A stretch of DNA of 64,000 nt from Escherichia phage CJ20: the sequence record MT533174.1; one strand, 5' to 3'. Of this stretch, positions 1 to 64,000 are shown piece by piece; the stretch's first letter is position 1; the number at the start of each line of letters is the position of its first letter. The notes under the pieces are model-generated. The model saw nothing but the letters and a program-made list of their open reading frames with translations. It was not told where the DNA came from and ran no database searches. The translations under genes were made by a program, and so were the position numbers.

Positions 1-280
<280 letters not shown>

Positions 281-281
<1 letters not shown>

Positions 282-478
282 TGAATAATATCGAAAAGAT
301 TTTTCGTACAATCGAAGAAATTGAAAAACGTAAATGCTTTTTCTTCGGAGTATGGCCTTTAACTGATGGACGTATTGGCCTGGATGTTATGGACTATAAA
401 GATGAAGACAAGGTCGATGGTGGTATTTTTAAATCCGCTCCAGAACTCTTAGCCTTCTTGGAAGAACATTATGTATAA
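281..478 (+). CDS. Hypothetical small early protein
   Basis: 65-aa ORF; ATG overlaps pseT stop (TAATG); same strand as flanking early genes. Confidence 0.45.
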
Positions 479-686
479 CAAACACCATGAAGTTGAAGAA
501 GAAGCTTATAAAGAGCTTCAGAAACTGGTAGGGCAGAATATGTCTCCTGCTCTTATCAACAACCTGGCTGCACTGCGCAATGATATCAACGAACGATACA
601 AGGGCGAATATTATGTTGAATTCGTTCCGCTGACTGAAGTCATTGACCGATTTATCGTTAATGTCAAGGTGCATACCGTCCATTAA
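471..686 (+). CDS. Hypothetical small early protein
   Basis: 71-aa ORF overlapping stop of previous ORF. Confidence 0.45.
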   Translation: MYNKHHEVEEEAYKELQKLVGQNMSPALINNLAALRNDINERYKGEYYVEFVPLTEVIDRFIVNVKVHTVH

Positions 687-711
687 CGCTTTAAAAATTT
701 TATGTTATAAT
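685..711 (+). promoter_or_regulatory. Middle-promoter-like element (MotA-box-like CGCTTTA, 12-nt spacer, TATAAT) followed by GGGGTCTAGG
   Basis: Member of a repeated motif family (see findings). Confidence 0.4.
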
Positions 712-757
712 GGGGTCTAGGTCCTTTGGATACCCCAATAACTAAGCGAGAAAAGAA

Positions 758-1036
758 ATGTTTCCTACATATTCTGAAATTGTTAAAGTAGTTTTTAGTC
801 AGATTGTATCTGATTATCTATACGAAAGCGTCGACGTGTCGACTGAACTAAAGGTGCATGGTCGTTTGTCTGCTATTCTGGAAATCATGTTCCCGGATGC
901 AGTTGATGCAATCACTGTTCAACTCACGCCTGGCGCAGCATTTGCAATTGTTCCATTTAAAATTGATAACCACATTTTGGCTATTTCATGCAAAATGGAC
1001 TTCCAGAAACAAACGGTAGTTGTCGAAGCAATTTAA
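758..1036 (+). CDS. Hypothetical protein
   Basis: 92-aa ORF preceded by MotA-box/TATAAT motif at 685-711. Confidence 0.5.
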   Translation: MFPTYSEIVKVVFSQIVSDYLYESVDVSTELKVHGRLSAILEIMFPDAVDAITVQLTPGAAFAIVPFKIDNHILAISCKMDFQKQTVVVEAI

Positions 1037-1038
1037 GT

Positions 1039-1067
1039 GTTTACTTTCACCACGGATGGTGTATAAT
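1039..1067 (+). promoter_or_regulatory. T4 early-type promoter (GTTTAC -35, 17-nt spacer, TATAAT -10)
   Basis: Motif read directly upstream of ORF 1097. Confidence 0.5.
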
Positions 1068-1096
1068 GAATTTCATCAACACATGAGGAAAACAAA

Positions 1097-1639
1097 ATGA
1101 GTAATTTCTTTGAAGAAGGAAAGTTTTACAAGTTCGCATCTGAAAATGCCAAAAAACAGTTTATTGCCGGAGGCTGGGCAGCTAATTACCAAATTGCCAA
1201 ATACATCGGTATGACTCCGTTTGAAGTGAAAATTGTACCTGATACCGCGAGCGGTGGAAGAAAAGTTTGTGAGATTCGTTTGATTGATGAAAAGAATTTT
1301 GTGGATTTGGCAAAAATATCTGGTGCACAGAACAGGCATCATGGAGCAATGTTTGTTTCTGCTGGTCCATTGTCTGATGAATTTGATTATTTCATCCAAG
1401 CGGAAGTTGGTGTTAAGCCAGAAGTTGAACCTGTGCCAGTGAAACTTGCATCAGTTTGGAAATTGCTTGTGGTTAAAAATGGCAAGATTGAGATTAACTC
1501 TCGTCATGTGTCAAAAGAATATGCGGAAGGCGAAGCAGAGCGTCTGTTAAACCGTGGTACTGTTGAAGATTGCTATATTATCAAAGGCGATATCACAAAA
1601 GCTTCTATCATTAAACAAGTAAAACAGGAGACAATCTGA
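1097..1639 (+). CDS. Hypothetical protein
   Basis: 180-aa ORF; SD GAGGAA upstream; early promoter-like GTTTAC-17-TATAAT at 1039-1067. Confidence 0.55.
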   Translation: MSNFFEEGKFYKFASENAKKQFIAGGWAANYQIAKYIGMTPFEVKIVPDTASGGRKVCEIRLIDEKNFVDLAKISGAQNRHHGAMFVSAGPLSDEFDYFIQAEVGVKPEVEPVPVKLASVWKLLVVKNGKIEINSRHVSKEYAEGEAERLLNRGTVEDCYIIKGDITKASIIKQVKQETI

Positions 1640-1884
1640 TGCTTAGCGAAACCCCAATTACTGTTGAAGAGTTCCACGAAAAAGTGAAGGCATTTGCTCA
1701 AGCGATGATTAATCGCGTATCAGAGCGATTCCCTGCTGCGACTTTGCAAGTTATTCAGGAATCTGCACGCAGTTTTATGATTGTCATTAATCCGAAAATT
1801 ACTCTAAAAGGTGGTGACCAATTGACCCAACTGAAATTGGGTTCTGACGGTCTGGTTGAAGCGCAGCGAGTGTATATTCAATGA
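1639..1884 (+). CDS. Hypothetical protein
   Basis: 81-aa ORF, start overlaps stop of previous ORF. Confidence 0.5.
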   Translation: MLSETPITVEEFHEKVKAFAQAMINRVSERFPAATLQVIQESARSFMIVINPKITLKGGDQLTQLKLGSDGLVEAQRVYIQ

Positions 1885-2216
1885 TGAATTTAATGGATAT
1901 TTTCAAAGAAGCACTTAAAAATGATTTAGGTGACCATCGTAAGTTGGACCCAGAAACAACTGCATTTATCAAAGTAACGCTTGCAAATGATGCTCTGTTT
2001 AAAAGTATTCACCCAAGTAATTATGATGCGGTTGTTATTACAGAAGCTCCTGTAGAAATTGGTGAGCGAATGTTTGGGGTGATTTTTGGCGATAAGAAAA
2101 AACGCTTCAGCGACGGTGATAGTATAATTACAACACATGTTAAGAGCATTACTAAATTGCGACATGAATTATATCGTGTTGAAACTATTAAAACCAATTA
2201 TCTCGTGGTGATGTAA
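1881..2216 (+). CDS. Hypothetical protein
   Basis: 111-aa ORF, translationally coupled to neighbours. Confidence 0.5.
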   Translation: MMNLMDIFKEALKNDLGDHRKLDPETTAFIKVTLANDALFKSIHPSNYDAVVITEAPVEIGERMFGVIFGDKKKRFSDGDSIITTHVKSITKLRHELYRVETIKTNYLVVM

Positions 2217-2798
2217 ATGAAACCAACTACTGTTCTGCAAATCGCATACCTTGTATCTCAAGAATCAAAATGTTGCTCCTGGAAAGTGGGAGCTGTTATT
2301 GAAAAGAATGGCCGCATTATTTCTACAGGGTATAATGGTTCCCCTGCAGGTGGGGTTAACTGTTGCGAGCATGCGGAAGAGCAAGGTTGGTTACTGAATA
2401 AACCTAAACCTGTTCTCGTCCCTGGACATAAGCCAGAATGCGTGAGATTCGGTCAGGTTGACCGTTTTGTATTGGCGAAAGCTCATCGCGAAGAACATTC
2501 TGCATGGTCAAAGAACAACGAAATTCATGCCGAGCTTAATGCGATTCTGTTTGCAGCCAGAATGGGTTCATCAATTGAAGGCGCTACTATGTATGTGACG
2601 CTTTCTCCTTGCCCTGATTGTGCAAAGGCAATTTCTCAATCAGGAATCAAGAAATTGGTTTACTGTGAAACGTATGATAAGAATATTCCTGGTTGGGATG
2701 ATATCCTGAAGAATGCAGGAATTGAAGTGTTCAATGTGCCTAAGCGTAGTCTAGACAAATTGAACTGGGAAAACATTAACGAATTTTGTGGTGAATAA
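2217..2798 (+). CDS. cd: Deoxycytidylate (dCMP) deaminase
   Basis: 193 aa; near-identical along its length to recalled T4 Cd (MKxxTVLQIAYLVSQESKCCSWKVGAVIEKNGRIISTGYNGSPAGG...TLSPCPDCAKAI), zinc-binding CxxC/PCxxC motifs. Confidence 0.92.
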   Translation: MKPTTVLQIAYLVSQESKCCSWKVGAVIEKNGRIISTGYNGSPAGGVNCCEHAEEQGWLLNKPKPVLVPGHKPECVRFGQVDRFVLAKAHREEHSAWSKNNEIHAELNAILFAARMGSSIEGATMYVTLSPCPDCAKAISQSGIKKLVYCETYDKNIPGWDDILKNAGIEVFNVPKRSLDKLNWENINEFCGE

Positions 2799-3031
2799 TG
2801 AAATTTCGTCTAGTTAAATTTTCAGGGCTAAACTCAAAAGGCGAAAGCTTAGTAGCCTATTCAGTAGAATACAAAAAGTACTTTTTCTCTCGCTGGAAAT
2901 CGTACTATAAATCCGAGTGGGTTCGCGCCGAAACGAACTATAAAACGGTGCCTATTCTTGAAAATTGTCACCATCTATTGCGTGCTCTAAAAGAGCGTAA
3001 TGCAACCACTATTAAAACTGTTTTGGAATAA
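2798..3031 (+). CDS. Hypothetical protein (position of T4 31.2)
   Basis: 77-aa ORF between cd and gene 31. Confidence 0.5.
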   Translation: MKFRLVKFSGLNSKGESLVAYSVEYKKYFFSRWKSYYKSEWVRAETNYKTVPILENCHHLLRALKERNATTIKTVLE

Positions 3032-3033
3032 TT

Positions 3034-3333
3034 ATGATTTTAACTGAACAAGAAACAATTCGTCTTCGTGAAAAAGTCAAGACTATCTTGTCTGTTGGCT
3101 TTCATGAAGTTCTGTTTGAAAAAGCAGATGGCAGCGTTCGTCGTATGACTTGTACTCGCGACCTGGACCTGCTTCCATATAAAGAAATCCAGACCCCTGG
3201 ACCAGAAGCTCATAAAGAACCAGTTAGCTATATCCGGGTATTTGATACCAAGCTTAATGAATGGCGTTCATTCTGTTTCAATAAATTGATTTCCGTGAAT
3301 GGGCTACAGACCGAGACTCTGCTTGTCCTTTAA
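3034..3333 (+). CDS. Hypothetical protein (position of T4 31.1)
   Basis: 99-aa ORF between cd and gene 31. Confidence 0.5.
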   Translation: MILTEQETIRLREKVKTILSVGFHEVLFEKADGSVRRMTCTRDLDLLPYKEIQTPGPEAHKEPVSYIRVFDTKLNEWRSFCFNKLISVNGLQTETLLVL

Positions 3334-3358
3334 TGCTTCAAACGGTGCGTGTTATTAT
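3333..3358 (+). promoter_or_regulatory. Middle-promoter-like element upstream of gene 31 (TGCTTCA, 12 nt, TATTAT)
   Basis: MotA-box consensus at about -30 and -10 hexamer. Confidence 0.5.
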
Positions 3359-3388
3359 TAATACATGACCAAACAACATGGATTAAAT

Positions 3389-3712
3389 ATGGAATTACCA
3401 ATTAAAGCAGTAGGTGAATATATTATTTTGGTTTCTGAGCCAAAGCAAGCTGGTGATGAAGAAACTACGGCATCAGGTATCGTTATCGGAAAACTCCATC
3501 AGGGTGAAATCCCAGAGATGTGTGAAGTATTTTCGGTTGGTCCAGATGTTCCTGAAGGTTTCTGTGAAGTAGGTGATTTGACTCCTCTTCCGGTTGGCAA
3601 GATTGCAAACGTTCCACATCCTCTGGTTGCTCTGGGACTTAAGCAGGCTAAAGAAGTTAAGCAGAAATTTGTGACCTGCCATTATAAAGCTGTTCCTTGT
3701 CTTTATAAGTAA
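3389..3712 (+). CDS. 31: Co-chaperonin for GroEL (GroES analogue) needed for major capsid protein folding
   Basis: Strong similarity to recalled T4 gp31 (AVGEYxILVSEP...[14 protein letters not shown]). Start placed at second ATG because a MotA-box/-10 motif at 3333-3358 puts the transcript start near the first ATG (3365). Confidence 0.85.
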
Positions 3713-3721
3713 AATTAGCGT

Positions 3722-3729
3722 TATAAATA
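3722..3729 (+). promoter_or_regulatory. Late promoter core TATAAATA upstream of rIII
   Basis: Exact TATAAATA octamer. Confidence 0.4.
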
Positions 3730-3883
3730 ATAATATGGATTGGTTGATGTCATACAGAGCTTTGCTGGTGTATGGGGTTAGCTAATCCTAAACGGTGGAC
3801 TACAACTGAGAGACTTGCCGCAAGGAAGTGAAATTCAGAAGAACGTGTCCACCAAATATTCACCTCATATTGAGGCTTCTAAA

Positions 3884-4138
3884 ATGTCTTTAAACAAACA
3901 ATTACAACACGCTCTCGAACTGCAACGCACTGCATGGAATAACGGTCACGAAAACTACGGCGCATCTATTGATGTTGAAGCCGAAGCACTGGAAATTCTG
4001 CAGTATTTCAAACATCTTAACCCGGTTCAAACCGACCTTCGCGCAGTGCTCGAAGCAAAAGATGAACTGAAATTTGCTAAGCCGCTGGCATCTGCTGCCC
4101 GTAAAGCTGTTCGCCATTTTGTCGTAACCCTGAAGTAA
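3884..4138 (+). CDS. rIII: rIII-like lysis-inhibition accessory protein
   Basis: 84-aa frame immediately downstream of gene 31 as in T4; SD GAGG 8 nt upstream; TATAAATA at 3722-3729; sequence identity to T4 RIII only loosely recalled. Confidence 0.55.
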   Translation: MSLNKQLQHALELQRTAWNNGHENYGASIDVEAEALEILQYFKHLNPVQTDLRAVLEAKDELKFAKPLASAARKAVRHFVVTLK

Positions 4139-4200
4139 GCTGTAGGTGATTCGCTACCTTAGTGCGGCTAGAAAATCGAGGAGCCGTCGAACTGCCTGAT

Positions 4201-4220
4201 TAATGATTCGCGAATCATTA
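4201..4220. repeat. Perfect 20-bp palindrome TAATGATTCGCGAATCATTA in a ~300-bp non-coding gap
   Basis: Read directly; reverse complement identical. Confidence 0.8.
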
Positions 4221-4434
4221 TAGTTTTAAGACCCCAGCAGTTTTACGGTGTACCTCTTGAATGTATTTTGTACTATCACGCGTCAGAAAAAGGTTATCTG
4301 TCTAAGCCGTGGTTGGTATGATGACGAGGTTTATGGTTATCCTGTCGTTAAATATCCGAAACCTAATGTTCCCTTCGAGGGCTTGCGCAGGCAACGTCAA
4401 TAAGTCCTGCATTCTATTTTAAAGAGAATTTAAT

Positions 4435-4596
4435 ATGGCTAAGAAAGAAGTTAAAGTTGTTGATGGCTCCTCCAAACGCGCTGGTTACAAGCGTGCGTCC
4501 AACAAGCGAATCAATCAGGTAACTGATAAACTTCAGGCTCGTGCTCGTGCGGTATTGCGTGCCGATGCAGCTTGCTTTGGTAAGCCGAAAGCATAA
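4435..4596 (+). CDS. Small basic (Lys/Arg-rich) hypothetical protein, 53 aa
   Basis: ATG 4435, stop 4594-4596, followed directly by hairpin terminator 4601-4628; below the 60-aa cut-off of the supplied ORF track. Confidence 0.4.
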   Translation: MAKKEVKVVDGSSKRAGYKRASNKRINQVTDKLQARARAVLRADAACFGKPKA

Positions 4597-4600
4597 GTTC

Positions 4601-4628
4601 AGGGACTCTTCGGAGTCCCTTTTTTATT
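4601..4628 (+). terminator. Rho-independent terminator (AGGGACTCttcgGAGTCCCT + T-run)
   Basis: GC stem with UUCG loop followed by TTTTTT. Confidence 0.6.
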
Positions 4629-4640
4629 TTCCATAAAGGG

Positions 4641-4670
4641 GTTTACAACAGGGTTTGACCAGTGCATAAT
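4641..4670 (+). promoter_or_regulatory. Early-type promoter (GTTTACA, 18 nt, CATAAT) with leader shared with 27807-27836
   Basis: Motif; a 24-nt stretch ATAATGATTCCATACTGAGTTAC is identical at both sites. Confidence 0.5.
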
Positions 4671-4711
4671 GATTCCATACTGAGTTACACAATAAAACAC
4701 TGGAGAATAAA

Positions 4712-5080
4712 ATGAAAATCAATCTTAACTCATACATCAAAGGTAAAGACCACGACGGTTACAAAGCCATTGAAACTAAAGAAATGCAATGGCACTTGTA
4801 TAAAGAACAGTTTGAATTCGTTTCTTGTATGACTCCAGAAGGTCCTTCTGATGACTTCTCCTGGAAAATTATGGTAACAAACTTTTTTACTGGTGATACC
4901 TACGAACTGAAAACTTTGATTCTTGGCAAGATTCGTTGTAAGACCTATGAAGATGAAGAAACTGGTTATTCTGAAGATGTTACATGGTATCAAAATGGTC
5001 GCACCACTGCTGATGATTTGATTGAAAAAATGAAAGCTAAGGGTGAATTAAATTTAGATAATTGGATTAAAGTCGCATAA
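4712..5080 (+). CDS. Hypothetical early protein
   Basis: 122-aa ORF; SD CTGGAG; early promoter-like element 4641-4670. Confidence 0.55.
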   Translation: MKINLNSYIKGKDHDGYKAIETKEMQWHLYKEQFEFVSCMTPEGPSDDFSWKIMVTNFFTGDTYELKTLILGKIRCKTYEDEETGYSEDVTWYQNGRTTADDLIEKMKAKGELNLDNWIKVA

Positions 5081-5084
5081 AACA

Positions 5085-5124
5085 GTTTACTTTGGTACAG
5101 GTTATGATATTATAGACCTGTACC
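5085..5124 (+). promoter_or_regulatory. Early promoter with -10 inside a stem-loop (PeSL-like)
   Basis: GTTTAC 5085-5090, TATTAT 5108-5113, inverted repeat GGTACAGG (5094-5101) / CCTGTACC (5117-5124). Confidence 0.5.
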
Positions 5125-5151
5125 AACAAATGAAAACAACTGGAGAATAAA

Positions 5152-5517
5152 ATGAACTACATCAACTTTGAACGCAAATATGTTTCTAACTGCATCCCAG
5201 GTTCTTCTGAAGTTATTTGCCTGTGGAAACATAAAAATGGTTCAGTGTGCGAAATTGAACAGTATATGACTCCTAACTACGTTTATATGCGATTTGAAAA
5301 TGGTATCACTCTTTCAATCACTATGACCGGTTCAACCTTTAAAATTGCTTTAGATGATGATTTCCGTGAACGTGATTTAGGGACTCATCCTTGCTGGAAT
5401 GGTGTTAATCGCAAGCCGTTGGTTAAAACTTGGATTCGTCATATCCTGGGTAACAAAGCAAAACCTGAACACCTGGAAGCAATCTTTGATGTAGTTCTTA
5501 ATGAATTTGATATCTAA
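5152..5517 (+). CDS. Hypothetical early protein
   Basis: 121-aa ORF; SD CTGGAG; early promoter GTTTAC-17-TATTAT 5085-5113. Confidence 0.55.
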   Translation: MNYINFERKYVSNCIPGSSEVICLWKHKNGSVCEIEQYMTPNYVYMRFENGITLSITMTGSTFKIALDDDFRERDLGTHPCWNGVNRKPLVKTWIRHILGNKAKPEHLEAIFDVVLNEFDI

Positions 5518-5553
5518 TCTTAAACGGGGCGAAAGCCCCTTGAGGAAAATACT

Positions 5554-5841
5554 ATGTTTATGACTACTTACTTTGATACACGTAAAAATTTCTGTGAAGT
5601 TGTCTTTTCTAAAGCAAGCCCAGGCGTACCTGCTGATAAGCAACCAACTAAAGAATCCATTAAAAACTATGCGGATATAGTTTGCCCAGTTGAATTCAGG
5701 ACTGTTAATGGACGTGATACTCTGGCAATCACCAAGCTTAGCCGCGACATTGATATTGACCCAATTGCAGCACGTGAAGTCAATTCGTCTGATATTAATG
5801 GCGGTAATGTTAAATCACACGGTTTCCAGATGAGGTTCTAA
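5554..5841 (+). CDS. Hypothetical protein
   Basis: 95-aa ORF, SD GAGG upstream. Confidence 0.5.
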   Translation: MFMTTYFDTRKNFCEVVFSKASPGVPADKQPTKESIKNYADIVCPVEFRTVNGRDTLAITKLSRDIDIDPIAAREVNSSDINGGNVKSHGFQMRF

Positions 5842-6035
5842 TGAAACTATTTCTATCGCAAACCGTCCAGTTAAAAGGCGTAGGTATTCCTGGAATGATT
5901 TCTAAGGTCTTGCCTGCTTTTCAATTAGGCAATATTTCCATTAAAGAAGCATATGCAGTCCTGTGGGTTGACGGAACAGAAGACGTTCGCATGGGTGGTG
6001 AGTTGTCTGTAATCAAATGTTTAAAGCGAGGATAA
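5841..6035 (+). CDS. Hypothetical protein
   Basis: 64-aa ORF overlapping stop of previous ORF. Confidence 0.4.
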   Translation: MKLFLSQTVQLKGVGIPGMISKVLPAFQLGNISIKEAYAVLWVDGTEDVRMGGELSVIKCLKRG

Positions 6036-6036
6036 T

Positions 6037-6249
6037 ATGTTTAAGAAACTGATTCAGAAAATTTTGGGAACAGAAATGGTTGAAGTTACTTATCGCGTAA
6101 CTGACGTGAGTCCATGGGCCCGAAATATTGAACCATATACTAAAACAATTAAAATGCTGAAATCTGACGGTGGATTATCTATTAAAGACCGTCTACCTGG
6201 TTATGGTCATTGGGCTGATGTAGATATTATCAGCGTCAAAGATATTTAA
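6037..6249 (+). CDS. Hypothetical small protein, paralog A
   Basis: 70 aa; clearly paralogous to the adjacent 6259-6471 ORF (shared motifs EMVEVTYRV, IISVKD). Confidence 0.5.
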   Translation: MFKKLIQKILGTEMVEVTYRVTDVSPWARNIEPYTKTIKMLKSDGGLSIKDRLPGYGHWADVDIISVKDI

Positions 6250-6258
6250 GGAACCTTC

Positions 6259-6471
6259 ATGATTAAGAAATTATTTAAAAAGCTGTTTGGCTTGGAAATG
6301 GTTGAAGTTACTTATCGTGTTATTGATTTATCACCTCCATATGCTTGTGATGAAGATGCTATTAAGACTGTTGTAATGCGAAAAACATATCGCGGGCGGT
6401 CAATTAAATCCAGATTACCGGACCACGGTATGTGGTATGCAACCAAGATTATCAGTGTCAAAGATGTCTGA
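6259..6471 (+). CDS. Hypothetical small protein, paralog B
   Basis: 70 aa; tandem paralog of 6037-6249. Confidence 0.5.
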   Translation: MIKKLFKKLFGLEMVEVTYRVIDLSPPYACDEDAIKTVVMRKTYRGRSIKSRLPDHGMWYATKIISVKDV

Positions 6472-6922
6472 GTTAGAAATCAGAAGCAATTTCCCATGGC
6501 CGTCATGTGCATTAAGTAACTTTGCTAAACGGCCTTTTGTTATGGAGGGCATCCAGTTTGGGGGTCTTGAAGGCTTCCTTCAAGGGTGTAAGGTGAAAAA
6601 TCATGAACAACAAAAACGTATATTTGGGATGTCCGGCTTGGCCGCCCAGCAAAGTGGAAGAGCTTATGCAAGAGCTGCGGACCGTGGGACGCTTTTCTGG
6701 CTTGGAATTCCCTTTTCAAGATACTCTGCAGCATGGAAAGAGTTGTATACAAATGCATATTTTGAAGCAGCGCTCCAAAACAGAGGGTTTCGCGATGCGT
6801 TACAATCCACAAAAGGCAAAGTTTTAAAGCATTCGATGGCGAGCCACCTTACTGTTCATGATACAATATTGACTGAACAAGAATTTATTGACATACTTAA
6901 CCAATTGAGAGATGCATTATGA
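6464..6922 (+). CDS. Hypothetical protein (in the 30.x region)
   Basis: ORF 6437-6922 in track; internal ATG at 6464 (MSELEIR...) is the likely start because it overlaps the stop of the previous gene. Confidence 0.45.
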   Translation: MSELEIRSNFPWPSCALSNFAKRPFVMEGIQFGGLEGFLQGCKVKNHEQQKRIFGMSGLAAQQSGRAYARAADRGTLFWLGIPFSRYSAAWKELYTNAYFEAALQNRGFRDALQSTKGKVLKHSMASHLTVHDTILTEQEFIDILNQLRDAL

Positions 6923-7743
6923 AACCCGTTATTTTAACAGATATTGATGGCGTATGTTTGTCATGGCAGTCAGGCTTGCCTTATTTCGCCCAAAAATACA
7001 ATTTACCCCTGGAACATATCCTTAAGATGATTCAGGATGAAAAATTTGTGACCCCTGGTAAACTGTTCAATTGTGATGAAGAGTTGGGAGCACAGTTGAT
7101 TGAGAAATATAACTGTTCAGATTTTATTCGCTATTTGTCTCCTTACGCAGATGCGTTAAGGGTTATTAATAACCTCAAAGAGCAATATGATTTTGTGGCT
7201 GTTACTGCCCTAGGTGATTCCATTGACGCCCGTCTGAATCGTCAATTCAACCTGAATGCTTTGTTCCCTGGTGCATTTAAAGAAGTGATGATGTGTGGCC
7301 ATACAGCCTCTAAAGAAGAGTTATTCCAGAAAGCGAAGACCAAATATAATGTCGTTTGTTATATTGATGACCTTGCACACCATTGCGACCATGCGAGTGA
7401 AATCCTTGAAGTCCCGGTTTATTGGATGGCCCGTGGCGAACGTGATGCTATTCCTAAAACAGCTTCCAAAGTTTTTAATTGGGACGATATTGCTGGACAG
7501 CTTAAACTGAAACACAAAGATGAACCAGTCAAACCAGAATTCACCCCTGATGAACTCCGTAAACTGGAAGAGTTGTTTCGTGAAACTCGCCGTCTTCAAC
7601 AACAAATGCAACAAGGCTGGCAGCCAGGTCAACCATGGACCCCTGGATATAATCCAGCATATCCATATCAATATGGCCCACGCGTAGGTACTGGCATTGA
7701 ATATTGGTACAATCAACCGACTGGTGGCCAAGGGGGTAATTGA
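6919..7743 (+). CDS. HAD-superfamily hydrolase-like protein (putative nucleotidase) with Q/P/Y/G-rich C-terminal tail
   Basis: N-terminal motif ILTDIDGV fits HAD motif I (DxDx[T/V]); C-terminal ~50 aa are low-complexity. Confidence 0.55.
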   Translation: MKPVILTDIDGVCLSWQSGLPYFAQKYNLPLEHILKMIQDEKFVTPGKLFNCDEELGAQLIEKYNCSDFIRYLSPYADALRVINNLKEQYDFVAVTALGDSIDARLNRQFNLNALFPGAFKEVMMCGHTASKEELFQKAKTKYNVVCYIDDLAHHCDHASEILEVPVYWMARGERDAIPKTASKVFNWDDIAGQLKLKHKDEPVKPEFTPDELRKLEELFRETRRLQQQMQQGWQPGQPWTPGYNPAYPYQYGPRVGTGIEYWYNQPTGGQGGN

Positions 7744-8021
7744 TGTTTGTCGTTCATACTATTTCTGATTACGGTCCTACTACTACCATGGATTATGGCC
7801 ATGTTAATCAGTTTATTCGTCATGTGAATCATGATTACTCGTTTGATATTAACCCAGCCAAAGACCATCCGGTTTGGCGTGAATGTGTTGAGCAAGGGTT
7901 TATCTATGTTCACTTTATGTCTAAGTTTAAACCAGATGGGCGAATGAGATTTGTGTTCACTTATCACAAACGCCTGGATTTGCTTTTGGAAGATGTGGCA
8001 TATAATAGAGCCAACGACTAA
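7740..8021 (+). CDS. Hypothetical protein (position of T4 30.1)
   Basis: 93-aa ORF immediately upstream of DNA ligase. Confidence 0.45.
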   Translation: MMFVVHTISDYGPTTTMDYGHVNQFIRHVNHDYSFDINPAKDHPVWRECVEQGFIYVHFMSKFKPDGRMRFVFTYHKRLDLLLEDVAYNRAND

Positions 8022-8030
8022 GAGGTGATT

Positions 8031-9563
8031 ATGATTTTAGATATTTTAAATGAAATTGCTGCAACCGATTCCACTAAAGAGAAACAAGCTATCCTGGAAT
8101 CATATTCTGACAATGAAACCCTTAAACGCGTGTATCGTTTGACATATTCCAAAGGCATCCAGTTCTATATTAAGAAATGGCCAAAACCTGGGACAACGAC
8201 TCAAAGCTTTGGTATGCTGAATATCGATGATATGCTTGACTTTATCGAATTCACATTAGCCTCTCGTAAATTAACAGGTAATGCTGCAATCGAGGAATTA
8301 TCTGGCTATATTGCTGATGGTAAAAAGGCTGATGTTGAAGTCCTGCGGCGTGTTATGATGCGTGACCTGGAATGTGGGGCATCCGTATCAATTGCAAATA
8401 AGGTTTGGAAAGGTTTAATTCCTGAACAACCGCAGATGCTCGCTTCTTCCTATGATGAAGCCGGTATTGCCAAGAACATTAAGTTCCCGGCCTTTGCGCA
8501 ATTGAAAGCCGACGGCGCTCGGTGTTTTGCAGAAGTTCGTGGCGATGAGTTGGATGATGTTCGATTGTTATCCCGAGCTGGCAACGAATACCTCAAGCTT
8601 GACCTTCTTAAAAAGGAATTGATTGAAGCTACCCGTGAAGCGCGTGAGAGACATCCTGAGGGCGTTTTGATTGACGGTGAGTTAGTATATCATGAACAGA
8701 AAATAGCTCCCCAGAATGACGGTTTGGGCTTCCTTTTTGACGATTCAGATGAGATTGCCCCTGCACAAGAAACTGCGGAATCAAGAACCTTTTCAAATGG
8801 TCTGGCAAACAAATCATTGAAAGGAACTATTTCGGCAGCAGAAGCTTCTTGCATGAAATTCCAGGTTTGGGATTATGTTCCGCTGATTGAAGTCTATTCT
8901 GATGTTAAGATTCTCAATCCGTTGAAATACGATGTGCGTTTTGCTGTTCTGGAAAAAATGATTGCAGATAACGTGGTGCTGCATGGTTTTGACCGCATGA
9001 TTCTGATTGAAAACCATGTTGTTAACAATCTCGATGAAGCGAAGGTTATCTATAAGAAATATGTGGATGAAGGTCTTGAAGGTATTATCCTTAAGAACAT
9101 GGCATCGATTTGGGAAAACAAGCGCTCAAAGAACTTGTACAAGTTCAAAGAAGTAATTGACATTGCAATGGAAATCATTGGATATTACGAGCACGATAAA
9201 GACCCGGATAAGATTGGCGGTGTTGTGCTTCGTTCTTCTTGTGGTAAGATTACAAATAACTGTGGTTCTGGGTTTAAAGACACAACTCAAGTTAAAGATA
9301 AGAAAACCAAAAAATGGGTTACTATTCCGATTGAGGAGCGTCATGAAATGGACCGTGAAGCCTTGATGGTTAAAGCTCGTAAAGGTGAATTGGTTGGAAT
9401 GATTGCTGACTGTGAATGTAATGGTTGGTTGACTTCCGAAACTCGTAAAGATAATACGGTTGCATTGTTCCTGCCGATTATCAAAGGGTTCCGTTTCGAT
9501 AAAGACCATGCAGACACATTCGAAGATGTATTTGGCGACTGGGCAAAGACCGGGTTAAAATAA
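8031..9563 (+). CDS. 30: ATP-dependent DNA ligase
   Basis: High similarity to recalled T4 DNA ligase (MILxILNEIA...KFPAFAQLKADGARCFAEVRGDELDDVRLLSRAGNEY...LEGIILKN); track start 8025 is GTG, ATG at 8031 matches the T4 N-terminus; SD AGAGG. Confidence 0.93.
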   Translation: MILDILNEIAATDSTKEKQAILESYSDNETLKRVYRLTYSKGIQFYIKKWPKPGTTTQSFGMLNIDDMLDFIEFTLASRKLTGNAAIEELSGYIADGKKADVEVLRRVMMRDLECGASVSIANKVWKGLIPEQPQMLASSYDEAGIAKNIKFPAFAQLKADGARCFAEVRGDELDDVRLLSRAGNEYLKLDLLKKELIEATREARERHPEGVLIDGELVYHEQKIAPQNDGLGFLFDDSDEIAPAQETAESRTFSNGLANKSLKGTISAAEASCMKFQVWDYVPLIEVYSDVKILNPLKYDVRFAVLEKMIADNVVLHGFDRMILIENHVVNNLDEAKVIYKKYVDEGLEGIILKNMASIWENKRSKNLYKFKEVIDIAMEIIGYYEHDKDPDKIGGVVLRSSCGKITNNCGSGFKDTTQVKDKKTKKWVTIPIEERHEMDREALMVKARKGELVGMIADCECNGWLTSETRKDNTVALFLPIIKGFRFDKDHADTFEDVFGDWAKTGLK

Positions 9564-9566
9564 CAA

Positions 9567-9586
9567 AGGGCTTCGGCCCTTTTTAG
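9567..9586 (+). terminator. Rho-independent terminator after DNA ligase (GGGCttcgGCCC + T-run)
   Basis: Hairpin then TTTTT. Confidence 0.6.
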
Positions 9587-9587
9587 T

Positions 9588-9595
9588 ATAAATAC
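9588..9595 (+). promoter_or_regulatory. Late promoter core TATAAATA upstream of alt
   Basis: Exact octamer 25 nt upstream of alt ATG, right after ligase terminator. Confidence 0.5.
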
Positions 9596-9619
9596 ATCAT
9601 ATTTTATAAGGAACCTATT

Positions 9620-11680
9620 ATGTCTGAACAATTAAATGAACTCTTTGACAAATATATCGAAGCCTTCGGTTATCCTGTCATTAATATGAACCCAAAATAC
9701 AAGGTCCCACAGGTTTGGCAATTCGGTGTTCCTGGGACCAATTCTCTTATGGCTCGTTTGATGCAATTCACGGGCAAAGAAACAGTTAAACAGTATAAAC
9801 GCGGTGATGCAATTGCCGAGGTATTCCTGCTCTCCGGGACTTCACATGGCCATGCTGTTCCTCTGAAGGGTGGTCTAGGTGAAAAACCTCTTGATGCAAT
9901 TAACCTGATTTTTGTTACAGTGTGGGAAAGCATTAAACTGGGCAAACCTGATGTAGTCTTGTTCCGTTTCCCATCCAAAAAGATGAAAGGACAAGACCAA
10001 GCTGTTATTCGTATTATGAATCGACTGATTCAAATGAAAACCAGCGGGCGTTATCATGTTCTTCCGAATGCTTCTGGCCTCGGTAAAAAGAACGCTTATG
10101 TAATTATGTACAAAAAGGGTGTTGACCTGCTTTCGGTTGATGGTATGCCACCAGTCCCTGAGAAATATCAAAAAGTTGAAACTAAAGTTGGCGATGTATT
10201 CACCAATAAAGATACAGGTGCTCAAGTCTCCAAACAAGAAATCGCAGCCGAAGTTCTGATTGACGCAGCAAACAAAAAGACCGACGCTGCTGTTGCCCAG
10301 AAAACTAAAATCAGTCGCCGAGCTATTGCACAAGCCCAGTACGCACCAAGTGATTCCGTGCCAGAAGGTTGGGACGAAATTGATGCAGAAGCTGCTAAGT
10401 TTAGTCGACCGGCTACGGCAGAACTTATCGATGATTATGAAGAACTGGAAATTTTTGTTCGACCTTCCGAAACGAATACTATGGCTCGTATGCGCGCAGC
10501 AGATGAGGCTATGCGAGCAAATGGTGTTTGGAAAGAAGAAATTCGTGTTGAAGACTCTGACCCAATTTTTAACCGTATGCATCGTGAACTTAAACGTGCC
10601 CCTGTTGGCAGTATGAAGCAGATGCAGATTTTTGCCGAATCATGTGCCGAGATTCTTAACCTTCGCAAAGCTGCATTTATCGAAAGAAAAATGAATGATG
10701 CTCCTCCTAACCTGGATGCAGCCACTTATGCAGCCTCGCTCTGGGAAAAAGAATACACAAGCGCCATTCGTGTTGCAGTTAAAGACTTTGCCGAAGAAGC
10801 ATCAGAAAACACTCTTAATTTCACAGCAGGGTATACTGACAACCGTTTCCATTATGGCCAGCGAGAAGCAATTGCAGATTATTGTGGAGCAAACTATGCT
10901 GATATTAATAATTATTTGATGGGCAAATATTATGAAGAAGAAGCTGAATTCCTAAATCTAGACAGAGTTGTCGAAACAATTAAGGAATTGGATTCGGCCT
11001 TTGAAATTGGACATAAGTTGCCGCCTAATACAACTCTTTGGCGTGGTCAATATTTAAATGTTCCTACATTTGATAAAATTAAGCAATCGAAATTATTTTA
11101 TTTCAGGAACTATGTATCAACGTCGTTTAAACCGATTATCTTTGGTGGTTGGGTGGCGAACGTTGCTATGGCTGCAGTTCATCAGGACTATCGTGATGGG
11201 ACATCTTTCCAGGCTGATGACGAAATTGTTTTACCAGATATGCCGGATGCACGCCGCGACCACGTAATGATGCATGTTGGTTGGAAAATTTCTGGGGCGG
11301 ACTTAATTAACGTAATTGTTCCTGGGGAATTGTCAGGCAACCCATCCGAGCAGGAAGTTATTCTTCCGCGTGGAACTGTAGTTAAGATTACCAAAATTAC
11401 TGATGCTTCGTATCAAGGAAACGCGAACGTCAAAATGCTGGAAGCTGATATCCAGACTACGGACCAACTGGATGAAAATGCAGTTATCTATGATGGTGAT
11501 GTGTTGATGGAAACTGGTGAGCTTGTCGTTTATCAGGGCAAGGAAACAGAAGAGCCAGCAGAATCTGTTGACTTTGCATCGTTTGCATCCTCTGGGGTAA
11601 CGAAGAAAGTCAATCAAGGTCTTGGTATTCTTGCTAGTTGTATTAATTTGGAAGCTATTCCTCCTAAATTCCTTTCGTAG
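9620..11680 (+). CDS. alt: Alt-like ADP-ribosyltransferase (virion-packaged)
   Basis: 686 aa; blocks recalled from T4 Alt (KVGDVxxNKDTGAQV, KISRRAIAQ, FYFRNxVSTS, EVILPRG, YDGDxLMETGELV, VDFASF); TATAAATA late promoter at 9588-9595. Confidence 0.88.
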   Translation: MSEQLNELFDKYIEAFGYPVINMNPKYKVPQVWQFGVPGTNSLMARLMQFTGKETVKQYKRGDAIAEVFLLSGTSHGHAVPLKGGLGEKPLDAINLIFVTVWESIKLGKPDVVLFRFPSKKMKGQDQAVIRIMNRLIQMKTSGRYHVLPNASGLGKKNAYVIMYKKGVDLLSVDGMPPVPEKYQKVETKVGDVFTNKDTGAQVSKQEIAAEVLIDAANKKTDAAVAQKTKISRRAIAQAQYAPSDSVPEGWDEIDAEAAKFSRPATAELIDDYEELEIFVRPSETNTMARMRAADEAMRANGVWKEEIRVEDSDPIFNRMHRELKRAPVGSMKQMQIFAESCAEILNLRKAAFIERKMNDAPPNLDAATYAASLWEKEYTSAIRVAVKDFAEEASENTLNFTAGYTDNRFHYGQREAIADYCGANYADINNYLMGKYYEEEAEFLNLDRVVETIKELDSAFEIGHKLPPNTTLWRGQYLNVPTFDKIKQSKLFYFRNYVSTSFKPIIFGGWVANVAMAAVHQDYRDGTSFQADDEIVLPDMPDARRDHVMMHVGWKISGADLINVIVPGELSGNPSEQEVILPRGTVVKITKITDASYQGNANVKMLEADIQTTDQLDENAVIYDGDVLMETGELVVYQGKETEEPAESVDFASFASSGVTKKVNQGLGILASCINLEAIPPKFLS

Positions 11681-11683
11681 GGG

Positions 11684-11711
11684 TTTACAAGCACAAGGAA
11701 GTGCGATACAA
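11684..11711 (+). promoter_or_regulatory. Early-type promoter (GTTTACA ... TACAAT)
   Basis: Motif upstream of ORF 11744. Confidence 0.4.
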
Positions 11712-11743
11712 TGTTCATATCAATTGCACATGAGGAAAATAAA

Positions 11744-12034
11744 ATGAAATCATCTTTTCGCTTTAATGGTCAGGAACTGGTAGTTGAGAATGTTATCCCG
11801 GCTTCAGAAGAGTTTGACAGCGCGGTGGGTAATGAACTGCGGCGCGTGTTTGGCGAAGATAAGAAGTTTGACCTTCGCCCTGTTGAAAACTTTGTAAATT
11901 CTGAACAAACAGAAAATATTTTTAATGGTGTAGTAACTGGGCAACTTGAATCTGAAGCACCAATTGCAATTACAGTATTTGTTAAGAAAGAAGCTGTCAT
12001 GACTGCAACAGGTTTCATTTCATTCCGCAAATAA
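11744..12034 (+). CDS. Hypothetical protein (alt-adjacent)
   Basis: ATG 11744 with SD GAGGA; early promoter-like GTTTACA at 11684; terminator follows. Confidence 0.5.
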   Translation: MKSSFRFNGQELVVENVIPASEEFDSAVGNELRRVFGEDKKFDLRPVENFVNSEQTENIFNGVVTGQLESEAPIAITVFVKKEAVMTATGFISFRK

Positions 12035-12065
12035 AAAAGGGACCTTCGGGTCCCTTTCTTTTTAT
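12034..12065. terminator. Bidirectional terminator between convergent ORF 11744 (+) and gp54 (-)
   Basis: AAAAAAGGGACCttcgGGTCCCTTTCTTTTT; A-run and T-run flank the stem. Confidence 0.65.
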
Positions 12066-12073
12066 AATATACG

Positions 12074-13006
12074 TTAACTTCTCCCAGAACCAGTAAACGT
12101 ATTGTATAGACTTGTTAATCCAGATTGAGCACCAGACAAGCGACTCAATTTGGCAACTTCTGCGTTCAAGTTGTTATCTGAACTAATACCAGATACACCT
12201 TTAATAACCTTATCTTCCAACCATTCCAATGCAGCAGCTCTTCCCACCGCACCAGTTGACATAACGCGATAAGCAAAAGTTACATCAAATGTAGCTATCT
12301 GATTATCCCCTTCATAGCTCAATTCAGGCGCTGATACACTTACAGGAACACAACCGGTTAACATAACAACCGTATGTGGTAACCCATTACGCGAATGAAG
12401 GTTAACCTGAATATCAGCTTCAACGTCTTCAGGCAAAGCCCTTAGTTGGGTAACTGGGTCCTGTACAGAGTTAACCCAATCGTTAAATGCTCTGAAGTTC
12501 CCCGCCTCTGAATCCATTCTAAAGCTCAATACCAACGGAGAATATTCTCTCCCTGTTATCTTGATATTTGGCGCATTATGGTTAAGGTCCATTTCGTAGT
12601 TCAATGTGTTATCCGGAAGCTTAACAGAGTGAACTAATAGACCAGCCGTTGGATAAGCCATATTAAAGAAATCAAGCAGGTAAGTACCAACCTCAAATTC
12701 CCCTAATAATGATTGCACAACACGGTTACTCATTGCACCGATAAGATATTTGCTTATCCCTGATTTACGAATAAGCTTTTGTGTTCCGGCAGTAACAAGA
12801 GTTGTTATCCCTTGAGTTAAGTCACCTTGTGTTAATCCGAACCAATCTGAGTTAACAGGAAGGTTGCTGAATAATGCGCCACCAAACTGGTCCAGAAGAT
12901 TCTGAGATTTAGAGGAAGGTGCGGTCGCGAAGACCACACTAAAAAGGTTATTCCTTTGCAAGTCGATATTAATCGCTTGTGTTTGAAATTCTTGTAAAGT
13001 AAACAT
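12074..13006 (-). CDS. 54: Baseplate tail-tube initiator
   Basis: 310 aa, size and position match T4 gp54; ATG overlaps gp48 stop. Confidence 0.8.
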   Translation of the reverse strand: MFTLQEFQTQAINIDLQRNNLFSVVFATAPSSKSQNLLDQFGGALFSNLPVNSDWFGLTQGDLTQGITTLVTAGTQKLIRKSGISKYLIGAMSNRVVQSLLGEFEVGTYLLDFFNMAYPTAGLLVHSVKLPDNTLNYEMDLNHNAPNIKITGREYSPLVLSFRMDSEAGNFRAFNDWVNSVQDPVTQLRALPEDVEADIQVNLHSRNGLPHTVVMLTGCVPVSVSAPELSYEGDNQIATFDVTFAYRVMSTGAVGRAAALEWLEDKVIKGVSGISSDNNLNAEVAKLSRLSGAQSGLTSLYNTFTGSGRS

Positions 13007-14100
13007 TAGAAACCTTCCGCATATAATGAGCCACGGTTAAGCGTAATGATTTCACGGAAAGTGATTTCAAGTACAAAAGTCGATGGCAGGTTAGGAGCAA
13101 TAGCCAATCCACCGAAATGACCATCTGGGGATTTATCGAATCTTATGCTCTGAATCTGACACGGCCCAAATAGCTCCCCGCGACCATCATACGAGCTTGT
13201 ATCGCCAAAGTTGCGGATATACCAAATGGTAGGGTTAGAGACCACCAGAACGTTCGTTAGGAAGCTTGTTATCTCTTCACCGAGCAACTTGCCGTCAAAG
13301 TTATCGATTGCTTCCTTTTTGAAGGTGGATTTATACCATGTATCGATTTTTTCTTTCAGCTCGGAAGCAAACGAACTTTTACCAGTTTCCCCATAGGAGT
13401 AATAGTTAAAAATCTCGTATATCTTCACTATCTGGATTAAGTCCTGGGCTGAACGTGGTGTCATTTCCCATGTGTAAACTTTTGTCCTGTTATCCGGGCC
13501 AGCGTACATGCTTCTTGCCGTTGTGTAAATCTGTTCACCGTGGTCGGCCATTACACCGTTTGTAACTGATTCGAGTGCGCCGAAAACTGCAGTCGATGCA
13601 ATGTTACTAAGAATGCCAGTAGCTGAGCCACCACCTTTCGTAATAAGAGACTCACCAACATCGTTGAATCGATGCGATACGGATTCTACATCAGACTTCG
13701 AACGAGGCAACAGGATATTTGCAACAGCGTTCGAATCAAAACTTTTACCTGTTGAACCGGCTCCGGTTAATTTTGATTTAGCAAAAGATGTTAAACTTTT
13801 AACCGGGTTAAATGAAGCACCGTTGGAAACTTTCTTTAATGAAGTCAATTGGCTTGACCTGTCTGAGCGTAATTCCGGAGATGTTCTTGAACTGAAATTG
13901 TATGCCGTGAATAACAGACCATTTTTATAAAGGTCATTAACTCGCATATCATCTGAAGAATCATTACCGGAAGCTCGTTCTGCTGGATATTGCGCCACAA
14001 TAGTAGCTTGAGTCTGGGCAGCTTTTGACTGCCCAGCGGAGGTCTTAGAACCTCCGTTAAATAAACCCGCAATATCAATATCGAGTTCTTTTACTTTCAT
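13006..14100 (-). CDS. 48: Baseplate tail-tube cap protein
   Basis: 364 aa (same length as T4 gp48), conserved synteny 29-48-54. Confidence 0.8.
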   Translation of the reverse strand: MKVKELDIDIAGLFNGGSKTSAGQSKAAQTQATIVAQYPAERASGNDSSDDMRVNDLYKNGLLFTAYNFSSRTSPELRSDRSSQLTSLKKVSNGASFNPVKSLTSFAKSKLTGAGSTGKSFDSNAVANILLPRSKSDVESVSHRFNDVGESLITKGGGSATGILSNIASTAVFGALESVTNGVMADHGEQIYTTARSMYAGPDNRTKVYTWEMTPRSAQDLIQIVKIYEIFNYYSYGETGKSSFASELKEKIDTWYKSTFKKEAIDNFDGKLLGEEITSFLTNVLVVSNPTIWYIRNFGDTSSYDGRGELFGPCQIQSIRFDKSPDGHFGGLAIAPNLPSTFVLEITFREIITLNRGSLYAEGF

Positions 14101-14108
14101 GTTATTCC

Positions 14109-15854
14109 TTAGTTAATTCTCGTGGCCTGTCTCATGCCAGGGGCAGGGGTTGAACTTTGAGGAGGCATATTGTATTGCGTCCTGGAAGTCTTCTGAATAT
14201 TATTGACCGTGTTAATTTGTGCCTGAGCCGGTGCATCCTTGTATTTATTTTCTTTGGCCTTCATGCCTTCGTCAACCTTCGCAGCTTGTTGTGCATCCGG
14301 AGAAGTCTTAACATCCGGCGGTTTAACTTTCGGTTCGTCTTTGAACTTCTCAAGAGACTTATCAAGTTTTTCCAACAGGGCGCGCATATTCAGGTCTTTC
14401 GGAGCTCCACCTTTTGCCATAGCAGGGTCAGCTAATTGTTTTTCAATGTTAGCTCTCATTTCCAGCGCATTCTTTTTATCGGTTGCGTCTGGCTTCATTA
14501 GATTGTCGGCAGTTTGGGTCAAACGAATAATATCAGCCTGTGCTTTGTCACGCTTCTTGAAATAGTCCAGACGTTCTTCTTCCGGAAGGTCTCTGAAGCT
14601 TGTGTCAATACCGCCTGCGCGAAGTTGGTCAGCTTGTTCCTTGGTAAGATTACCATATTTTTCGGCTTGATTAATTAGTTCAGGTTTATCCTTATACTTC
14701 TTATTCATCTTCTCTGCAGCTTCCATTGCTTCAGCCGAACGTTTGTCATGATATTTTGCTATCTTGGTTTGGTCTTCATCATCCAGAGTTGCCCCTGTAT
14801 TTTGCTGATAAGACATCAAAGCCGAGGCTTCCACATTATCGGCTAAATCGCCCATCCCAGGGATTTTGCTTAAGATAGCTGAAATCAGTTTCGAAATCCC
14901 AAGCATAAGAAGTTGAGCCATGTTCTTCGTTAAGTTGACCATCCCACGGATAATAGCTTCAGCTAATCCCAACCAATTCTTTTGACTAAACATCGCTTCG
15001 GCGTTCTTAGCCCAGGTCATTAGTCCTTCGAGCAACGGGCCCCATTCTTTGAACTTATTATTAAATTCAACCCATCCTTTTTCGAATTGCTTCATGAAAT
15101 ATTGGAAGTAAACTCGTATCGCATCGATACCGAATACCAACAACAATAATCCACCAATAAGCTTGGCTGCTTCGGCTGCTGCCGTAATTGTATATTTGAA
15201 CAGCATCCCGGAGATTCGGTCAGCTACAGAAATCGATGCCTTAAATCCTTTTTCGGTTATCTTCGAAAGGGTATCAAGCTTATCGCCGAGAGACCAAGTG
15301 TTAGTCTCTTTACCTTCTGCATCATTCTTTGGCTGCTCCGGTTCCGGTATGAAGTCTGCCTCTGGCTTTTGTTCTTCAGGCGGTATGAGCGCCGGAACGC
15401 TCGCTGTGGGCTTATTCTCTTCAGGCTCTGGTAATGCATCCTCAACGGGTTTAAGGCTTTCAGAACCAGCCACAGGAGACGTGACGCCTATTTTACCGCT
15501 TATCATTGCGCTGAGTTTGTCGAGCTTATCTGAGAGAATATCCGTAAGGTTTTTAATCCCTTGTTGAGTCTTCTCGGTGGCTTCGGCCGTCAGTTCGACC
15601 CCAGCACTGATATCCTGGAGAACTCCATTATTGGTTTGGATATTCTCTATAATCTGATTACCCTTATCCTCAATAGCTTCCGATACAAGTTCGGTCGCAG
15701 CCTGAGTATTTGTAAGAGTCGTATTCAGATTCGATAGTTCATCATTCTGTTCAGCAGAGAGGGCTTCCGCCCTCCTTTGTGGTGCTAATTCTTCGATAAG
15801 CTTTTTATTCGGTCCACCACGTCTGAAGCTCGTTTGTTCGGAGTTCTTATTCAT
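14109..15854 (-). CDS. 29: Baseplate hub / tail length tape-measure protein
   Basis: 581 aa, coiled-coil-rich, position between 28 and 48. Confidence 0.78.
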   Translation of the reverse strand: MNKNSEQTSFRRGGPNKKLIEELAPQRRAEALSAEQNDELSNLNTTLTNTQAATELVSEAIEDKGNQIIENIQTNNGVLQDISAGVELTAEATEKTQQGIKNLTDILSDKLDKLSAMISGKIGVTSPVAGSESLKPVEDALPEPEENKPTASVPALIPPEEQKPEADFIPEPEQPKNDAEGKETNTWSLGDKLDTLSKITEKGFKASISVADRISGMLFKYTITAAAEAAKLIGGLLLLVFGIDAIRVYFQYFMKQFEKGWVEFNNKFKEWGPLLEGLMTWAKNAEAMFSQKNWLGLAEAIIRGMVNLTKNMAQLLMLGISKLISAILSKIPGMGDLADNVEASALMSYQQNTGATLDDEDQTKIAKYHDKRSAEAMEAAEKMNKKYKDKPELINQAEKYGNLTKEQADQLRAGGIDTSFRDLPEEERLDYFKKRDKAQADIIRLTQTADNLMKPDATDKKNALEMRANIEKQLADPAMAKGGAPKDLNMRALLEKLDKSLEKFKDEPKVKPPDVKTSPDAQQAAKVDEGMKAKENKYKDAPAQAQINTVNNIQKTSRTQYNMPPQSSTPAPGMRQATRIN

Positions 15855-16407
15855 TTAGGAGTTCCATTATTTTCAGTAACCCCTTAACAGGACCATTCGG
15901 GCCCGGGATTGCTAATGTGCTTGTGATATCGTCTGCCCACTTAGCAACAAAAGCAGGCATATCCAGAAAGTCTGGAACATCTTCCCCGAGATAAAGGGTC
16001 TCCAGGAGATTGTCAACTGGTCCGAATTCTTCATACGGTTTATTGGAGCGGAATTTAAATGTCTTTCCTTGATAAGAGAATTCAAGGCGCTGACAGATAT
16101 AAACATCATCCAGCTTATATGTAAATCCATTAATCTCGCGTTTGTCTTTTAGCTTACCATTGAATTCCAGAAGATGTAAAGATACAAAGTCGGATTCGGC
16201 TGCTGTAAGATTAGGGAATATCGATTGCATAATCTTTCTTAATGCAACATAAGGATTAGGTTCGTTTTTAATCAGATTGTGATGCTTGAGTCCAAGCTTG
16301 GGCACATGAATCTCTTTATCACCCAGCTGTATTTTCTTCGTCGGCAGAATCAGTTTTAAGTTCATTTTTAACCTTCGGTGGTTCTTCAACTTCGATAGGC
16401 TTACCAT
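15847..16407 (-). CDS. 28: Baseplate hub distal subunit
   Basis: 186-aa ORF between gp27 and gp29; true start may be an internal ATG. Confidence 0.65.
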
Positions 16408-17488
16408 TGGTAAACATATAGAGGTTTGTAATTGATGTATTGTTACTCACTTCATGAATAACTTCGTCTACGTAAAAATCATATTTGAATTGGTTCTTCG
16501 GGTCATAGAAATTTATCTTATCACCCGGGGTTAATTCAAAGTTCCCGTATGTTTTGCAGTGCGCGTAACCATCATATTGAGACATGGTTATTAATCGTTG
16601 TGCTTCCTCGAAACCATTTCGGTATGTGTAATCTGCATAGCCCCCGGAACGAGATACCAGAATGCTGTTTTGTCCTTCCCCAAAAGTTATTCTGGTTGCG
16701 TTCTTATCAAGGAATGAATGCGCGTACACGGTTGCGTTTTCATATGGTTTTCTTGTATGTTGGTTTGCTTTTGTTAACCATTCAAAATCGAAGGCTAACG
16801 GAGTCTCGAGGTTTTGTACAAACTGACCAACCAATCGAGGTTCACCCACCACAAAATTAATCGGCTCTTGTGTGGTTAACCATTCATAATCCTGAATACT
16901 TATGCCATCGATATCTTCCCATACAAATACAAATTTATCAGACTCAACCGCAAGACCTACTTCCCTTATGAATTCCATATATTGGTTCATCGAATCACAC
17001 CATGGAACATTAGGAGCATAAACGTTTATGCCGTTTATCGGAGGAGCAAGTAATGGTCGGTCCTGATAAATTACCCCGGTCATTTCTACTAATGTTTCTT
17101 GTACACTCGGGTAAAACATACGACTAAATTTCAGGTCTTCAATTTCGTGAATAGGCGCCAGTTGAATTGTAATTATGTTATCACCCTTTGAATCCACAGA
17201 AACTGCAAAGTGTTTGCTTCCATATATTCTGGATTGAGTTCGGTCAGAGTTGGCATTCTTAACGGAGACCTGAATAATTTGTTCACCGTTCATTTTTGTA
17301 TGTAAGTTCTTTGTGTCGTAGAATTGCAACAGACCTTCATTTCTTCCGTAAAGAGAATCACGCATGGTCATAGTTGTAAATGTCGCAGCCAGTTCTACAA
17401 AACGGTGTTCGAGCCAGGCATCATAATCTTCGTAAAGGCGTATGCTGATATTAGGAAAGCCTTCACGCTGCATAGATTTAGCTGTCAT
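16319..17488 (-). CDS. 27: Baseplate hub subunit
   Basis: 389 aa; similarity to recalled T4 gp27 ([24 protein letters not shown], [13 protein letters not shown]). Confidence 0.88.
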
Positions 17489-18237
17489 TTCTTCAAGTCC
17501 TTCTCAACTAACGATAAAGCAATACCTCGTTCGATGGGAATCATATGCATGATGCTATCGAGCGTATATTGGTTCTTTACCAGCAAGTGGTTAATTTGAT
17601 AAAATACAAAGACTTCATCCGGGTTAAGGATAAGCTTAAAGACATCAATCAAGTCTGTATATTCGGTTTTGTGTTTTTCGCAGCAACCATATGTAAATGG
17701 AATATAAACTGAATGCATTTTCTTAAGGAGCTCTTCGAGACTCTCTATATCAATTGCATCAATAACCTGCATCTTCGTTTCTTCAGGAAGGTCTTCCCAA
17801 TTGTACTTTTGTTCTGAGTCTTCGACAGTCTGGATGGTGTTTAGAACAAGCTCCGACTTATCTTTATATTCCACTTCAGGGAACTTAAATTGTATTTTTA
17901 TCCCTGCAGTTTCCATTGTCGGATTTATCAATGGACCTTGACTCATATTAAACAAAGTCTGCTTTGTCTTTTTACATTTTTGACATTCGAACGCTACCGG
18001 GACTTTTGTCTTACCGATAGAGGAAGTGAATACCTTCAGGAATATATAAGGTCTCCATGCTTTCGGATACTCTCCAAAATAATCTTCCAACAGTTCGTCT
18101 AATAATTGTTTTTGTTCTTCGACGGATTTGTTGTTCATGTCGTTCCGCACAAGCAGTAAATCACGGTAATCAGCGACTGTAAACGGTTTGAAACGATGAA
18201 CTCCGTCTGGCATTTCACATCTTACGATATTGGCCAT
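17485..18237 (-). CDS. 51: Baseplate hub assembly catalyst
   Basis: 250 aa, position and size as T4 gp51; TATAAATA on - strand at 18262-18269. Confidence 0.72.
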
Positions 18238-18261
18238 AGAATCCCCTTTTATCTTTATTGA

Positions 18262-18273
18262 TATTTATAAATA
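18262..18273. promoter_or_regulatory. Overlapping divergent late promoters (TATTTATAAATA) for gp51 (-) and gp26 (+)
   Basis: TATAAATA reads on + at 18266-18273 and on - at 18262-18269. Confidence 0.5.
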
Positions 18274-18290
18274 CAGTAAAGGAGCAAATT

Positions 18291-18914
18291 ATGACTTATG
18301 AATTTATTGTCCAAATTAAAAATAAAACTATAAATTGTAGGGCTTTTACCTTGCGCGAATACAAAGATTTGCTTCAGGCAAAATTAGAAAAGCGTATGGA
18401 ACCTGCAATAATTGAACTGCTTAATAAATGCACTGATGCTAAAGGGTTAAACAAACAGGAAGCTGAACTGCTTCTTATTAATCTCTGGGCAAATAGTCTC
18501 GGAGCTGTTAATGTCGAGCATACATGGGTATGCGAGTGTGGAAAGGAACAAGATATTCCTGTGACTATAAGTCGCGCAAGCATCGTGGATGAGTCTGAAG
18601 TTATTCGTGATTTCGGGGCGTTTAAAATTAAATTCCGTTATCCTGGACTGTTTGAAGATGGCGATAAAGGAAAAATGATTGCTTGTTGTATCGAATATAT
18701 TATCACGGAAGGCGGCGAGCGCATCGTTGTTGATGACTTAAATGAAGCCGAAATCGAGGACCTGTACAATGCAATTACCCTCGATGATATAAATGCACTA
18801 ACGGAAGAACTTCTCAAGCCACAGGTCCAAATGGCTATTCCTATCTCTTGCGAGTGTGGAGCGCATTCTGTCCATGTAATTAAGGGGCTTAAAGAATTCT
18901 TTAAGTTTATGTAA
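18291..18914 (+). CDS. 26: Baseplate hub subunit
   Basis: 207 aa from ATG 18291 (SD AAGGAG); late promoter TATAAATA 18266-18273; divergent from gp51 as in T4. Confidence 0.72.
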   Translation: MTYEFIVQIKNKTINCRAFTLREYKDLLQAKLEKRMEPAIIELLNKCTDAKGLNKQEAELLLINLWANSLGAVNVEHTWVCECGKEQDIPVTISRASIVDESEVIRDFGAFKIKFRYPGLFEDGDKGKMIACCIEYIITEGGERIVVDDLNEAEIEDLYNAITLDDINALTEELLKPQVQMAIPISCECGAHSVHVIKGLKEFFKFM

Positions 18915-19304
18915 ATGAATATAAACAAAATGTATAGCGATGTATCTCCTGACTTGTCAATGAGTTGGGATAAAGACGTTGCTAAAGTAACTGGCGCAAG
19001 GTCCGTTAAGAACAGCCTTCTGGGAATAATCACCACAAGAAAAGGGTCAAGGCCTTTTATGCCTGAATTTGGATGTGATATAAGTAATCAGCTTTTTGAG
19101 AATATCACTCCATTAATCACAGATACCATTAAACGCAACATCGTCTCCGCGGTGCGGAACTTCGAACCGAGGATAAGCAATCTACAGGTTGCAGTTGTCC
19201 CTATGTATGATGATAACTCCATTATCGTAACGGTTCAGTTCAGCATTGTTGATGACCCTGATACCCTCGAACAAATCAGGATTCAGCTAAGTCAAAACGG
19301 TTAA
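18915..19304 (+). CDS. 25: Baseplate wedge subunit (gp25, lysozyme-fold)
   Basis: 129 aa; strong similarity to recalled T4 gp25 (SLLGIITTRKGSRPFxPEFGCD, VRNxEPRI). Confidence 0.9.
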   Translation: MNINKMYSDVSPDLSMSWDKDVAKVTGARSVKNSLLGIITTRKGSRPFMPEFGCDISNQLFENITPLITDTIKRNIVSAVRNFEPRISNLQVAVVPMYDDNSIIVTVQFSIVDDPDTLEQIRIQLSQNG

Positions 19305-19340
19305 TGCTTTAATTTTATGGCTGTATAATGGTTCTAGACC
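19303..19340 (+). promoter_or_regulatory. Middle promoter (MotA box ATGCTTTA, 12 nt, TATAAT) plus conserved GGTTCTAGACC, upstream of uvsY
   Basis: Motif. Confidence 0.55.
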
Positions 19341-19357
19341 CTTACATTGGATACATT

Positions 19358-19792
19358 ATGAAAACAGAGATTGAATATAAGTTGGAAGTATTTCAGGACG
19401 AGTTAGATGCAGATTTAAAAATTGATGGTACACAACTTCAATATGAAACACAAAACAACGTTTTGTTGCATAGCAAATGGTTGAGATTGTATACTAACTG
19501 CAAGAAAGAAATAATGCGTCTTGAGATTCAGAAGAAAACTGCACTGAAAAAACGACTAGACCATTATACAGGAAGGGGTGACCCAGGGGAAGAAGTATGC
19601 ATGGATGTATACGAGAAGTCAGAATTGAAAACAGTCATGGCCGCGGATTCAAGCGTGCTGAAGATTGATACTTCAATTCAATATTGGGCACTACTCCAGG
19701 ACTTCTGTAGCGCTGCATTAGATGGTGTTAAGTCACGAAGTTTCGCACTTAAACATATGTTAGAAATAAGACAATTCGAGGCAGGTAAATGA
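19358..19792 (+). CDS. uvsY: Recombination mediator protein UvsY
   Basis: Similarity to recalled T4 UvsY (TQLQYExxNNVxLHSKWL, KIDTSxQYWxxLxDFCSxALDxxKSRxFAxKH); middle promoter motif 19303-19329; track start 19328 lies upstream of the predicted transcript start. Confidence 0.9.
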   Translation: MKTEIEYKLEVFQDELDADLKIDGTQLQYETQNNVLLHSKWLRLYTNCKKEIMRLEIQKKTALKKRLDHYTGRGDPGEEVCMDVYEKSELKTVMAADSSVLKIDTSIQYWALLQDFCSAALDGVKSRSFALKHMLEIRQFEAGK

Positions 19793-19933
19793 TGAAACAG
19801 AATATTAGTAAGATTCTCGACGAGATGGTTATCTCTGCAAACTGAATAACTGAAATTGTTAATGAGATGAAAGCTCGTGCTGCTATTATGAAGAGTACTA
19901 AATAGATATGTAAGTTTAACTGAGGAGACAATC

Positions 19934-20101
19934 ATGTCAGATAAGATTTGTGTTGTCTGTAAAACTCCAATCGATTCTGCGTTGGTTGTGGATACAGACC
20001 AAGGTCCGGTGCATCCGGGCGCTTGTTATAATTATGTTCAGAGTTTGCCAGTTACGGAAAATACAGAAGAGCAACTGAACGAGACCCAACTTTTAATTTA
20101 G
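19934..20101 (+). CDS. Small Cys-containing protein (possible zinc ribbon), 55 aa
   Basis: ATG 19934 with SD GAGGAG; CVVC...HPGAC; in the position of T4 uvsY.-1/-2; not in ORF track (<60 aa). Confidence 0.4.
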   Translation: MSDKICVVCKTPIDSALVVDTDQGPVHPGACYNYVQSLPVTENTEEQLNETQLLI

Positions 20102-20126
20102 CTAGTGTTGTTAACCATTTTGGTTT

Positions 20127-20156
20127 TGCCCCTTCCTTTTGGTTGGGGCCTTTTTA
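20127..20156. terminator. Probable bidirectional terminator between uvsY-side ORF and uvsW.1
   Basis: GCCCC...GGGGC stem followed by TTTTT. Confidence 0.45.
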
Positions 20157-20157
20157 T

Positions 20158-20385
20158 TTAGAAATCTTCGTCTTCTTCATCGTCCATATCCTCAAGCTCG
20201 GCACGTTTACCGGCAAGAGCGTCACGAACACTGATATCATCGGAATCTTTCAATTCAGCTTCTTTGCTGCGCTTTTTATAATAACCTTCCAGCTCCTTCA
20301 GACCGTCCATGGTCTGACAAGAACCTATCTTAGACATGAAGCTTTCAATTGCCGCTTCATACATAATTTCTTCAAATGACTTCAT
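20158..20385 (-). CDS. uvsW.1: UvsW.1 small acidic protein
   Basis: 75 aa, near-identical to recalled T4 UvsW.1 (MKSFEEIMYEAAIExFMSKIGSCQTMDGLKELEGYYKKR). Confidence 0.85.
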   Translation of the reverse strand: MKSFEEIMYEAAIESFMSKIGSCQTMDGLKELEGYYKKRSKEAELKDSDDISVRDALAGKRAELEDMDDEEDEDF

Positions 20386-21884
20386 TATATTTCCACCTGT
20401 TTAATGATATAATTGAATTTTTCGTCTGCATACCGCTGAATACGTTCTAATGCGTGTTTCAGTGCAAAGTTAATATGAACATATTTCTTTTTAGCGTTTG
20501 CTGATTTGGGTTTGACCCCCATATCATCCACGATGTCCCACACGTTTGCGGTCGATTTGGATTCATGTTTTCGAAGTACACGACCAATTGTCTGGAGTAC
20601 AATTACCTTTGACTTGACCGGGTGAGCGAAAATAATATGATGGAGGTTTTTAACGGAAATCCCCGTTGAGAATACACCGTATGAAGCTACAACAATAATT
20701 CCCTTTCCATTCTCTGCCATGACCTTCAGAGCATTACGGGTTTCGGTATCAACTTCCCCGGAAACATAATACACATTCTCATGACCGGCTTCCTTAAGCA
20801 TTTCAAACATCGATTTACCGTGCTCGATATTCTTAAACATCAAAAAGACGTTTTCATCTTTTTTAGCAAGCTTAAGTGCAAGGTTTGTTACCCATTTATT
20901 TCTACGCGTAGCTTTCGTAATTACCTTGATTTCATCCTGATAAGTTTTACCTTTCATTTTAACGGTGAATTCATCAGGATATCGAAGGAAAATACTATTT
21001 ATCTTAAGGTCAGTAACTTGTCCTTCATCCATTAATTGGGATGTGGATACTGGTTTAAAGATATCACCAAACAGACCCATATATTGCATAAGGTTTGCTT
21101 TGCCGTCACGGAGAGAACCAGAGAGACCAAATTTAAACATACAATTAGTCAGGCCTTCGATAACGGTCGAAATGGATTTACCAGTAGCCATATGGCATTC
21201 ATCATTCATAAACTGACCGAACTGTGAAAACCATTCTTTAGGTTGTTTTACTGCCGTCTGATAAGTAGACACATAAATCATTGCATCCGAATCACGTTTA
21301 GTTCCGGAACGGATACCGAGACAAGCTTCTCGAGGGAACAATCTATAATCAACAAAGTCATTAATCATCTGGTCAACGAGCGCAGTTGTAGGTACAAGGA
21401 TAAGAACCTTGCCTTCATAGTTCTCGAGATAATATCGCGCCAGAAGCGCCTGGATGAGGCTTTTACCTGCAGATGTAGGTAAGTTCAATATTTTTCTTCT
21501 GTTGACCAGACCGTCGTATACGGCGTCTGTTTGGTACCAATGGGGAGTAATCTTGGTATGGCCTGAATAGATTTCTTTTGACTCGACCCATTTGTCGAAT
21601 TCTTCGCGAGAGATTTCTTCTTTCTCGGTGATTTGCGGGTCAATCCAAAATGAATAACCAAACTGGTCAGCGAATTTTTTAATCTGGTTAACTAAGCCGT
21701 ACGGTAATTTACGGTTATAATCCAGGAGACGGATACGTCCGTCCCAAACTCCCGCTTTGAATTTAGGGTTAAACCGATAGTTTTCGGCTTCAAAACTGAA
21801 ATAGTCACGGAGTTCATAGAAGATGCTATCTTCACATTCAACATGTACATGACTAAAATTTAAAAAGTTGATTTTGATATCCAT
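20385..21884 (-). CDS. uvsW: UvsW DNA/RNA helicase (SF2)
   Basis: Similarity to recalled T4 UvsW (MDIKxxF, LNLPTSAGKSLIQALLARYYLENYEGK, DECH box, VASYGVFSTGISVKNLHH); start at MDIK; TATAAATA on - strand at 21913-21920. Confidence 0.92.
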   Translation of the reverse strand: MDIKINFLNFSHVHVECEDSIFYELRDYFSFEAENYRFNPKFKAGVWDGRIRLLDYNRKLPYGLVNQIKKFADQFGYSFWIDPQITEKEEISREEFDKWVESKEIYSGHTKITPHWYQTDAVYDGLVNRRKILNLPTSAGKSLIQALLARYYLENYEGKVLILVPTTALVDQMINDFVDYRLFPREACLGIRSGTKRDSDAMIYVSTYQTAVKQPKEWFSQFGQFMNDECHMATGKSISTVIEGLTNCMFKFGLSGSLRDGKANLMQYMGLFGDIFKPVSTSQLMDEGQVTDLKINSIFLRYPDEFTVKMKGKTYQDEIKVITKATRRNKWVTNLALKLAKKDENVFLMFKNIEHGKSMFEMLKEAGHENVYYVSGEVDTETRNALKVMAENGKGIIVVASYGVFSTGISVKNLHHIIFAHPVKSKVIVLQTIGRVLRKHESKSTANVWDIVDDMGVKPKSANAKKKYVHINFALKHALERIQRYADEKFNYIIKQVEI

Positions 21885-21912
21885 GATGATTCCAAGGTAA
21901 TAAATATATCTA

Positions 21913-21920
21913 TATTTATA
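21913..21920 (-). promoter_or_regulatory. Late promoter core TATAAATA upstream of uvsW
   Basis: Octamer on - strand about 29 nt upstream of uvsW ATG. Confidence 0.45.
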
Positions 21921-21938
21921 CAATAACCGAGGTTCATT

Positions 21939-22607
21939 ATGATTGATAAGAACTATATTGAGGAAATTCGTGTCCTCGAGAAAAAAGAAGCCAAAGAAAA
22001 ATTAGCCAAATATGCAGCATCACTTGGTGTTGATGTTAAGAAAACAAAAACCTTTGATAATATGTTGACTGACCTGGAAGCAGGACTTAAAGCATTTGCT
22101 GACATGCCTATGCCTGATGATAATGAAGGCCTGAGCATCACTGACCTTATCGATGCCGATGATGAATTGTCAGGTGCTAAATTTGATGGCGATGAGTCAG
22201 CTAAAGAAGAAGCTAAACTCTTATTTGATGCTCCAACCGAAGCAAAGGTTGAAGTTGTTGAAATCGAAGAACCAACAGTTGTTGTGGTTGAAGAAGACGT
22301 TCCTTTTGTCGAAGAAAAGTTCGAAGCTGCTGTTGCTAAGGTTATCGAATCTGAAAAACCTGTATTTGCTCTGCCAAAAAACTTTAGTCCAAATCTTATG
22401 CTTATTGGCAAGAACCCTGGATTCTGTACTGTTCCATGGTGGATTTATCAGTGGATTGCCGAGACTCCAGATTGGAAAGAACGTCCAACTGCTTTCCCAC
22501 ATCCCACCGCGCACCAAACTCTATTTAGTTTGATTTATTACATCAATCGTAATGGGTCTGTTCTAGTACGAGAAACTCGTAACTCATCTTTTGTCACTTT
22601 AAAATAA
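21939..22607 (+). CDS. inh: Inh-like inhibitor of prohead protease
   Basis: 222 aa; size and position between uvsW and hoc as in T4; sequence identity not verified. Confidence 0.6.
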   Translation: MIDKNYIEEIRVLEKKEAKEKLAKYAASLGVDVKKTKTFDNMLTDLEAGLKAFADMPMPDDNEGLSITDLIDADDELSGAKFDGDESAKEEAKLLFDAPTEAKVEVVEIEEPTVVVVEEDVPFVEEKFEAAVAKVIESEKPVFALPKNFSPNLMLIGKNPGFCTVPWWIYQWIAETPDWKERPTAFPHPTAHQTLFSLIYYINRNGSVLVRETRNSSFVTLK

Positions 22608-22616
22608 GGGTTTATT

Positions 22617-23465
22617 ATGGCTTATACCGTAACTATTGCTCCTTTGGCGGCTACGGCCGTTATTGGAGCAACAACCAATTTCACTGCGACCGGTTCCGGT
22701 GCTGCAGCTGAAGGTACCGAATCATTTGTCTGGACCGTTGATGGCGTTCCTCAATCTTCTGTGACTGCTGCAATGGATTATGTTGCTGTTGGTCCAGCAG
22801 GCAGTAAGACTATTAAAGTTGTTGCAACAACTACACCAGCGGACGGCGGACCAGAAACAGCTGAAGCCGAAACAACTTTAACTATCCAGAATAAAACAAT
22901 GTCTGGTGTTTCTGTGACATTAACCCCAGCTTCGATTAATGTTCCGGAAGACACCATAGCTTCATTTAAAGCAGATGTAGTTGGCGCACCGAGTGGAGCT
23001 ACTTTTGCCTATTCTTGGAAGAAAGACGGTTCTCCTGTAGTTGGCACCACGGATACTTTAGCAATCGATACAAGCGCCGAAGGTTCCCAGTTAATTGAAG
23101 TTTCTGTTGTTGTATCTGCTACAGATTATAATCCTGTTACAGTTACCAAAACCGGTAATGTAACTATCACAGCCAAAGTCGCGCCAGTTCCAGAGGGTGA
23201 ACTACCTTACGTTCATCCGCTGCCAGTTCGTAATTCAGCTTATATCTGGTGTGGTTGGTGGGTTATGGACGAAATTCAGAAAATGACTCTTGCTGGGCAA
23301 GACTGGAAAACTGATGCTCCAGATAGCCCGTATTATTTGCACCGATATACCCTTCAAAAAATGATTACCGACTATCCAGAGGTTGATGTACAGGAATCTC
23401 GTAATGGTCGAATTATTCATCGCACCGCTTTAGAAGCTGGTATTATATACGATTACGTTTATTAA
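22617..23465 (+). CDS. hoc: Hoc-like outer capsid decoration protein (Ig-like repeats)
   Basis: 282 aa; T/A/V-rich repeated beta-type segments; position as in T4; shorter than T4 Hoc. Confidence 0.7.
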   Translation: MAYTVTIAPLAATAVIGATTNFTATGSGAAAEGTESFVWTVDGVPQSSVTAAMDYVAVGPAGSKTIKVVATTTPADGGPETAEAETTLTIQNKTMSGVSVTLTPASINVPEDTIASFKADVVGAPSGATFAYSWKKDGSPVVGTTDTLAIDTSAEGSQLIEVSVVVSATDYNPVTVTKTGNVTITAKVAPVPEGELPYVHPLPVRNSAYIWCGWWVMDEIQKMTLAGQDWKTDAPDSPYYLHRYTLQKMITDYPEVDVQESRNGRIIHRTALEAGIIYDYVY

Positions 23466-23467
23466 TT

Positions 23468-23497
23468 AAAAAGGGACCTTCGGGTCCCTTTGTTTTT
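23468..23497 (+). terminator. Rho-independent terminator after hoc
   Basis: AAAAAGGGACCttcgGGTCCCTTTGTTTTT; stem identical to the 12036-12060 hairpin. Confidence 0.65.
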
Positions 23498-23534
23498 ATG
23501 GTACTGTACAAACGTTGCCTGGCATAAAAACCCT

Positions 23535-23564
23535 GTTTACAAGTTAAAAATTCCATGTTAAGAT
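23535..23564 (+). promoter_or_regulatory. Early-type promoter (GTTTACA, 17 nt, TAAGAT)
   Basis: Motif upstream of ORF 23582. Confidence 0.45.
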
Positions 23565-23581
23565 AGCTTCACTAACTCAAC

Positions 23582-23785
23582 ATGAGAATCATTATGGATA
23601 AGGTTAAAGTACATTTTCTGCATGAATCTGGTATGACATTTATTGAAATCGCCAAGGTATTAGGCGGGACTGCTAAAGAGATGGCAAAAGCCTGGGTTGA
23701 TGTAGAACAAGCTAAAGCTAAATTTAAAGCGAAAGAAAAGATTGTTTATCGTAAACGTTTGAATAACAAAAAGGTGAAGAAATGA
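23582..23785 (+). CDS. Hypothetical small basic protein
   Basis: 67 aa; early promoter-like GTTTACA-17-TAAGAT at 23535-23564. Confidence 0.45.
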   Translation: MRIIMDKVKVHFLHESGMTFIEIAKVLGGTAKEMAKAWVDVEQAKAKFKAKEKIVYRKRLNNKKVKK

Positions 23786-24045
23786 CATTTGCAGAAGAAC
23801 TACGCCAAATAGCCAAAGAGTCACAAGATAAAGTTGCAAATGACTTTATTGCTATATTTCGCAAAGTGGCTATTGCCGCTGCCGAGAATGGCAAAGATGC
23901 TGTTAATATGGCAGTTTCTGAAAAAGAGTATGAAGAAGGAAACCGTGCAAAGATATCTGAATTTCTGCGGGCAGAAAAATTTACATCATTTACCTGGAAT
24001 TATGACTGGCAAGAAGCCAAGCCCATGCTGTATGTAAAATTCTGA
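23782..24045 (+). CDS. Hypothetical protein
   Basis: 87-aa ORF overlapping previous stop. Confidence 0.45.
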   Translation: MTFAEELRQIAKESQDKVANDFIAIFRKVAIAAAENGKDAVNMAVSEKEYEEGNRAKISEFLRAEKFTSFTWNYDWQEAKPMLYVKF

Positions 24046-24050
24046 CCCTT

Positions 24051-24090
24051 TTTGCTTCAAATAAAAATGCGGTATAATGGTTCTAGACCC
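24051..24090 (+). promoter_or_regulatory. Middle promoter (TTTGCTTCA, 13 nt, TATAAT) plus GGTTCTAGACC, upstream of rnlB
   Basis: Motif. Confidence 0.55.
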
Positions 24091-24174
24091 TTTGTGACTA
24101 TTAATTCCTTTCAGAGAAAGAAAGTATAGTGGGTCTAATTTATAATGATATTTATAACATCAAAGTGAGAGATT

Positions 24175-25182
24175 ATGTTTAAAAAATACAACAGCCTTGA
24201 AAATCACTATAACAACAAGTTCATTGAAAAGATTCGTCTACAAGGCTTCACCAGCGGTGAATGGGTAGCTCGTGAAAAGATTCATGGTACCAATTTTTCA
24301 TTAATTATTGAACAAGACAATGTGACATGCGCGAAACGCACTGGACCTATCCTACCCGCAGAAGATTTCTATGGTTATGAAATTGTATTAAAGAACTACG
24401 CAGATTCTATTAAATCTGTGCAGAAACTTTTGCAGGATATTAATTACCAGGCTTACCAGATTTATGGCGAGTTTGCCGGGGCAGGTATCCAGAAGAATGT
24501 GGATTACGGTGATAAAGATTTCTATGTGTTTGATATCCGCGTTACTAAGGAAGATGGCTCTGAATCCGTCCTGACTGACACACTTATGGAAGCCTTCTGC
24601 ATTATTCATAAGTTTAAAGTTGCTCCGCGCCTGGCTACCGGAAGCTTTGAAGACCTTATTAAACTCCCTAATGACCTGGATTCTGTGGTCCCTGATTACA
24701 ATTTTACAGTGGATAACGCAGGATTGACTACAGCAAATACCACTGATTTTGATGCAAAGGTGGAAGGTAAAGTATTCACTGCTGAAGGATTTGTATTAAA
24801 ACCTGATGTTCCTGCCTGGTTACCTAACGGCGAGCGTGTAGCGATTAAATGTAAGAACTCTAAATTCAGTGAAAAGAAAAAGTCTGATAAACCTATTAAG
24901 GCTGCTGTTGTGTTGTCCCAGGAAGACCTGGATATTTTATGGAAGTTCACTGATTATGTGACTGTTAACCGTATTAATAATGTTATCAGTAAGATTGGTG
25001 AAGTATCTCCGAAAGACTTTGGAAAGGTAATGGGTTTGACTGTCCAGGATATCCTGGAAGAAGCTGGTCGTGAAGGCCTTGAATTGACCCAGTCAGAAAA
25101 TCCTGTTGAAGTTAAAAAGCAACTTATCACAAATGTAAGAGAAACATTAAGACATGTTTGGATTGCATTAATTAGTGAATAA
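24175..25182 (+). CDS. rnlB: RNA ligase 2
   Basis: 335 aa; near-collinear with recalled T4 Rnl2 (MFKKYxSLENHYNxKFIEK...[17 protein letters not shown]...[19 protein letters not shown]); middle promoter motif 24051-24078. Confidence 0.92.
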
Positions 25183-25212
25183 AAAAAGGGCCGCAAGGCC
25201 CTTATTCTTTTT
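25183..25212. terminator. Bidirectional terminator between rnlB (+) and gp24 paralog (-)
   Basis: AAAAAAAGGGCCgcaaGGCCCTTATTCTTTTT. Confidence 0.6.
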
Positions 25213-26485
25213 CCAGTGGTGGAAGTTTAACACCAAGATAAGAACTCAATTGGCTTTGGTTAGCCATCTTATCCATATCAGCCCCATCAATAAGGCGGGC
25301 TTCTTTATCATCTTTAGCAACGGTGTAGGGGTTAGCTGTCAAAGCATAACGAGCTAACAGTGCAACCGTAGGCTGTAAGCTTTCAGGGTCAACAATAACC
25401 TTGAATTCCCCAACCGATGTATCACCCTCATCATCAACTTCGCTAAGCCCTTCCGTATAAGGCGCATAATACAAAGATGCGACCGTCTGACCCTCGCCCA
25501 TATCCGCATTTACGCCAACAATAACATAATCGCATGGACTATTCATATCTGCATAAAGAGGCAAACCGTTCTTCAGAACACCATAGGCCAATTCATCCTG
25601 GTCTTCCTTTTTCTCAACCCAGCCAGAAGCGGCTAAAATAGCTGCACAACGGGAAGAAGCAACCGCATATGTACCAGCAAACGAAGTCTGACGTTGAACT
25701 GCAGAATTCATTTCACACATATAATAATACAGGGTTCGTGCGCGGTCCTGTGCGTTATCATATTTCGGGTCAGTGAGATTCAACACACCTTTTTCAGAAA
25801 CACCTTGTACCTTGAAGCGAGAACTAACAGTAATAAGGGATTGCAATACATCCTTATTAATTTCCTCTGCCATTTGAATGCCGAGAATATTATCGATGAA
25901 GTCTGTTGCATCGAAACCGTTTGCTTCCAGGTCCTGAGCAAGCTCGACAGTTAAAGAAGTTTTCAACTTTCTGGATTTAACTTCAGTCTGCCATTTATCG
26001 ATACGGAAACCAGCTTCAGCAATTTCAGGATGCCCCTTTTCAAATTTATCAGTGAAAGCAGCATCTGACATCATTCTTATATGTCCAGCAGCAATGGCTT
26101 CAGAAATAACTTCACCTAAATCAGTTTCGAGTGTCCCGGCAAAGGGGGAAGCTTCCAGAACTTTGAATACAACGCTTTCAAACTGAAACATATCGCCGAC
26201 TGCATAAGCTTCGTCTTTGTTCGTAAATTCTGGGATATTCTTACGCTCGAACATACCAATCTGGCCCGCGAATGTCGCTCCACCAAGATATGTCATTTTA
26301 TCATCTGGGGTCAGAACACGAACACCATACAACGCTGCAACAGGCTGGGTAGTTTTCTGTTCGGCAACGAGTGCTTTAAAAATTCGTTTATTCGTGGCCT
26401 GGGTATAAGAAAGCAAATTAGGACGGGCGACCTGGTTGGCCGCCGTTAATGTTGATTCGTGAATTAGTGCGTTAATCTTTTGCAT
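25202..26485 (-). CDS. Capsid vertex protein gp24, divergent paralog
   Basis: 427 aa; roughly half the residues align with the adjacent gp24 ORF and with T4 gp24/gp23-fold motifs (QPVAALYGV, SRKLKT, TVELAQDLEANGF, EINKDVLQSLITVS, YAPYTEG, ANPYTVAKDDKEAR); ATG directly follows stop of upstream gp24 (TAAATG). Confidence 0.85.
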   Translation of the reverse strand: MQKINALIHESTLTAANQVARPNLLSYTQATNKRIFKALVAEQKTTQPVAALYGVRVLTPDDKMTYLGGATFAGQIGMFERKNIPEFTNKDEAYAVGDMFQFESVVFKVLEASPFAGTLETDLGEVISEAIAAGHIRMMSDAAFTDKFEKGHPEIAEAGFRIDKWQTEVKSRKLKTSLTVELAQDLEANGFDATDFIDNILGIQMAEEINKDVLQSLITVSSRFKVQGVSEKGVLNLTDPKYDNAQDRARTLYYYMCEMNSAVQRQTSFAGTYAVASSRCAAILAASGWVEKKEDQDELAYGVLKNGLPLYADMNSPCDYVIVGVNADMGEGQTVASLYYAPYTEGLSEVDDEGDTSVGEFKVIVDPESLQPTVALLARYALTANPYTVAKDDKEARLIDGADMDKMANQSQLSSYLGVKLPPLEKE

Positions 26486-27766
26486 TTACGCCTCATAAAT
26501 GATTGGCGGAAGTTTAACACCGAGCAGATAAGACATATTGCTCTGGCCGGCCATTAAATCCATATTAGTTGCATCGATAATACGAGCTTCTTTGTCGTCT
26601 TTAGCAACGGTGTAAGGGTTAGCTGAAAGTGCATATCGAACCATCAGGGAGATAGATGGCTGCAAACTGTCTGGGTCCACAATGACCTTAAACGCACCTA
26701 CGTGTTCTTCATCATCTAAGTCCAGGCCTTCGGTATAAGGAGCATAGAAGATTGAGCCTACGACTTCGTTTCCACCGTAATTTTCTTTAACGCCAACGGT
26801 TACATAATCCAATGGACTGTTAACATCACAGAATACAGGAAGACCATTAATCAAATAACCGTACGCTGTTTCAGGAAGCCATTGCTCGTCTTCAGGTTTA
26901 TGCTTCAGCCAGCCAGAACCAGCCAACATAGCAGCAACACGGCTAGAGGCAACAACAAAGGTACCGGAATAAGATGTAGTTTTCTGAATTTCGGAGTTCA
27001 TTTCGCAAACCAGTTCGTACAGTTTACGTGCACCTTCTGGAGCTGCATCATATGTTAAATCGATGGTGCCATTGTCAGAAACGCCAGTTACTTTATAACG
27101 CTTGGAAACGGTAATAAGAGACTGAAGAACATCTTTGTTAATTTCATCTGCCATAATAGTGGCAAGCAGGTCTTCCAAGAAAGCAGGAGCGTTAAACCCA
27201 TTTGCTTCCATATCCTGAGCAAGTTCAACAGTTAGTGCAGTTTTCAATTTACGTGTTTTAACCGGAGCATTCCATTTATTAACCTGGAATACAGCATTAC
27301 TAATCTCAACATCACCGGCTTCAAATTTCTCGGTGTGTGCCGCATCAGGAACCAAACGAATGGTTAATGCAATAAGACCTTCTTGCAGAACATCAGATAA
27401 CACTGTTTCTTTGGTCGATGCAAATGGATTATCAACCAGAGCTTTATAAACGGTATTTTGATATTTTACATATTCACCTTTAGCTACAGGCTGAGTGGCT
27501 GTAGTTAATTCTGGAATAGTTGTACGGTCTTTAGAACCGACTTCGCCACCATAAGTAGCACCAGTCTGGAAACTGAATTCATTATCAGGAGTAAGATATT
27601 TAACACCGTACAGAGCCGCAACTGGCTGGTTAGTACGTTGTTCAGCGATAATATCGCGGTAAATCAATTTGGTTGTAGCACGGGTCAAAGCAACAAGATT
27701 CGGGCGGCCCAAGGAGTTGCTGGTAGTGGTAGTTGACTCGCGCAGTAATTTGTTAATCTTTGCCAT
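26486..27766 (-). CDS. 24: Capsid vertex protein gp24 (T4-like ortholog)
   Basis: 426 aa; high similarity to recalled T4 gp24 (MAKINxLLRESTTTxSNSxGRPNLVALTRATTKLIY...); TATAAATA on - strand at 27793-27800. Confidence 0.92.
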   Translation of the reverse strand: MAKINKLLRESTTTTSNSLGRPNLVALTRATTKLIYRDIIAEQRTNQPVAALYGVKYLTPDNEFSFQTGATYGGEVGSKDRTTIPELTTATQPVAKGEYVKYQNTVYKALVDNPFASTKETVLSDVLQEGLIALTIRLVPDAAHTEKFEAGDVEISNAVFQVNKWNAPVKTRKLKTALTVELAQDMEANGFNAPAFLEDLLATIMADEINKDVLQSLITVSKRYKVTGVSDNGTIDLTYDAAPEGARKLYELVCEMNSEIQKTTSYSGTFVVASSRVAAMLAGSGWLKHKPEDEQWLPETAYGYLINGLPVFCDVNSPLDYVTVGVKENYGGNEVVGSIFYAPYTEGLDLDDEEHVGAFKVIVDPDSLQPSISLMVRYALSANPYTVAKDDKEARIIDATNMDLMAGQSNMSYLLGVKLPPIIYEA

Positions 27767-27792
27767 TTGCGCTTTCCTTTTGTGATATACTT

Positions 27793-27800
27793 TATTTATA
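27793..27800 (-). promoter_or_regulatory. Late promoter core TATAAATA upstream of gene 24
   Basis: Octamer on - strand about 27 nt upstream of gp24 ATG. Confidence 0.5.
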
Positions 27801-27806
27801 AAAGTT

Positions 27807-27836
27807 GTTTACAACCCGATTAAGATAAGACATAAT
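27807..27836 (+). promoter_or_regulatory. Early-type promoter (GTTTACA, 17 nt, CATAAT), duplicate of the 4641 element
   Basis: Motif and 24-nt identity with 4665-4688. Confidence 0.5.
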
Positions 27837-27872
27837 GATTTCATACTGAGTTACCAAACAATGGAGTCTAAA

Positions 27873-28154
27873 ATGAACAAAGTATCTTTCCTTCGGAATA
27901 CCTTTAAAAATCTGGAAATTGAAGTTGTTGCATTGGTCAACAAATACCCAAATGGTGTTAATGGTAATGCTCTGAACAAACTAGTTAAAAAATATGAAAA
28001 CTTAGCATATGATACTGATTTTTGGTGGAATGGTAATTATTCTACTCACACCAAAGACAAATCAGGTAACTGGTTGAAACTTCAAGAGAACAGTGTTAAT
28101 TTCAGAGACCTCATCAAGCGCCGGGTAGAAGTTCATTTAAATGGTATGGTATGA
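27873..28154 (+). CDS. Hypothetical early protein on the opposite strand between genes 23 and 24
   Basis: 93 aa from ATG 27873 (SD GGAG inside the track's 27861 start); early promoter-like GTTTACA-17-CATAAT at 27807-27836; terminator 28161-28190. Confidence 0.5.
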   Translation: MNKVSFLRNTFKNLEIEVVALVNKYPNGVNGNALNKLVKKYENLAYDTDFWWNGNYSTHTKDKSGNWLKLQENSVNFRDLIKRRVEVHLNGMV

Positions 28155-28160
28155 AAACAA

Positions 28161-28190
28161 GAAAGGGACCTCAAGGGTCCCTTTTTATTT
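28161..28190. terminator. Bidirectional terminator between ORF 27873 (+) and gene 23 (-)
   Basis: GAAAGGGACCtcaaGGGTCCCTTTTTATTT with A-rich 5' flank. Confidence 0.6.
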
Positions 28191-28204
28191 AACTTAATCT
28201 AAGA

Positions 28205-29764
28205 TTAAATTCCCTTAACATATACACGTCTAAAGTAACCGTTCAAGCCGAGGCTGTTAACGATGTCCGGCATACCGTTTTGAATACGCTTGGTCGGAGC
28301 CTGAGCTGCCGGGTCAGCGAACGGGTTAATACCGATACCGTAACGGGTTTTGAAGCCCATAACCGGCTGGAAGTTTTTCGGGTCAGAGCCACGCAGCGGG
28401 GTCAGTGCAACATATGGTGCGTAGTAGATACCAGCATCCATTTCGTTAGCGCCTTTGTAACCGATGGTGAAGTAATCTGCGCGAGCATACTGGTCGATGT
28501 AGACACGGTATTTGCCACCCAGAACACCAGCGAACACAGCTTTAGTGGTGTCAACGTTGAAACCTTTACCCAGACCCTGAGCAGCATAAGATACGGAGGT
28601 ATCAACTGCAGCCAGTACGTTAACTACGTTACGGGAAGCGATGATGAAGTTACCTGCACCACGACCGGTCTGACGAGCGATTTCAGCGGCTTCTTTATCA
28701 ATCTGGAACAGTAAAGCTTTGAAGCTTTCACCAGCCCAACGAGCACCACGGATATCAATCGGGTCCTGGAAGTCAAACACACCAGCTTTAGCGCCAACGG
28801 TGTTGGTCATACCAGATTTACCAACCTGAGCGGAGTAGTTAATCCAATCGATAACTTCACGGTTGATTTCCAGCATAATTTCGGTAGCCAGAATACCACT
28901 CAATTCGGCATCAGCATCCATACCATGAACAGCGCGCAGGTCCTGTGCCAGTTCGATGGAGTAGCTTGCTTTCAGCTGACGGGATTTAGCTTCGATAACT
29001 TGTTTATCGATACGGAAGCCCATTTCGTTCCACGGGTTATCAGTAGAACCGTTAAAGCCTTCCTGCAATTCGGCGATAGAAGTAGCCATACCTTCAGCGA
29101 TTTCTGCCAACTTACCAGCTTCGAGCAGTTTGGTAACTTCAGCGTCAAGTTTAGCAGCATCAGTAGCACCAGCATCAACGGTTACAGCTTCAACAGCCTG
29201 GTAGTGTGCAGAACCGGTTGCTTCGAAGAAGTGAGAATAAATTTTACCAACAGTAAGCAGTTTGCCTGCAGCCAGTGCTTCGAAAGTTTTAGCAGCGCCC
29301 TGACCAGAGAACATAGCGTTCGGAGCATACATCGGGTGGAAAGCTTCTTTAGCACCAGATGCAACAGGGTCTTTACCGTAAACTGCACGCAGGGCAAATA
29401 CCTGGCCAGTTGGGTTGTTCAGAGGCTGTACGCCACAAATATCAAACGCAATCAGATGCGGGATAGCACGACGAACCATACCCATAACTGCCGGCCCAAT
29501 CTGAGTTACTGCACCAGAGGTCTGGCCAGCAGCGATATTGGTAGCATCATAACCATGGTCACCACCGATTTCAGCTTCAGTCAGGAAAGAACCAAATGCT
29601 TCGGAGATTTTTTCGTCACGGTATTCAGGAGCGGTCAGGATATCTTGTTCCTGGTTTTCAAAGATTTTAGCGATGATAGCTTGTTTAGAAGCACCAACGA
29701 TTTCAGGAAGAGCTTCGTTTTCCAGCAGAGCGGACCATTTTTGAACTAATGCATTCTTTTTCAT
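28205..29764 (-). CDS. 23: Major capsid protein
   Basis: 519 aa; very high similarity to recalled T4 gp23 over most of its length (SKQAIIAKIFENQE, GQTSGAVTQIGPAVMGMVRRAIP, NPWNEMGFRIDKQVIEAKSRQLKA, YFRRVYVKGI). Confidence 0.96.
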   Translation of the reverse strand: MKKNALVQKWSALLENEALPEIVGASKQAIIAKIFENQEQDILTAPEYRDEKISEAFGSFLTEAEIGGDHGYDATNIAAGQTSGAVTQIGPAVMGMVRRAIPHLIAFDICGVQPLNNPTGQVFALRAVYGKDPVASGAKEAFHPMYAPNAMFSGQGAAKTFEALAAGKLLTVGKIYSHFFEATGSAHYQAVEAVTVDAGATDAAKLDAEVTKLLEAGKLAEIAEGMATSIAELQEGFNGSTDNPWNEMGFRIDKQVIEAKSRQLKASYSIELAQDLRAVHGMDADAELSGILATEIMLEINREVIDWINYSAQVGKSGMTNTVGAKAGVFDFQDPIDIRGARWAGESFKALLFQIDKEAAEIARQTGRGAGNFIIASRNVVNVLAAVDTSVSYAAQGLGKGFNVDTTKAVFAGVLGGKYRVYIDQYARADYFTIGYKGANEMDAGIYYAPYVALTPLRGSDPKNFQPVMGFKTRYGIGINPFADPAAQAPTKRIQNGMPDIVNSLGLNGYFRRVYVKGI

Positions 29765-29785
29765 GTGTTGTATAACCTTATTAAA

Positions 29786-30604
29786 TTAAGAAATTCGTGA
29801 TGCTGCGAGAGCAGACAAGTCCGCGAAGGACAGGGTAGGCTTGGCGCCTTTTTCTTCAACTGCTTCTGAGATGTAATTCAGTGCCGCAGCATCGTCTACA
29901 GAATTATTTATAGCTGCTTCGGTGATAGGTTTTTCGGCGGTGTCTACCTGACCTTTAACCATTTCAACGATAGCGCCAATTTTGGTACCGAACGCATCGG
30001 AATAATCCATACCTTCTACCAGAGAACCAACTTTTTCTTTCTGAGATTCGGTCAGGTCTTTGGTCGCTTCAGTCAACGCAACTTCACGTTGGACATAATT
30101 GATATAAGCATCACGCTTAGCAACTTCTTCGAACAGATTAGCGGTTTCTTCTTTCTGTTCAGCCAGTTCTTCCTGCATTTCTGCAACAACATCAACAGAT
30201 TCTTCTGGAACAACAACGTTGTGCTCAACGAACAGTTCTTTCATGCCAGTAAACATGGATTCGAACAGGTCAGCTTTAATGCCACGGTCGACAGCCAGTT
30301 TGTTTTCAGCAAGCCATTCTTTAGCAACGTGGTCCAGGAATTTAGCTGCAGATTCTTTCAGTTTTTTCTCTGCTTTTTCGTCGGATTCTTCTTTATTCTT
30401 TTCGACTTCTTCTTCAGCTTTTTCAGCAATTTTCTGAATGTGAGATTCTGCCAGTTTGATGGCGTGTTGCTTGACGGTAGCTTCGAATACAGTGCCGAAG
30501 GTAGCTTTCGCTTCCGGGGACAAATTAACTGATTCGAAAATACTATCGAGAGCAACGGAAGCATCGATGTTTTGAGCTTCAGAAATGAGTTGTTCTTTAA
30601 GCAT
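29786..30604 (-). CDS. 22: Prohead core scaffold protein
   Basis: 272 aa, acidic coiled-coil protein between 21 and 23; TATAAATA on - strand at 30634-30641. Confidence 0.85.
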   Translation of the reverse strand: MLKEQLISEAQNIDASVALDSIFESVNLSPEAKATFGTVFEATVKQHAIKLAESHIQKIAEKAEEEVEKNKEESDEKAEKKLKESAAKFLDHVAKEWLAENKLAVDRGIKADLFESMFTGMKELFVEHNVVVPEESVDVVAEMQEELAEQKEETANLFEEVAKRDAYINYVQREVALTEATKDLTESQKEKVGSLVEGMDYSDAFGTKIGAIVEMVKGQVDTAEKPITEAAINNSVDDAAALNYISEAVEEKGAKPTLSFADLSALAASRIS

Positions 30605-30633
30605 TTTGTAGTCCTGTTGTTAAGATATACATT

Positions 30634-30641
30634 TATTTATA
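30634..30641 (-). promoter_or_regulatory. Late promoter core TATAAATA upstream of gene 22
   Basis: Octamer on - strand. Confidence 0.45.
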
Positions 30642-31275
30642 ACGTCTTTAAAGCCTCTGCGAGAGCCATAAAGGCGTCATCGGCACTGGTATCGGCTTCC
30701 GCCGTTTGTGATTCTGTAATCTGCTTTGGTTTGACCCAAGCGTCCGGAGCACTTGGCCCCCATACTGCGTCTACTCCAACCGTCAATTTAAAACCTTCAT
30801 TAACGATGCTATAACCTTTTGCTGATTTAGTCAGGGAACCAAGTCCACGACTAGATACGCCAGGAATCCAACCTGCTCTTATATTCGCAGCAAGTTTATC
30901 ACCTGGACCATGGTCGCCTTCGATAATACGCGCGCGGCCATATACATCATTCCCTTTCCACCACATTTCCTCGATAATAATTGCTGCCTGCATAGGGTCA
31001 ACGTTTGCGCGAGGTGGATGGTTTAATTCTCCAAGAGACTGCTTGGTTTCAACCTGTTCGGCGATATAGTCCGCAACGGCTTTTTCCAAAATATGTTTAG
31101 GATAAAGTCGTTTATTACGGTTAACAACTTCAGCTTGTAGGAAAATACCTTCAATATAAAGTCCTGGCTTTAAACCGCTGCTGGAACCATCATGAGATTC
31201 CAACATCGGTACACCATCTTTAATTTCGCCCGGTTGACCCCAGTGTTCGATTAGTAACTCTGGTTTCTGTTCCAT
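30637..31275 (-). CDS. 21: Prohead core protease
   Basis: 212 aa (same length as T4 gp21); conserved position. Confidence 0.88.
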   Translation of the reverse strand: MEQKPELLIEHWGQPGEIKDGVPMLESHDGSSSGLKPGLYIEGIFLQAEVVNRNKRLYPKHILEKAVADYIAEQVETKQSLGELNHPPRANVDPMQAAIIIEEMWWKGNDVYGRARIIEGDHGPGDKLAANIRAGWIPGVSSRGLGSLTKSAKGYSIVNEGFKLTVGVDAVWGPSAPDAWVKPKQITESQTAEADTSADDAFMALAEALKTL

Positions 31276-31703
31276 TAATCAAGTCCGAATGCTTTACGCT
31301 TAGCTCGAGCTTTTTTGCGCTTGCGCTCTGCTCTGATTTGCGTAGATGGGTTTGCTCTTTTCGTTTTAGTAGCCAGACGGGCAATTTGACGACGTTTAGC
31401 TTTAGAAAGACCAGTTGTTTGGAAAGCATTACGCTTACGAGTAGCTCGGTCTTTTGTGCGGGTTAACTCACCGCGAGACGATACATGTTTAACGATAAAT
31501 TCGTTAAGCTGAACACCTTCATTCAGAGCGCCGATAACCGTTGCTTTTTCGTATTCACCGGCTGCAAACATGTTTTCTACAATAATATTTATATCGTCTT
31601 TTTCTAAGGCTTCAGATAATGAATCAAATTGTCCCTGAGCTTCTTCGGAAACACTTTCGATGTTTTCAAGAGTTAATTCGTAATCATCAGGGATAATAAA
31701 CAT
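31275..31703 (-). CDS. 68: Prohead core protein
   Basis: 142 aa, basic C-terminus, position between 67 and 21. Confidence 0.7.
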
Positions 31704-31963
31704 TATTCATCGTCCTCATCATCATCATCGTCGCCTTCGTCAGCGTCATCAGATTCTTTTTTGTCTTTCTTTTCTGCTTTACCGTCGTCCTTGCCTTCAT
31801 CTTCATCTTCTTTAGGCTCTTCGCCTTCAATCATGATGGAACGTGCAATTTCAATCTTACGTTCTTCAATCAAACTACCGCATACTGGGCCAATGTTTTC
31901 AGCAAAATATTTGCGAACGGCTACGAGGTCGTTTGATTTAATGGCTTCAAATAAATCATCCAT
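31703..31963 (-). CDS. 67: Prohead core protein
   Basis: 86 aa with highly acidic C-terminus, position between 20 and 68. Confidence 0.65.
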
Positions 31964-33537
31964 TAGAAATCCTCTTCTTCTTCTTCAGGGTTTTGGAAAC
32001 GAGCCTCTTTGGACTCCAATTCAATTTGCTTAGCTTCTTGATTAATTTCTTCATCAGACATCTGGAGGAAATCCTTCATAGCCGTTTGATGCGAAATATA
32101 TTTACCGATAAACGGTTCAGCCATCGTTAGCATATTGATTCTGCGTTCCATGATTTCTGCATCTTTCATTTCGGTGAAATAGCTATCACGGTTGAACGTA
32201 ACTTTAATATTATTTAGTTCCTTGTCCCATTCCTCTTCTGAAATAACTTTTTTCAGGATAAGGTTTGTTTTAAGCGGGTCGAGGAAAACTTCTTCAAATT
32301 TATTCTGTAGCTGCCTAATCCATTTAGCGAAATTCAATTCATCACGAGTAATTGTCGCGCCTGCATCAAACATAACGCCACTGTTTTGGTCATTAGGGAT
32401 ACGAGATAATGGAATTCGGAGAGCCTGATATAGGTTGTTCTTAAACCAACGAACATCGTCCATATCCGACATGCCTTGTGCACCCGGGAGTGTATCAACT
32501 TCAGTGACTGCTTTACCATCACGACGTTGCAACCAATAGTCTTCTGTCATTGACATGTTGTGCTGTTGGTTTTTGATTTTACCCGTGGTTGCATCATATA
32601 CGACACGGTTTTTCATCGTGTTCATAATATGTTGCATATGTGCTGCTGCTTTACGAGACGGCATATTCCCGGTATCGATATAAAAGACTCGGCGGTCTGG
32701 AGCACGAGTTATACGATAAATGACTAAAGCATCTTCTAATAGTTTTAATTGGTTTGCAGGTTTAATTGCTCGTTGCAAGTATCCGATGATATTCTTGCCA
32801 CAACAATCGAGTAATCCAGAATGCGCATATACAATCGCCGCGCGAGGAATTTTTATTTTAGTACCTGCTTCATATATACGACCATCGGCACAATAACTTT
32901 CATGGCCAGTATCGTATACAAAATATTCTCTGTAACCGTCGACAATTTTTGTACCATTTTCCATGCGTGTAACGATTTCACGGATGAACTGGATTTGTCT
33001 TGGGTCAAGGCGACGAAGTTCTTGAACTCCATCTTTAAGTTTTGATGGGTTGATAATTTTGTGGAAGAAAATTCGAGAATCCACATACCAACGTTTAAAA
33101 TGGTCAGAACCTTTACGCTCGAAATTAAGGAGGTTATTGACTTCCAAAAATTCTTCGAGGATTCGGTCTTTAATTTTCTGACTAAATTCGGTAGCATCAA
33201 GGTTAAGAGATACAACATCTTTACCGTCTTCAAAAACGATAGCATCAGACACAATTTCTTGCACCGCGTTATCAACTTCATAATTATTTAGTAGGTTGCG
33301 GTAAGTGTCAATTAATTCCCTGGTATTTTTTACTTCAGGTTCATTGCTCCCGAACATCTGTTGCATCAATGCATTATACGGGACGTTTTGTTCTTGTGAC
33401 TCAATTTCGCGAGCCCCATCATCAAACTTCGGCCCGGTCATTGACTCTAAATTATTTTTTTCTTGTTGCTTATATTCTTGTTCATCTTCTTTAGCCCAAG
33501 GCTTAAGAAAATTTAGTATTGTGTTAAAACCTGCCAT
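31963..33537 (-). CDS. 20: Portal vertex protein
   Basis: 524 aa (same length as T4 gp20); synteny; TATAAATA on - strand at 33586-33593. Confidence 0.92.
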
Positions 33538-33585
33538 TAGAGTCTCCGAAGTTTGGGAAATGAGGCCGAAGCCTCATAATAACTT

Positions 33586-33593
33586 TATTTATA
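33586..33593 (-). promoter_or_regulatory. Late promoter core TATAAATA upstream of gene 20
   Basis: Octamer on - strand between gp19 stop and gp20 start; hairpin GAGGCcgaaGCCTC at 33562-33575 lies in the leader. Confidence 0.45.
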
Positions 33594-33594
33594 C

Positions 33595-34086
33595 TTATTC
33601 CCACCAGTCAATTGCGAACGTTGCTTCGAACGTTTCAATTTCGTTGTTCGAATCCCAATCCATCTGGACTTCCCCAACGTTGGTTGGCCACATGCCGGTA
33701 ATAACAACTTCTTTCGTAACAGTTTTGCCATCACGATGGAACTGGCGGACAGTAGCAGTTTTCTTATAATCAGCAGGAGCTGCACCGGTAATTTCGTTAG
33801 TCATACCGTGACACAGATTTTGCCAATCAACAATTGCTTGACGAACTTTATGAGCATCGTCGTTATAAATCGTAATAGTCCAGTCATCAAATGTACGGTC
33901 ACCCGCTACGTTGATTTTACGGTTCATGTAACCGACCGGAACTTTTTCTACAATGCCTGCTGGCATCGGGGCTGCTTTACAATGGAAAGCAAAGTTTTTA
34001 CCCAGGAATGGGATTTCGACTTCGAACAGGTTAGGGCGAGCAAAGTCGCCGGATTCGAAAGCGCGTGTGATATCGGTCAACTCCAT
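33595..34086 (-). CDS. 19: Tail tube protein
   Basis: 163 aa from internal ATG 34086 (SD AAGAGGA); matches recalled T4 gp19 start (TRAFESGDFARPNLFxVEI...TFEATFAIDWWE); track start 34137 gives an unsupported extension. Confidence 0.9.
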   Translation of the reverse strand: MELTDITRAFESGDFARPNLFEVEIPFLGKNFAFHCKAAPMPAGIVEKVPVGYMNRKINVAGDRTFDDWTITIYNDDAHKVRQAIVDWQNLCHGMTNEITGAAPADYKKTATVRQFHRDGKTVTKEVVITGMWPTNVGEVQMDWDSNNEIETFEATFAIDWWE

Positions 34087-34138
34087 TAAGGAATCCTCTT
34101 TATAGACACAGGTCGCGCGAACGCGTCCCTGATGCATG

Positions 34139-34146
34139 TATTTATA
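34139..34146 (-). promoter_or_regulatory. Late promoter core TATAAATA upstream of gene 19
   Basis: Octamer on - strand about 53 nt upstream of the homology-supported gp19 ATG. Confidence 0.45.
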
Positions 34147-34204
34147 CTAGGTAATATGATTCATCATCTCAAGATAATGGCTTCCCAGAATCAACCACAG
34201 GAGT

Positions 34205-34255
34205 CCGTAGAACCGATTATGCTTTTATTTATAACACTGTATAATGGTTCTACGG
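34205..34255. promoter_or_regulatory. Palindromic element: MotA-box/TATAAT motif on + strand, TATAAATA on - strand (34226-34233), enclosed by 10-bp inverted repeat
   Basis: CCGTAGAACC (34205-34214) / GGTTCTACGG (34246-34255); TGCTTTTA 34220-34227 and TATAAT 34240-34245 on +. Confidence 0.4.
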
Positions 34256-34290
34256 TTTCTAACTGATTAATTCATTCTAAGCGATGATAA

Positions 34291-36270
34291 TTATTGTGGT
34301 CCAATCAACTCATCGAAATCAGCACCCGTGCTTGTTGCCACGAAGTTAAGAGTGATGTAGTTGATGCTGCGCGCAGGTTTGAAATAAATGCTAGCAACAA
34401 ACTCATTTCGGTCTATGACCGACGGGGTGTTGTTAGTAGTATCACAAACCACACGACCTTCATAAATGCCACCGAGCGCACGAATACCATCTAAGTATTG
34501 AGAAGTTTCCATACGGAATGATGCGCGAGTAAAGTTATCGTTAAGCTCAAACAGTTTATATTTGGATGCGTCACCGATATTTTTCTTCAGCATATTCGTA
34601 AGACGGCGAACGTTGATATGGTCCATCGGAGATGGAACTTTAGTTGCAGTCTTATCACCATACAGAACAAAACCATCACCACCTGCGAAACCAACAACCG
34701 GGTTGATAGCTTCCTGATACATGCGGTCACGTTGGGTCTGACGTGGTTCAACAGCCAATTTCAGAACATTCAGAATCTGACCACGGTTATAGCCGGCCGG
34801 AGACATCCAAGGCTGAGAAACATCATCAGTACGAGCACACAGACCAGCCATATCAGCTGCCAGAGGAACCCAACGGTTAACGTCGTTATATTTATCATAC
34901 TGATATTTATAGTTGCCATCAATCGCTGCATAAGTCGTGCTGATATTCATGTTATCAGTATCAAATGCACCACTACCTGTACGCCAGTCAATCAGGTTAT
35001 CCACTGCACGGGTCAGAGGAACGTTAACCAACAGACCTTTCGGCGGAGAGATAAATGCCAAGCAATCCTGACGTTCGTCAGCGATAGAAACTACGTGCTT
35101 CTGAACAGTGGAAGCGGTTGCATCACCTTCACCAGCACAAGCACCAGCGATAAGCAGGTTAATATGTAGTGCTTCACGGTCAGCAAACAGGTCCCAACCT
35201 TGCATCAAATCACCAGCGGTAACTTGGTCGTTTGCAGAAATACCGCCCATCAGATTGATGATGCCTGCAAAACCTTTTGGCCAGTTCAGAGAAGTTGCAT
35301 AGATGTAATTGGAAGTACCTTTTGCAAAGTAGTCATCCAGATAAATGTTGTTGCCGTAAACGTCTTTATCGCCTTCTTTAGTTGACAGAACAACGTTTTC
35401 AACGATAGCACCATCACGGCGAACGATGATTGCATACTGGTCATCAGACTGTGGACCATAGTTAAACACCGCACGAGCTACAGAAGCACGGGAACCACCA
35501 TTTGGATAGATGTCAAGCATCTTCGAAGCGCCAGCATCATAAGCAGCTTTGGAAACGATTTCAACTTCGAGAGTCGAGCCGATTTCACCAGGATAAAGAG
35601 CAACAACACCTGGCATTGCATATTTCTGCAGGGAAGCCTGGAATTCCAGAGAGGTAATAGCTTCTTCACTATTTTCCGCTTCAGTCAACAGGATACCAGA
35701 ATCGGTAACAATTTTCCCGATGGTAATCGTACCAGACACACCTGAAGAAGTGGTCAGGATTTCAGCAGTCCAAGCCGGGCCTAAAGCAGGATACTGGTTT
35801 ACAGATTTTGCAAAGGCAATAATTTTGTCAGACGGAATGAAGACCGCAAGGATTTTCCCGTCAACGTCTACCTTGGTGATACGGCCGGCGGTTTCAACAA
35901 CAGTCTGGTTGTGTTTAACCTGGATAACGTCACCGACTGCATAGTTAGAACCAGCTGTAGCGATTGTACTTTCGATGTTCCCTGCTACCGGGGATGCGTT
36001 TTTAGCGTGGTCGCGGTTAACTACACGAACAGTACGCAGGTCATTACCATATTGAAGGAAGTTCATTCCACTCATAAAGTAGTCAGCCGTGATATTGTTC
36101 GGGCCACCAAACAAATCAACAAGTTCTACTTCGTTTGTAATCTGAGTTACCTGGAAAGCTGGGCCCCACTGGAATTTACCAACCAGCGCCGCACGACCCG
36201 TCGCGTTACGAACAACAGTGCTTTGGACCGTTGTTTCTTTGAGCTCAATGCCCGGGGATAATAAAGCCAT
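34291..36270 (-). CDS. 18: Tail sheath protein
   Basis: 659 aa (same length as T4 gp18); TATAAATA on - strand at 36300-36307. Confidence 0.93.
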   Translation of the reverse strand: MALLSPGIELKETTVQSTVVRNATGRAALVGKFQWGPAFQVTQITNEVELVDLFGGPNNITADYFMSGMNFLQYGNDLRTVRVVNRDHAKNASPVAGNIESTIATAGSNYAVGDVIQVKHNQTVVETAGRITKVDVDGKILAVFIPSDKIIAFAKSVNQYPALGPAWTAEILTTSSGVSGTITIGKIVTDSGILLTEAENSEEAITSLEFQASLQKYAMPGVVALYPGEIGSTLEVEIVSKAAYDAGASKMLDIYPNGGSRASVARAVFNYGPQSDDQYAIIVRRDGAIVENVVLSTKEGDKDVYGNNIYLDDYFAKGTSNYIYATSLNWPKGFAGIINLMGGISANDQVTAGDLMQGWDLFADREALHINLLIAGACAGEGDATASTVQKHVVSIADERQDCLAFISPPKGLLVNVPLTRAVDNLIDWRTGSGAFDTDNMNISTTYAAIDGNYKYQYDKYNDVNRWVPLAADMAGLCARTDDVSQPWMSPAGYNRGQILNVLKLAVEPRQTQRDRMYQEAINPVVGFAGGDGFVLYGDKTATKVPSPMDHINVRRLTNMLKKNIGDASKYKLFELNDNFTRASFRMETSQYLDGIRALGGIYEGRVVCDTTNNTPSVIDRNEFVASIYFKPARSINYITLNFVATSTGADFDELIGPQ

Positions 36271-36299
36271 TTTGAGTCCTCTAATAGTTTGCTTTACTT

Positions 36300-38606
<2,307 letters not shown>

Positions 38607-38610
<4 letters not shown>

Positions 38611-39482
38611 AATGATACCCTATTTTTTCTTGGCGCTGGAGGTGCTGGGTCAACCGGTACAGGAATATCCTGCGAGTATGTTTGAACGGATTCACCTTGC
38701 CAGTCTTCTTGGTCGACATCTCGCGGAACGGCTTCCGAGTCAACAGATTCGAAATTACCTTCCGGCGCAAGCTCTCTGGAATTTGCAAAGAAGTCAAGAT
38801 AGATAGTACGGATTTCTCCGGCCACTTCTTTAACCGGTGGATATAGCCAACCGTTGACTTCGAACATAATGGACCATTCAAGTCTACGACGGGTCATTGC
38901 ATCACCTTCAATTTGCTCATCCATAGCAATGGACTGAAGCACGATTCTTATATCACGTTCGAATGTAATTTCATTCGTGTAGAGTTCGGTGATAGTTGTA
39001 TTAAAATGTGGCTGGAAGTAAGGCATGATTTGTTCGATAATCTGGAACATATCATCTTGATGCCTTGTATATATTCCAAGCTCAAAAATCATTTTGACCG
39101 GCACCGGAGAATATTGAGATATCTGCTTGCGAGGGTCGTTATTAGCAAATCGCGCCTGTGTGTGATTCTGGAGAGCCGTTTTATATTGCCCGTTATACAT
39201 CAAGTCAACAAGATGTAAGTTCATACGGGGCAGTACGGTCTCGATTTTAGCCTTCTGAGCAGCACGTTCTTGTGGTGACATGTCAGGAGTCGGTGTATTC
39301 TGAATTGCGGTCCATTTTCCAAGCTGCATCATGAATTTTTCTTTTGATGCGTAGGAAATAGGGACCTTAATATATTTAAGTCCAGTGTCTTCTCTGGTTC
39401 TGGCCACTTGTACATGGGAAAATAAATCGCCCATTAAAACGATATAGCGACGCAGAGACGAATTATAAAAATGCCCAAACAA
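38607..39482 (-). CDS. 15: Tail sheath stabiliser / tail completion protein
   Basis: 291 aa between gp14 and gp16. Confidence 0.8.
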
Positions 39483-39525
39483 AGTAACCTCCGGGCGCCC
39501 AGTTCGGGCGCATTAATAAATGTAT

Positions 39526-40311
39526 TTATTCATCAAAGAAACTATCGTCAAAGCTATCCTGTTTTGCCTTAGGCGGTGACTCAAGCCCACGACCATTCTG
39601 CACAAAATATGGTTTAACATATTCAGCTGCTTCTGCGTTAATCTCATCAGATTCTGCATAAGGAATATCACTGATATCTGTAAGGCCATCGATATTGTGG
39701 ATTGGTTGCAAATCGAGCTCACTGAATTCTGGAATATTAATACCTTCATTTCGTTGCAATTCGGGTTTAAGCTCTTCTCCGGAGTAAATGTATTTGCTCG
39801 CGGTGATTTTACGGATGGCGTTTTGACCTACCTGATAGAACGGGTCATAAGGCTGTACCCAGGTTATTTCGAACAGACTGTTATCGAGAGGGAAATAAAT
39901 CAAATCCCCTGCAATAGGTTCGGTGCCGTTGCATTGATGTTTAAACAGATTAGGGTTAATCGACACTGTGATTTCATCATTCACAGTCATACCAAATTTA
40001 CTGAAGATGGAACCATCACCCTGATAAGCATCGAACGTATCCAGATAACCAGCAAATTTCCATGCTTTATCAAATTTACTCTGGAGGTCTTCACCGAATA
40101 ACAAATCTGGTTTAACGAATTGTCTTGGGATGTAATAGAGAGACATCCCGCGCATCTGAATACTTTCAGCAACAATAGCATCGGCTAAAGTCTGGGTATT
40201 TTCATGATGCATAAAGTTTACATAAGGGTTCAATATCTCTGTAGCATTGGTATTGTCATACCCGGTCCCGTCTTCGAGCCGAGCGAATAAGTTCGCGTCA
40301 TATGTAGCCAT
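39526..40311 (-). CDS. 14: Neck protein
   Basis: 261 aa between gp13 and gp15. Confidence 0.8.
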
Positions 40312-41249
40312 TAGCCCACCAATATAGGAGTCGGTGCATCCAGCAGGTCAAGTTCTTCGCGAAGACGTTCTTTTTCCATACGAGCTTCTTCAATTAAACG
40401 AACACCATCAACCGTGGTACCACCCGGCATCATCATTCCCTGGTGCTTTGCCAATACGTTGCCGTTAACTTCCTTAACAAGCGCCGTGGCATAGTCTTTC
40501 ACCCAACGGTTGTTGTATGCACCATCTTGAAGTCCAAGGTCCTCACCAGCTCTCATGCCGCTTATTCTGCGTGCAGGGTTATCCCACTGCGCACCAGTGT
40601 TCCACGGATTATCACAATCACCAGAAGCATAACCATAACCCGCCGTATTGCTGGCCATTGCATCAACACCATTAAAGGATTTGGTGTAAACTTCAATTAC
40701 AATCACATCTCCCTGGCGGAAGTTGCCCATAATTTTAAGTTGTTCAGTATCGTCATTATACCAGTAATCTGGAAGCGGAACCATCAGGTCTTGCATCATC
40801 GAACGATATTGCATAAGCTGTGTAAAATAACCAAGGTCTGCACCAAAGGCATTTGGGCCAAAGCTATTACAAGAACTCCCCATTCCACCGTTAATCCCGG
40901 CAAGCCCCAGAACGAAATCTGTGAACCATGGGTATGTTGCCTGACCATCCATCGAAGTTAATGAACCGACGTTGGTACGAATAATCTGTGTTACTGCAAA
41001 AATATTACGACCTTTTAAATCGAAAACACCATCACGGAATTTCTGTTGTGAAACTTCATCATGGCCAATATAAAAAGCCTGATAGCCTTTGTTGTAACCA
41101 TTATAATGATATTCACCATATAATTCTAATGCGCGCTGGATACAATCATAAACCTGTTCGGTCGTGACTTCGATATTCGTGATTGGGGCGCCAAGACGAC
41201 GAAGGATTGCATCTTTTAATTGTTTCGGGTTGTATGATTCAGTTGCCAT
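40311..41249 (-). CDS. 13: Neck protein
   Basis: 312 aa; TATAAATA on - strand at 41268-41275. Confidence 0.8.
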
Positions 41250-41267
41250 ATGTTTTCCTCTTTACTG

Positions 41268-41275
41268 TATTTATA
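41268..41275 (-). promoter_or_regulatory. Late promoter core TATAAATA upstream of gene 13
   Basis: Octamer on - strand between wac terminator and gp13 ATG. Confidence 0.5.
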
Positions 41276-41298
41276 CGAAAAAAGGGCCGAAGCCCTTT
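41276..41298 (-). terminator. Terminator after wac
   Basis: GGGCCgaaGCCC hairpin; T-run on - strand (AAAAA on + at 41276-41283). Confidence 0.55.
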
Positions 41299-41301
41299 TG
41301 T

Positions 41302-42879
41302 TTATGGTCCAACAGTCACGAATGTCGACAAAAGAACCCATGCATTATCAACAAGCACGTAAGGGAGTCCGTCAGCCGCAGGAGCGACAGGAGGCCTTTT
41401 GGCGAGCTCTGTTTCTAAGGCTGATACTTTACCTTCAAGTTCAGTTATCTTCGTCTCGGCTCCACTGGTGCGCGATTCGATACCATCCACACGTGATACT
41501 AGAGCAGGAATATCACCACCTACGATTTCGGCCCAAGCACCGTCCTGGCGCCCGTAAATCTTCGTATCAGATGGAGCGTCACTAAGCTTAGTCGGCATTT
41601 CATTTACCAGGCCTTCAACAGTCGGGAGAATACCTTTTTCAGCAACAGTCGAACCGTTTGGGTTAGTCCCTTCGATTTGTGATTTAATCGTCAGGATAGA
41701 ACCTTTAAGACCAGATTGGTTGTTACCAATTTCTGCCTGAATATCCTGAATAGCCGCGGCATTTGCGCGACTAGAAGTTTCGACTTCACGCATACGCGGA
41801 ATCAAGGAAGTTGGTGCCGGACTATCACTAATACCCACTGCAACGTTAAGGGCTACAACTTGTCCCTGTAAACCACTGCTTGTATTTTCTCCGATAACAA
41901 CATGAACACCTGTCATGTCATCACGCAACGTTTTTAGACGACCATTAATGGAAGTCGGTTTGGCATCAGTACCAATATCTGTTTCAACTTTCGACAATCT
42001 TGTATTCATACCAGAAGTGGTATTTTCTAAATTTGTTGCCTTGGTTTCCAGAGTCCCGACACGGTTTGCGATACTTTGACCTTGGCCAAAACCAATTGCG
42101 GTTTTGATATTCCCTATATCAGTTTCATTAGTTCCGGCTTTAGCTTCGACTGCAGTTAAACGAGTATAAACAGGAGATTTACCAATACCTTCAGTGCGAG
42201 GACCAAGTTCTTCGCGCATCTCATTTAATTTAATCGCGAGGCCACCAACATCCGAATCATTATAATTATCTTCGAGAATAGTAAGACGACGTTGCGTGGT
42301 TGCAATTGCCGTACTATTATCGATGATAATACGTTTCATCCCGGTGGCATCATTGGTTTCGCCTTCAGGCAACGGGTCGCCATTGATATCTTGGTTTGCA
42401 TAATGACCCATTTCACGCTTAATACGGTTAATATTGGCACGAACGGTCAAATATGGTCCATCTTCCAGTGGGTTATAATAACCAACATCTTCCTGTAATT
42501 CACCGAGATTTGTGCTGGTATCAAGTAAAGCAATATCAGTTTCGGCTAAACCAGTCTGGAGGCTTACAATATTAATACGGTTAGTTTCAATCTGTTGAAT
42601 AACGCTTGCATCTGTAGAAATATCCAGAGCTTCTTTAATCTGGTTAACGCTATCGACAATTTCGTTTACTTTGTCTTTAGTGGTCGCGTCATTCTTTTCC
42701 AGAGTTTCAACGTTGGTCTGTACACCCAAAGCTGCAGCATTAAGGGCACCATCGTGCCCATATTTGGTAGTGGCTGCAGTTAAGCAATCACCATTGCGAA
42801 TCCATTCAATTCGTTTTTGGTTAGCTTCTGGCACACCATCGACAAACGGAAGATTCACTAATTCTAATTTGTTAATCAT
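41302..42879 (-). CDS. wac: Fibritin (whisker/collar protein)
   Basis: 525 aa; N-terminus LPFVDGVPEANQxRIEWI and C-terminal foldon-like YVLVDNAWVLLSTF match recalled T4 fibritin. Confidence 0.88.
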   Translation of the reverse strand: MINKLELVNLPFVDGVPEANQKRIEWIRNGDCLTAATTKYGHDGALNAAALGVQTNVETLEKNDATTKDKVNEIVDSVNQIKEALDISTDASVIQQIETNRINIVSLQTGLAETDIALLDTSTNLGELQEDVGYYNPLEDGPYLTVRANINRIKREMGHYANQDINGDPLPEGETNDATGMKRIIIDNSTAIATTQRRLTILEDNYNDSDVGGLAIKLNEMREELGPRTEGIGKSPVYTRLTAVEAKAGTNETDIGNIKTAIGFGQGQSIANRVGTLETKATNLENTTSGMNTRLSKVETDIGTDAKPTSINGRLKTLRDDMTGVHVVIGENTSSGLQGQVVALNVAVGISDSPAPTSLIPRMREVETSSRANAAAIQDIQAEIGNNQSGLKGSILTIKSQIEGTNPNGSTVAEKGILPTVEGLVNEMPTKLSDAPSDTKIYGRQDGAWAEIVGGDIPALVSRVDGIESRTSGAETKITELEGKVSALETELAKRPPVAPAADGLPYVLVDNAWVLLSTFVTVGP

Positions 42880-42888
42880 TTTTATTCC

Positions 42889-44424
42889 TTATCTGACCTT
42901 AATAATAAAAAGAATAGACATGGACCATGGGCGGCTTTCATTACCTATCAGACCTTCGCTGTTTAATGTAGTTCGAGAATCACGACTGCCATCGCCATCG
43001 ACTTCATAACCTTCGTTCGTAAAATAAGAACGGTTATCCCAGTCCAAACCTTTACGAGTGCCTGCATAGTTTGAACGAGCTGTGTTACCAAATGCACCAG
43101 CATTATCATGTTCACCAAAACCACCGGCGTGCTTGTGGAAACGGAGTTGTTGTGCCTGTACTGTACCGTGACCATATGAACCAACACCTTGACCCAATTT
43201 AGGTTTTTGTTTGGAATCATTTCCTTTGGCGTTTCTTATATTAATGTTTGTTTCCCATTCCTTCATAGCACCATCGTTAGAGCTGTTGGAACCACGAGGA
43301 AACAATCCACGAAAATCTGGCTTATTACCAGTTGCGCCCCATTTACCACCAACGACATTTCGGAAACCAGCATCACCGACATTACCGCCGTCACAAATTT
43401 CCCAACCAGAAGGAATATTACCAGTTTGACCGCCCCACATAATAATAGTTCCGATTGGCACACTATCTTTTAGTTCGTTACGGGTTACAACATCCTGACC
43501 ATTTCTGCGTAAAGTTCCATTAACGTTAAGAGTTCCATTAATTGTACCGCCCCCAGTCGAAATGACGTTTGCATTATATGCAAGAGCTGTATTACCATCA
43601 CCTGAGCCAACGGTAGTTGTTAATTTAACAACACCAAGGCGACCAGTTGTGCCAGTTCTGGATAAAAGAGTGGACGGAGATAATGCAATATTCGAGTTAC
43701 TTCCCGCAGCTGCCTCGGACGGAGTTGCCAGACGAATAAGACCATTTTGGCTTTGCGTAGAAACGAGTTGTTTCAAGCCAAGCGGAGAAACTGCAACGCC
43801 ATCATTCATTGTCCCCTGCTGAACTTCCGCCGGAGTTGCAATTTTAACAATCCCTTGAACAGTGGTTGTTGCGGTGCTATAAGTTGGAAGTGCAGCCGTG
43901 GCTTTACCGATTGCTAATGAAACCTTCAGAGGAGTCATAGCTGTTGTATCATCAGTTCCGGCTAGCGCAGCCGGTTGGGTTGAAATCTTAATTACACCAT
44001 TGCGGTCTTCAGTAGAAGTGCGAGTATTAAATGTATTATCAATGGATGCTTTAAGACTTGACGGGACAATAGCTGCATCGGTTACTGTACCATCAATAGC
44101 TTCTGCATTGGTTGCGTAACGGGTAATACCAACATATGTTTCGGTAGCTTGTGTCGGGATAGTCAGTCGAGCTTTAAGAGTTTCTGGAGTTACTGCTGTA
44201 TTATTACCGAGACCATCAATAACTTCTTGTTCAGTTGCCAGTCGAATAATACCTGGGACTGCAACAGTTGCTTCTGGGATAAATCCATCAATAGCAATAG
44301 GAGCCAAAGCCCCTAATGCATCTTGAACGTTTGTTACTGTCGGCGAGAATGAAGTTCCCGCCGGGTCAAATGTTTTATATTCGGATTTATCGCTAATATG
44401 TTTTAGCGTGTTAGTCGTTGTCAT
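42889..44424 (-). CDS. 12: Short tail fibre protein
   Basis: 511 aa; repeat-rich, position between gp11 and wac. Confidence 0.85.
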   Translation of the reverse strand: MTTTNTLKHISDKSEYKTFDPAGTSFSPTVTNVQDALGALAPIAIDGFIPEATVAVPGIIRLATEQEVIDGLGNNTAVTPETLKARLTIPTQATETYVGITRYATNAEAIDGTVTDAAIVPSSLKASIDNTFNTRTSTEDRNGVIKISTQPAALAGTDDTTAMTPLKVSLAIGKATAALPTYSTATTTVQGIVKIATPAEVQQGTMNDGVAVSPLGLKQLVSTQSQNGLIRLATPSEAAAGSNSNIALSPSTLLSRTGTTGRLGVVKLTTTVGSGDGNTALAYNANVISTGGGTINGTLNVNGTLRRNGQDVVTRNELKDSVPIGTIIMWGGQTGNIPSGWEICDGGNVGDAGFRNVVGGKWGATGNKPDFRGLFPRGSNSSNDGAMKEWETNINIRNAKGNDSKQKPKLGQGVGSYGHGTVQAQQLRFHKHAGGFGEHDNAGAFGNTARSNYAGTRKGLDWDNRSYFTNEGYEVDGDGSRDSRTTLNSEGLIGNESRPWSMSILFIIKVR

Positions 44425-45089
44425 TAGTAGACTCGCTTATAGTGATAAAGAGATGTTGGACCATTAACCGAACCACCTTGCAATACTACATCTTGTGCGC
44501 CAAGATATTCCCATTGGCCATAACCAGAGCGGGGTTGCTGAACAATAGTCTGTTCCATAACACATCCATATTGGGTCGTAGGAGCAAAGATGTGATTCTG
44601 ATAGTCGTTATATGTAATATTTAATATAGACTGGTCCAGTGCATCGATAGCAGTCGCAGAAATAATCATTCCCTGGGAAATTGCAGTCAAAAGAACGTCA
44701 TTGACTTTCGATGCAACCAGCACGCTCGAGTCGCCGACAATAACTTCTACCGGGAAACCGAATACTTTAATAAGAACCGTTTCGCCAAGGTTTTCGCCAG
44801 AAATAGACCCAGTGAACTTAATTTTATCAGACTGACTAATAAATCCAGGGGCGGTATTCTCATGACGAGTAATTATCGAACCAACAGGAAGTTCTGCACG
44901 AAATGCAATATCATCAATTGCACTTTGGACTGTTGGATAGAATACACCATCATTTGTCTGGTTAGCAGACGGGCCACCGATATAGCGGTTACCCGCTACA
45001 GCAGTGGAATCAGTAGTTGTATAATCAAACTGGAGGTAACCAGCATGGCGGGATATTACACCCGCCTTTTTATTTGTCAACGTAGTCAT
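44424..45089 (-). CDS. 11: Baseplate wedge subunit / short-tail-fibre attachment
   Basis: ORF between gp10 and gp12; start taken as ATG overlapping gp10 stop (MTTLTNKKAGVISR resembles T4 gp11 N-terminus NNKAGVISRL); rest appears diverged. Confidence 0.7.
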   Translation of the reverse strand: MTTLTNKKAGVISRHAGYLQFDYTTTDSTAVAGNRYIGGPSANQTNDGVFYPTVQSAIDDIAFRAELPVGSIITRHENTAPGFISQSDKIKFTGSISGENLGETVLIKVFGFPVEVIVGDSSVLVASKVNDVLLTAISQGMIISATAIDALDQSILNITYNDYQNHIFAPTTQYGCVMEQTIVQQPRSGYGQWEYLGAQDVVLQGGSVNGPTSLYHYKRVY

Positions 45090-46900
45090 TATGCAATCCT
45101 TACCCAACGGTAAACAATCAAATATGGAGGAAGCGTATCTATTGGCTGTGCCAGCGGGTCAAGAGCTTCGTTAATAGTCGCATAATCTTCACGATAGTTT
45201 GTATAAGCAGGACCTTGCGCATCTGGGTCAACCTGGCAACCACCAACAATAATTGGACCAGTTGCATCAGCTACCAATACTTTTTCATCGGTCTGAATTT
45301 TAGGAATATTGTTTGATTTAATATGAATCTGTACATTACCACCAGTTCCGCCCGCAGTTGCCTGAGGAGCACCAGAAGAATCAAGGTCGTTATTGTTCGT
45401 ATGGAAGTTCGAGGCTGGGTCAGCAGACCAACCAATCAAAACACGTTCTTCAAGGCGCTTCCATGTTCCCATACCCATATATGTTGCAGGGTTATTCGGG
45501 TTAGTCGTGTTCTCGTAAATTGTGCCAATTGGATGGAACATATTAAAGAGAATCGAAACAGCAGATGGTTTAATTTCGCTTGGGTCAACCGGTTCCAGGT
45601 TAGGAGCAAACGGATTATCGTAATCCGTAATTCTTATATCGCCGGTGATTGAAACTTCTGGACCCTGGGAAACATAGATGTTATTTGTTTCATCTGTAAT
45701 TTCATCAAGAGTCATTGTGGTGCCGATATCGTTATTATACCAAACGATAGACAGAATATCGCCATCTTCAAATGTGCGAGCAAACTCAAAAGATTCAATA
45801 CGGTTGTCTTCATCAAAGGTTGTTATATAGTCTTCTTTTGATTTAGCCCATTGACCACCATTATCTGTACACTCTTCTGCAGTGTCACCATCAGCACCTT
45901 CGCATGTATAAGCTGGATAGTTTGCAGTTCCTGCTTCGTGTTGTAATATGCTGTTGATATAAACTTCACATGCGTTCGGGTTAATTGGACTGCTAGGAGA
46001 TACCGCTAGTTCAGTAACCATAAATGTGTGTTTAGTAGATAAATCAGCTACAACCAAAGAGCCTTCGACAGGGGTTTCAAGAGTAAATTTCGAATCACGG
46101 ATTTGAACATCTCGACGGTTATAAGAACTACGATACTGAGCAATACCATCGTTGAATGTTCTGACAATAACTGTGTCACCAGCTGCACAAGGCATACGTA
46201 AACGAATATTGCGACCGTCAAGGGTTACAATTTCACCAGGCGCAGCACCAGGCGAACCGAATTCAGCATTAACCGGGTCGAAAATATCATCTTTGCCATA
46301 AAACAGGTCGTTACCACGATGTTTAACTTCGAGGCTTGCAATGTTATAAGGACGACCATTAAACACATCCAGGAAGTCCGTTTGACCTTCTGTTGCGATG
46401 AATTGCTGGGTCTCAACAGTTGCCACGTCGTTATTTGAAATCTTGTCAATCTGTTTGTTGTCAATGTATTCCCAACGACCTGGAGAGCAATAAACCAGTT
46501 CGATATCTGCCAGGTTACGACGGATAACAACAGGGTCAGGAGAGCCTTTCATTGTGTCACCGACAGCCGGAACAATCGTCACCGGGGAGACTTGCCATGT
46601 TGCAAACACATCACGCAAACGAATAACGTAATTATATTCGGCTGGTGTCCCTTTAGGTAGTTTAACAGTAATCATACCATTTGAAGTATTCACTGCATAG
46701 CTACGACCCATAACGGCTTCCAGAGTTGTACCGTCGGCTACTGACCATGTTTTCCATGCACCAGCAGCATGAGGATTTTCTCCATCGCCGAGCTGGTAGT
46801 AAAGGTCATCAAAGTTATTATTAATTTTTTGGCCGCCGAGACGAAGATAATCGCCGGTACCATCATCGACCATCACGCCTATTTTTAAATTTTGTTTCAT
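45089..46900 (-). CDS. 10: Baseplate wedge subunit
   Basis: 603 aa (T4 gp10 about 602). Confidence 0.82.
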   Translation of the reverse strand: MKQNLKIGVMVDDGTGDYLRLGGQKINNNFDDLYYQLGDGENPHAAGAWKTWSVADGTTLEAVMGRSYAVNTSNGMITVKLPKGTPAEYNYVIRLRDVFATWQVSPVTIVPAVGDTMKGSPDPVVIRRNLADIELVYCSPGRWEYIDNKQIDKISNNDVATVETQQFIATEGQTDFLDVFNGRPYNIASLEVKHRGNDLFYGKDDIFDPVNAEFGSPGAAPGEIVTLDGRNIRLRMPCAAGDTVIVRTFNDGIAQYRSSYNRRDVQIRDSKFTLETPVEGSLVVADLSTKHTFMVTELAVSPSSPINPNACEVYINSILQHEAGTANYPAYTCEGADGDTAEECTDNGGQWAKSKEDYITTFDEDNRIESFEFARTFEDGDILSIVWYNNDIGTTMTLDEITDETNNIYVSQGPEVSITGDIRITDYDNPFAPNLEPVDPSEIKPSAVSILFNMFHPIGTIYENTTNPNNPATYMGMGTWKRLEERVLIGWSADPASNFHTNNNDLDSSGAPQATAGGTGGNVQIHIKSNNIPKIQTDEKVLVADATGPIIVGGCQVDPDAQGPAYTNYREDYATINEALDPLAQPIDTLPPYLIVYRWVRIA

Positions 46901-47769
46901 TAGATTGCTACCCCAATGGTTTGTGTCTCGGCTACCTTAATGGCGAGCTTCATGGAGACTGGTGCGCTTACGGTCGCCGTAACGAAGTTGTCAGCGCCTA
47001 TTTTAAAGTTAATGGTATATAACTCATCATCGTCATCCACGTGACCACGACGCAATACACCGTATTCTGTGCTATACACTTGGTTAGCTTGAGTGTCTAC
47101 AAAGAGCATGACCTCTGATGCTTTGTATTTAGTTTCATCAGTAGATATAGCGGTTAACAAAAGTTTCATTGTTTTGAAATCACTGCGCAATGCAATCGGA
47201 ATATCTCTTGCGTTCAGGCCAATATTATAAGTTCGGTCCAAAGGAATGTGTTTTACACCAAACATATTTTCGATTGAATAATCCCAGGTACCGACGCCGT
47301 TTGCATCATCGATACACCAAAGAGTAATCTTTGTATAAGGGCTGGTGAAGCGAATTTTGTTAGTCGGTGCCGAAACGAAAGTATCTGTGCCTTGTAGTTC
47401 GATTTCCAGAGATTGAGTCGGTGATAAAGTCCCGTTAGAGTTAATGAAGATAATACCTTCACCCATTTTACCGCGGGCAATCCTGGCAGTAACAACACCC
47501 TTGGAGGTATCAACGTCACGGAGAGAACCGAGCGCAACAGGAGTGTTCCATTCGATTATGTTTGTTGCTTTTTGATAATAACCAGTAGCATGCAAGACTT
47601 GGGATTTCTGACCGTTATCGATTGAATAAAGACGTTGGTCACCGAAGGTATTATAGACGTTATCAAAATCTTCGTTAATTTTACGACCACCATCATATAA
47701 GATATCGCCGGTGCTGGCGTTACCAATTTCGCCGACATCTATTAGAAGTTTTGGGGTTTGATTAATCAT
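46900..47769 (-). CDS. 9: Baseplate wedge subunit / long-tail-fibre socket
   Basis: 289 aa; TATAAATA on - strand at 47797-47804. Confidence 0.82.
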   Translation of the reverse strand: MINQTPKLLIDVGEIGNASTGDILYDGGRKINEDFDNVYNTFGDQRLYSIDNGQKSQVLHATGYYQKATNIIEWNTPVALGSLRDVDTSKGVVTARIARGKMGEGIIFINSNGTLSPTQSLEIELQGTDTFVSAPTNKIRFTSPYTKITLWCIDDANGVGTWDYSIENMFGVKHIPLDRTYNIGLNARDIPIALRSDFKTMKLLLTAISTDETKYKASEVMLFVDTQANQVYSTEYGVLRRGHVDDDDELYTINFKIGADNFVTATVSAPVSMKLAIKVAETQTIGVAI

Positions 47770-47796
47770 AGGTAAGCCTCATTATTGATATAGCTA

Positions 47797-47804
47797 TATT
47801 TATA
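47797..47804 (-). promoter_or_regulatory. Late promoter core TATAAATA upstream of gene 9
   Basis: Octamer on - strand between gp8 terminator and gp9 ATG. Confidence 0.5.
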
Positions 47805-47832
47805 AAATAAAAAAGGGACCCGAAGGTCCCTA
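47804..47832 (-). terminator. Terminator after gene 8
   Basis: GGGACCcgaaGGTCCC hairpin; T-run on - strand. Confidence 0.55.
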
Positions 47833-47833
47833 G

Positions 47834-48838
47834 TTAGAATTCAAAAATAATATTTACTTCTTCGGTTTGGTCCATTGCACGATAAACAGGTGGCCTGTTT
47901 TCCATGTAAATCATTTCACCAGAATGTCGACTCAAATCAATAGCATCATAATATTCCTTTGTTGCTTTGATGTTTGGGTCATTAGGAGCAGCTTTAATTT
48001 CCAGAGGGTTAGCGACAATTGAAATCTGTCTAAAACCTTTGTTACCTGGAAGACTGAACTGAGGAAAATAAATCGAATCCATGAAAGCCTTGAAACGAAT
48101 TGTATTACCCTTGATACGATAGATTAAACCATAATCATTTTGCTGCCATGTCAGGTTATCTTTGTACCCCCAACGTTCTGGGTCTTCTGCAATTTCTTCT
48201 GGCCATGGAACAACGATATATTCGTTTGTGCAGCGGTTAATGGATACGTCAGGTGGAATCTCATAGAGATATTCCCAGAGATAGCCATCACCCATATCAA
48301 CACGTCCTTCAGTATCGCCAGTCCCTGATGGAGCCCGGCTGGAAGCATAGTCTGAAGTCCATTTACCACCAAGCTTAAGACATTCTTGCTTATTAGTGAT
48401 GGAATAAATCGAACAAGTACCAGATTCAGGAACATCCACACAACGATAAACCATCCAACCTTTACCAACATCAGTTCGGTTATATGGTGCGGTATTACTT
48501 ACGACAATTTCGCCAATCTGGAAGTTCAGCGGGTTAGGATAACGAACATCACCCCAATCCTTACGAGGAACCACGCAGTCAAGCATGGATTTATACACCT
48601 TGACTGCTCCCATCATATTAGTCCAAACATCTTCAACACCTTGAGCATCATCAACCGGATAAGGTGGAGCAAACCCCGGGTCGTTCTCGTTTGCAGCCCA
48701 TGGTTCTGCACGACCGAACGTGACATACATTGTATTTTCAGTGGCGCTATCCCCGATAGCGCCGTAAAAGTTATACATTTTTTCCGTTCTGAATTTTGAT
48801 GTAACAATCGAACGGTAAACTACGGTAGAGTTATTCAT
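47834..48838 (-). CDS. 8: Baseplate wedge subunit
   Basis: 334 aa (same as T4 gp8). Confidence 0.82.
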   Translation of the reverse strand: MNNSTVVYRSIVTSKFRTEKMYNFYGAIGDSATENTMYVTFGRAEPWAANENDPGFAPPYPVDDAQGVEDVWTNMMGAVKVYKSMLDCVVPRKDWGDVRYPNPLNFQIGEIVVSNTAPYNRTDVGKGWMVYRCVDVPESGTCSIYSITNKQECLKLGGKWTSDYASSRAPSGTGDTEGRVDMGDGYLWEYLYEIPPDVSINRCTNEYIVVPWPEEIAEDPERWGYKDNLTWQQNDYGLIYRIKGNTIRFKAFMDSIYFPQFSLPGNKGFRQISIVANPLEIKAAPNDPNIKATKEYYDAIDLSRHSGEMIYMENRPPVYRAMDQTEEVNIIFEF

Positions 48839-51800
48839 TTACATTTACCTGTGTAGGATTAACCGGGTCTCTTGGATTACCAATATCATCTTTAAGACGT
48901 TGGTCAACTAATGCTCTCCAATTCGAGAATGTAACAGCAGACTGGTCAAACAGTGGACTATATTTTCCACGACGTTGTGACGGTAACAACCCATAGAACA
49001 TAGAGAAATCATTCTCGGCATCATAATCCGCAGGTAACGGGAAAGGTTGACCAGCATTAGGAGCGATGTTATATATTGCTTCGCCTGTGGTAGGGTTTTT
49101 CTCAATAGCACCATCAACACCAATCACCGCAACTCGGTCATTCCATTCGGACGGAATACCAGAAGACCATCTATAGTTACTTAATTTATTAATGATTGTC
49201 TCGGTGTGTTTAAGAGTCAAACCAACGTTAACAAACATTGTCAGCAACGTAATACCGATGAATCCAAATCCAACCGGGTGAACGAATCTTAAAACGTCAT
49301 TACGATAACGGGAGGTCGGAAGGTTTGACTTAATTGTCATTACGTAATAAGAGCGATTACGGTTAATATAATCGATGTTGTTACTCAACAACTCTTTACC
49401 ACGAACACCTTGTACAATCATCCCCTCGAATGAGGTTCTTTCTGATTTAATTTCTTGTCCAGCAATAAAACGACCCAGGAGATTATGAATCGTGATGCGC
49501 CATCTTAATTTACCATCTTTATAATCGCGCTCCATATAAGTCACATTACTGCGCCCGGTAGCGGTATAAATGGTTTGGCCTACAATGTCTTCACTGATAT
49601 TATCAGATTCAACTACGATATCATACTCGGTTCCGTTCTTGGATTCGATGTCAATTTCAACATCTTCATTATATAACAATTTGAACAGGAATTTATAAGA
49701 TGCTTCTGTGCCTTTTGTTGCCCAAAAATCAGACTGTCTGGCTTGGAAGAATCGAACAGCTTCGTCACGTTTTTCCTTGGAAAGATAAATGTTGCGTTTG
49801 TACATTTCGCTCCAGAGATATTCCCATGCATCTTCCTCTCGCGGATATTGGTTGCGAATAAGATTCAAAAGGTTATTATAGTATGTACCGGAACCATCAC
49901 TGATGAACTGCAAATAGTATTCACAGAATTTTTCAAATTTGCTATCCTGTAAAAGATAACTATCCGGGACCATTTTCGTTAACAGTGGCTGCAAGTCAGG
50001 GTCTTTTTCCTTGTTCTCATTTTCCGGAGTCCATGGAATATCGTGTTCCTGGTTTTGCAGTTCAGCCATAAGCATAATTTCTTTTGGCTTCCAGATGATG
50101 CGCACTTCATCACGCACGCGATAGTCAAACTCAAAATAGCCAATTAATTCCCCGGTATTTTTATGAAGCATAATCCCGGAGGCATATTTTTTAAAGCTAT
50201 TGAATTCGATGTTAGGTGCAGTAATCGTTACTTGACCTTTGTTCCAATATTCATGCACGATACGTTCCGGGGAAGTTCCACCAAATGTATCGATGATATA
50301 TTGATAAAGAACATCATTATAGACGACCATTGCTCGGTCTGAAGTCGTAATCCAACAACGAGTATCGTCACGTCTTGACCAGTTAAAGAACGGCTCTGCA
50401 TAGTAAGTCATACGACCTGGTTTGAACTCTTCGAAATCAGAATCTTCACCAGCTCTGAAGCTCATCATCAGGTAATGCTTATCATGTATCCATTGCTCAT
50501 CGTAAACGTATTTGACTGCTTCATTAACTTCATCAGGATATTTAAGAGGTAGTTCAGTATCAGGCTCAACCGAATATTTGAAGTTACTGGAGCTAAAGAA
50601 CACTTCGATGCCATCAGTTGACATGCTCGCATAACCGTGTTCGATTCGACGACGTTCTTCTTCTGTATTACCAAAAACTCTCGTCCATGTATCAGTAGCG
50701 GGGTCTAATTTATAAACACCTTTATCCAGAGAGTCAACAACGTTTTCAGGTTTAGTTGGGTCTTGTCTTTCTTCTTTAACTTCACCCGTAATTAATGCAA
50801 ATGTATGACCTTGAACCGAATCCATTTTATAGCAAACTGCTTTAGGGTTCGCCGTAATTGTACTGTAACCAGTTTCAAATAGTTTTTCACCGAAGGTTGG
50901 AGACCCTGGAGTTGTATCAATCGGGGCATCGGAGGTTTTTGCTTTATACACACGACCGCGCGCCGCAACATAAATGAACTCATCCGAAACCGTAATAGCT
51001 TCTGCTATTTGCGAAATATAGGCCGGAAGTCTTGCATAGTTACCGAAGATTTCAATATCAAATCCAAGGTTAATATCCGAACCGACTTTAGCAAATGTAA
51101 TATCTTCAGAACTGAATCGAACATCATCTGCAGACCATCTTATGTCACTTGACTGACGACCATAGAATATGCGGTCATACCCAAGAACATAAGTTGTGGT
51201 ATCAGTCTGGTAATACACAGTTCTTGACACAGGGTTACCGATACGCTCATTAAAGAGTCTTATGTAATACCAGTTCTGACCTTTGTCATTGGAGACTTTA
51301 ACCATCGGCTGAAAGCGTTCGAACAGATAAAGCACGCCACCAAGTTCAGCAAGCATCGTACGGTTTTGGTCAACACAAACTGCTTGAATCGGTCCCTGGA
51401 TTTCGTGATATTGGTCTTCTTGTAAAACATAGTTCGAGATTGAAGACAAATGAGAATATGCAGAGGTCCATGTAAAGTCTTCGGACATCAATGAGGCCAT
51501 AATAGCATCATTGTTAAAGTTGATATATCTCTGATTGTTATTGGTGAATTTTTCTTCAATGAACTTATTGGCCAAGCTAAATTCGCGCATATGTTCAAAA
51601 GTATATGCGTTCGTGGCGAAGGTTTCAAATTCCTCGGTGTATTCCCAATCAGACCGTTCGAAGCCCATTGCCGCAACAGACACGCGCATCTGATAACTTG
51701 TTAACGGACGAATATATTCCTGCTCAAACCATTCATTGTCTGCGGTATAACCAAGGTCACGCCAAATTAAATCTCTAGTTGGGATGTGTACTCCATTTTC

Positions 51801-51926
51801 TGTGATTTGTGCAATCTCCACAAAATAGTAAAAGTTGGAGCCTACATCATCCCATTTAATACTAACCTGGTTGGCAGATAGTTTATCAATCCGCAAGCTA
51901 GTAACAGAAGGGGCTTTAACAGTCAT
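48831..51926 (-). CDS. 7: Baseplate wedge initiator
   Basis: 1031 aa (T4 gp7 about 1032). Confidence 0.85.
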   Translation of the reverse strand: MTVKAPSVTSLRIDKLSANQVSIKWDDVGSNFYYFVEIAQITENGVHIPTRDLIWRDLGYTADNEWFEQEYIRPLTSYQMRVSVAAMGFERSDWEYTEEFETFATNAYTFEHMREFSLANKFIEEKFTNNNQRYINFNNDAIMASLMSEDFTWTSAYSHLSSISNYVLQEDQYHEIQGPIQAVCVDQNRTMLAELGGVLYLFERFQPMVKVSNDKGQNWYYIRLFNERIGNPVSRTVYYQTDTTTYVLGYDRIFYGRQSSDIRWSADDVRFSSEDITFAKVGSDINLGFDIEIFGNYARLPAYISQIAEAITVSDEFIYVAARGRVYKAKTSDAPIDTTPGSPTFGEKLFETGYSTITANPKAVCYKMDSVQGHTFALITGEVKEERQDPTKPENVVDSLDKGVYKLDPATDTWTRVFGNTEEERRRIEHGYASMSTDGIEVFFSSSNFKYSVEPDTELPLKYPDEVNEAVKYVYDEQWIHDKHYLMMSFRAGEDSDFEEFKPGRMTYYAEPFFNWSRRDDTRCWITTSDRAMVVYNDVLYQYIIDTFGGTSPERIVHEYWNKGQVTITAPNIEFNSFKKYASGIMLHKNTGELIGYFEFDYRVRDEVRIIWKPKEIMLMAELQNQEHDIPWTPENENKEKDPDLQPLLTKMVPDSYLLQDSKFEKFCEYYLQFISDGSGTYYNNLLNLIRNQYPREEDAWEYLWSEMYKRNIYLSKEKRDEAVRFFQARQSDFWATKGTEASYKFLFKLLYNEDVEIDIESKNGTEYDIVVESDNISEDIVGQTIYTATGRSNVTYMERDYKDGKLRWRITIHNLLGRFIAGQEIKSERTSFEGMIVQGVRGKELLSNNIDYINRNRSYYVMTIKSNLPTSRYRNDVLRFVHPVGFGFIGITLLTMFVNVGLTLKHTETIINKLSNYRWSSGIPSEWNDRVAVIGVDGAIEKNPTTGEAIYNIAPNAGQPFPLPADYDAENDFSMFYGLLPSQRRGKYSPLFDQSAVTFSNWRALVDQRLKDDIGNPRDPVNPTQVNVNE

Positions 51927-51954
51927 TAAGATTCCTTAAAGCCTCCGAAGAGGC

Positions 51955-53913
51955 TTATAATGTAATTGGTTCTAAATTAATAGTCGTATAATGTGGACGA
52001 AGGTCATTTTCGAATACGATAAGCGAACCGTCTTTTGTGTAGATGTTGTCCTGGTCTGGACCCGCATACAGTTCGATTGATTGCACTTCAAAACGGTCCG
52101 AAGTCAAACCAATCGCGGCAATGTCCCAGAAGATATAATCAGACCAATAATCGATTTCACCGATTACAAAGTATTGAGTCTGGTCAGCTGGTGCAACCAT
52201 CTTATTAAAGTCATTACCTGTATAAGGTTGAATATTCGCATTAAGCTGAACATCACCTGGACGGAACGGACCAATGACCATTTTACCATCGCCAGAAGAG
52301 TTGCGGTCAGTCGCTACAATACGGACGTTATATGAGGTAATGGTATCGCTTTGGTTTGTTGGAACGAATTCGAATTCGCTTGATTCCACCGACCTATTAG
52401 TATATTGATTATAATATTTAATGCCGGATTCTGGAGTCTTAAAGAAGTTCAAGACCTCGCGAACCATTGTCACCGTTGCAGACGAACCCAAAATACTATG
52501 GTCAGTATTATCCACATAAGTGAGCATTTTCGATTTAGCAAAACTGTGGTTAAACAATTCAACTTCATCAATATAATAGCGGTCAATCTGGTTAATGATT
52601 TGTGCTTGCAACCACTGTTCAGATTCCTGTAATTTATTCAGCGCATAAGACACTTTGATATTGTGTTTAAGGAACAAATAATCAGGAGAAATAACTGATG
52701 GTGTAATTGTCGATACGTTGAACTCACTAAGGTAGTTTTTGATGTCCTCACGCTGCACTGCGGTGAGATACAAGCCCGATTTAGGTTTAACTGATATAAA
52801 CGCATACCCAGGTTTATTTGCGTCCGTAAACGTCTGTACGGCTTGTACGATTGAGCCGAATCTTTCTGATACGAAGGTATCATAATCGGTCCCGGTGACA
52901 GCACGCATCTGCGCTTCACGTTTAACTACAGCCAGTTCACGGATTCGTTCAATATCTTCCGGGTCACCGCCACCATCAGCTCCAACGTAATCTTTATCGT
53001 TATTGTAGTTTTCGGTAATCTTGTCAACAGTGATATAAGTCAAGGAGTCTGCATAGCTGAAATCAACTGCACCATTTGCATCAGCCCCTGATGTGCGAAG
53101 ATATTCGATAACAATTGTCGAATCCTGCACAGGTTTCAATCCACCAATATAGTTGGCTTCCAATACGCCACCGGCAACCGATTTGGTCGATTCCCCTTCA
53201 CCAAAGAAGAATTCAGTATTACCATCAACAGTTTCACGCATATAGAAAATGGTGGATGTTGAGCCAGCATGAACCATTGATTTGTTTGTCCAGTCAGTCC
53301 ACTCGATACCGTTCACAAAAAGCTTAACTTCTTTTCGGTCAATATCCGGGTCACGAATAAGAATAGGTTGTTTCGGGTCATACAAAAGTTCGGTACGAAT
53401 AATGCGGCCTTGTGCAAGGGATACAATCGGCAGATATTGGTTGTTAATGTCTTTTACCGCGATTACATTATCCGTTGTGACAAACATATAAGGGTCAGCT
53501 GATGTATCACGAGCATAAGCCAGGAACTTAGTCCCGCGCGGGATTTCAATATTCGATGGTTGGAGAGCGTGAGAACATGTCAGCATAACCGAAGTCTTTG
53601 CGGCTGAACGTGAAGATGGAAGATAACCATTATCCTGTGCAGCTTGAACAACCGAAGACCTTAGGTTTGCAGTTCCGATAAATGATTCATAAACTGCCGT
53701 ATTAGCAAACTGCTGCATATACAATGTATTATATGCAAGCATATCAATCAGGATATTCATTCGCGAACCTACGAAATCATAATCCTTAAATTCATCCTGG
53801 CTTGATAACCAGTCAATGATGTTCTTTTTAATTTCTTCAAACGTAGCTCCCACAAATACTTTTGGGATAGCGTTAACGGTTCTTGTTAATTGGTAATTCG
53901 TAGGAGTAGCCAT
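51955..53913 (-). CDS. 6: Baseplate wedge subunit
   Basis: 652 aa; strong similarity to recalled T4 gp6 (NYQLTRTxNAIP, YESFxxTANLRSSVVQAAQDNGYLP, KSMVHAGSTSTIxYMRETxDGNTEF). Confidence 0.9.
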   Translation of the reverse strand: MATPTNYQLTRTVNAIPKVFVGATFEEIKKNIIDWLSSQDEFKDYDFVGSRMNILIDMLAYNTLYMQQFANTAVYESFIGTANLRSSVVQAAQDNGYLPSSRSAAKTSVMLTCSHALQPSNIEIPRGTKFLAYARDTSADPYMFVTTDNVIAVKDINNQYLPIVSLAQGRIIRTELLYDPKQPILIRDPDIDRKEVKLFVNGIEWTDWTNKSMVHAGSTSTIFYMRETVDGNTEFFFGEGESTKSVAGGVLEANYIGGLKPVQDSTIVIEYLRTSGADANGAVDFSYADSLTYITVDKITENYNNDKDYVGADGGGDPEDIERIRELAVVKREAQMRAVTGTDYDTFVSERFGSIVQAVQTFTDANKPGYAFISVKPKSGLYLTAVQREDIKNYLSEFNVSTITPSVISPDYLFLKHNIKVSYALNKLQESEQWLQAQIINQIDRYYIDEVELFNHSFAKSKMLTYVDNTDHSILGSSATVTMVREVLNFFKTPESGIKYYNQYTNRSVESSEFEFVPTNQSDTITSYNVRIVATDRNSSGDGKMVIGPFRPGDVQLNANIQPYTGNDFNKMVAPADQTQYFVIGEIDYWSDYIFWDIAAIGLTSDRFEVQSIELYAGPDQDNIYTKDGSLIVFENDLRPHYTTINLEPITL

Positions 53914-53914
53914 T

Positions 53915-55978
53915 TTATTTCCTAGTAGGAGATTCTAAACAAGGTATGCAAATGGAAAGGGATGGAAATGCAATCGTTAAACCGAATATTCCCAGCATCT
54001 TATTAATCCATTGTACCACCTTACTTAATGATAATGTTGATATTTGGTTATACATTGATTTGCACAAGTCTTTCATTGACCTGGAACCATCAGTAAATTC
54101 GTGATATAAAGATTTTGCTTTAGTTACTGAGTTCTCGTATATAACCATGATATCATCTACAGTAGCTCCGAGCATACCGAGAAGTTCTTCCATTTGAGTC
54201 ACAATAGGAAGCTTTTTGAATTCTTCTAAAGCCATATCTAATACATCAGAAACGGAGGTTTGACTTTCGGTAATAGAGTTCTTAATCTGATTATATTTAT
54301 TCTTTAAAAGTTCAAGTGCAGCTTCAGCTTGTGCTAATGCGGCTTCCTTCTGAGCAGTTAGCTCGTCTGTAACTTTTTCGTACATTCCTGAAAGATATTG
54401 TTTAAATTCAATAGCTTGTTTTTGTACTTCTTGCTTTTTGAGCTTAATCTCATTCCACAGATTGAGTGCCTGGGTTTTAAGAGCCTCAATCATTGCATAA
54501 GCTTCGTCTATTTTCTGGTCTACCTTTTCCATAACCATTTGATAAACATCTGATGCTGTGAATCCTGGAAAGTTACCGCTCATTATCATGTCCAGTGGTT
54601 TAACTTGCTTCATCATTTCCTTGACCGCAGTAATAACGCTCCAAACTGGGTTCGGAACTATAGGAGGCATACTCCATATTTGAGCGAGGTCTACACACAG
54701 TTTTGATAATGCAACACCAGCCATAAGCAATTGAGACCAGGCCCAGTCATACAAGTCTGTAATTGCATCAATAAGGTCACGCGAATACATCTTGACGCGT
54801 TCAACCGAATAATCGTATGCCGACCCAATGGCAGAATAAATCGATTGGATGGTTTCTTCTAAATTAAAGTTTTTCCATGCTTCTTTTAATTTCTGTACAC
54901 CATCACCTGAAGTGCAGAGGTCTTCCAGGTCAATAGTCATGCCCATAATAGTAATCGAGGGTAAAAAGCTTTTAAGTAAGTCCCACCCACCGCCAACAAT
55001 ATTCAAGACCTGTGATATGGCATCTTTAAATGCAAGAAAAGCCATTTGCTGAACATATTGACACATAGCAACAGCTGAGTTGCCTAGCTCTTCCATTGCG
55101 ACCGATAGCTTACTATAACCAGAATCGAAGAATTTTTCCCAATCGGTTCCACCAGATGATGGCCATCCAGGGAGCATATCCCAATATAATTTGAATGAAT
55201 TCCTAGATGTATTCCATGAAGCCATAATCGCATTGGTCAATCCGTTGTAAGGGAATTCCGCTGTAAAAGGAACACAGCTTATTGCCCTGGCTCGCCCGGT
55301 TATTTCTGGCGGTAAAGACCCGATGGATACCGGTCCCGGAATCGGAGTTCCTGGGATACTCATATCAACATCTAGATTTAATATCAGTCCAACATAAGTA
55401 CAAGGTTTTGTCTCATAGTACTTCAAATAAGCCCTGCGGGAGTCACCAAGGCCGTTAAAGTTGACATACATATGATAATCAGCCGTAACTGCAATCATCG
55501 TCCTGGGGTCCATTCTGGGGCCTTGTGACGTCCATACACCGCCACAGTTTTCGATGCGATACATATCATATTCAATAGATGTTTTATACAATACAGATTT
55601 TGATAAATCGGCGCCGTACCAATCATTACCGGACAAAAGAGTTGCACCAATCGATTCTACATAATTTTCTAAATCCAATTGCGTAATAAAGAATATTCCG
55701 AGTTTAGCACACCAGATACCTTGACTTGTTCCATCTTCCGGCGGGGGAGGTGCAGGAAAAGTTTCGGACTTATTACCAAATGGATTTTGTGTGTATAAAT
55801 GTGTAGCTAGTGGAATAATCTCGGTATCCCATTCAACGCCATTCCCAGGTTGAATAAAAGCACCTGTTGGGTTATATAATTCCCATTTAACCCGGCGATA
55901 TTCACCGGGTCCTACTGCGTCATCACAGGGACTTGTTACAGTCCCTACCACTTCATCAACTTTATTGTAGTAATTCAT
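53915..55978 (-). CDS. Hypothetical protein of unknown function (~687 aa) inserted between genes 5 and 6
   Basis: Long uninterrupted frame; ATG at 55978 lies 1 nt after gp5 stop (TAAtATG) and its stop lies 1 nt before gp6 ATG; track's 56002 start is GTG. Predicted: Pro/Gly/aromatic-rich N-terminal half, helical C-terminal half with heptad-like segment, C-terminal hydrophobic stretch. Confidence 0.7.
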   Translation of the reverse strand: MNYYNKVDEVVGTVTSPCDDAVGPGEYRRVKWELYNPTGAFIQPGNGVEWDTEIIPLATHLYTQNPFGNKSETFPAPPPPEDGTSQGIWCAKLGIFFITQLDLENYVESIGATLLSGNDWYGADLSKSVLYKTSIEYDMYRIENCGGVWTSQGPRMDPRTMIAVTADYHMYVNFNGLGDSRRAYLKYYETKPCTYVGLILNLDVDMSIPGTPIPGPVSIGSLPPEITGRARAISCVPFTAEFPYNGLTNAIMASWNTSRNSFKLYWDMLPGWPSSGGTDWEKFFDSGYSKLSVAMEELGNSAVAMCQYVQQMAFLAFKDAISQVLNIVGGGWDLLKSFLPSITIMGMTIDLEDLCTSGDGVQKLKEAWKNFNLEETIQSIYSAIGSAYDYSVERVKMYSRDLIDAITDLYDWAWSQLLMAGVALSKLCVDLAQIWSMPPIVPNPVWSVITAVKEMMKQVKPLDMIMSGNFPGFTASDVYQMVMEKVDQKIDEAYAMIEALKTQALNLWNEIKLKKQEVQKQAIEFKQYLSGMYEKVTDELTAQKEAALAQAEAALELLKNKYNQIKNSITESQTSVSDVLDMALEEFKKLPIVTQMEELLGMLGATVDDIMVIYENSVTKAKSLYHEFTDGSRSMKDLCKSMYNQISTLSLSKVVQWINKMLGIFGLTIAFPSLSICIPCLESPTRK

Positions 55979-55979
55979 A

Positions 55980-57767
55980 TTAACCGACCTGTACGTTGCC
56001 ACCAGATACTTTAGCTAATGAACCGCCATCCATATGCACAGTATTTGATGCGTTTAAATTAATGTTCGTCGCTGCAAAATTTAAATCTTGTTCGACATTT
56101 ACATCCATATTTTGAGCATTGATTGTGGCCTTTTGTTTAACGCTTATATCTGCATTCTGGTTGACATTAACTGTTGTATCTTTTTCAACCGTAATATATG
56201 CTTCTTGTTCAACAGTTATATCAGCAGTACCCATAATAACTATTTTAACATTTCCTTTAACAAGCAGAGTTCCATTACCTTCTACAGTTTTGGTTTCATT
56301 CCCTCTGATATGAATACTTTCGTTTCCATCGGTCTGACGACGAACGTTAGCCATATTATAATAGGTTTCATCACCACCAACGTTGACTTTATTATTACCG
56401 CCAACGTAAGTACTCGAATCGCCCTGGGTCATATAATAACCATCAGCCACTGTCTTCGAAGTCTTACGACCATCTGGCGCAACTTCCTCATAGGAACCGG
56501 TCGGATGAATCAGTCGATAACGTTCTTGACCTGGGGTGTTATCGAATTCCTGTACATGCCCGCCTTCGGTTTGCATTGTCTGCACATAAGGATATTCGCC
56601 CTTGTAACTTGATTCTGGCTCTTTAAATAGAATCCTTGTATCTTCTGGAGTCCACGGGTCGGCTGGGTCAGAATTTGTAGGGGCCACAAAGGTTTGAATC
56701 ATCCTATACGAACGCCCTTTAAATTCTATTTCTTTTGGGGCCATAATACCGTATGATTCCATATTACCTGTAAGGATAATCATTGATACCCTTGATGCAC
56801 GCCCTTTAGTTTGGTTAAACCATACTGAATTACGAGCTTCCTCAAATGCCTTTTTATAATCACCTACTAACATTGCGCTAAGCATTCCACGGAATTTAGT
56901 TAATCCGCCTAATCCCATTTGGAAAGCCATGTTTTCAAGAGCCATTTGTCTCGAACGGTTTTCTTTATTATAAACCGGACCAACAACACTGTGTTTGCCT
57001 ATATCATTTTGAACTTTTTTAAGGTCTTCTTGGAATAACTTAGAAGCCTCGTCCATTGATATTGCACCAGGGTTACCTTTAACTTCACGGCCTATTTGAT
57101 TAGATAATATTTTGTTTATCTGATTCATATCTCTAATAGGTTGTGGTGCAATTAAGTGGCCTATACCTATAGTTGGATATCCTTCGGTGTCCCAATATAC
57201 CTTCAGTCGAAGACCTTCATCACGGTGAAGCATATTTTCAATTGTGAAATTAGGGTTATCATCTGGTTTAACCTGACTCAAATCAAGACCATCAGGGTTA
57301 ATACCAAGGTCAAGGTTTGCATCCTGAATTACGTTCGAAGTTGCATCATAACCGACTTCACCGCCACGGTTAAGCGCCGCCGCATCATTACCAACATAAA
57401 GTGGGTATTGCCCTGTGGGGTCAGAGAAACCTTCGTTAGGATTTGCTTTTTGTCTTGAGGCTGAACCATACGTACCAATAACAAGACCGTTGAGCTTCCA
57501 CTTGTCTAAAAAGTGACCATATACTTGAGTACCTGGGACCATACCAGTCATGGCAGTTTGAATCCCAGAAACTGATGCAGATGATGTTGGCATCAATACA
57601 GACATCCAAGGAAGGTCTTCGGTTCTGATACCTTTAACAGGCCCTTGTGCTTTCTCATATGGATGCATACCCCATACACGAACACGAACACGACCTTGCT
57701 GAAGTGGGTCCATTCGGTCTTCGACAACCCCGACGAACCAACTTACATTATCTGACATGTTAATCAT
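55980..57767 (-). CDS. 5: Baseplate hub subunit and tail lysozyme (cell-puncturing spike)
   Basis: 595 aa; lysozyme-domain motif YWDTEGYPTIGIGHLI and repetitive C-terminal beta-helix (VNVxQxxxISV repeats) as in T4 gp5. Confidence 0.93.
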   Translation of the reverse strand: MINMSDNVSWFVGVVEDRMDPLQQGRVRVRVWGMHPYEKAQGPVKGIRTEDLPWMSVLMPTSSASVSGIQTAMTGMVPGTQVYGHFLDKWKLNGLVIGTYGSASRQKANPNEGFSDPTGQYPLYVGNDAAALNRGGEVGYDATSNVIQDANLDLGINPDGLDLSQVKPDDNPNFTIENMLHRDEGLRLKVYWDTEGYPTIGIGHLIAPQPIRDMNQINKILSNQIGREVKGNPGAISMDEASKLFQEDLKKVQNDIGKHSVVGPVYNKENRSRQMALENMAFQMGLGGLTKFRGMLSAMLVGDYKKAFEEARNSVWFNQTKGRASRVSMIILTGNMESYGIMAPKEIEFKGRSYRMIQTFVAPTNSDPADPWTPEDTRILFKEPESSYKGEYPYVQTMQTEGGHVQEFDNTPGQERYRLIHPTGSYEEVAPDGRKTSKTVADGYYMTQGDSSTYVGGNNKVNVGGDETYYNMANVRRQTDGNESIHIRGNETKTVEGNGTLLVKGNVKIVIMGTADITVEQEAYITVEKDTTVNVNQNADISVKQKATINAQNMDVNVEQDLNFAATNINLNASNTVHMDGGSLAKVSGGNVQVG

Positions 57768-58366
57768 AGAGCCTTCTCCATTTCACGGATAAGCGCAGAA
57801 ATAAATGACTCAATATCTTCTGGGTCAATTATTTTTATTTCGCGTTTGTATTCATTTTTACGAATAGCATCTTCATAGATATCCACTGCAGCCAATGGGC
57901 CTTCGTATTGTGGATATAATTTGTTCTTATCACCTTTATCGTACCAGGTGTATGGATTATCAGGATAAGAAACAAGATTCCAGAATTTTTCACCATCTTC
58001 ATTCACATGATAAAGGACCTGGTTACCACCTATATTCGAATAGCGTTGAATTGATGCCTGATACGATGATTCTTGTGAACATATCCAACCATAATAAGGG
58101 TCATAGATATTATTAAGCATAAGGAGAACCCAATAGAGTTGCGTGTTTCCATAGAGCTGGTATGCAAGTTCTTCAGGTCTCGGAGCTCCGGCGATGTAAT
58201 ATGTTTTTGGTGTATAATTAACCGCAACCTTATCAAAATAGGCACGATAGTTTCTGAAGATGTCAGTCATTGGGATGCTTAAGACATCTTCTTTCGTTAA
58301 TGATGCCGAGTTTTTTCTGATTGTTTTAGCATCATAATCAATTGGGTTAAAAAATGAAAAAAGCAT
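57764..58366 (-). CDS. 53: Baseplate wedge subunit
   Basis: Start at internal ATG 58366 (SD GGAGG) matches recalled T4 gp53 N-terminus MLFxFFxPIEYxAKT...IPMTDIFRNY. Confidence 0.85.
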   Translation of the reverse strand: MLFSFFNPIDYDAKTIRKNSASLTKEDVLSIPMTDIFRNYRAYFDKVAVNYTPKTYYIAGAPRPEELAYQLYGNTQLYWVLLMLNNIYDPYYGWICSQESSYQASIQRYSNIGGNQVLYHVNEDGEKFWNLVSYPDNPYTWYDKGDKNKLYPQYEGPLAAVDIYEDAIRKNEYKREIKIIDPEDIESFISALIREMEKAL

Positions 58367-58378
58367 AAAGCCTCCATT

Positions 58379-58386
58379 TATAAATA
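58379..58386 (+). promoter_or_regulatory. Late promoter core TATAAATA upstream of gene 4
   Basis: Octamer about 28 nt upstream of gp4 ATG, in the divergent 53/4 intergenic region. Confidence 0.5.
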
Positions 58387-58414
58387 AGTATATCAATATT
58401 TATTAGGAGGCTAT

Positions 58415-58864
58415 ATGGCATACTCCGGGAAATTTAAGCCCACCAATATAGAAAAATATAAGGGCGACTGGAAGAAAATACAATACCGGTCAAGCTGGGA
58501 GGCGTGGTTGATGAGATGGCTCGACAACCATCCGAACGTTGTTCAATGGGGCTCTGAGACTGTCATTATCCCCTACTTTAGCAATGCCGATGGTAAAAAG
58601 CGCAGATATTATATGGATTTCTGGGTTAAGTTTGATACGGGACAACAGTTCTTTTTCGAAGTTAAGCCATTAAAAGAAACAAGACCTCCAACCAAACCGG
58701 CCAATAATACCACTGCGAGTAAAAAGAGATTTATTAATGAGATGTACACCTGGAGCGTTAACTCTGACAAATGGAAAGCTGCGCAAGCTACCGCTGATAA
58801 GATGGGTATAACGTTCAGGATAATCACTGAAAACTCACTGAAAAAATTAGGATGGAAAGGATGA
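58415..58864 (+). CDS. 4: Head completion protein
   Basis: 149 aa; position divergent from gp53 as in T4; late promoter TATAAATA at 58379-58386. Confidence 0.8.
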
Positions 58865-59685
58865 GTATTTTTACATTTATCAATGAATCTGCAGATAAAC
58901 CAGGTCCGAAACCCAGTAAATCCGAACAACAATGGGTTGAAATAGGGGTTGAATTTTATACAGCAAAAGAAAAGGGAATGACCTCGAAGAAGTTTGCTGA
59001 AGAGAAAGGAATCAATTATTCGACCTTTACCAAAAGCATGTCAAGATACCATTCGAGAATTCAGACTGCTTATAAAGTATCCAAGCTCAAAAAGAAACCT
59101 GCTGGTAAACTTACGAAGGCTGAACGCCAGCTGATAATGGTGAATAGTTTTAGGAAGAGCATAAGAGATAAGATTGCTAACGAAGGTGCAGCAAGCAACA
59201 CCAAATCTGCCAGATGGTTTGCTGAGACAATTAAGAAATCAGTTCGCGGTCACGTAACGGCTAAACCTCAACCAGGTAAGATTTATGCTTATATCTATGA
59301 TGCAAAGCATAAGGATACTCTTCCGTACTGGGACAAATACCCGTTAATCATTTATCTTGGGCTAGGTAAGCATAATTTGATGTATGGTTTGAACTTGCAC
59401 TATATTCCACCGAAGGCACGCCAAGAGTTCCTTGAGGAACTTCTTAAGCAATATGCTAATACTCCTACGATTACGAACAAGACTCATCTGAAGATTGATT
59501 GGTCAAAGGTGAAGGGATTTAAAGGGGCTGACCAGATGATTAAAGCATATATACCTGGCAATATAAAAGGTACTATCACTGAAATCAAGCCCAGCGACTG
59601 GGCAAACGTTGTTATGCTTCCGTTGCAAGCTTTTTACAGCAAAGGCAAAAAATTCTCTGCACAAAAAGTTTGGAGAAATTCATAA
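58861..59685 (+). CDS. 2: DNA end protector protein
   Basis: 274 aa from ATG overlapping gp4 stop (ATGA); same length as T4 gp2. Confidence 0.8.
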
Positions 59686-59720
59686 TCTATTATCGGTCAG
59701 TGTTATTGGTAAGGACAAAA

Positions 59721-59759
59721 GGTCTAGAACCATTATAACACTGATTGGTTTAAAGCAAA
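59721..59759 (-). promoter_or_regulatory. Middle-promoter-like repeat on - strand (TTTGCTTTA, 12 nt, TATAAT, GGTTCTAGACC) pointing antisense into gene 2
   Basis: Reverse complement of + 59721-59759 matches the motif at 19303 and 24051. Confidence 0.4.
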
Positions 59760-59770
59760 CAAGGTGCACT

Positions 59771-60370
59771 ATGTCAGGTTTATATAATCAAACTAACACG
59801 ACTAACTTTATATTAGAGGTAAGCGATTCAAACCTCACACAGACTTTTAAACTCAACGTTCAAGACGTTACCCTCCCAGGGGTTCACATTCCTGTGACGG
59901 ATGTCCCCGGCGGAACGCAAGGTATAAATCGCTCCAGTCTTCCTGGTAGTACAATAGAATTCGACCCGCTGATTGTTAACTTTCTGTGTGACAAAGACCT
60001 AAGAGCATGGCTTGACATCTATAAATGGATGCTCTCGCTCAACAACTACATCACACACGAATCAAAAGCATGGCATCCAAAGGGTCGTCCTGAAGCGGTC
60101 ACGCTTCATATCTTAGATAACAACAAGGACAAAATTGTCATGTCAATCCATTACTATGGAGCATGGCCGTCCGACCTGTCAGAGATTCAGTATTCATATA
60201 AAGAAGATTCTGACCCGGCTATCAACGCAACAGCAACTTTTAACTTTAAGTCTTTTGCTGTAGAAATTGATGGTATAATAATAGAAGGTAGACCACAGAT
60301 TGATAGTAATGCAGCAATGCAACAGGAAATCAGGTCTAAGTCAATGCATCCATCTATGAGAAACGTATGA
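59771..60370 (+). CDS. 3: Tail completion / sheath stabiliser protein
   Basis: ORF between gp2 and gp1 (T4 order 4-2-3-1); start set to internal ATG 59771 because the track's upstream extension runs through a promoter-like repeat. Confidence 0.65.
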   Translation: MSGLYNQTNTTNFILEVSDSNLTQTFKLNVQDVTLPGVHIPVTDVPGGTQGINRSSLPGSTIEFDPLIVNFLCDKDLRAWLDIYKWMLSLNNYITHESKAWHPKGRPEAVTLHILDNNKDKIVMSIHYYGAWPSDLSEIQYSYKEDSDPAINATATFNFKSFAVEIDGIIIEGRPQIDSNAAMQQEIRSKSMHPSMRNV

Positions 60371-61043
60371 AATTAATTGCGATTGTGGGTAAAAAACGCA
60401 GTGGTAAAGATACGACTGCTGATTATGTTATTAGTCAAAACGGAACAAAGTGGCAGCTTGCAGGTCCGATTAAAGAAGCGCTTTATAAAGCGTGGATTCG
60501 TCAAGACCTGCCACACAATTTGACCCTGGAAAATTTTGATGGGCAAGGTTATGACCGTGAAAAAACCTTGATAATGAACAACACCGAAGCTTATATTCTT
60601 CTGGTTGATGCTCTTGAATGGTTAAAACAACAATATAATCTTGACCTTCCGAATCCAGATATGGTTCGTAAAATTATTGAATTTCACACACTAAATAATG
60701 TTGAGCCCTGGACGGTTAGACGTTTCATGCAGACCCTTGGAACTGACATCGTTTGTACAGAGTTCGACAGCATGTTTTGGATTAAAACTTTTGCATGCGA
60801 TTATCTTGACAACCTCTATTCTGGATATAAATATTACGTTGTCCCGGATGTTCGCCAAAAGAACGAACTTGATTCGCTTCGGGCGATGGGTGCTACAATA
60901 ATCTTTGTAGAACGCGATGAAGCAAATCATTCTACTGATACACACATTACGGAAGCTGGACTTCCACCACTAGCTAGTGACATTGTTATTAAAAACGATG
61001 GCACACTCGATGAACTTTTTGATAAAATTAATAAGGTAATATA

Positions 61044-61044
<1 letters not shown>
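60367..61044 (+). CDS. 1: Deoxynucleoside monophosphate kinase
   Basis: 225 aa; P-loop GKKRSGKDT; position upstream of 57A. Confidence 0.85.
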
Positions 61045-61728
<684 letters not shown>

Positions 61729-61729
<1 letters not shown>

Positions 61730-61768
61730 TGTACAAATGAGTGTAGGTGCAGTATTATGCTCCTACAC
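61729..61768 (+). promoter_or_regulatory. Promoter/stem-loop cassette (GTGTAC, 18 nt, TATTAT in hairpin loop) upstream of first IP-like gene
   Basis: Inverted repeat GTGTAGG (61741-61747) / CCTACAC (61762-61768). Confidence 0.45.
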
Positions 61769-61789
61769 CAACGAACAAACGGAGTTAAA

Positions 61790-62122
61790 ATGAACATAAA
61801 GACTTACAACGAGTTTTTAGCCGAATCCGCCATCAATGAGACCAAATCAATTGATGATAGTGAAGGCTCTCTGAAATTTGGTTTAACCAAAAATGCAGAT
61901 GGTGTTTTCTTTCAGATTGGTAATGAACGTTTTCAAACGTCCAAATATTCCAAAGCTGCAGTTGAAGCTGTCCTGAAATCTGGTGGCAAGTGGAAAGGCA
62001 AAGAAGGTACTAAAGAAATTGGCATCGCTGTTGACGGTGGTATGGCTTATTTTAAAATTGGCGATGAACAATTTATTATGTCTGCTCGCGGACGTAAAGA
62101 ACTGGCAAAACTTTATAAATAA
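61790..62122 (+). CDS. Internal-protein-like (IP) protein with N-terminal capsid-targeting sequence
   Basis: N-terminus MNIKTYNEFLAE resembles T4 IP capsid-targeting sequence MKTYQEFIAE; SD GGAG at 61781; start chosen inside track ORF 61757. Confidence 0.6.
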   Translation: MNIKTYNEFLAESAINETKSIDDSEGSLKFGLTKNADGVFFQIGNERFQTSKYSKAAVEAVLKSGGKWKGKEGTKEIGIAVDGGMAYFKIGDEQFIMSARGRKELAKLYK

Positions 62123-62130
62123 GGTTTCTT

Positions 62131-62403
62131 ATGAAAACTTTCAATGAATTTTTCAACGAGTCCCAACTGAATGAAGAAGTAAAAATTAGTAAAGCAGTCA
62201 AAGCTATGATTGACAATATCAATCACCTGTACAGCATTGACTTGACTGACCATATAACAATTGGTAACAAACGCAACTTTTTCGCGTTTGACATCTCTGA
62301 ACTTGACCAGAACCAAATTAATAACATTGAGCGTTTTGCCAATGACAAGGGTCTCCGCCATGAGACAGCTGGTTATAAAAAATATGCAATTTATCTAAAA
62401 TAG
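62131..62403 (+). CDS. Internal-protein-like (IP) protein with capsid-targeting sequence
   Basis: N-terminus MKTFNEFFNE. Confidence 0.6.
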   Translation: MKTFNEFFNESQLNEEVKISKAVKAMIDNINHLYSIDLTDHITIGNKRNFFAFDISELDQNQINNIERFANDKGLRHETAGYKKYAIYLK

Positions 62404-62411
62404 GATTTCAA

Positions 62412-62711
62412 ATGCAAACTTTTCATGAATTTTTGGTAGAAAACAATTACCTGGCGGAAGCAAAAACCTGGCCTCTGGGTCTTCAGAAGAAAAACACCTA
62501 TAAATGGGTTGACTTCAAAGGTAAAGGCGACGCTGAAGACTTTGACCAGCTGCGTAAAAATGGTTATACCTTCCTTGACTCTAACTATAACAAAATTACC
62601 TCTTTTAGTCAGAAGTCAAGCATTGCCTTCATTGAAACTGGTAAGAACTCTCCTAAAGATATTTCTGACGACTTCGCCGCTTATGGTGTAATTCGTGGTT
62701 CAAAAATGTAA
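62412..62711 (+). CDS. Internal-protein-like (IP) protein with capsid-targeting sequence
   Basis: N-terminus MQTFHEFLVE. Confidence 0.6.
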   Translation: MQTFHEFLVENNYLAEAKTWPLGLQKKNTYKWVDFKGKGDAEDFDQLRKNGYTFLDSNYNKITSFSQKSSIAFIETGKNSPKDISDDFAAYGVIRGSKM

Positions 62712-62749
62712 TGTACATGATGGGATAGTTGCAGTATAATTATCCCATC
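62711..62749 (+). promoter_or_regulatory. Promoter/stem-loop cassette (ATGTAC, 18 nt, TATAAT in hairpin loop)
   Basis: Inverted repeat GATGGGATA (62719-62727) / TATCCCATC (62741-62749). Confidence 0.45.
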
Positions 62750-62766
62750 AACTACTGGAGCTACTA

Positions 62767-63045
62767 ATGAAAACTTATCAAGAATTTATTAACGAATCAA
62801 TTAGTCACCCGGATATGCTGGAAGACCTGAAAGGACATCTGATGGTTAAGGCCAAACCGGTTGATGGTGGCGCATTTGAGTTGTTTCTTGTTAAAGGCGA
62901 AAACGGTCCTGATAACAAGAAAGTTTCAGCAATGATGTTGACTAAAGGTTACAAAGTCAGTTCTTCCTGGAATGCTCCATTCACTTACGCGGTAAGCCCT
63001 CGTGAACTGAAAAAAGTTAAAGCTGGACAATATACAAAAATTTAG
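62767..63045 (+). CDS. Internal-protein-like (IP) protein with capsid-targeting sequence
   Basis: N-terminus MKTYQEFINE, nearly identical to the T4 IP targeting sequence. Confidence 0.65.
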   Translation: MKTYQEFINESISHPDMLEDLKGHLMVKAKPVDGGAFELFLVKGENGPDNKKVSAMMLTKGYKVSSSWNAPFTYAVSPRELKKVKAGQYTKI

Positions 63046-63083
63046 TGTACGTGATGGGATAGTTGTAGTATGATTATCTCATC
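63045..63083 (+). promoter_or_regulatory. Promoter/stem-loop cassette (GTGTAC, 18 nt, TATGAT in hairpin loop)
   Basis: Inverted repeat GATGGGATA (63053-63061) / TATCTCATC (63075-63083), one mismatch. Confidence 0.45.
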
Positions 63084-63102
63084 AACTACTGAGGAGAATA
63101 AA

Positions 63103-63288
63103 ATGAAACGTTGCGAATTAATTAGAAATGTTACTGCCCTTGTTGCTGTTACCACTTTTGGTTTTAGCATGTTTGCTGGCTTTATGTTGAATATGCTTTC
63201 AACTTCTGAGAATATAATCTCTTTAGTAGTTGCATTTTTAATTGGTTCAATCTCTTTCGTTATGGATAAAATCTCTAAAGGTGAGTAA
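63103..63288 (+). CDS. Small hydrophobic (two predicted TM helices) protein
   Basis: 61 aa from ATG 63103 with SD GAGGAG; hydrophobic stretches LVAVTTFGFSMFAGFML and IISLVVAFLIGSISFV. Confidence 0.4.
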   Translation: MKRCELIRNVTALVAVTTFGFSMFAGFMLNMLSTSENIISLVVAFLIGSISFVMDKISKGE

Positions 63289-63289
63289 A

Positions 63290-63670
63290 ATGTATAAAGT
63301 GTATGCGGATTATCAGGCAAATCCATCTGAAAAACCAGATTGCCAAATTGGGTGGGCGCATGACACCCTGCTTGAAGCGGTAGATGAAGCTCAAAAATTA
63401 GGGTATAGTTATGTGGATATTGTTCAACCTGGTGGAACAGTTATTACTCTTGAAGAATTCAAGAATATCAAAACAAACTTTTTACTCTTTGCTGGCGATA
63501 ACTATTATCCTCGTGGCGGTTATGCTGACTTAATTGCAAAAGCGGCGACTGAAGATGAACTGCGTGATATCATTAAAGAAAACGAGAAGAAGCCTTGTTA
63601 TGGTTCCAACCGTTTTGACTGGTGGCAGATTGTTAATGCCAATACACATACTATTGTTGATGAGGGCTGA
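63290..63670 (+). CDS. Hypothetical protein
   Basis: 126 aa from ATG 63290 (SD AAGGTGAG); track start 63242 is TTG. Confidence 0.5.
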   Translation: MYKVYADYQANPSEKPDCQIGWAHDTLLEAVDEAQKLGYSYVDIVQPGGTVITLEEFKNIKTNFLLFAGDNYYPRGGYADLIAKAATEDELRDIIKENEKKPCYGSNRFDWWQIVNANTHTIVDEG

Positions 63671-63672
63671 TT

Positions 63673-64000
63673 ATGAATATTAAATTTGGTCAGACCATCC
63701 CTAAAGGTTATGTGATTGAAATTGAAACCTGGGAAAATGATGGTGACAACTATAAAACCCAAACGGTATTTGGCGTAGAAGAACAAGAAATCCAACAGTA
63801 CAAATATATCCTGGAACTTTTCCATGGTTCACATTGTAACAACCGCAATAAATGTGGTAATTCAGAATGGGATGTGGTTAAACACTTGGTTATCGCCCAC
63901 ATTGCATCTGGTGTAAAATCTGGGCAGTTGACTTATGAATTTTTGGATAAAGTTCTTGGTATTGCAGATTTGGAAGCCTTGTTGAATGACGATGATGAAG
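63673..64000 (+). CDS. Hypothetical protein, 5' fragment (continues beyond window)
   Basis: ATG 63673 right after previous stop; open to window end; Cys/His cluster HGSHCNNRNKCGNSEW. Confidence 0.45.
   Translation, partial: MNIKFGQTIPKGYVIEIETWENDGDNYKTQTVFGVEEQEIQQYKYILELFHGSHCNNRNKCGNSEWDVVKHLVIAHIASGVKSGQLTYEFLDKVLGIADLEALLNDDDE

What the first reader, a model, noticed from the sequence alone, without database searches (positions are those of the whole stretch)
27807..28190. Early-promoter-driven small gene on the opposite strand between major capsid gene 23 and gene 24
Where T4 carries the homing endonuclease segD, this phage has a 93-aa ORF (27873-28154) on the opposite strand with its own early-type promoter and a bidirectional terminator. 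A non-structural early gene inside the late head cluster is a typical moron or anti-defence position.
Basis: partly seen in the sequence, partly recalled or inferred. Interest (0 to 1): 0.5.

Follow-up and report, generated by a model that had tools for sequence, protein, structure and literature searches.

The report
Early accessory gene between capsid genes
A small, already catalogued but uncharacterised phage gene with its own early promoter sits backwards between the two capsid genes, in the slot where phage T4 keeps the homing endonuclease gene segD; it is real and conserved, but an ordinary kind of feature.

Summary
The window is a VR7-like T-even coliphage (Gaprivervirus). Between gene 23 (28205-29764, -) and gene 24 (26486-27766, -) lies a + strand unit. 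It has a sigma-70 promoter (TTTACA-17-CATAAT, 27808-27836), a GGAG Shine-Dalgarno site, a 93-aa ORF (27873-28154) and a hairpin with T-runs on both strands (28160-28186).

The ORF is 100% identical to VR7ORF190c and orthologous to JS98 orf173 and RB69ORF188c (PHROG 6003). It occurs in 237 phage records. dN/dS is 0.05-0.25.

Ten occupied slots across four genera plus one metagenomic lineage keep TTTACA, exactly 17 nt and a -10 hexamer, while the spacer sequence varies. Empty slots (T2, TH57) lack the promoter.

T4 segD lies in the same slot, on the same strand, behind the same promoter, and its RNA is classed early in T4 omics data. IME08 and F2 carry ORF plus segD in tandem, and TH15 carries segD alone. 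So the ORF is not a seg remnant.

The protein is basic (pI 9.6). The confident model (pLDDT 88.6) has three helices and a beta-hairpin, and no informative sequence or fold relative was found.

An anti-defence or host-takeover role is plausible but untested. The feature is a known hypothetical gene of a known kind of cassette, so interest is low to moderate.

The parts
26486..27766 (-). Gene 24(1), capsid vertex protein (left flank of the slot)
   Evidence: PF07068, E = 2e-97. Same layout as the annotated VR7 24(1).
27793..27800 (-). T4-type late promoter TATAAATA for gene 24, back to back with the early promoter
   Evidence: Read directly. It lies 27 nt upstream of the gene 24 start. TATTTATA is invariant in all 10 occupied slots and in T2.
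27808..27836 (+). Sigma-70 early promoter: -35 TTTACA (27808-27813), 17-nt spacer, -10 CATAAT (27831-27836). The predicted start of transcription is near A27843.
   Evidence: 10/12 match. Hexamers and the 17-nt spacing are conserved across genera while the spacer varies, and the promoter is absent from empty slots. All 6 early-type motifs in the window lie on the + strand. No MotA box or + strand TATAAATA is visible in the sequence.
27831..27854 (+). Repeated -10/leader module CATAATGATTTCATACTGAGTTAC
   Evidence: 23 of 24 nt are identical to window 4665-4688. There are 6-11 similar places per Gaprivervirus genome and 5 in Morganella phage MP1. A 47-nt stretch is 96% identical to the MP1 promoter and leader of an unrelated gene.
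27863..27866 (+). Shine-Dalgarno GGAG, 6 nt before the ATG
   Evidence: Read. GGAG is conserved in all orthologous leaders.
27873..28154 (+). 93-aa ORF (10.9 kDa, pI 9.6); equals VR7ORF190c, PHROG 6003
   Evidence: 100% aa identity to VR7. dN/dS 0.05-0.25. AlphaFold2 model with pLDDT 88.6: helices 3-24, 31-48 and 77-91, strands 52-61 and 67-71.
28160..28186 (.). Hairpin terminator shared by the ORF (+) and gene 23 (-), with T-runs on both sides
   Evidence: Hairpins at the same place in T4, TH57, JS98 and JS09 have different stems but keep the pairing.
28205..29764 (-). Gene 23, major capsid protein (right flank of the slot)
   Evidence: PF07068, E = 3e-122; VR7 annotation.

Best explanation
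This is a self-contained early-gene cassette lodged in a conserved insertion slot between late genes 23 and 24 of T-even phages.

Shown by sequence and comparison: a sigma-70 promoter of the T4 early type sits back to back with the late promoter of gene 24. It drives a roughly 30-nt leader with a GGAG ribosome-binding site and a 93-aa ORF. The unit ends at the hairpin that also terminates gene 23. The ORF is the VR7ORF190c / JS98 orf173 / RB69ORF188c family. The same slot, strand and promoter carry segD in T4, ORF plus segD in IME08 and F2, segD alone in TH15, and nothing in T2 or TH57.

Inferred: host RNA polymerase transcribes the cassette in the first minutes of infection. Expression then stops with the general T4-type early shut-off (AsiA blocking -35 recognition, RegB cutting GGAG), and late transcription later runs the other way. 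The product is a small basic protein with three helices, a beta-hairpin and no catalytic motif. It most likely acts by binding a host (E. coli-specific) macromolecule, either a nucleic acid or an acidic protein. That would make it a dispensable, conditionally useful host-takeover or counter-defence factor.
For: Anatomy.

Identity and synteny.

Promoter: conserved with a variable spacer in 10 occupied slots and absent from 2 empty ones. Early motifs occur only on the + strand.

Early expression in T4: segD sits in the same slot behind TTTACA-17-TATTAT. It is classed as early RNA and middle protein, and the protein is detected, in the T4 omics data (PMC9697503 supplement).

Real gene: dN/dS 0.05-0.25.

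Dispensable and mobile: absent in TH57, TH15, T2 and most Tequatrovirus. G+C is 34% against 42-48% in the flanks. The homologues in phage ABPH49 (Vequintavirinae) and in an unclassified metagenomic contig (L018) lie in arrays of small same-strand ORFs that look like early-gene regions.

Protein: the confident model is reproduced by an independent BFVD model of a family member with TM 0.87-0.91. The basic pI of 9.5-9.6 is conserved at 30-38% identity.

Repeated promoter/leader module.
Against: There are no transcription or protein data for this phage or for any ORF-bearing relative. Timing is inferred from the promoter type and from T4 segD.

The -10 hexamer here is CATAAT, an imperfect first base.

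The function is purely inferential. No characterised protein is similar by sequence or fold, so host-binding accessory factor is a class assignment and not a demonstrated mechanism.

A 2010 review found no segD promoter in T4 and expected very low transcription (PMC2988022).
Confidence: 0.6

Rival explanations
1. Specific anti-defence protein. The 93-aa product inhibits an E. coli immune system, which explains its patchy distribution and fast evolution.
For: It is early, small, dispensable, confined to coliphages, and diverges fast between genera (64% and 38% aa identity) while staying under purifying selection. It has a moron-like autonomous cassette. The one systematic Mosigvirus early-protein screen chose candidates by T4 homology, so by design it could not include this family.
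Against: There is no similarity to any known inhibitor and no genetic linkage to known counter-defence genes. The protein is basic, so it is not a DNA mimic. Natural nulls (TH57, T2-like phages) are viable. No phenotype data exist. This is a subset of the best explanation, not a contradiction of it.
Confidence: 0.2
2. Degenerate remnant or accessory domain of a Seg-type homing endonuclease gene.
For: It is at the same position, on the same strand and behind the same promoter as segD in T4, FL08 and TH15.
Against: BLASTP against the TH15 SegD-like protein and T4 SegD gives E = 6.6 and 4.3. There is no GIY-YIG Pfam hit. An intact ORF sits in tandem with an intact segD in IME08 and F2. Purifying selection over the full length.
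Confidence: 0.02
3. Head-morphogenesis helper (for example a chaperone or regulator for gp23 or gp24), which would explain the strict synteny between genes 23 and 24.
For: The position is conserved between 23 and 24 in four genera and a metagenomic lineage.
Against: It is on the early strand with a sigma-70 promoter and has no late promoter on its own strand. It is absent from T4, T2, TH15 and TH57, which encode the same set of head genes. Homologues outside the T-even group lie among small early-type ORFs, not head genes. The presence of segD shows that the slot tolerates unrelated cargo.
Confidence: 0.05
4. The main function lies at the transcription or RNA level. Convergent early transcription or an antisense RNA would modulate genes 23 and 24, and the ORF would be incidental.
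For: The promoter is retained whatever the cargo (ORF or segD). The transcript is antisense to any 23-to-24 read-through. In JS98, JS09 and T4 the hairpin has a poor U-tract on the cargo strand, so early transcripts may run into gene 23.
Against: The ORF is under clear purifying selection at the protein level. Empty-slot phages lack the promoter entirely, so it is not needed for 23/24 expression. No Rfam family reaches its threshold.
Confidence: 0.08

Closest known systems
VR7ORF190c / JS98 orf173 / RB69ORF188c (PHROG 6003), hypothetical proteins of T-even coliphages
   Same: 100% aa identity to VR7ORF190c. Full-length PHROG match with E = 2.7e-49. Same slot, strand, promoter and size.
   Different: Nothing differs; this is the same gene family. 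No member has a known function, and no paper in the searchable library discusses it.
T4 segD locus (free-standing GIY-YIG homing endonuclease gene between genes 23 and 24)
   Same: Same intergenic slot, same antisense orientation, same back-to-back late and early promoter arrangement (TATTTATA, 6-7 nt, TTTACA, 17 nt, -10), and the same gene 23 hairpin. Early RNA class in T4.
   Different: The cargo is unrelated: a 222-aa nuclease against a 93-aa protein with no nuclease motif. IME08 and F2 carry both in one operon.
PeSL cassettes (promoter-early stem-loop) of T4-type phages (Arbiol et al. 2010, PMC2839356; Comeau et al. 2014, PMC4122927)
   Same: The early promoter is close to the T4/PST PeSL consensus TTTACW-N17-TAYWAT. 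The promoter/leader module is repeated in the genome and shared with a distant phage ahead of an unrelated gene. It sits exactly at the boundary of indels and replacements between close relatives.
   Different: The stem-loop is downstream of the ORF, not immediately upstream of the promoter. The site lies inside the conserved head-gene block, not in a hyperplastic region.
Morons of lambdoid phages (autonomous promoter-gene-terminator units inserted between two genes); from my own knowledge of the Hendrix/Juhala definition
   Same: It has its own promoter and terminator, is inserted between genes that are adjacent in relatives, and has a deviant G+C.
   Different: The phage is virulent, so there is no expression from a prophage and no lysogenic conversion.

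Membership tests
PHROG 6003 / RB69ORF188c family | Full-length sequence similarity to the family profile | tested here: met
   E = 2.7e-49, residues 5-94 of the 97-aa reading on profile positions 1-90 of 90. 100% aa identity to VR7ORF190c.
PHROG 6003 / RB69ORF188c family | Syntenic position between genes 23 and 24 on the opposite strand | tested here: met
   VR7, JS98, JS09, IME08, F2 and metagenomic locus L019.
T4-type early transcription unit | Sigma-70 promoter with -35 (G)TTTAC(A/T), 17-nt spacing and -10 TAnnnT, on the early strand | tested here: met
   The -10 hexamer here is CATAAT; orthologues have TACTAT, TATTAT or TATAAT.
T4-type early transcription unit | Transcript present within the first minutes of infection | not testable with these tools
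   Only indirect evidence: T4 segD in the homologous slot is classed as early RNA (PMC9697503 supplement).
PeSL cassette | Early promoter of consensus TTTACW-N17-TAYWAT | tested here: met
   Consensus quoted; sequences. The window deviates at the first base of the -10 hexamer.
PeSL cassette | Stem-loop terminator immediately upstream of the promoter | tested here: not met
   Upstream of the -35 lies the late promoter of gene 24. The only hairpin is downstream of the ORF. The sister module at 4642 does follow a T-run.
PeSL cassette | Repeated in the genome and located at indel or replacement boundaries between close relatives | tested here: met
   6-11 places per Gaprivervirus genome. A copy lies at 4665-4688. 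The TH15 replacement and the TH57 deletion break at the module.
Moron | Own promoter and terminator, inserted between genes that are adjacent in related phages, deviant composition | tested here: met
Moron | Expressed from a prophage / carried by a temperate phage | tested here: not met
   The phage is a virulent T-even (Straboviridae, Gaprivervirus).
GIY-YIG Seg homing endonuclease (or remnant) | GIY-YIG domain or similarity to SegD | tested here: not met
   No Pfam hit. BLASTP E = 6.6 and 4.3. The TH15 HEG control does hit PF19835.
HNH / His-Me finger nuclease | Beta-beta-alpha motif with a conserved catalytic His | tested here: not met
Known anti-defence proteins | Homology or fold match to a characterised inhibitor, or a demonstrated counter-defence phenotype | not testable with these tools

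The most novel reading that the evidence does not exclude
The family is a new, structurally orphan early effector that neutralises an E. coli-specific target, either a defence system or an essential host process. It rides in a portable promoter-plus-gene cassette whose promoter was later taken over by the homing endonuclease gene segD. On this reading, ORF alone is the ancestral state, ORF plus segD the invaded state, segD alone the state after ORF loss, and the empty slot the state after cassette loss. This would also supply the previously unidentified promoter of T4 segD.
Probability: 0.2. Interest if true: 0.55.

Novelty: already known. Interest (0 to 1): 0.27.

Why it matters
If the protein proved to be a host-takeover or counter-defence factor, it would add a new fold to that repertoire. 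It would also explain why three coliphage genera keep an early gene inside the late head operon.

The comparative picture has modest value of its own. It shows that the 23-24 interval is a reusable expression slot with four natural states, and that T4 segD very probably has a conserved sigma-70 early promoter. That agrees with omics data and contradicts an older review.

Otherwise this is one of many uncharacterised small early ORFs of T-even phages.

Tried and rejected
**Searches that found nothing informative**
- Pfam, NCBIfam and PADLOC scans.
- The word-indexed search of 5.8 billion proteins gave only 2 hits.
- Exhaustive HMMER on 1.84 billion representatives gave about 6 true members of roughly 90 aa.
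  - It also hit several large repeat proteins, with per-repeat scores of 3-12 bits that add up over 4-13 repeats. I treat these as artefacts.
  - One further hit is a chimeric assembly product (P0006).
- Foldseek against PDB gave nothing below E = 1.
- BFVD returned only a family member.
- afdb50 was not available.
- A PDB sequence-profile search gave nothing below E = 0.2.
- The IMG/VR scan returned only known isolates.
- Rfam gave only sub-threshold hits on the terminator hairpin.
- The repeat search within the interval found nothing meaningful.

**Literature**
- No paper mentions the ORF by any locus name.
- The JS98 gp24-duplication search was unproductive.
- The SegD paper (Sokolov 2018) is not held.
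- The PhageExpressionAtlas text has no RB69-like or T-even phage other than T4.

**Ideas rejected**
- Seg remnant.
- HNH nuclease: the putative catalytic His is not conserved.
- Glycosyl hydrolase family 25: this GenBank label on the EAWsc9 orthologue has no profile support.
- The 97-aa start at 27861.

Full report
**What the window is**

The interval and its flanks match Gaprivervirus phages at 92-99% DNA identity (VR20, VR26, VR7, VR25, SP18 and others). The local gene order is rnlB (+), 24(2), 24(1), small ORF (+), 23, 22, 21. This is the order annotated in VR7.

The flanking ORFs 28205-29764 (-) and 26486-27766 (-) are Gp23-family proteins, and 24175-25182 (+) is RNA ligase 2.

**Checking the observation**

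The + strand ORF runs from 27873 to 28154 (93 aa). The ORF listing reports a start at 27861. That ATG is part of ATGGAG, the Shine-Dalgarno site, and is replaced by CTGGAG in SP18 and EAWsc9. The PHROG 6003 profile aligns from residue 5 of the 97-aa reading.

The scan finds TTTACA-17-CATAAT at 27808-27836 and a 12-bp hairpin at 28160-28186, called as terminator-like on both strands. The hairpin folds at -17.0 kcal/mol (z -3.7) on + and -15.9 kcal/mol (z -2.7) on -.

One promoter-like match in 800 nt is not significant alone (3 found, 1.8 expected). The case rests on comparison. I extracted the stretch between the gene 24 start and the cargo start from 12 phages.

- All 10 occupied slots read TATTTATA, 6-7 nt, TTTACA, exactly 17 nt, then a -10 hexamer (CATAAT, TATAAT, TACTAT or TATTAT). 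The spacer sequences are unrelated.
- The occupied slots are the window, SP18, TH15, JS98, IME08, F2, metagenomic locus L019, JS09, T4 and FL08.
- The two empty slots (T2, TH57) have the late promoter abutting the gene 23 hairpin and no -35 element.

TATTTATA is the reverse complement of the T4 late promoter TATAAATA, and it lies 27 nt upstream of gene 24. The late promoter and the early promoter are therefore back to back.

A T4-type early-promoter pattern occurs 6 times in the window, always on the + strand, against 2.15 expected on both strands from shuffles. This agrees with the T-even rule that early genes and late genes use opposite strands (my own knowledge).

**Is it a gene?**

tblastn finds the protein in 237 phage records.

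- Gaprivervirus: 91-100% identity.
- Dhakavirus (JS98, JS10, IME08 and others): about 64%.
- Mosigvirus (JS09; its record calls the gene similar to RB69ORF188c): about 38%.
- One phage classified under Vequintavirinae (ABPH49): 36%.

A search with the most divergent member returns the same number of records, 237, with the same breakdown by organism. The exhaustive HMMER search of 1.84 billion representatives adds only a handful of proteins of about 90 aa. One of them lies in the same rnlB-24-24-ORF-23 context in a metagenomic T-even lineage.

Pairwise dN/dS is 0.05-0.25 within and between genera. This is a real protein-coding gene under purifying selection.

**The slot and its four states**

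T4 segD lies between genes 23 and 24 on the strand opposite to them. Edgell et al. 2010 note this as the sole such exception among T4 homing endonuclease genes (PMC2988022). The slot has four natural states.

| State | Phages |
|---|---|
| Promoter, ORF, hairpin | Window, VR7, SP18, JS98, JS09, L019 |
| Promoter, ORF, segD (gap of 3 nt) | IME08 (Dhakavirus), F2 (Tequatrovirus) |
| Promoter, segD-like gene alone | T4, FL08, TH15 (a Gaprivervirus) |
| Empty | TH57 (Gaprivervirus), T2 and most Tequatrovirus |

Only 53 of 871 matching records hold at least 80% of the T4 23-segD-24 stretch.

The ORF shows no similarity to SegD-type proteins (E = 4-7). The TH15 protein, used as a control, hits the SegE GIY-YIG Pfam model. 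The degenerate-seg-remnant idea is refuted.

The promoter belongs to the cassette. It is present whenever cargo is present and absent when the slot is empty.

**Expression timing (inferred)**

No transcriptome exists for an ORF-bearing phage in the library I could search. For T4, the supplement of Wolfram-Schauerte et al. 2022 (PMC9697503) classes segD as early at the RNA level and middle at the protein level, with measurable protein intensities.

This fits the conserved TTTACA-17-TATTAT upstream of segD. It is at odds with the 2010 review, which found no segD promoter and expected vanishingly low transcript levels.

By positional homology, I infer early sigma-70 transcription for the window's ORF. 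The GGAG ribosome-binding site is the motif cut by T4 RegB, and AsiA abolishes -35-dependent initiation. Both are established T4 biology and come from my own knowledge. Neither was tested here, and I did not check whether this phage encodes them.

**Mobile regulatory module**

The -10 hexamer and leader (CATAATGATTTCATACTGAGTTAC, 27831-27854) recur at 4665-4688 in the window, with 23 of 24 nt identical, behind a T-run.

The 85-nt promoter/leader region has 6-11 similar places per Gaprivervirus genome and 5 in Morganella phage MP1. A 47-nt stretch is 96% identical to an annotated MP1 promoter and leader in front of an unrelated 65-aa gene.

This is the behaviour described for PeSL cassettes of T4-type phages, whose T4/PST promoter consensus is TTTACW-N17-TAYWAT (PMC4122927; PMC2839356).

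Strict PeSL membership fails on one defining feature. Here the stem-loop is downstream of the ORF, not just upstream of the promoter, and the site lies inside the core head-gene block.

**The protein**

- It is 10.9 kDa with pI 9.6, and the pI of 9.5-9.6 is kept in members only 30-38% identical.
- The ORF G+C is 34%, against 42-48% in genes 23 and 24.
- Invariant residues are K3, F6, L21, N30, G31, N32, N35, A45 and Q71.
- With a 7-sequence alignment, AlphaFold2 gives pLDDT 88.6 and pTM 0.73. The model has helices 3-24, 31-48 and 77-91 and a hairpin at 52-61 and 67-71.
- An independent BFVD model of a family member superposes with TM 0.87-0.91.
- The hairpin-plus-helix motif prompted a His-Me finger (HNH) check, but the candidate His is not conserved.
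- The GenBank label glycosyl hydrolase family 25 on one orthologue has no support.

**Mechanism, with levels of certainty**

Shown: the cassette anatomy, its conservation, its natural presence and absence, purifying selection, and the orphan fold.

Inferred, with fair confidence: early sigma-70 expression, and a non-structural, dispensable role. The homologues in phage ABPH49 and in metagenomic contig L018 sit in arrays of small same-strand ORFs.

Speculative: the protein acts by binding a host nucleic acid or an acidic host protein, as a host-takeover or counter-defence factor. Its basic charge argues against DNA mimicry.

The only systematic toxicity screen of Mosigvirus early proteins selected candidates by homology to T4 early proteins. 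By design it could not include this family (bioRxiv 10.64898/2026.09.14.751387).

**Verdict**

The unit is an early, autonomous, moron-like cassette in the segD slot. However, the antisense orientation is shared with T4 segD, and the gene has long been annotated as a hypothetical in more than 200 genomes. Anti-defence is only one untested possibility.

Novelty is low: an already catalogued family of a known kind of feature. The useful by-products are the four-state description of the 23-24 slot and a conserved candidate early promoter for T4 segD.

Noticed in passing
window 25202-27766 (- strand): Two tandem gp24 (vertex protein) paralogues, 55% identical to each other, both PF07068. The same duplication is annotated in VR7 (24(1) and 24(2)) and JS98 (24a and 24b), and it is present in a metagenomic lineage. 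T4 and Mosigvirus JS09 have one copy.
   Followed up: partly
window 4642-4720 (+ strand): A second early promoter whose -10 and leader (4665-4688) share 23 of 24 nt with the promoter of the finding. It is preceded by a T-run, a PeSL-like arrangement. The module has 6-11 similar places per Gaprivervirus genome and also occurs in Morganella and Providencia phages.
   Followed up: partly
L009 (T4, NC_000866) 7215-7335, - strand: T4 segD is preceded by a conserved TTTACA-17-TATTAT promoter at the same position as in all occupied slots, although a 2010 review reported no segD promoter. The annotated SegD start (MFKMKY) is probably 3 codons too far upstream. GGAG lies 2 nt before it, and the TH15 homologue starts MHYLIY.
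   Followed up: partly
L007 (TH15, MT446392) 461-1120: An unannotated Gaprivervirus record carries a 219-aa GIY-YIG SegD-like gene in place of the ORF. It is 72% identical to the FL08 homologue and 59% to the IME08 one. The replacement junction falls directly after the shared -35 element.
   Followed up: yes
L008 (TH57, MT446422) 380-440: An empty slot in a Gaprivervirus. The deletion junction changes the first base of the gene 24 late promoter (AATAAATA instead of TATAAATA).
   Followed up: no
L003 (EAWsc9, PQ341120) 1179-1460: The orthologue is labelled glycosyl hydrolase family 25 in GenBank. No profile search supports this, so it is probably an annotation artefact.
   Followed up: yes
L004 (JS09, KF582788) 586-1585: rnlB is annotated as two separate CDS (720 nt and 150 nt). 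This suggests a frameshift, an interruption or a sequencing error.
   Followed up: no
P0004, P0008, P0009, P0012: Large repeat proteins scored E = 1e-15 to 1e-4 against the family profile. The score comes only from summing weak matches (3-12 bits each) of a W-x-[DN]-G-x(2)-S-T-x-T-x-D-x-S-G-N-W-like hairpin motif over 4-13 repeats. These are false positives, and a caution for small profiles.
   Followed up: yes

What the first reader, a model, noticed from the sequence alone, without database searches (positions are those of the whole stretch)
53915..56002. Large unknown ORF (~687 aa) wedged between spike gene 5 and wedge gene 6, where T4 carries 5.1-5.4
In T4 the 5-6 interval holds small genes 5.1, 5.3 and 5.4 (the PAAR-like tip of the gp5 spike). 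Here the interval is one ~2.06-kb frame, coupled at both ends (gp5 TAA-t-ATG; its TAA 1 nt before gp6 ATG), so it is almost certainly co-expressed late with the baseplate proteins. I see no PAAR-type motif and cannot match it to any T4 protein I recall. Its make-up (Pro/Gly/aromatic-rich N-terminal half, helical C-terminal half with heptad-like stretch, hydrophobic C-terminal segment LGIFGLTIAFPSLSICIPCL) would fit a virion- or spike-associated, possibly membrane-interacting, protein or ejected effector. The region looks more AT-rich than the flanking genes by eye, hinting at horizontal acquisition. This is the best candidate for something undescribed in the window.
Basis: partly seen in the sequence, partly recalled or inferred. 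Interest (0 to 1): 0.8.

Follow-up and report, generated by a model that had tools for sequence, protein, structure and literature searches.

The report
Non-PAAR spike-tip protein gene of T4-like phage
The large unknown gene between the tail-spike gene 5 and baseplate gene 6 is real, and is the Dhakavirus copy of a protein (RB43 orf205w) that a 2025 preprint proposed as an unusual 77-kDa tip on the cell-puncturing spike; here it proves to be swapped between phages as one unit with the end of the spike gene.

Summary
The ORF is real: minus strand, ATG 55978 to TAA 53915, 687 aa, with one nucleotide between it and gp5 upstream and one between it and gp6 downstream. The window is a Dhakavirus (JS98/Bp7/SP18 type, 99% nt identity).

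The protein is not an orphan. It belongs to PHROG 5296 and is found full-length in 213 of 215 matching phage records, next to gp5 in every locus inspected. It is 43% identical over 99% of its length to RB43 orf205w. A 2025 bioRxiv preprint (Mattenberger…Leiman, Belin) proposes orf205w as a non-PAAR spike tip that replaces T4 gp5.4.

- No gp5.4, 5.1 or 5.3 homolog is detectable in the window or in the sister genome Bp7.
- The last ~60 residues of gp5 co-segregate with the tip type in 14 of 14 loci: the tail ends …GG(N/T)VxVG with this ORF and …DGSRIxxG with gp5.4.
- Nucleotide breakpoints in two independent phage pairs show that the exchanged unit is the last 76–89 codons of gp5 plus the whole ORF.

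"Spike-associated" is supported, "undescribed" is not. How the protein works after penetration is still open.

The parts
53915..55978 (-). 687-aa ORF (stop codon included), ortholog of RB43 orf205w and the putative non-PAAR spike-tip protein
55100..55978 (-). N-terminal alpha/beta domain (aa 1-293). Residues 20-200 are modelled at pLDDT ~95 and match no known fold. C18 and C193 are invariant, and the motif NDWYGADLSKS...YxxENxGG is conserved.
54557..55099 (-). Conserved helical core (aa 294-474). It includes the most conserved loops, NIVGGGW, SMPPxVPNPxW and SGNFPGFT, and a moderately hydrophobic helix at 417-435.
54149..54556 (-). Long antiparallel helical hairpin / coiled coil (aa 475-610). 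It is the least conserved part and has the lowest GC. It is the source of the weak tape-measure and apolipoprotein-like matches.
53939..53995 (-). Conserved hydrophobic C-terminal segment (aa 662-680). It is the only stretch above a transmembrane-like hydropathy threshold. AlphaFold models it as a buried beta-strand.
55980..57767 (-). gp5 baseplate hub / tail lysozyme spike (595 aa)
55980..56207 (-). Variant C-terminal beta-helix tail of gp5 (last ~76 codons, ending ...SGGNVQVG). This type of tail co-occurs with this ORF family.
53925..56207 (-). Exchanged spike-tip cassette: the gp5 tail plus the whole ORF. Homology to the gp5.4-carrying Gaprivervirus VR25 is lost over this stretch and resumes on both sides.
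51955..53913 (-). gp6 baseplate wedge gene. Its ATG lies 1 nt after the ORF stop codon.
57764..58366 (-). gp53 baseplate wedge gene, first gene of the co-oriented block. A late-promoter-like TATAAATg lies at 58382-58375.

Best explanation
The ORF encodes a 77-kDa, non-PAAR spike-tip protein. It is made late from the gp53-gp5-ORF-gp6 transcript. It most likely binds the flat C-terminal platform of a matching variant of the gp5 beta-helix, and so forms the membrane-attacking apex of the tail in place of T4 gp5.4.

On sheath contraction it would be driven through the outer membrane and released with the spike into the periplasm. This step is inferred from the P2 and T4 results in the preprint. 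Its helical C-terminal two-thirds, with an amphipathic hairpin and a conserved hydrophobic C-terminus, would then be free to act on the envelope or the inner membrane to help DNA entry. That last step is speculation.

Shown here: orthology to RB43 orf205w, mutual exclusivity with gp5.4, co-inheritance and co-transfer with the gp5 tail, the domain architecture, and the lack of a fold match for the N-terminal domain.

Inferred: presence in the virion at the tip, stoichiometry, which part contacts gp5, and any membrane activity.
For: 1. Orthology. The ORF is 42.9% identical over 99% of its length to RB43ORF205w and matches PHROG 5296 end to end.

2. Prior work. The preprint PMC12407873 reports that RB43, RB16 and Lw1 lack gene 5.4, that orf205w occupies the 5.1-5.4 locus, and that a 17.7 A map of the RB43 baseplate shows a larger tip density into which an orf205w model can be fitted.

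3. Mutual exclusivity with gp5.4.
- There is no gp5.4 hit in the window or in the Bp7 genome.
- Five diverse gp5.4 queries hit only gp5.4-type loci, and the ORF hits only ORF-type loci.
- gp5.4 is otherwise found in 1471 phage records.

4. The gp5 tail co-segregates with the tip type in 14 of 14 loci.
- The nine ORF-type spikes (seven, two metagenomic) end with (S/T)GG(N/T)V(Q/S/V)VG.
- The five gp5.4-type spikes end with DGSRI(D/N)(I/L/V)G.
- This is independent of the phylogeny of the rest of gp5. PD112 gp5 is 96% identical to T4 in the body but 24% in the tail. The window gp5 is 88% identical to VR25 in the body but 27% in the tail.

5. Nucleotide breakpoints.
- Window against VR25: homology stops 228 nt before the gp5 stop codon and resumes 10 nt before the ORF stop codon.
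- PD112 against T4: homology stops 266 nt before the gp5 stop codon and resumes 9 nt before the ORF stop codon.
- The swapped piece of gp5 corresponds to about T4 residues 502-575. That lies within the gp5-beta fragment (484-575) that the preprint used to bind gp5.4.

6. Linkage is to gp5, not gp6. In LPCS28 the ORF follows gp5 although gp6 is elsewhere. In L019 it follows a lysozyme-less gp5.

7. Structure. The AlphaFold model is confident (pLDDT 87.2, pTM 0.78).
Against: There is no direct evidence that the protein is in the virion.
- The only virion proteomics I found for a phage likely to carry the gene (Morganella MP1, PMC5384007) lists the gp6 homolog gp147 but nothing between gp141 and gp147. 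I did not confirm that MP1 has the gene. gp5 and gp53 were missed too, so the result is uninformative rather than negative.
- The preprint's authors failed to co-express orf205w with gp5-beta. Their map is 17.7 A with C6 symmetry imposed, and their fit is only described as 'can fit'.

A 77-kDa, largely helical protein is an odd shape for a sharpening tip. There is no metal-site signature like that of gp5.4 or P2 gpV: no invariant His, only C18 and C193 invariant. Co-transfer with the gp5 tail would also be expected of a dedicated folding or assembly factor for that tail.
Confidence: 0.7

Rival explanations
1. It is a non-virion assembly factor or chaperone, needed to fold or trimerise the variant gp5 beta-helix tail or to load the spike into the hub. 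It would act like T4 gp51 or gp57A and be absent from the finished particle.
For: It is co-inherited and co-transferred with the gp5 tail, which fits a dedicated helper equally well. No proteomic detection was found. Co-expression with gp5-beta failed for the preprint's authors.
Against: The RB43 tip density is larger than in T4, and no other gene is a candidate for it. These genomes then have no tip protein at all, although gp5.4 is otherwise conserved across 1471 records. 687 aa with a confidently folded two-part architecture is large for a chaperone.
Confidence: 0.1
2. It is an ejected pilot or channel protein carried inside the hub or tube lumen, tape-measure-like, rather than on the outside tip. 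It would be released into the periplasm to form or prime the inner-membrane conduit for DNA.
For: - It gives weak matches to tape-measure PHROGs (E 5e-4 to 0.08).
- The only out-of-family hits among 1.84 billion representatives are tape-measure proteins with PF10145, aligned to the helical region 470-670.
- It has a conserved hydrophobic C-terminus.
Confidence: 0.12
3. It is a hitch-hiking accessory gene, for example for superinfection exclusion, anti-defence or a host-range moron. It would have landed in the variable 5-6 interval, where T4 carries the homing endonuclease segC, and have no structural role.
For: The 5-6 interval is a known variable spot holding segC or HNH genes. Its codon usage is atypical.
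Against: - It is full-length in 213 of 215 records across at least eight genera or groups.
- It is translationally coupled on both sides.
- It has no nuclease or defence domain.
- It excludes gp5.4 and always comes with a particular gp5 tail.
Confidence: 0.04

Closest known systems
RB43 orf205w (RB43ORF205w, AAX78727), the putative spike-tip protein in bioRxiv 10.1101/2025.08.28.672839
   Same: It is a full-length ortholog: 43% identity over 99% of the length. It occupies the same position directly after gp5, and the genome likewise lacks gene 5.4. The architecture is the same, an alpha/beta N-terminus followed by an all-helical rest. The gp5 tail is of the same type (...TGGTVQVG).
   Different: The window's phage belongs to Tevenvirinae (Dhakavirus), far closer to T4 than RB43 is (gp5 body 64% against about 50% identity to T4). 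In this lineage the gene therefore sits in a T4-like backbone as a visibly exchanged cassette. RB43's own assignment is tentative, resting on a 17.7 A map with no biochemistry.
T4 gp5.4 / PAAR-repeat spike-tip proteins (Pfam PF05488; PDB 4KU0)
   Same: The genomic slot is the same, between gene 5 and gene 6. The presumed role is the same: capping the blunt end of the trimeric gp5 beta-helix. Each kind of tip is paired with its own kind of gp5 C-terminus.
P2 gpV / phi92 gp138 iron-loaded apex, and 'evolved' T6SS PAAR proteins with C-terminal effector extensions
   Same: The concept is the same: the tip of a contractile-injection spike is a modular, exchangeable element, and it can carry extra mass into the periplasm.
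   Different: There is no HxH motif. The tip is not fused to the spike. No toxin or effector domain is recognisable. The relation is by analogy only.
Phage tape-measure proteins (Pfam PF10145 PhageMin_Tail; T4 gp29)
   Same: It has long amphipathic helical segments and a hydrophobic stretch, and gives weak profile matches. Some automatic annotations of homologs call it 'tail length tape measure protein'.
   Different: It has no tape-measure domain, and the matches are limited to the coiled-coil region. The phage has its own gp29. The gene is next to gp5, not next to the tube and hub genes. The automatic 'tape measure' and 'SbcC-like' labels are almost certainly coiled-coil artefacts.

Membership tests
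orf205w-like spike-tip family (PHROG 5296) | Full-length sequence homology to RB43 orf205w / PHROG 5296 | tested here: met
   PHROG 5296 matches residues 1-682 with E=0. tblastn to RB43ORF205w gives 42.9% identity over 99% of the length.
orf205w-like spike-tip family (PHROG 5296) | The gene lies immediately downstream of gene 5 and occupies the T4 5.1-5.4 slot | tested here: met
   Seen in the window and in Bp7, RB43, KP15, Pm5461, PD112, KM16, LPCS28, L018 and L019.
orf205w-like spike-tip family (PHROG 5296) | The genome lacks a gene 5.4 (PAAR) ortholog | tested here: met
   tblastn with T4 gp5.4 finds nothing at E<1 in the Bp7 genome or at E<10 in the window. Five gp5.4 variants find nothing in eight ORF-type loci. 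Only sequence-level detection was used, and a 706-nt gap in Bp7 was not searched.
orf205w-like spike-tip family (PHROG 5296) | The partner spike has the variant, one-strand-longer gp5 C-terminus | tested here: met
   The window's gp5 ends ...KVSGGNVQVG. The same tail type is present in all nine ORF-type spikes and absent from all five gp5.4-type spikes.
orf205w-like spike-tip family (PHROG 5296) | An alpha/beta N-terminal part followed by an all-helical remainder | tested here: met
   AlphaFold model with pLDDT 87.2: strands and helices up to about residue 290, helices from 294 to 664, and a C-terminal strand.
orf205w-like spike-tip family (PHROG 5296) | Physically located at the tip of the gp5 spike in the virion | not testable with these tools
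   The only support is the low-resolution RB43 map in the preprint. No proteomic detection was found.
PAAR-repeat / gp5.4 spike tips (PF05488) | PAAR repeats detectable by profile | tested here: not met
   There is no PAAR hit in Pfam even at E<=10, and no similarity to T4 gp5.4.
PAAR-repeat / gp5.4 spike tips (PF05488) | Conical beta-structure PAAR fold | tested here: not met
PAAR-repeat / gp5.4 spike tips (PF05488) | Buried metal site formed by conserved His and Cys | tested here: not met
   There is no invariant His. Only C18 and C193 are invariant in 64 of 64 sequences. A different kind of metal site or a disulfide cannot be excluded.
Tape-measure proteins (PF10145 and relatives) | Tape-measure domain, and being the genome's only tape measure, encoded beside the tube and hub genes | tested here: not met
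   There is no PF10145 hit. Only weak matches occur, restricted to the coiled coil. Bp7 encodes a canonical gp29 elsewhere.
ClyA-type alpha-pore-forming toxins / T3SS translocators (YaxB, IpaB) | A specific structural match above the generic coiled-coil background | tested here: inconclusive

The most novel reading that the evidence does not exclude
The spike tip of T4-like phages would be a swappable 'penetration module', made of the gp5 beta-helix end plus its tip gene. The orf205w-type tip would be more than a passive sharpener: a self-delivered, membrane-active protein. A domain with no detectable structural relative would clamp it to the spike. Once in the periplasm, the apolipoprotein/tape-measure-like amphipathic helices and the hydrophobic C-terminus would open onto or insert into the inner membrane to nucleate the DNA conduit. 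That would make it the first phage spike tip with an effector-like second function. It would also be directly testable, by moving the 2.3-kb cassette between T4 and its 96%-identical relative PD112.
Probability: 0.2. Interest if true: 0.8.

Novelty: new member of a known kind. Interest (0 to 1): 0.55.

Why it matters
How contractile tails cross the envelope after the outer membrane is punctured is still unresolved. The tip is the first part of the virion to touch the membranes. T4's own tip (gp5.4) was characterised only recently: it is dispensable for assembly but matters for fitness and for infecting deep-rough LPS mutants.

A second, unrelated tip seven times larger is present in more than 200 sequenced phages of Klebsiella, Enterobacter, Cronobacter, Citrobacter, Proteus and E. 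coli. Many of these are therapy candidates. Spike tips are therefore not all PAAR-like.

That gives independent genomic support for a physical gp5-tip pairing. It also defines an exact construct for cassette-swap experiments in T4. It should also correct the misleading 'tape measure', 'SbcC-like' and 'hypothetical' annotations.

Tried and rejected
- Fused or expanded 5.1/5.3/5.4. Rejected: no similarity by tblastn, no PAAR profile hit, and no PAAR-like fold.
- Tape measure. Rejected as membership (see the membership test). The weak PHROG and TMP hits are confined to the coiled coil, and gp29 is present.
- PDB sequence search, NCBIfam and Pfam gave only coiled-coil noise.
- Virion proteomics in the literature:
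  - The MP1 Morganella table lacks gp5, gp53 and any gene between gp141 and gp147, so it is uninformative.
  - The ValerieMcCarty Klebsiella phages appear to be JD18-like Jiaodavirus relatives, a group that carries gp5.4 in PKO111, so the paper is not relevant.
  - The slopekvirus preprint has no proteomics.
  - Other searches were unproductive.
- AT-richness as a sign of horizontal transfer. Rejected for the ORF as a whole and replaced by breakpoint and codon-usage evidence.
- An apparent natural N-domain deletion in phage phT4A. Rejected: it is a run of N in the assembly.
- RNA families and repeats in the region: none.
Full report
**1. Observation**

The window carries the T4-type block gp53, gp5, X, gp6, gp7 on the minus strand. 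X is listed mechanically as 53915..56002, 695 aa from a GTG. The biological start is the ATG at 55978, giving 687 aa. This is how the 99.3%-identical gene of phage Bp7 is annotated (F392_gp255). The alignment of 61 family members also begins there (MNY…).

The gp5 stop TAA is followed by one nucleotide and then the ATG. The ORF's TAA is followed by one nucleotide and then the gp6 ATG. No terminator-like or promoter-like signals above the shuffled expectation lie inside the block. The only late-promoter-like element, TATAAATg, sits 12 nt upstream of gp53. Co-transcription and translational coupling with the baseplate genes is therefore the natural reading.

The composition claims hold. The N-terminal part is rich in Pro, Gly and aromatic residues, the rest is helical, and the C-terminal stretch is hydrophobic. 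The AT-richness claim does not hold for the gene as a whole. Its GC is 0.401 against a window mean of 0.412, the 28th percentile. Only the last third is lower, at 0.33–0.365.

**2. What it is not**

T4 gp5.1, gp5.3 and gp5.4 have no tblastn match in the window or in the sister genome Bp7, which I fetched almost completely. T4 gp5.4 is otherwise found in 1471 phage records, from Tequatrovirus to Aeromonas, Acinetobacter, Vibrio and Campylobacter phages.

Pfam, NCBIfam and the PDB sequence search give only sub-threshold coiled-coil matches in residues 470–660. Bp7 has a canonical gp29 tape measure elsewhere. The 'tape measure' and 'SbcC-like' labels that some automatic annotations give to homologs are therefore most likely coiled-coil artefacts.

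**3. What it is**

The protein matches PHROG 5296 (function unknown) end to end. tblastn finds it in 215 phage records, 213 of them nearly full-length. They include:
- Dhakavirus;
- the PD112/G8 group, which is classified as Tequatrovirus;
- Moonvirus KM16;
- Bragavirus (Proteus phages);
- Nanhuvirus;
- Pseudotevenvirus (RB16, RB43, Lw1);
- Slopekvirus (KP15, Miro);
- many Cronobacter, Citrobacter and Enterobacter phages.

An exhaustive HMM search of 1.84 billion cluster representatives finds only eight full-length 50%-identity clusters. Beyond the family it finds nothing except weak hits of the helical region to tape-measure proteins. This is a narrow family specific to T4-like phages.

The RB43 hit is RB43ORF205w. 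[quoted passage not shown]
- RB43, RB16 and Lw1 lack gene 5.4.
- The 5.1–5.4 locus is occupied by orf205w, about 690 residues, α/β for residues 1–220 and helical thereafter.
- A 17.7 Å map of the RB43 baseplate shows a larger tip than in T4.
- Co-expression with the gp5 β-helix fragment failed, and their AlphaFold model had low confidence.

**4. New evidence bearing on that proposal**

(a) *Tail–tip co-segregation.* I extracted gp5 from seven phages with this ORF and five with gp5.4 and compared the body of the protein with its last 60 residues. The tails fall into two classes that follow the tip gene, not the phylogeny of the gp5 body.
- PD112 gp5 is 96% identical to T4 in the body and 24% in the tail. 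Its tail is 88% identical to the window's tail.
- The window's gp5 is 88% identical to Gaprivervirus VR25 (gp5.4-type) in the body and 27% in the tail.
- All ORF-type spikes end …(S/T)GG(N/T)VQVG. All gp5.4-type spikes end …DGSRI(D/N)xG.
- The two most divergent family members, both from metagenomes, follow spikes that end …FTGGTVSVG and …FTGGTVVVG. The second of these spikes is a 389-aa gp5 without a lysozyme domain.
- In total, 14 of 14 loci fit the rule.

(b) *Breakpoints*.
- Window against VR25: nucleotide homology (87%) stops 228 nt before the gp5 stop codon and resumes (95.6%) 10 nt before the ORF's stop codon.
- PD112 against T4: homology (96%) stops 266 nt before the gp5 stop codon and resumes 9 nt before the ORF's stop codon.
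- Two independent lineage pairs thus exchange the same unit: the last 76–89 codons of gp5 plus everything up to gp6.
- In T4 numbering the swapped spike segment is about residues 502–575. That lies inside the 484–575 fragment that the preprint used as the gp5.4-binding platform.

(c) *Linkage.* In LPCS28 the ORF stays behind gp5 although gp6 is not downstream.

(d) *Codon usage.* The ORF has the lowest codon-usage correlation with the rest of the window of any genuine ORF of 200 aa or more: 0.44, against 0.64–0.93 for ORFs longer than 500 aa. This fits either foreign origin or low expression.

Together these results argue that the ORF product and the end of the gp5 β-helix form a co-adapted pair. 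That is what a tip protein requires. A dedicated assembly factor for that tail would leave the same genomic signature, so it remains the main rival.

**5. Structure**

With the 61-sequence alignment, AlphaFold2 gives a confident monomer model (pLDDT 87.2, pTM 0.78).
- Residues 1 to about 290 form a mixed α/β domain.
- Residues 294–664 are helical. They include a very long antiparallel hairpin (475–529 and 538–575).
- Residues 673–682 form a C-terminal β-strand.

Modelled alone, residues 20–200 keep a pLDDT of about 95, while 200–293 lose confidence. This suggests that 200–293 pack against the helical part.

Conservation:
- It is highest in the N-domain motif NDWYGADLSKS…YxxENxGG.
- It is also high in the loops NIVGGGW, SMPPxVPNPxW and SGNFPGFT, and in residues 641–660.
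- It is lowest in the coiled coil.
- C18 and C193 are invariant in 64 of 64 sequences, and no His is invariant. The metal site of gp5.4 (three His plus one Cys) is therefore not reproduced. A disulfide or a different site is possible, but that is inference.

The only segment above a transmembrane-like hydropathy threshold is 662–680, with a score of 1.87 and a family mean of 1.65. In the model it is a buried strand.

**6. Mechanism**

Most likely (about 0.7): a late-expressed virion protein caps the variant gp5 β-helix and forms the apex that meets the outer membrane. By analogy with P2 gpV, which is found in the periplasm after infection (preprint), it would be released into the periplasm with the spike.

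What the roughly 400 helical residues do there is unknown. The amphipathic, apolipoprotein/tape-measure-like character and the conserved hydrophobic end make a membrane- or envelope-directed role plausible. This is speculation, and I give it about 0.2 as a specific claim.

The rivals are an assembly chaperone (0.10), an internal ejected pilot protein (0.12) and a hitch-hiking accessory gene (0.04).

**7. Novelty and score**

The gene family and its proposed role are already in the literature as a preprint. This is therefore a new member of a known, very recently proposed kind, not an undescribed entity.

It remains interesting for three reasons. The assignment is unproven. The N-domain fold has no detectable relative. 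The cassette-level co-transfer shown here is, as far as the searched literature goes, new, and it gives a direct experimental handle. Interest: 0.55.

Noticed in passing
L010 (NC_054928, phage PD112) 2234-4528, compared with T4 L003: PD112 (with G8 and BYEP01) is classified in the genus Tequatrovirus. Its flanks are ~96% nucleotide-identical to T4, yet it carries the orf205w-type cassette in place of 5.1-segC-5.3-5.4. Both tip types therefore exist within one genus.
   Followed up: yes
L012 (NC_055712, phage phT4A) about 3400-3500: The homolog is annotated as only 485 aa and seemed to lack the N-terminal domain. The cause is a run of N (an assembly gap) just after the start of the gene, not a natural truncation.
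   Followed up: yes
L013 (OM638103, Cronobacter phage LPCS28) 708-4855: The ORF follows gp5, but gp6 is not downstream. Small opposite-strand ORFs follow instead. The linkage is therefore to gp5 rather than to gp6.
   Followed up: partly
L019 (JGI metagenome contig) 219-3624: The most divergent family member (P0065, 743 aa) follows a 389-aa gp5-like spike. That spike has the OB domain and the beta-helix but no lysozyme domain, and still ends ...FTGGTVVVG.
   Followed up: partly
BFVD entry A0A7T3TJK5: This is a 340-aa viral protein that matches only the N-terminal domain (39% identity). It could be a split gene or a fragment. If it is a real split, the two halves of the protein are separable modules.
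   Followed up: no
window 53915-55978, residues C18 and C193: Two cysteines are invariant in 64 of 64 family sequences, including the 31%-identity outliers. C235 and C677 are 94% conserved. This may indicate a disulfide or a metal site, which could not be checked without model coordinates.
   Followed up: partly
window 58852-59685 (+): The gp2-like DNA end protector ORF also has a low codon-usage correlation with the rest of the window (0.45), similar to the tip ORF.
   Followed up: no
window 55979-56002 (-): The mechanical ORF extends 8 codons upstream to a GTG inside the end of gp5. The extension is not conserved in homologs.
   Followed up: yes
T4 L003 1982-3356, compared with window 55980-57767: T4 carries oriE and the small repEA and repEB genes on the opposite strand inside gene 5. 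I did not check whether the window's gene 5 keeps them.
   Followed up: no

Follow-up and report, generated by a model that had tools for sequence, protein, structure and literature searches.

A conserved middle-promoter-like element faces backward between genes 2 and 3 of Escherichia phage CJ20 and related T4-type phages

Middle transcription of phage T4 is the textbook case of sigma appropriation, and the list of its promoters is considered nearly complete. The middle-promoter consensus consists of a MotA box, (a/t)(a/t)(a/t)TGCTTtA, located 12+/-1 bp from TAtaaT (Hinton, 2010; PMC2988021), and a TGn extension is present in about half of the MotA/AsiA-dependent middle promoters. The T4 origins oriF (PuvsY) and oriG (P34i) are built on MotA promoters with a box after the -10 hexamer that is related to the one described below, and oriG likewise fires antisense to a late gene. 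Reviews name only oriA, C, E, F and G as T4 origins, and a review of T4 replication places no middle-mode promoter near oriE. Promoters can also be dispersed as repeats: PeSLs are reportedly short promoter-plus-hairpin modules that are scattered over intergenic regions and evolve as repeats, and they are said to be early sigma-70 promoters of hyperplastic regions that face their own genes. The element described here similarly combines a promoter with a hairpin, but it is of the MotA type and backward-facing, and it is situated in the conserved structural core. In RB69, its positional ortholog is known only as an HMM match, predicted as Pm:79256 (+) with a score of 16.3 (Nolan et al., 2006; PMC1524935, Additional file 4); beyond this entry in the supplementary table, no discussion of Pm:79256 was found in the available parts of that paper.

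The window, i.e., the whole stretch of DNA that was analysed, comprises 64,000 nt of one strand of Escherichia phage CJ20 (MT533174.1). It belongs to a Gaprivervirus, a T4-type coliphage similar to VR7, VR20 and SP18, and is 97.7% identical to VR20. The 2.9 kb surrounding the element share 96-98% identity with Gaprivervirus vB_EcoM_VR20, SP18 and VR7. The + strand of the window corresponds to the counter-clockwise (early/middle) direction on the T4 map, and the annotation of the relatives defines the following setting:

58415 to 58864, + strand: gene 4
58852 to 59685, + strand: gene 2
59686 to 59694, + strand: TCTATTATC, conserved, immediately 3' of the gene 2 stop codon
59771 to 60370, + strand: gene 3
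+ strand: genes 1 and 57A
Left of gene 4, - strand: genes 53 and 5

Genes 2 and 3 are separated by a spacer of 85 nt (59686-59770), which contains the backward-facing element. On the - strand, positions 59762 to 59720 read TTGTTTGCTTTAAACCAATCAGTGTTATAATGGTTCTAGACCT, in which these parts can be distinguished:

59751 to 59760, - strand: MotA box GTTTGCTTTA, consensus (a/t)(a/t)(a/t)TGCTTtA, centred at about -30
59741 to 59750, - strand: AAACCAATCA, the non-conserved part of the 13-nt spacer, free in sequence between lineages and kept in length
59732 to 59740, - strand: extended -10, TGT plus TATAAT (TGn at 59740-59738, hexamer at 59737-59732)
59721 to 59731, - strand: box after the -10 hexamer, GGTTCTAGACC, with the predicted start, an A, at 59725

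By its sequence, the element is thus of the middle-promoter kind: it has a MotA box, TATAAT at 13-nt spacing and a TGT extension. The A at 59725 is the predicted start because of the analogy to mapped T4 promoters, in which the equivalent A begins the transcript of PnrdC.7 (TATAATGGTTCTA followed by AGCCC) and of PuvsY (TATAATGAATCTA followed by AGTCC). Across TATAATGGTTCTA, the context of the element is identical to that of the mapped PnrdC.7 from -12 to +1, and it is close to PuvsY and P34i. The box after the hexamer therefore marks a sub-family of active middle promoters and is not origin-specific, because it is common to PuvsY (oriF), P34i (oriG) and PnrdC.7, which serves an ordinary gene. 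T4 middle promoters such as PnrdC.7, PuvsY and P1 resemble the element in the TGCTTtA box, the spacer (12+/-1 to 13 nt), the TGn-TATAAT and a start (predicted here) 7 nt after the hexamer. Unlike them, the element points clockwise, in the “late” direction, with no gene downstream, and is antisense to late genes.

How far such a sequence exceeds chance can be judged from pattern counts and from a matrix score. The pattern TGCTTTA-N10-15-TATAAT occurs twice in the window, where 0.07 occurrences are expected, and the 17-mer TATAATGGTTCTAGACC has three exact copies, compared to 0.12 expected even if 3 mismatches are allowed. For scoring, the T4 genome was assembled, and 47 of the 58 mapped T4 middle promoters served to train a position matrix, which took into account only the MotA box, the length of the spacer and positions -15 to -7, with nothing downstream of -7. 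With this T4-trained matrix, the element reaches 20.7 bits (9.8 from the MotA box, 10.9 from the -10) and is the sole - strand match of at least 18 bits in the window; its score lies above the median of the mapped T4 promoters (17.0, training-set maximum 23.0). Among 40 random Markov windows of 64 kb, the maxima had a mean of 16.2 and were never above 19.7. Since pattern counts, 17-mer counts and matrix score all exceed expectation, the element is real and not a product of chance.

The element belongs to a family, whose other copies in the window are:

684 to 725, + strand: sibling TAACGCTTTA-N12-TATAATGGGGTCTAGGTCC, 22.2 bits
19300 to 19341, + strand: the uvsY promoter, directly upstream of uvsY, ortholog of T4 PuvsY/oriF
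24048 to 24090, + strand: sibling upstream of rnlB
34215 to 34257, + strand: sibling between gene 19 and gene 18, antisense into gene 18

The preliminary description had presented the sequence as one copy of a repeat on the - strand between genes 2 and 3, pointing leftward. Position, strand and orientation are confirmed by the anatomy of the - strand, the gene names agree with the Gaprivervirus annotation, and the repeat indeed has five copies in the window, the uvsY and rnlB promoters included. The copies share the -10 hexamer and a GGTTCTAG-type box; the form GGTTCTAGACC is common to the element and the window's uvsY and rnlB promoters, and at 684-725, upstream of an ORF at 1097-1639, the box is one base longer (TATAATGGGGTCTAGGTCC). 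In IMG/VR, exact copies of the 17-mer number only three per Gaprivervirus genome. The sibling at 34215-34257 has the topology of the element, lying just upstream of the start of the downstream gene. Its MotA box and -10 hexamer are enclosed by a perfect 10-bp inverted repeat, CCGTAGAACC...GGTTCTACGG (34195-34260), and its T4 counterpart is only a weaker candidate inside gene 18, at ~100,413 (-).

An annotation problem is connected with this family. The uvsY ORF at 19328-19792 (+) is overextended by 10 codons through an in-frame ATG inside the TATAATGG of its own promoter (MVLDPYIGYI-MKTEIE...), and this extension is an annotation artefact. A small ORF beginning at the ATG in the TATAATGG of the element (MVLDLL...) was considered and rejected as well: it lacks a ribosome-binding site, transcription is predicted to start downstream of its ATG, and the similarity of the “peptide” mirrors that of the nucleotide box, which is found at PuvsY too. 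Artefacts of the ATG in TATAATGG and backward promoters in spacers between structural genes therefore deserve a warning to annotators.

The ortholog in T4, AATGCTTTATAACTGTTGGTGGTATAATGGGTCTAAGTCCC, is located in the gene 3-gene 2 spacer (record + strand, 75,968-76,003) and faces backward likewise. With 23.6 bits, it scores above all 47 promoters of the training set. It is absent from the 58 experimentally mapped T4 middle promoters, despite the systematic searches of others (Hinton, 2010; PMC2988021). In the literature, no T4 transcription-start map naming this site was found, nor an experimental mapping of the element in any phage. Some good consensus matches reportedly yield no transcript in vivo or in vitro. 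Only two sites stand out with the matrix on the + strand of the T4 record, both of them unmapped. The other one, which at 24.0 bits is the top-scoring middle-promoter match of the whole T4 genome, is a + strand site between srd and modA, outside the window (AAATGCTTTAAAACTTTCATGGTATAATGAATCTAAGTCCTTCCATT, ~11,860-11,900 in AF158101/NC_000866), which is not in the list of 58 either. This site is a near-twin of the T4 copy between genes 2 and 3 (40 of 48 nt identical) and has the same topology, being placed upstream of the downstream gene's start and firing back into the preceding gene; it is antisense to the early genes modA/modB, whereas the element is antisense to late genes. In RB69, the ortholog reads AACGCTTTAATAAAAATGCAGTATAATGGTTTTAGGTC on the + strand, within the gene 3-gene 2 spacer at 79,251-79,352.

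Conservation extends well beyond these phages. With gp3 as anchor, 47 IMG/VR loci were collected, and the element was found in about 20 distinct lineages in addition to T4 and RB69, in the same spacer and the same backward orientation. Nearly all lineages having a gene 2-gene 3 spacer carry it, at gp3 identities down to 47%. Among 23 distinct orthologous copies, the information content peaks at about 2 bits at GCT(T) and TATAAT(G) and amounts to 0.1-0.3 bits per position in the spacer; the GCTT-type core and the -10 hexamer are 14-16 nt apart, equivalent to a spacer of 12-14 nt after TGCTTTA. GCT is invariant in these 23 copies, which is partly forced by the pattern used for selecting them, and 19 whole gene 2-gene 3 spacers from different lineages were therefore aligned blindly (MAFFT). 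In this unbiased alignment, only TA(T)AAT(G) is invariant or near-invariant within the element, and the GCT of the MotA box is aligned in most rows. Because two conserved blocks are joined by a spacer of free sequence and fixed length, the conservation pattern is the footprint of a promoter and not that of a hairpin or a coding remnant.

The element is nevertheless dispensable, since three MotA-encoding lineages do without it: in L044, L046 and L049, genes 2 and 3 abut and the element is absent, yet motA and MotA-type uvsY promoters are present. Two lineages whose spacer contains other cassettes lack it too. The scan for motA was limited by its pattern, and absences of motA are uninformative for a co-occurrence with the element. 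As motA and asiA lie outside the 64-kb window, their presence is given at the level of the genus, in which VR7 has annotated motA (VR7_gp276) and asiA (VR7_gp268), and the VR20, VR25 and VR26 contigs carry motA homologs with 33-34% identity to T4.

The spacer is, moreover, a target of insertion. VR7, VR25 and members of two or more other lineages carry a gene for a MobB-like HNH homing endonuclease, whose insertion point coincides exactly with the stop codon of gene 2 (59685/59686 in the window; 2786-3442 of the VR7 locus L001, and likewise in L009, L014 and L041). This gene always lies upstream, in the sense direction, of TCTATTATC and the promoter element, which is intact there. The idea that the backward promoter drives the homing endonuclease was therefore rejected: relative to the sense strand, the insertion in VR7, VR25 and the others precedes the element.

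By default, featureCounts ignores the strand of a read, which is of interest for published T4 data. In an RNA-seq study of T4 with directional libraries from 1, 4, 7 and 20 min, reads were counted by featureCounts with default settings, and a gene was classified by the time at which it exceeds 10% of its maximal TPM (Wolfram-Schauerte et al., 2022; PMC9697503, Table S2). There, gene 2 is of Class_Tx “middle” and genes 3, 4, 53 and 5 are “late”: gene 2 alone is above 10% of its maximum by 7 min, while the other four are late-only (PMC9697503). Two genes taken as controls show the same behaviour: gene 34, which contains the antisense oriG promoter, is “middle” as well (PMC9697503), and so is gene 11, which has an antisense match of 16.4 bits at the gene end (- strand, ~90,525). 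Gene 11 is among the few structural genes with this class in the T4 RNA-seq. Upstream of T4 gene 2, the T4-trained matrix finds no sense-strand match of 10 bits or more. The T4 classes are thus suggestive of a middle-time RNA confined largely to gene 2, a hint that depends on a threshold classification and on reading the featureCounts defaults as unstranded. Concerning the preliminary description, the assignment to a middle-promoter-like class is borne out by the consensus match and by conservation across genera at the same spot with the same facing; the orthologs in T4 and RB69 and the overlap with a strong hairpin of the sense mRNA had escaped it. Of the two roles it had proposed, a regulatory antisense RNA fits the “middle” class of T4 gene 2, and an earlier expression of genes 53 and 5 does not agree with their late-only classes.

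The reading that we favour, and consider fairly probable, is that of an active MotA/AsiA-dependent promoter giving rise to a non-coding antisense RNA that is limited for the most part to gene 2. At middle times, host RNA polymerase with AsiA-remodelled sigma-70 would bind TGT-TATAAT and MotA would bind GTTTGCTTTA at -30, i.e., sigma appropriation, and transcription would fire leftward from ~59725. The resulting RNA would be non-coding and complementary both to the spacer and to the 3' portion of gene 2. Weak intrinsic termination, Rho-type termination or decay would probably stop most of it inside gene 2 or gene 4, before genes 53 and 5 are reached. Such an RNA could act in cis, by pairing or by collision with sense transcription of the late 4-2-3 operon, and the expression of gene 2 and downstream genes might thereby be held down or delayed until the late promoters take over. 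Transcription in this phage as well as the extent and the role of the RNA are what we infer from the features of the site. Against this reading stands the fact that no gene is served, the first co-oriented gene being ~1.3 kb away. Two predicted hairpins bear on the question:

59589 to 59603, - strand: weak hairpin GCCCAGTCGCTGGGC of terminator-like form with TTGATTTCA after it, at +123 from the predicted start
59692 to 59749, + strand: sense RNA hairpin, MFE -26.1 kcal/mol, z = -3.9, with 0 of 200 shuffles as stable

Termination at 59589-59603 would yield an RNA of ~135-145 nt, which is doubtful: the hairpin lies in codons of gene 2 (K-P-S-D-W-A), is patchy and occurs in only some lineages. 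A structured small RNA or a conserved terminator within gene 2 was discarded as a candidate, as synonymous identity over the last ~40 codons is 0.42-0.53, compared to a mean of 0.49 +/- 0.06 for the gene. As synonymous conservation toward the 3' end of gene 2 does not exceed that elsewhere, the antisense RNA has no constrained sequence of its own.

The sense hairpin gives rise to another explanation, which we regard as unlikely: the selected feature might be a hairpin of the late 4-2-3 mRNA, serving stabilisation, processing or translational insulation, and the promoter look might be incidental or the promoter inactive. The hairpin is strong, and by comparison the predicted antisense RNA shows no unusual degree of structure (z -1.1). 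The 3' arm of the hairpin spans the -10 hexamer and the spacer of the antisense promoter, including the AAACCAATCA region, and sense-spacer hairpins are found in most lineages. The antisense transcript of this phage and of the L010 group would start downstream of one of the two arms, and the hairpin can therefore form in the sense RNA only. However, a hairpin does not explain why TATAAT(G) and GCT(T) stay constant and correctly spaced from lineage to lineage when its arms vary in sequence and position. In addition, RNAalifold gives no consensus structure for the spacer, a structure drawn by hand for the alignable subgroup (the closest group) contains one covarying pair, which is not significant (70/500 shuffles), and Rfam has no match at E <=1 in 59400-59900 on either strand. 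Nor does the hairpin look like an intrinsic terminator of the sense operon: its tail is UUGGUUUAAAG, its loop is long, the terminator scan makes no call, and in most lineages no U-tract follows it. The hairpin and promoter readings are not mutually exclusive. A further explanation is a replication role, in which the promoter would be active and its transcript, as at T4 oriF and oriG, would form a persistent R-loop; leading-strand synthesis primed by it would run clockwise in the direction of oriE and the divergence of genes 4 and 53. We hold this to be improbable, although several observations speak in its favor: the box after the -10 hexamer is common to T4 oriF, oriG and the window's uvsY promoter, the element fires antisense into a late gene, as does oriG, and it is ~1.3 kb from the strand-switch where oriE-class origins sit. 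Moreover, the uvsY copy and the copy between genes 2 and 3 are more alike within several genomes (13/18 nt) than between genomes (~8.5/18), which suggests gene conversion or shared constraint. These points are countered by the occurrence of the same box in the mapped PnrdC.7, by T4 oriE being annotated at 79,355 in the opposite direction with an early-type promoter, and by the direction of the element, which is opposite to all annotated T4 origins. As to base composition, the A+T content downstream of the T4 ortholog is not distinctive (0.66 vs a genome mean of 0.647); in the window, positions +1 to +50 have 0.68 (window mean 0.588, 90th percentile 0.68), and T4 oriG has only 0.60. Moreover, oriF and oriG are reported to be the only T4 origins that plasmid screens have yielded, which counts against a replication role.

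Two further explanations would deny the element its function or extend its reach. It might be a silent relic or passenger, i.e., a PuvsY-like cassette that recombined into the spacer and is harmless there, perhaps titrating MotA or RNA polymerase or serving as a homology patch for recombination. The promoter is indeed a member of a dispersed repeat family, and T4 has the near-twin between srd and modA; the spacer is a hot spot for insertion of homing endonucleases, the T4 copy is unmapped, and some lineages lack the element. A neutral relic, however, would not retain both blocks and their spacing across gp3 identities of 47-55%, where the surrounding spacer is unalignable, and this makes the explanation quite improbable. 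It is very unlikely that genes 53 and 5 are expressed from the promoter at middle times (pre-late) through antisense read-through of genes 2 and 4. The orientation is right, and between 59725 and gene 53 the - strand showed no strong intrinsic terminator. Yet genes 4, 53 and 5 of T4 are late-only in transcript and protein classes, gene 2 alone being “middle,” read-through would require ~1.3 kb of untranslated RNA, an expected target of Rho termination, and genes 53 and 5 possess a late promoter region of their own.

The kind of promoter is known; the main new result is the conservation of the backward element elsewhere, and it is the orientation together with the depth of conservation that is unusual. 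If real, this deeply conserved and top-scoring MotA promoter, backward within the late structural core, would extend the model of middle transcription by a regulated antisense RNA or possibly an R-loop primer, and it would explain the “middle” class of gene 2 in T4 RNA-seq counted with featureCounts defaults. We tentatively consider it possible that there is a small, conserved class of reverse MotA cassettes, each located just upstream of a gene's start and firing into the preceding gene. Its members may be the element between genes 2 and 3 (here, in T4 and in RB69), the sibling antisense to gene 18 at 34215 and the T4 srd/modA twin. Such cassettes would then represent an unrecognised layer of middle-mode control, which could silence neighbouring early or late mRNAs, either through pairing of the antisense RNA or through head-on interference, or could alternatively supply clockwise R-loop primers beside the oriE strand-switch. 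The two best consensus matches of T4 would, in that case, be real and functionally distinct promoters that were missed because they face the “wrong” way.

Other repeated features were noticed in the window. Two regions on the - strand, 25202-26485 and 26486-27766, are tandem paralogs of the capsid vertex gene 24, designated 24(1) and 24(2) in the VR7 annotation, with a 198-nt stretch of 72% identity. A family of GGGACC-loop-GGTCCC hairpins occurs at 12030-12065, 23464-23499, 28156-28191 and 47806-47841; these hairpins are flanked by A-runs and T-runs, are located at boundaries of gene blocks and resemble bidirectional intrinsic terminators. Finally, a direct repeat of 57 nt (89% identical; 62701-62757 and 63035-63091, +) contains GTACATGATGGGATAGTTGCAGTATAATTATCCCATCAAC, a promoter-like -10 hexamer within a GGGATA/TATCCC hairpin upstream of small ORFs, and resembles the promoter-stem-loop cassettes of T4-type hyperplastic regions.

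Follow-up and report, generated by a model that had tools for sequence, protein, structure and literature searches.

[quoted passage not shown] 1994; Mullaney and Black 1996; Bair et al. 2007; Silas et al. 2025). A 10-residue capsid-targeting sequence (CTS) suffices for packaging in T4 (PMC9026906), and the summary of the work of Mullaney and Black given in that paper names residues 4 and 7 as critical for targeting and residues 8 and 10 for processing. Of the T4 proteins Ip1, Ip2 and Ip3, each inhibits a different one of the GmrSD type IV restriction enzymes (PMC12373910). Within the T4-type genomes IP genes lie in two loci, either between 57B and trna.4 or next to e/denV, and descriptions of multi-gene loci with a conserved leader go back to the hypervariable IP locus reported by Repoila et al. 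1994, as this work is cited in PMC3012670, PMC9026906, PMC2839356 and PMC12373910. Proteins that likewise travel ready-made in the head and enter the cell with the DNA include DarA/DarB/Hdf of P1, the internal core proteins of T7 and the ejection proteins of SPN3US/phiKZ, and in the phiKZ-like phages the propeptides are also removed after Glu by a gp21-related protease (PMC5694885); these proteins have no sequence relationship to the ones described below, are mostly large, and use other targeting signals.

The locus between 57B and trna.4

The DNA analyzed here is a stretch of 64,000 nucleotides from Escherichia phage CJ20 (MT533174.1), hereafter the window. Four consecutive plus-strand open reading frames, which we designate A-D, occupy positions 61790-63045 directly after 57B, and each starts with a CTS. 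The gene order, 57A-57B-A-B-C-D-trna.4-trna.3, corresponds to 57A-57B-ipI-trna.4-trna.3 in T4, so that the four genes fill the slot of the single T4 ipI gene. The upstream border is the 57B/Acb1 gene (61274-61729, plus strand; Pfam PF23474 Acb1, E 1.5e-59; syntenic with T4 57B), and an anti-CBASS gene thus adjoins the IP array, whereas the downstream border is a gene for a trna.4-like small membrane protein (63103-63288, plus strand; phrog_1692; syntenic with T4 and VR7). The preliminary description of this DNA had reported four small reading frames after 57B with these N-termini, and a single ipI at this place in T4, and both statements are confirmed by the coordinates and translations and by the T4 gene order; its starting point for the array, 61729, is where the 57B stop codon ends and not a gene start. 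Base composition at the locus is unremarkable, and Rfam and tRNA scans of 61000-64000 returned no matches.

All four genes are preceded by a Shine-Dalgarno sequence at 8-9 nt, and they leave hardly any spacer in the interval. Although the longest reading frame of gene A (61790-62122) starts at 61757, the ATG at 61790 was chosen, which has GGAG 8 nt ahead and agrees with orthologues that start at MKTY. Gene B (62131-62403) and gene C (62412-62711) follow after spacers of 8 nt each, which hold no promoter or hairpin element, and gene D (62767-63045) closes the array; like their borders, all lie on the plus strand.

Three intergenic elements on the plus strand, ahead of A, ahead of D and ahead of trna.4, combine a promoter with a hairpin and are homologous to the spacers that flank ipI in T4. 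The first (61730-61770, found by promoter scan and RNA folding) consists of an early-promoter-like TGTACA-17-TATTAT (61730-61758) overlapping a hairpin (61738-61770; -16.5 kcal/mol, z -2.2), and its architecture is that of the T4 57B-ipI spacer. In the second (62712-62760), TGTACA-17-TATAAT (62712-62740) is accompanied by a 14-bp hairpin (62718-62750; -19.5 kcal/mol, z -3.3) that encloses the -10 box, followed by CAACTACTGGAG, which carries the ribosome-binding site. This element constitutes DNA repeat D2 and is 89% identical to the third (63046-63094), which is homologous to the T4 ipI-trna.4 spacer and is made up of TGTACG-17-TATGAT (63046-63074), a hairpin (63052-63084; -18.7 kcal/mol, z -4.1) and CAACTACTGAGGAG. 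Another DNA repeat, D1, spans the ribosome-binding site and the first codons of the genes. An exact-match search also located TATAAATA, the T4 late-promoter consensus, at 62114-62121 on the plus strand, 10 nt ahead of gene B and overlapping the stop codon of gene A.

Early-promoter/stem-loop elements at IP loci have already been described (PMC2839356, PMC4122927), and the closest named system is that of the PeSL (promoter-early stem-loop) cassettes of T4-type phages (Arbiol et al. 2010; Comeau et al. 2014), with which the present elements share a promoter of 17-nt spacing that overlaps a stable hairpin, repetition between small variable genes, and cassettes that differ among close relatives. 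Unlike the PeSLs of RB49, of which the IP-associated elements are considered analogues rather than homologues (PMC2839356), those described here are of the T4 early-promoter type TGTAC[A/G]...TAT[A/T/G]AT, with AT-rich stems and no U-run after them. The elements would supply transcription signals and probably also the homology for gain, loss and exchange of cassettes between phages.

Such turnover is visible among relatives. Comparison of seven near-identical Gaprivervirus loci revealed six cassette combinations, all with a CTS: A-Ip9-C-D (gene B being Ip9, as discussed below), the same set with Ip6 or with Ip5 added, sets lacking C or lacking D, and one with a 73-aa IP. Genes A and Ip9 are constant in all seven, which is less typical of arms-race cargo, whereas C, D, Ip5, Ip6 and the 73-aa IP come and go. 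PSD2001, a 98% relative, carries three more IPs at the second IP locus, and a paralogue of C lies there. We identify the locus as the ipI-site IP locus of a T4-type phage of the VR7/SP18-like kind (Gaprivervirus) with the four cassettes A, Ip9, C and D. The novelty that the preliminary description implied does not hold, since the type of locus has been known since 1994 and GenBank already has this very array, as in VR7 (HM563683), where ip9 is annotated; at least 16 deposited Gaprivervirus genomes carry the same array at 95-98% identity.

Capsid-targeting sequences and the prohead protease

The pattern [KQRN]T[YFW]x[ED]F[ILFVM]xE has exactly four matches in the six-frame translation of the 64-kb window, all of them at the N-termini of A-D, against an expectation from shuffled sequences of 0.00 (mononucleotide) to 0.01 (triplet) per window, which bears out the proposed resemblance to the T4 CTS. 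The shared form is about M-K-T-Y/F-x-E-F-I/L-x-E with aromatic residues at positions 4 and 7, and it appears as MNIKTYNEFLAE in A, where two extra residues (MNI-) stand ahead of the motif, as MKTFNEFFNE in B, as MQTFHEFLVE in C and as MKTYQEFINE in D. The last of these differs by one residue from the T4 IPII/IPIII leader, MKTYQEFIAE; the attribution of that leader to all three T4 proteins is right for IPII and IPIII and needs correction for IPI, which starts MKTFKEFTSTTTPVSTITE. At the critical positions 4, 7, 8 and 10 the four proteins have Y/F, F, L/I/F and E, respectively. The conserved residues are encoded by different codons among A-D (Y by TAC/TAT, F by TTC/TTT, E by GAG/GAA), and therefore conservation operates at the protein level and is not only that of a shared DNA block.

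Candidate sites for the gp21 protease, of the form (L/I)-x-E, are LAE-12 in A, LVE-10 plus a second LAE at residues 14-16 in C, and INE-10 in D. The candidate site of B is atypical (FNE-10, with an alternative LNE at 13-15): it has F rather than I/L at P3 of the canonical site, and close relatives carry L instead of the targeting-critical F7, so that the efficiency with which B is packaged or processed is uncertain.

The cognate protease is encoded in the window. A tblastn search with T4 gp21 identified the prohead protease gene at 30646-31269 on the minus strand (88% identity over 208 aa, E 3.5e-124), within a block of core genes at 29792-31963 on the same strand in which gp22, gp68 and gp67 are 74%, 68% and 60% identical to their T4 counterparts; gp20, gp67, gp68, gp22, gp23 and gp24 adjoin gp21. 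The genes of the array are thus internal-protein-like, as had been proposed, in their CTS, their position in the ipI slot, their flanking early-promoter/stem-loop elements, their variation in presence and absence, and the company of gp21 and scaffold genes. What they have in common with the T4 IPs extends to small size, the (L/I)-x-E site, mature domains unrelated to each other, and cassette turnover among close relatives; they differ from T4 in that four genes occupy a slot that holds one.

The predicted mature proteins

Once the tag is removed, the mature proteins of A-D form four separate BLAST families, which clustering keeps apart, and hhalign comparison of the A family gives a probability of at most 0.3% against mature D and mature IPIII (0.1% for IPIII). 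This upholds the claim that the proteins are unrelated downstream of the leader. The mature domains also have no detectable sequence similarity to IPI*, IPII or IPIII, the BLAST matches being driven by the leader only, and the proposed BLAST and profile comparison, now carried out, reveals no IPI/II/III orthologue and identifies B as Ip9. Searches of Pfam, NCBIfam and PDB sequences with A-D gave nothing above threshold, and A and D bear no internal-protein label in any record or library examined.

Gene A (110 aa; the VR7 ORF156c family, phrog_3966) has a predicted mature product of about 10.7 kDa and pI 9.3 and is 48-63% identical to relatives in five other genera. Its CTS is invariant across orthologues of only 50-60% identity, and the linker after it varies. 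The structural model (pLDDT 77) consists of two tandem repeats, each of four strands and a helix, that form one domain, and the predicted fold is a two-repeat, Whirly/PUR-like one, which suggests nucleic-acid binding rather than enzyme inhibition. The likeness to the Whirly, PUR-repeat and MRP1-MRP2 proteins, which bind single-stranded nucleic acids, is model-based with only 8-13% identity, and nearly equal scores are reached by SsgA and OspE/ErpC, proteins of similar topology that do not bind nucleic acids. A BFVD search recovered only the orthologue of A itself. Kinship with IPIII was rejected, because the BLAST match (E 9e-6 in a tiny database) is leader-driven and hhalign on the mature parts does not sustain it; the labels "profilin" for A and "homing endonuclease" for C in the EAWsc9 record were also discarded, neither having any profile support.

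Gene B (90 aa) is composed of the CTS, a linker and a portable 72-aa domain, and it matches phrog_7673 "internal head protein" (E 1.7e-56) as well as the named Ip9 of RB15 and RB32, with 79-80% identity over the full length. The Ip9 genes of RB15, RB32 and RB33 (UniProt Q38376 and relatives) lie at the same locus; from their leader, MKTYQEFI(A/S)E, that of B has drifted, and the downstream FNE of Ip9 has become LNE. The mature protein is not basic (pI about 6.3), and its AF2 model has a pLDDT of 76.8. The Ip9 domain also occurs untagged in siphoviruses, free in Kagunavirus and Seuratvirus, and it constitutes the C-terminus of a 756-aa Kuttervirus protein; a 72-aa Kagunavirus protein aligns to residues 19-90 of B (51% identity, E 5e-30). 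These distant relatives came from tblastn, the word-indexed homologue search giving close relatives of B and C only. Literature searches for phage Ip9 or Ip5 by name yielded inositol-phosphate papers or no match.

Gene C (99 aa; VR7 ORF154c, phrog_2667 "internal head protein") encodes a predicted mature protein of pI 8.8. Gp136 of Morganella phage MP1, a member of its family with 41% identity and the leader MKTFQEFINE, was seen by mass spectrometry in purified virions, its peptides covering 59% of the sequence (PMC5384007). Gene D (92 aa; VR7 ORF153c, phrog_15565; predicted mature product about 9.0 kDa, pI 9.6) is a genus-restricted orphan by its sequence: it occurs in 17 phage records only, all Gaprivervirus-type, and a HMMER search of 1.84 billion representatives returned its own cluster plus spurious repeat proteins. 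The latter, P0031 and P0032, proved on inspection to be two long repetitive proteins with summed weak repeat matches and thus no homologues, and the match of D to phrog_3966 is leader-driven and rejected by hhalign on the mature parts.

Proposed packaging, delivery and roles

By the T4 precedent, A-D would each be made with an N-terminal CTS of 10-12 residues, which would dock the protein onto the gp22 scaffolding core during prohead assembly, and the gp21 of the phage would then cut after the Glu of (L/I)-x-E. The expected cuts are after E12 in A, after E10 in C (possibly also after E16), after E10 in D, and after E10 or the LNE at 13-15 in B, so that the mature chains would begin at Ser13 in A, Ser11 or Glu16 in B, Asn11 (or Ala17) in C and Ser11 in D. 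The mature proteins, of about 9-11 kDa, would stay in the head and be injected with the DNA, and hence be present before any phage gene is expressed; in the cell each would most likely neutralize one specific host defense, as T4 Ip1, Ip2 and Ip3 do against individual GmrSD-type modification-dependent nucleases. This packaged, gp21-processed, injected and probably anti-defense reading is supported and not new, and the account of locus and mechanism as a whole has in our view a probability of about 80%. We consider it very probable that at least three of the four proteins are packaged and processed, whereas an anti-defense function as their main role is only somewhat favored, by analogy to T4. 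That their targets are type IV restriction enzymes specifically is an analogy we would hold as possible and rather doubtful: nothing links A-D to GmrSD specifically, because no mature domain resembles IPI*, IPII or IPIII, and the GmrSD targets of the T4 proteins may not apply, because Gapriverviruses are reported to lack the known hmC synthase (PMC8056088).

An alternative that accepts packaging would make A-D mainly generic DNA counter-ions or packaging aids with no specific host target. Such a role has been suggested for the basic IPs of T4, which number roughly 1000 molecules and whose lysines contact DNA phosphates (PMC3012670), and it would suit the basic mature A, C and D, the predicted nucleic-acid-binding fold of A, and the presence of A and Ip9 in every locus compared. 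It would not account for Ip9, whose mature form is not basic and whose domain is found free in siphoviruses, nor does it need folded, family-specific domains or the rapid turnover of C, D, Ip5 and Ip6; specific targets are now known for each of the three T4 IPs (PMC12373910), and we judge it unlikely. Less probable still is that the CTS-like N-termini are simply the first 30 nt of a recombination cassette and the products early, cytoplasmic, accessory proteins that are never packaged. The early-type promoter ahead of each cassette unit, the extension of D1 into the first codons, and an Ip9 domain that works without a tag in other phages would agree with this, but the four leaders vary at synonymous and non-critical positions and yet keep T, Y/F, E, F and E, the CTS of family A persists across genera at 50% overall identity, a 10-residue CTS is enough in T4, and the C-family protein of MP1 is physically in virions. 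That some of A-D are chance reading frames, a thought raised by the lack of homologues of D outside one genus, can be dismissed in view of the ribosome-binding sites and tight packing, the protein-level conservation, including that of A across five other genera, the 193 records that hold homologues of B and likewise of C, and the perfect CTS and intact frame of D in 17 genomes.

Within the preferred reading of A-D as packaged and injected proteins, a further proposal, speculative and on balance improbable, is that A and D are mechanistically new injected effectors and Ip9 a pan-phage anti-defense domain. Gene A would then encode a nucleic-acid binder of Whirly/PUR-like type that enters with the genome and might protect single-stranded intermediates or the ends of DNA, or else titrate a defense that senses nucleic acids, rather than inhibit a GmrSD nuclease, and T4-like phages would have made the Ip9 domain a pre-loaded weapon by adding an 18-residue leader and linker. 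If true, this would provide a general rule for the origin of injected effectors, and the target of Ip9 could be found in simpler phages.

Arrays of this kind, in their existence, layout and likely role, belong to textbook T4 biology, so that the finding adds candidates and not a concept; its small additions are the predicted two-repeat fold of A, the untagged Ip9 domain in siphoviruses and the orphan status of D. Injected IPs act ahead of phage gene expression and so have a part in determining the range of wild strains open to a T4-type therapeutic phage. Targets are known for T4 Ip1-3 only, and new inhibitors may reasonably be sought in a phage that has at least four such proteins at this locus.

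Organization of the array

From the 57B stop codon (61727-61729) to a trna.4-like gene (63103-63288), the plus strand contains four tightly packed ORFs, namely gene A (61790-62122, 110 aa), gene B (62131-62403, 90 aa), gene C (62412-62711, 99 aa), and gene D (62767-63045, 92 aa), each with a Shine-Dalgarno sequence 8-9 nt 5' of its ATG. Their translations open with the leaders MNIKTYNEFLAE, MKTFNEFFNE, MQTFHEFLVE, and MKTYQEFINE, respectively, which match the N-termini in the preliminary description, and its observation of four consecutive small ORFs bearing capsid-targeting sequences (CTSs) is confirmed by the ORFs, the leaders, and the motif counts. A regular expression for the leader has exactly four matches when all six frames of the 64 kb window are translated, each at the N-terminus of one of A-D, and averages 0.00 matches over 200 mononucleotide shuffles and 0.01 over 200 triplet shuffles. 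The conserved leader residues are encoded by codons that differ among the four genes, so it is on the peptide that selection acts. One detail needs correction: MKTYQEFIAE, given as the leader of the T4 internal proteins (IPs) IPI, IPII, and IPIII alike, is actually that of IPII and IPIII only, with IPI beginning MKTFKEFTST… and possessing a longer propeptide.

Downstream of the leader the four proteins had been called unrelated to each other, and this is borne out at the sequence level: BLAST clustering places leader-less A-D in four separate families, among 13 unrelated families from seven Gaprivervirus loci, T4, MP1, and STP4-a, and profile comparison gives family A a probability of 0.1% against mature IPIII and 0.3% against mature D. 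Neither BLAST clustering nor, for family A, the profile comparison with IPIII revealed any resemblance of the mature domains to Ip1-3.

The array is preceded by gp3, gp1, 57A (Pfam GP57), and 57B, and followed by trna.4-like and trna.3-like genes; as the T4 order is 57A-57B-ipI-trna.4-trna.3, A-D occupy the ipI slot. For the trna.4-like membrane protein (ORF 63070-63288, +) the most likely start codon is ATG 63103 (MKRCELIR…), the one used in VR7 and T4, and not the earlier ATG at 63070 that opens the ORF. By its Pfam match (PF23474, E 1.5e-59), 57B (61274-61729, +) is clearly an Acb1 anti-CBASS phosphodiesterase, so that the IP array directly adjoins another anti-defence gene; several GenBank records still name it 'RNA ligase' or 'hypothetical'.

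Intergenic elements and cassette variation

Three elements of roughly 50 nt lie 5' of A, D, and trna.4, each combining a predicted early-type promoter, whose -10 box falls inside a stable hairpin, with a downstream CAACTACTG(G)AG containing a ribosome-binding site. The promoters and hairpins are TGTACA-17-TATTAT with -16.5 kcal/mol (z -2.2) before A, TGTACA-17-TATAAT with -19.5 kcal/mol (z -3.3) before D, and TGTACG-17-TATGAT with -18.7 kcal/mol (z -4.1) before trna.4, and the T4 57B-ipI and ipI-trna.4 spacers are built in the same way and share the 3' sequence with them. Just 5' of B, at 62114-62121 (+), stands TATAAATA, the T4 late-promoter consensus; the only other match in 60000-64000, at 60826-60833 (+), is inside gene 1 (dNMP kinase), and none lies immediately 5' of A or D.

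The array region is 95-98% identical to at least 16 deposited Gaprivervirus genomes, including PSD2001, P896, TH41, VR7, and SP18, and in the VR7 record (HM563683) A-D are ORF156c, ip9, ORF154c, and ORF153c, followed by an additional ip6. Seven near-identical loci present six gene combinations: A-Ip9-C-D (window and PSD2001), A-Ip9-C-D-Ip6 (VR7), A-Ip9-C-Ip5-D-Ip6 variant (TH44), A-Ip9-C-Ip5-Ip6 variant (EAWsc9), A-Ip9-Ip5-Ip6 (VR26), and A-Ip9-Ip5-Ip6 variant-73-aa IP (RZ). PSD2001, a 98% relative, has further CTS genes at its second IP locus near e/denV (32668-32970, 33495-33758, and 33816-34115; outside the window), comprising an IPII orthologue, a gene C paralogue, and an unrelated 99-aa protein; given these three, this phage type probably packages at least seven IPs.

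The individual proteins

Gene A belongs to phrog_3966 ('unknown function') and is hypothetical in all records listed except EAWsc9. Its orthologues (48-63% identity) in Edwardsiella, Citrobacter, Pectobacterium, Serratia, and Salmonella T4-type phages adjoin 57B or the endolysin gene, that is, occur at either IP locus, and an alignment of 12 orthologues shows leader residues K4, T5, Y6, F9, and E12 unchanged throughout, followed by a variable linker. The predicted Whirly/PUR-like fold points more to nucleic-acid binding than to enzyme inhibition, a caveat on the proposed mechanism.

Gene B is Ip9: it matches phrog_7673 'internal head protein' (E 1.7e-56), is present in 193 phage records, and shares 79-80% identity with the Ip9 proteins of RB15 (UniProt Q38376) and RB32. 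Where the T-even leader reads MKTYQEFI(A/S)E, that of gene B has diverged to MKTFNEFFNE, which places F at P3 of the protease site, and T-even FNE at residues 13-15 is LNE in the window (62131-62178), so that the cleavage site may lie 5 residues further downstream; Ip9 of PSD2001 (20403-20450) and VR7 (2903-2950) has L at the targeting-critical position 7. This atypical leader is a caveat on the packaging and processing mechanism. The Ip9 domain is also present, with no capsid-targeting leader, in the siphoviruses Kagunavirus UTEC10 (2504-2722) and, unannotated, Seuratvirus ECP2304 (about 2040-2264), and as the C-terminal 75 aa of the 756-aa gp085 (473-2740) of Kuttervirus aagejoakim, a protein with a CTS-like N-terminus, MAIPSFLNFLEE, whose gene adjoins structural genes. 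'Ip7' of Escherichia phage OLB35 (77 aa) shares only its last 35 residues with Ip9, at 80% identity, an overlap that suggests mosaic IP genes produced by recombination within coding regions.

Gene C, a member of phrog_2667 'internal head protein', is present in 193 records, and its 75% identical orthologue in STP4-a lies beside 57B. The homologue gp136 of Morganella phage MP1 (41% identical, leader MKTFQEFINE) also adjoins 57B and was detected in purified virions by 6 peptides covering 59% (PMC5384007). The labels 'profilin' for A (1566-1898) and 'homing endonuclease' for C (2188-2487) in EAWsc9 record PQ341120 have no Pfam, NCBIfam, or PHROG support and are likely annotation-pipeline errors. 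Gene D falls in phrog_15565 (unknown; 17 records, all Gaprivervirus-type phages), and exhaustive searching with HMMER against 1.84 billion representatives returned nothing beyond its own cluster except spurious repeat proteins.

Proposed packaging and role

The window encodes both the CTS-binding scaffold and the CTS-removing enzyme: the prohead protease gp21 (30646-31269, -; 88% identical to T4) is accompanied by gp20, gp67, gp68, gp22, gp23, and two tandem gp24-like vertex proteins (26498-27766 and 25214-26485, -; 70% and 55% identical to T4 gp24). The sequence-level steps of the mechanism are observed here, and for packaging, cleavage, injection, and targets we infer as most likely a route in which the early-type promoters would start synthesis, TATAAATA at 62114 would add late expression of B and C, the CTS would dock each protein on the scaffolding core, and gp21 would cut after the leader's Glu, leaving 9-11 kDa products that would stay in the head, enter the cell with the DNA, and neutralise specific host defences.

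Each of the T4 proteins Ip1, Ip2, and Ip3 blocks a different GmrSD type IV restriction enzyme, and GmrSD variants have been proposed as the targets of accessory proteins encoded at the two IP loci (Silas et al. 2025, PMC12373910); in light of these results, the preliminary interpretation of A-D as candidate injected anti-defence proteins is supported and is the accepted one. As a further caveat, Gapriverviruses are reported not to carry the known hmC synthase (PMC8056088), so that the modification-dependent nucleases they face may not be the GmrSD enzymes targeted in T4. Multi-gene IP loci of T-even phages have been on record since Repoila et al. 1994 (PMC3012670, PMC9026906), and their promoter/stem-loop elements were described by Arbiol et al. 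(PMC2839356), as restated by Comeau et al. 2014 (PMC4122927). The locus is therefore of a kind known before, and its phage lineage had been sequenced; the analysis adds minor new points, namely a Whirly/PUR-like fold predicted for A, D as an orphan, the divergence of the Ip9 leader, and the occurrence of a leaderless Ip9 domain both in siphoviruses and within the Kuttervirus protein.
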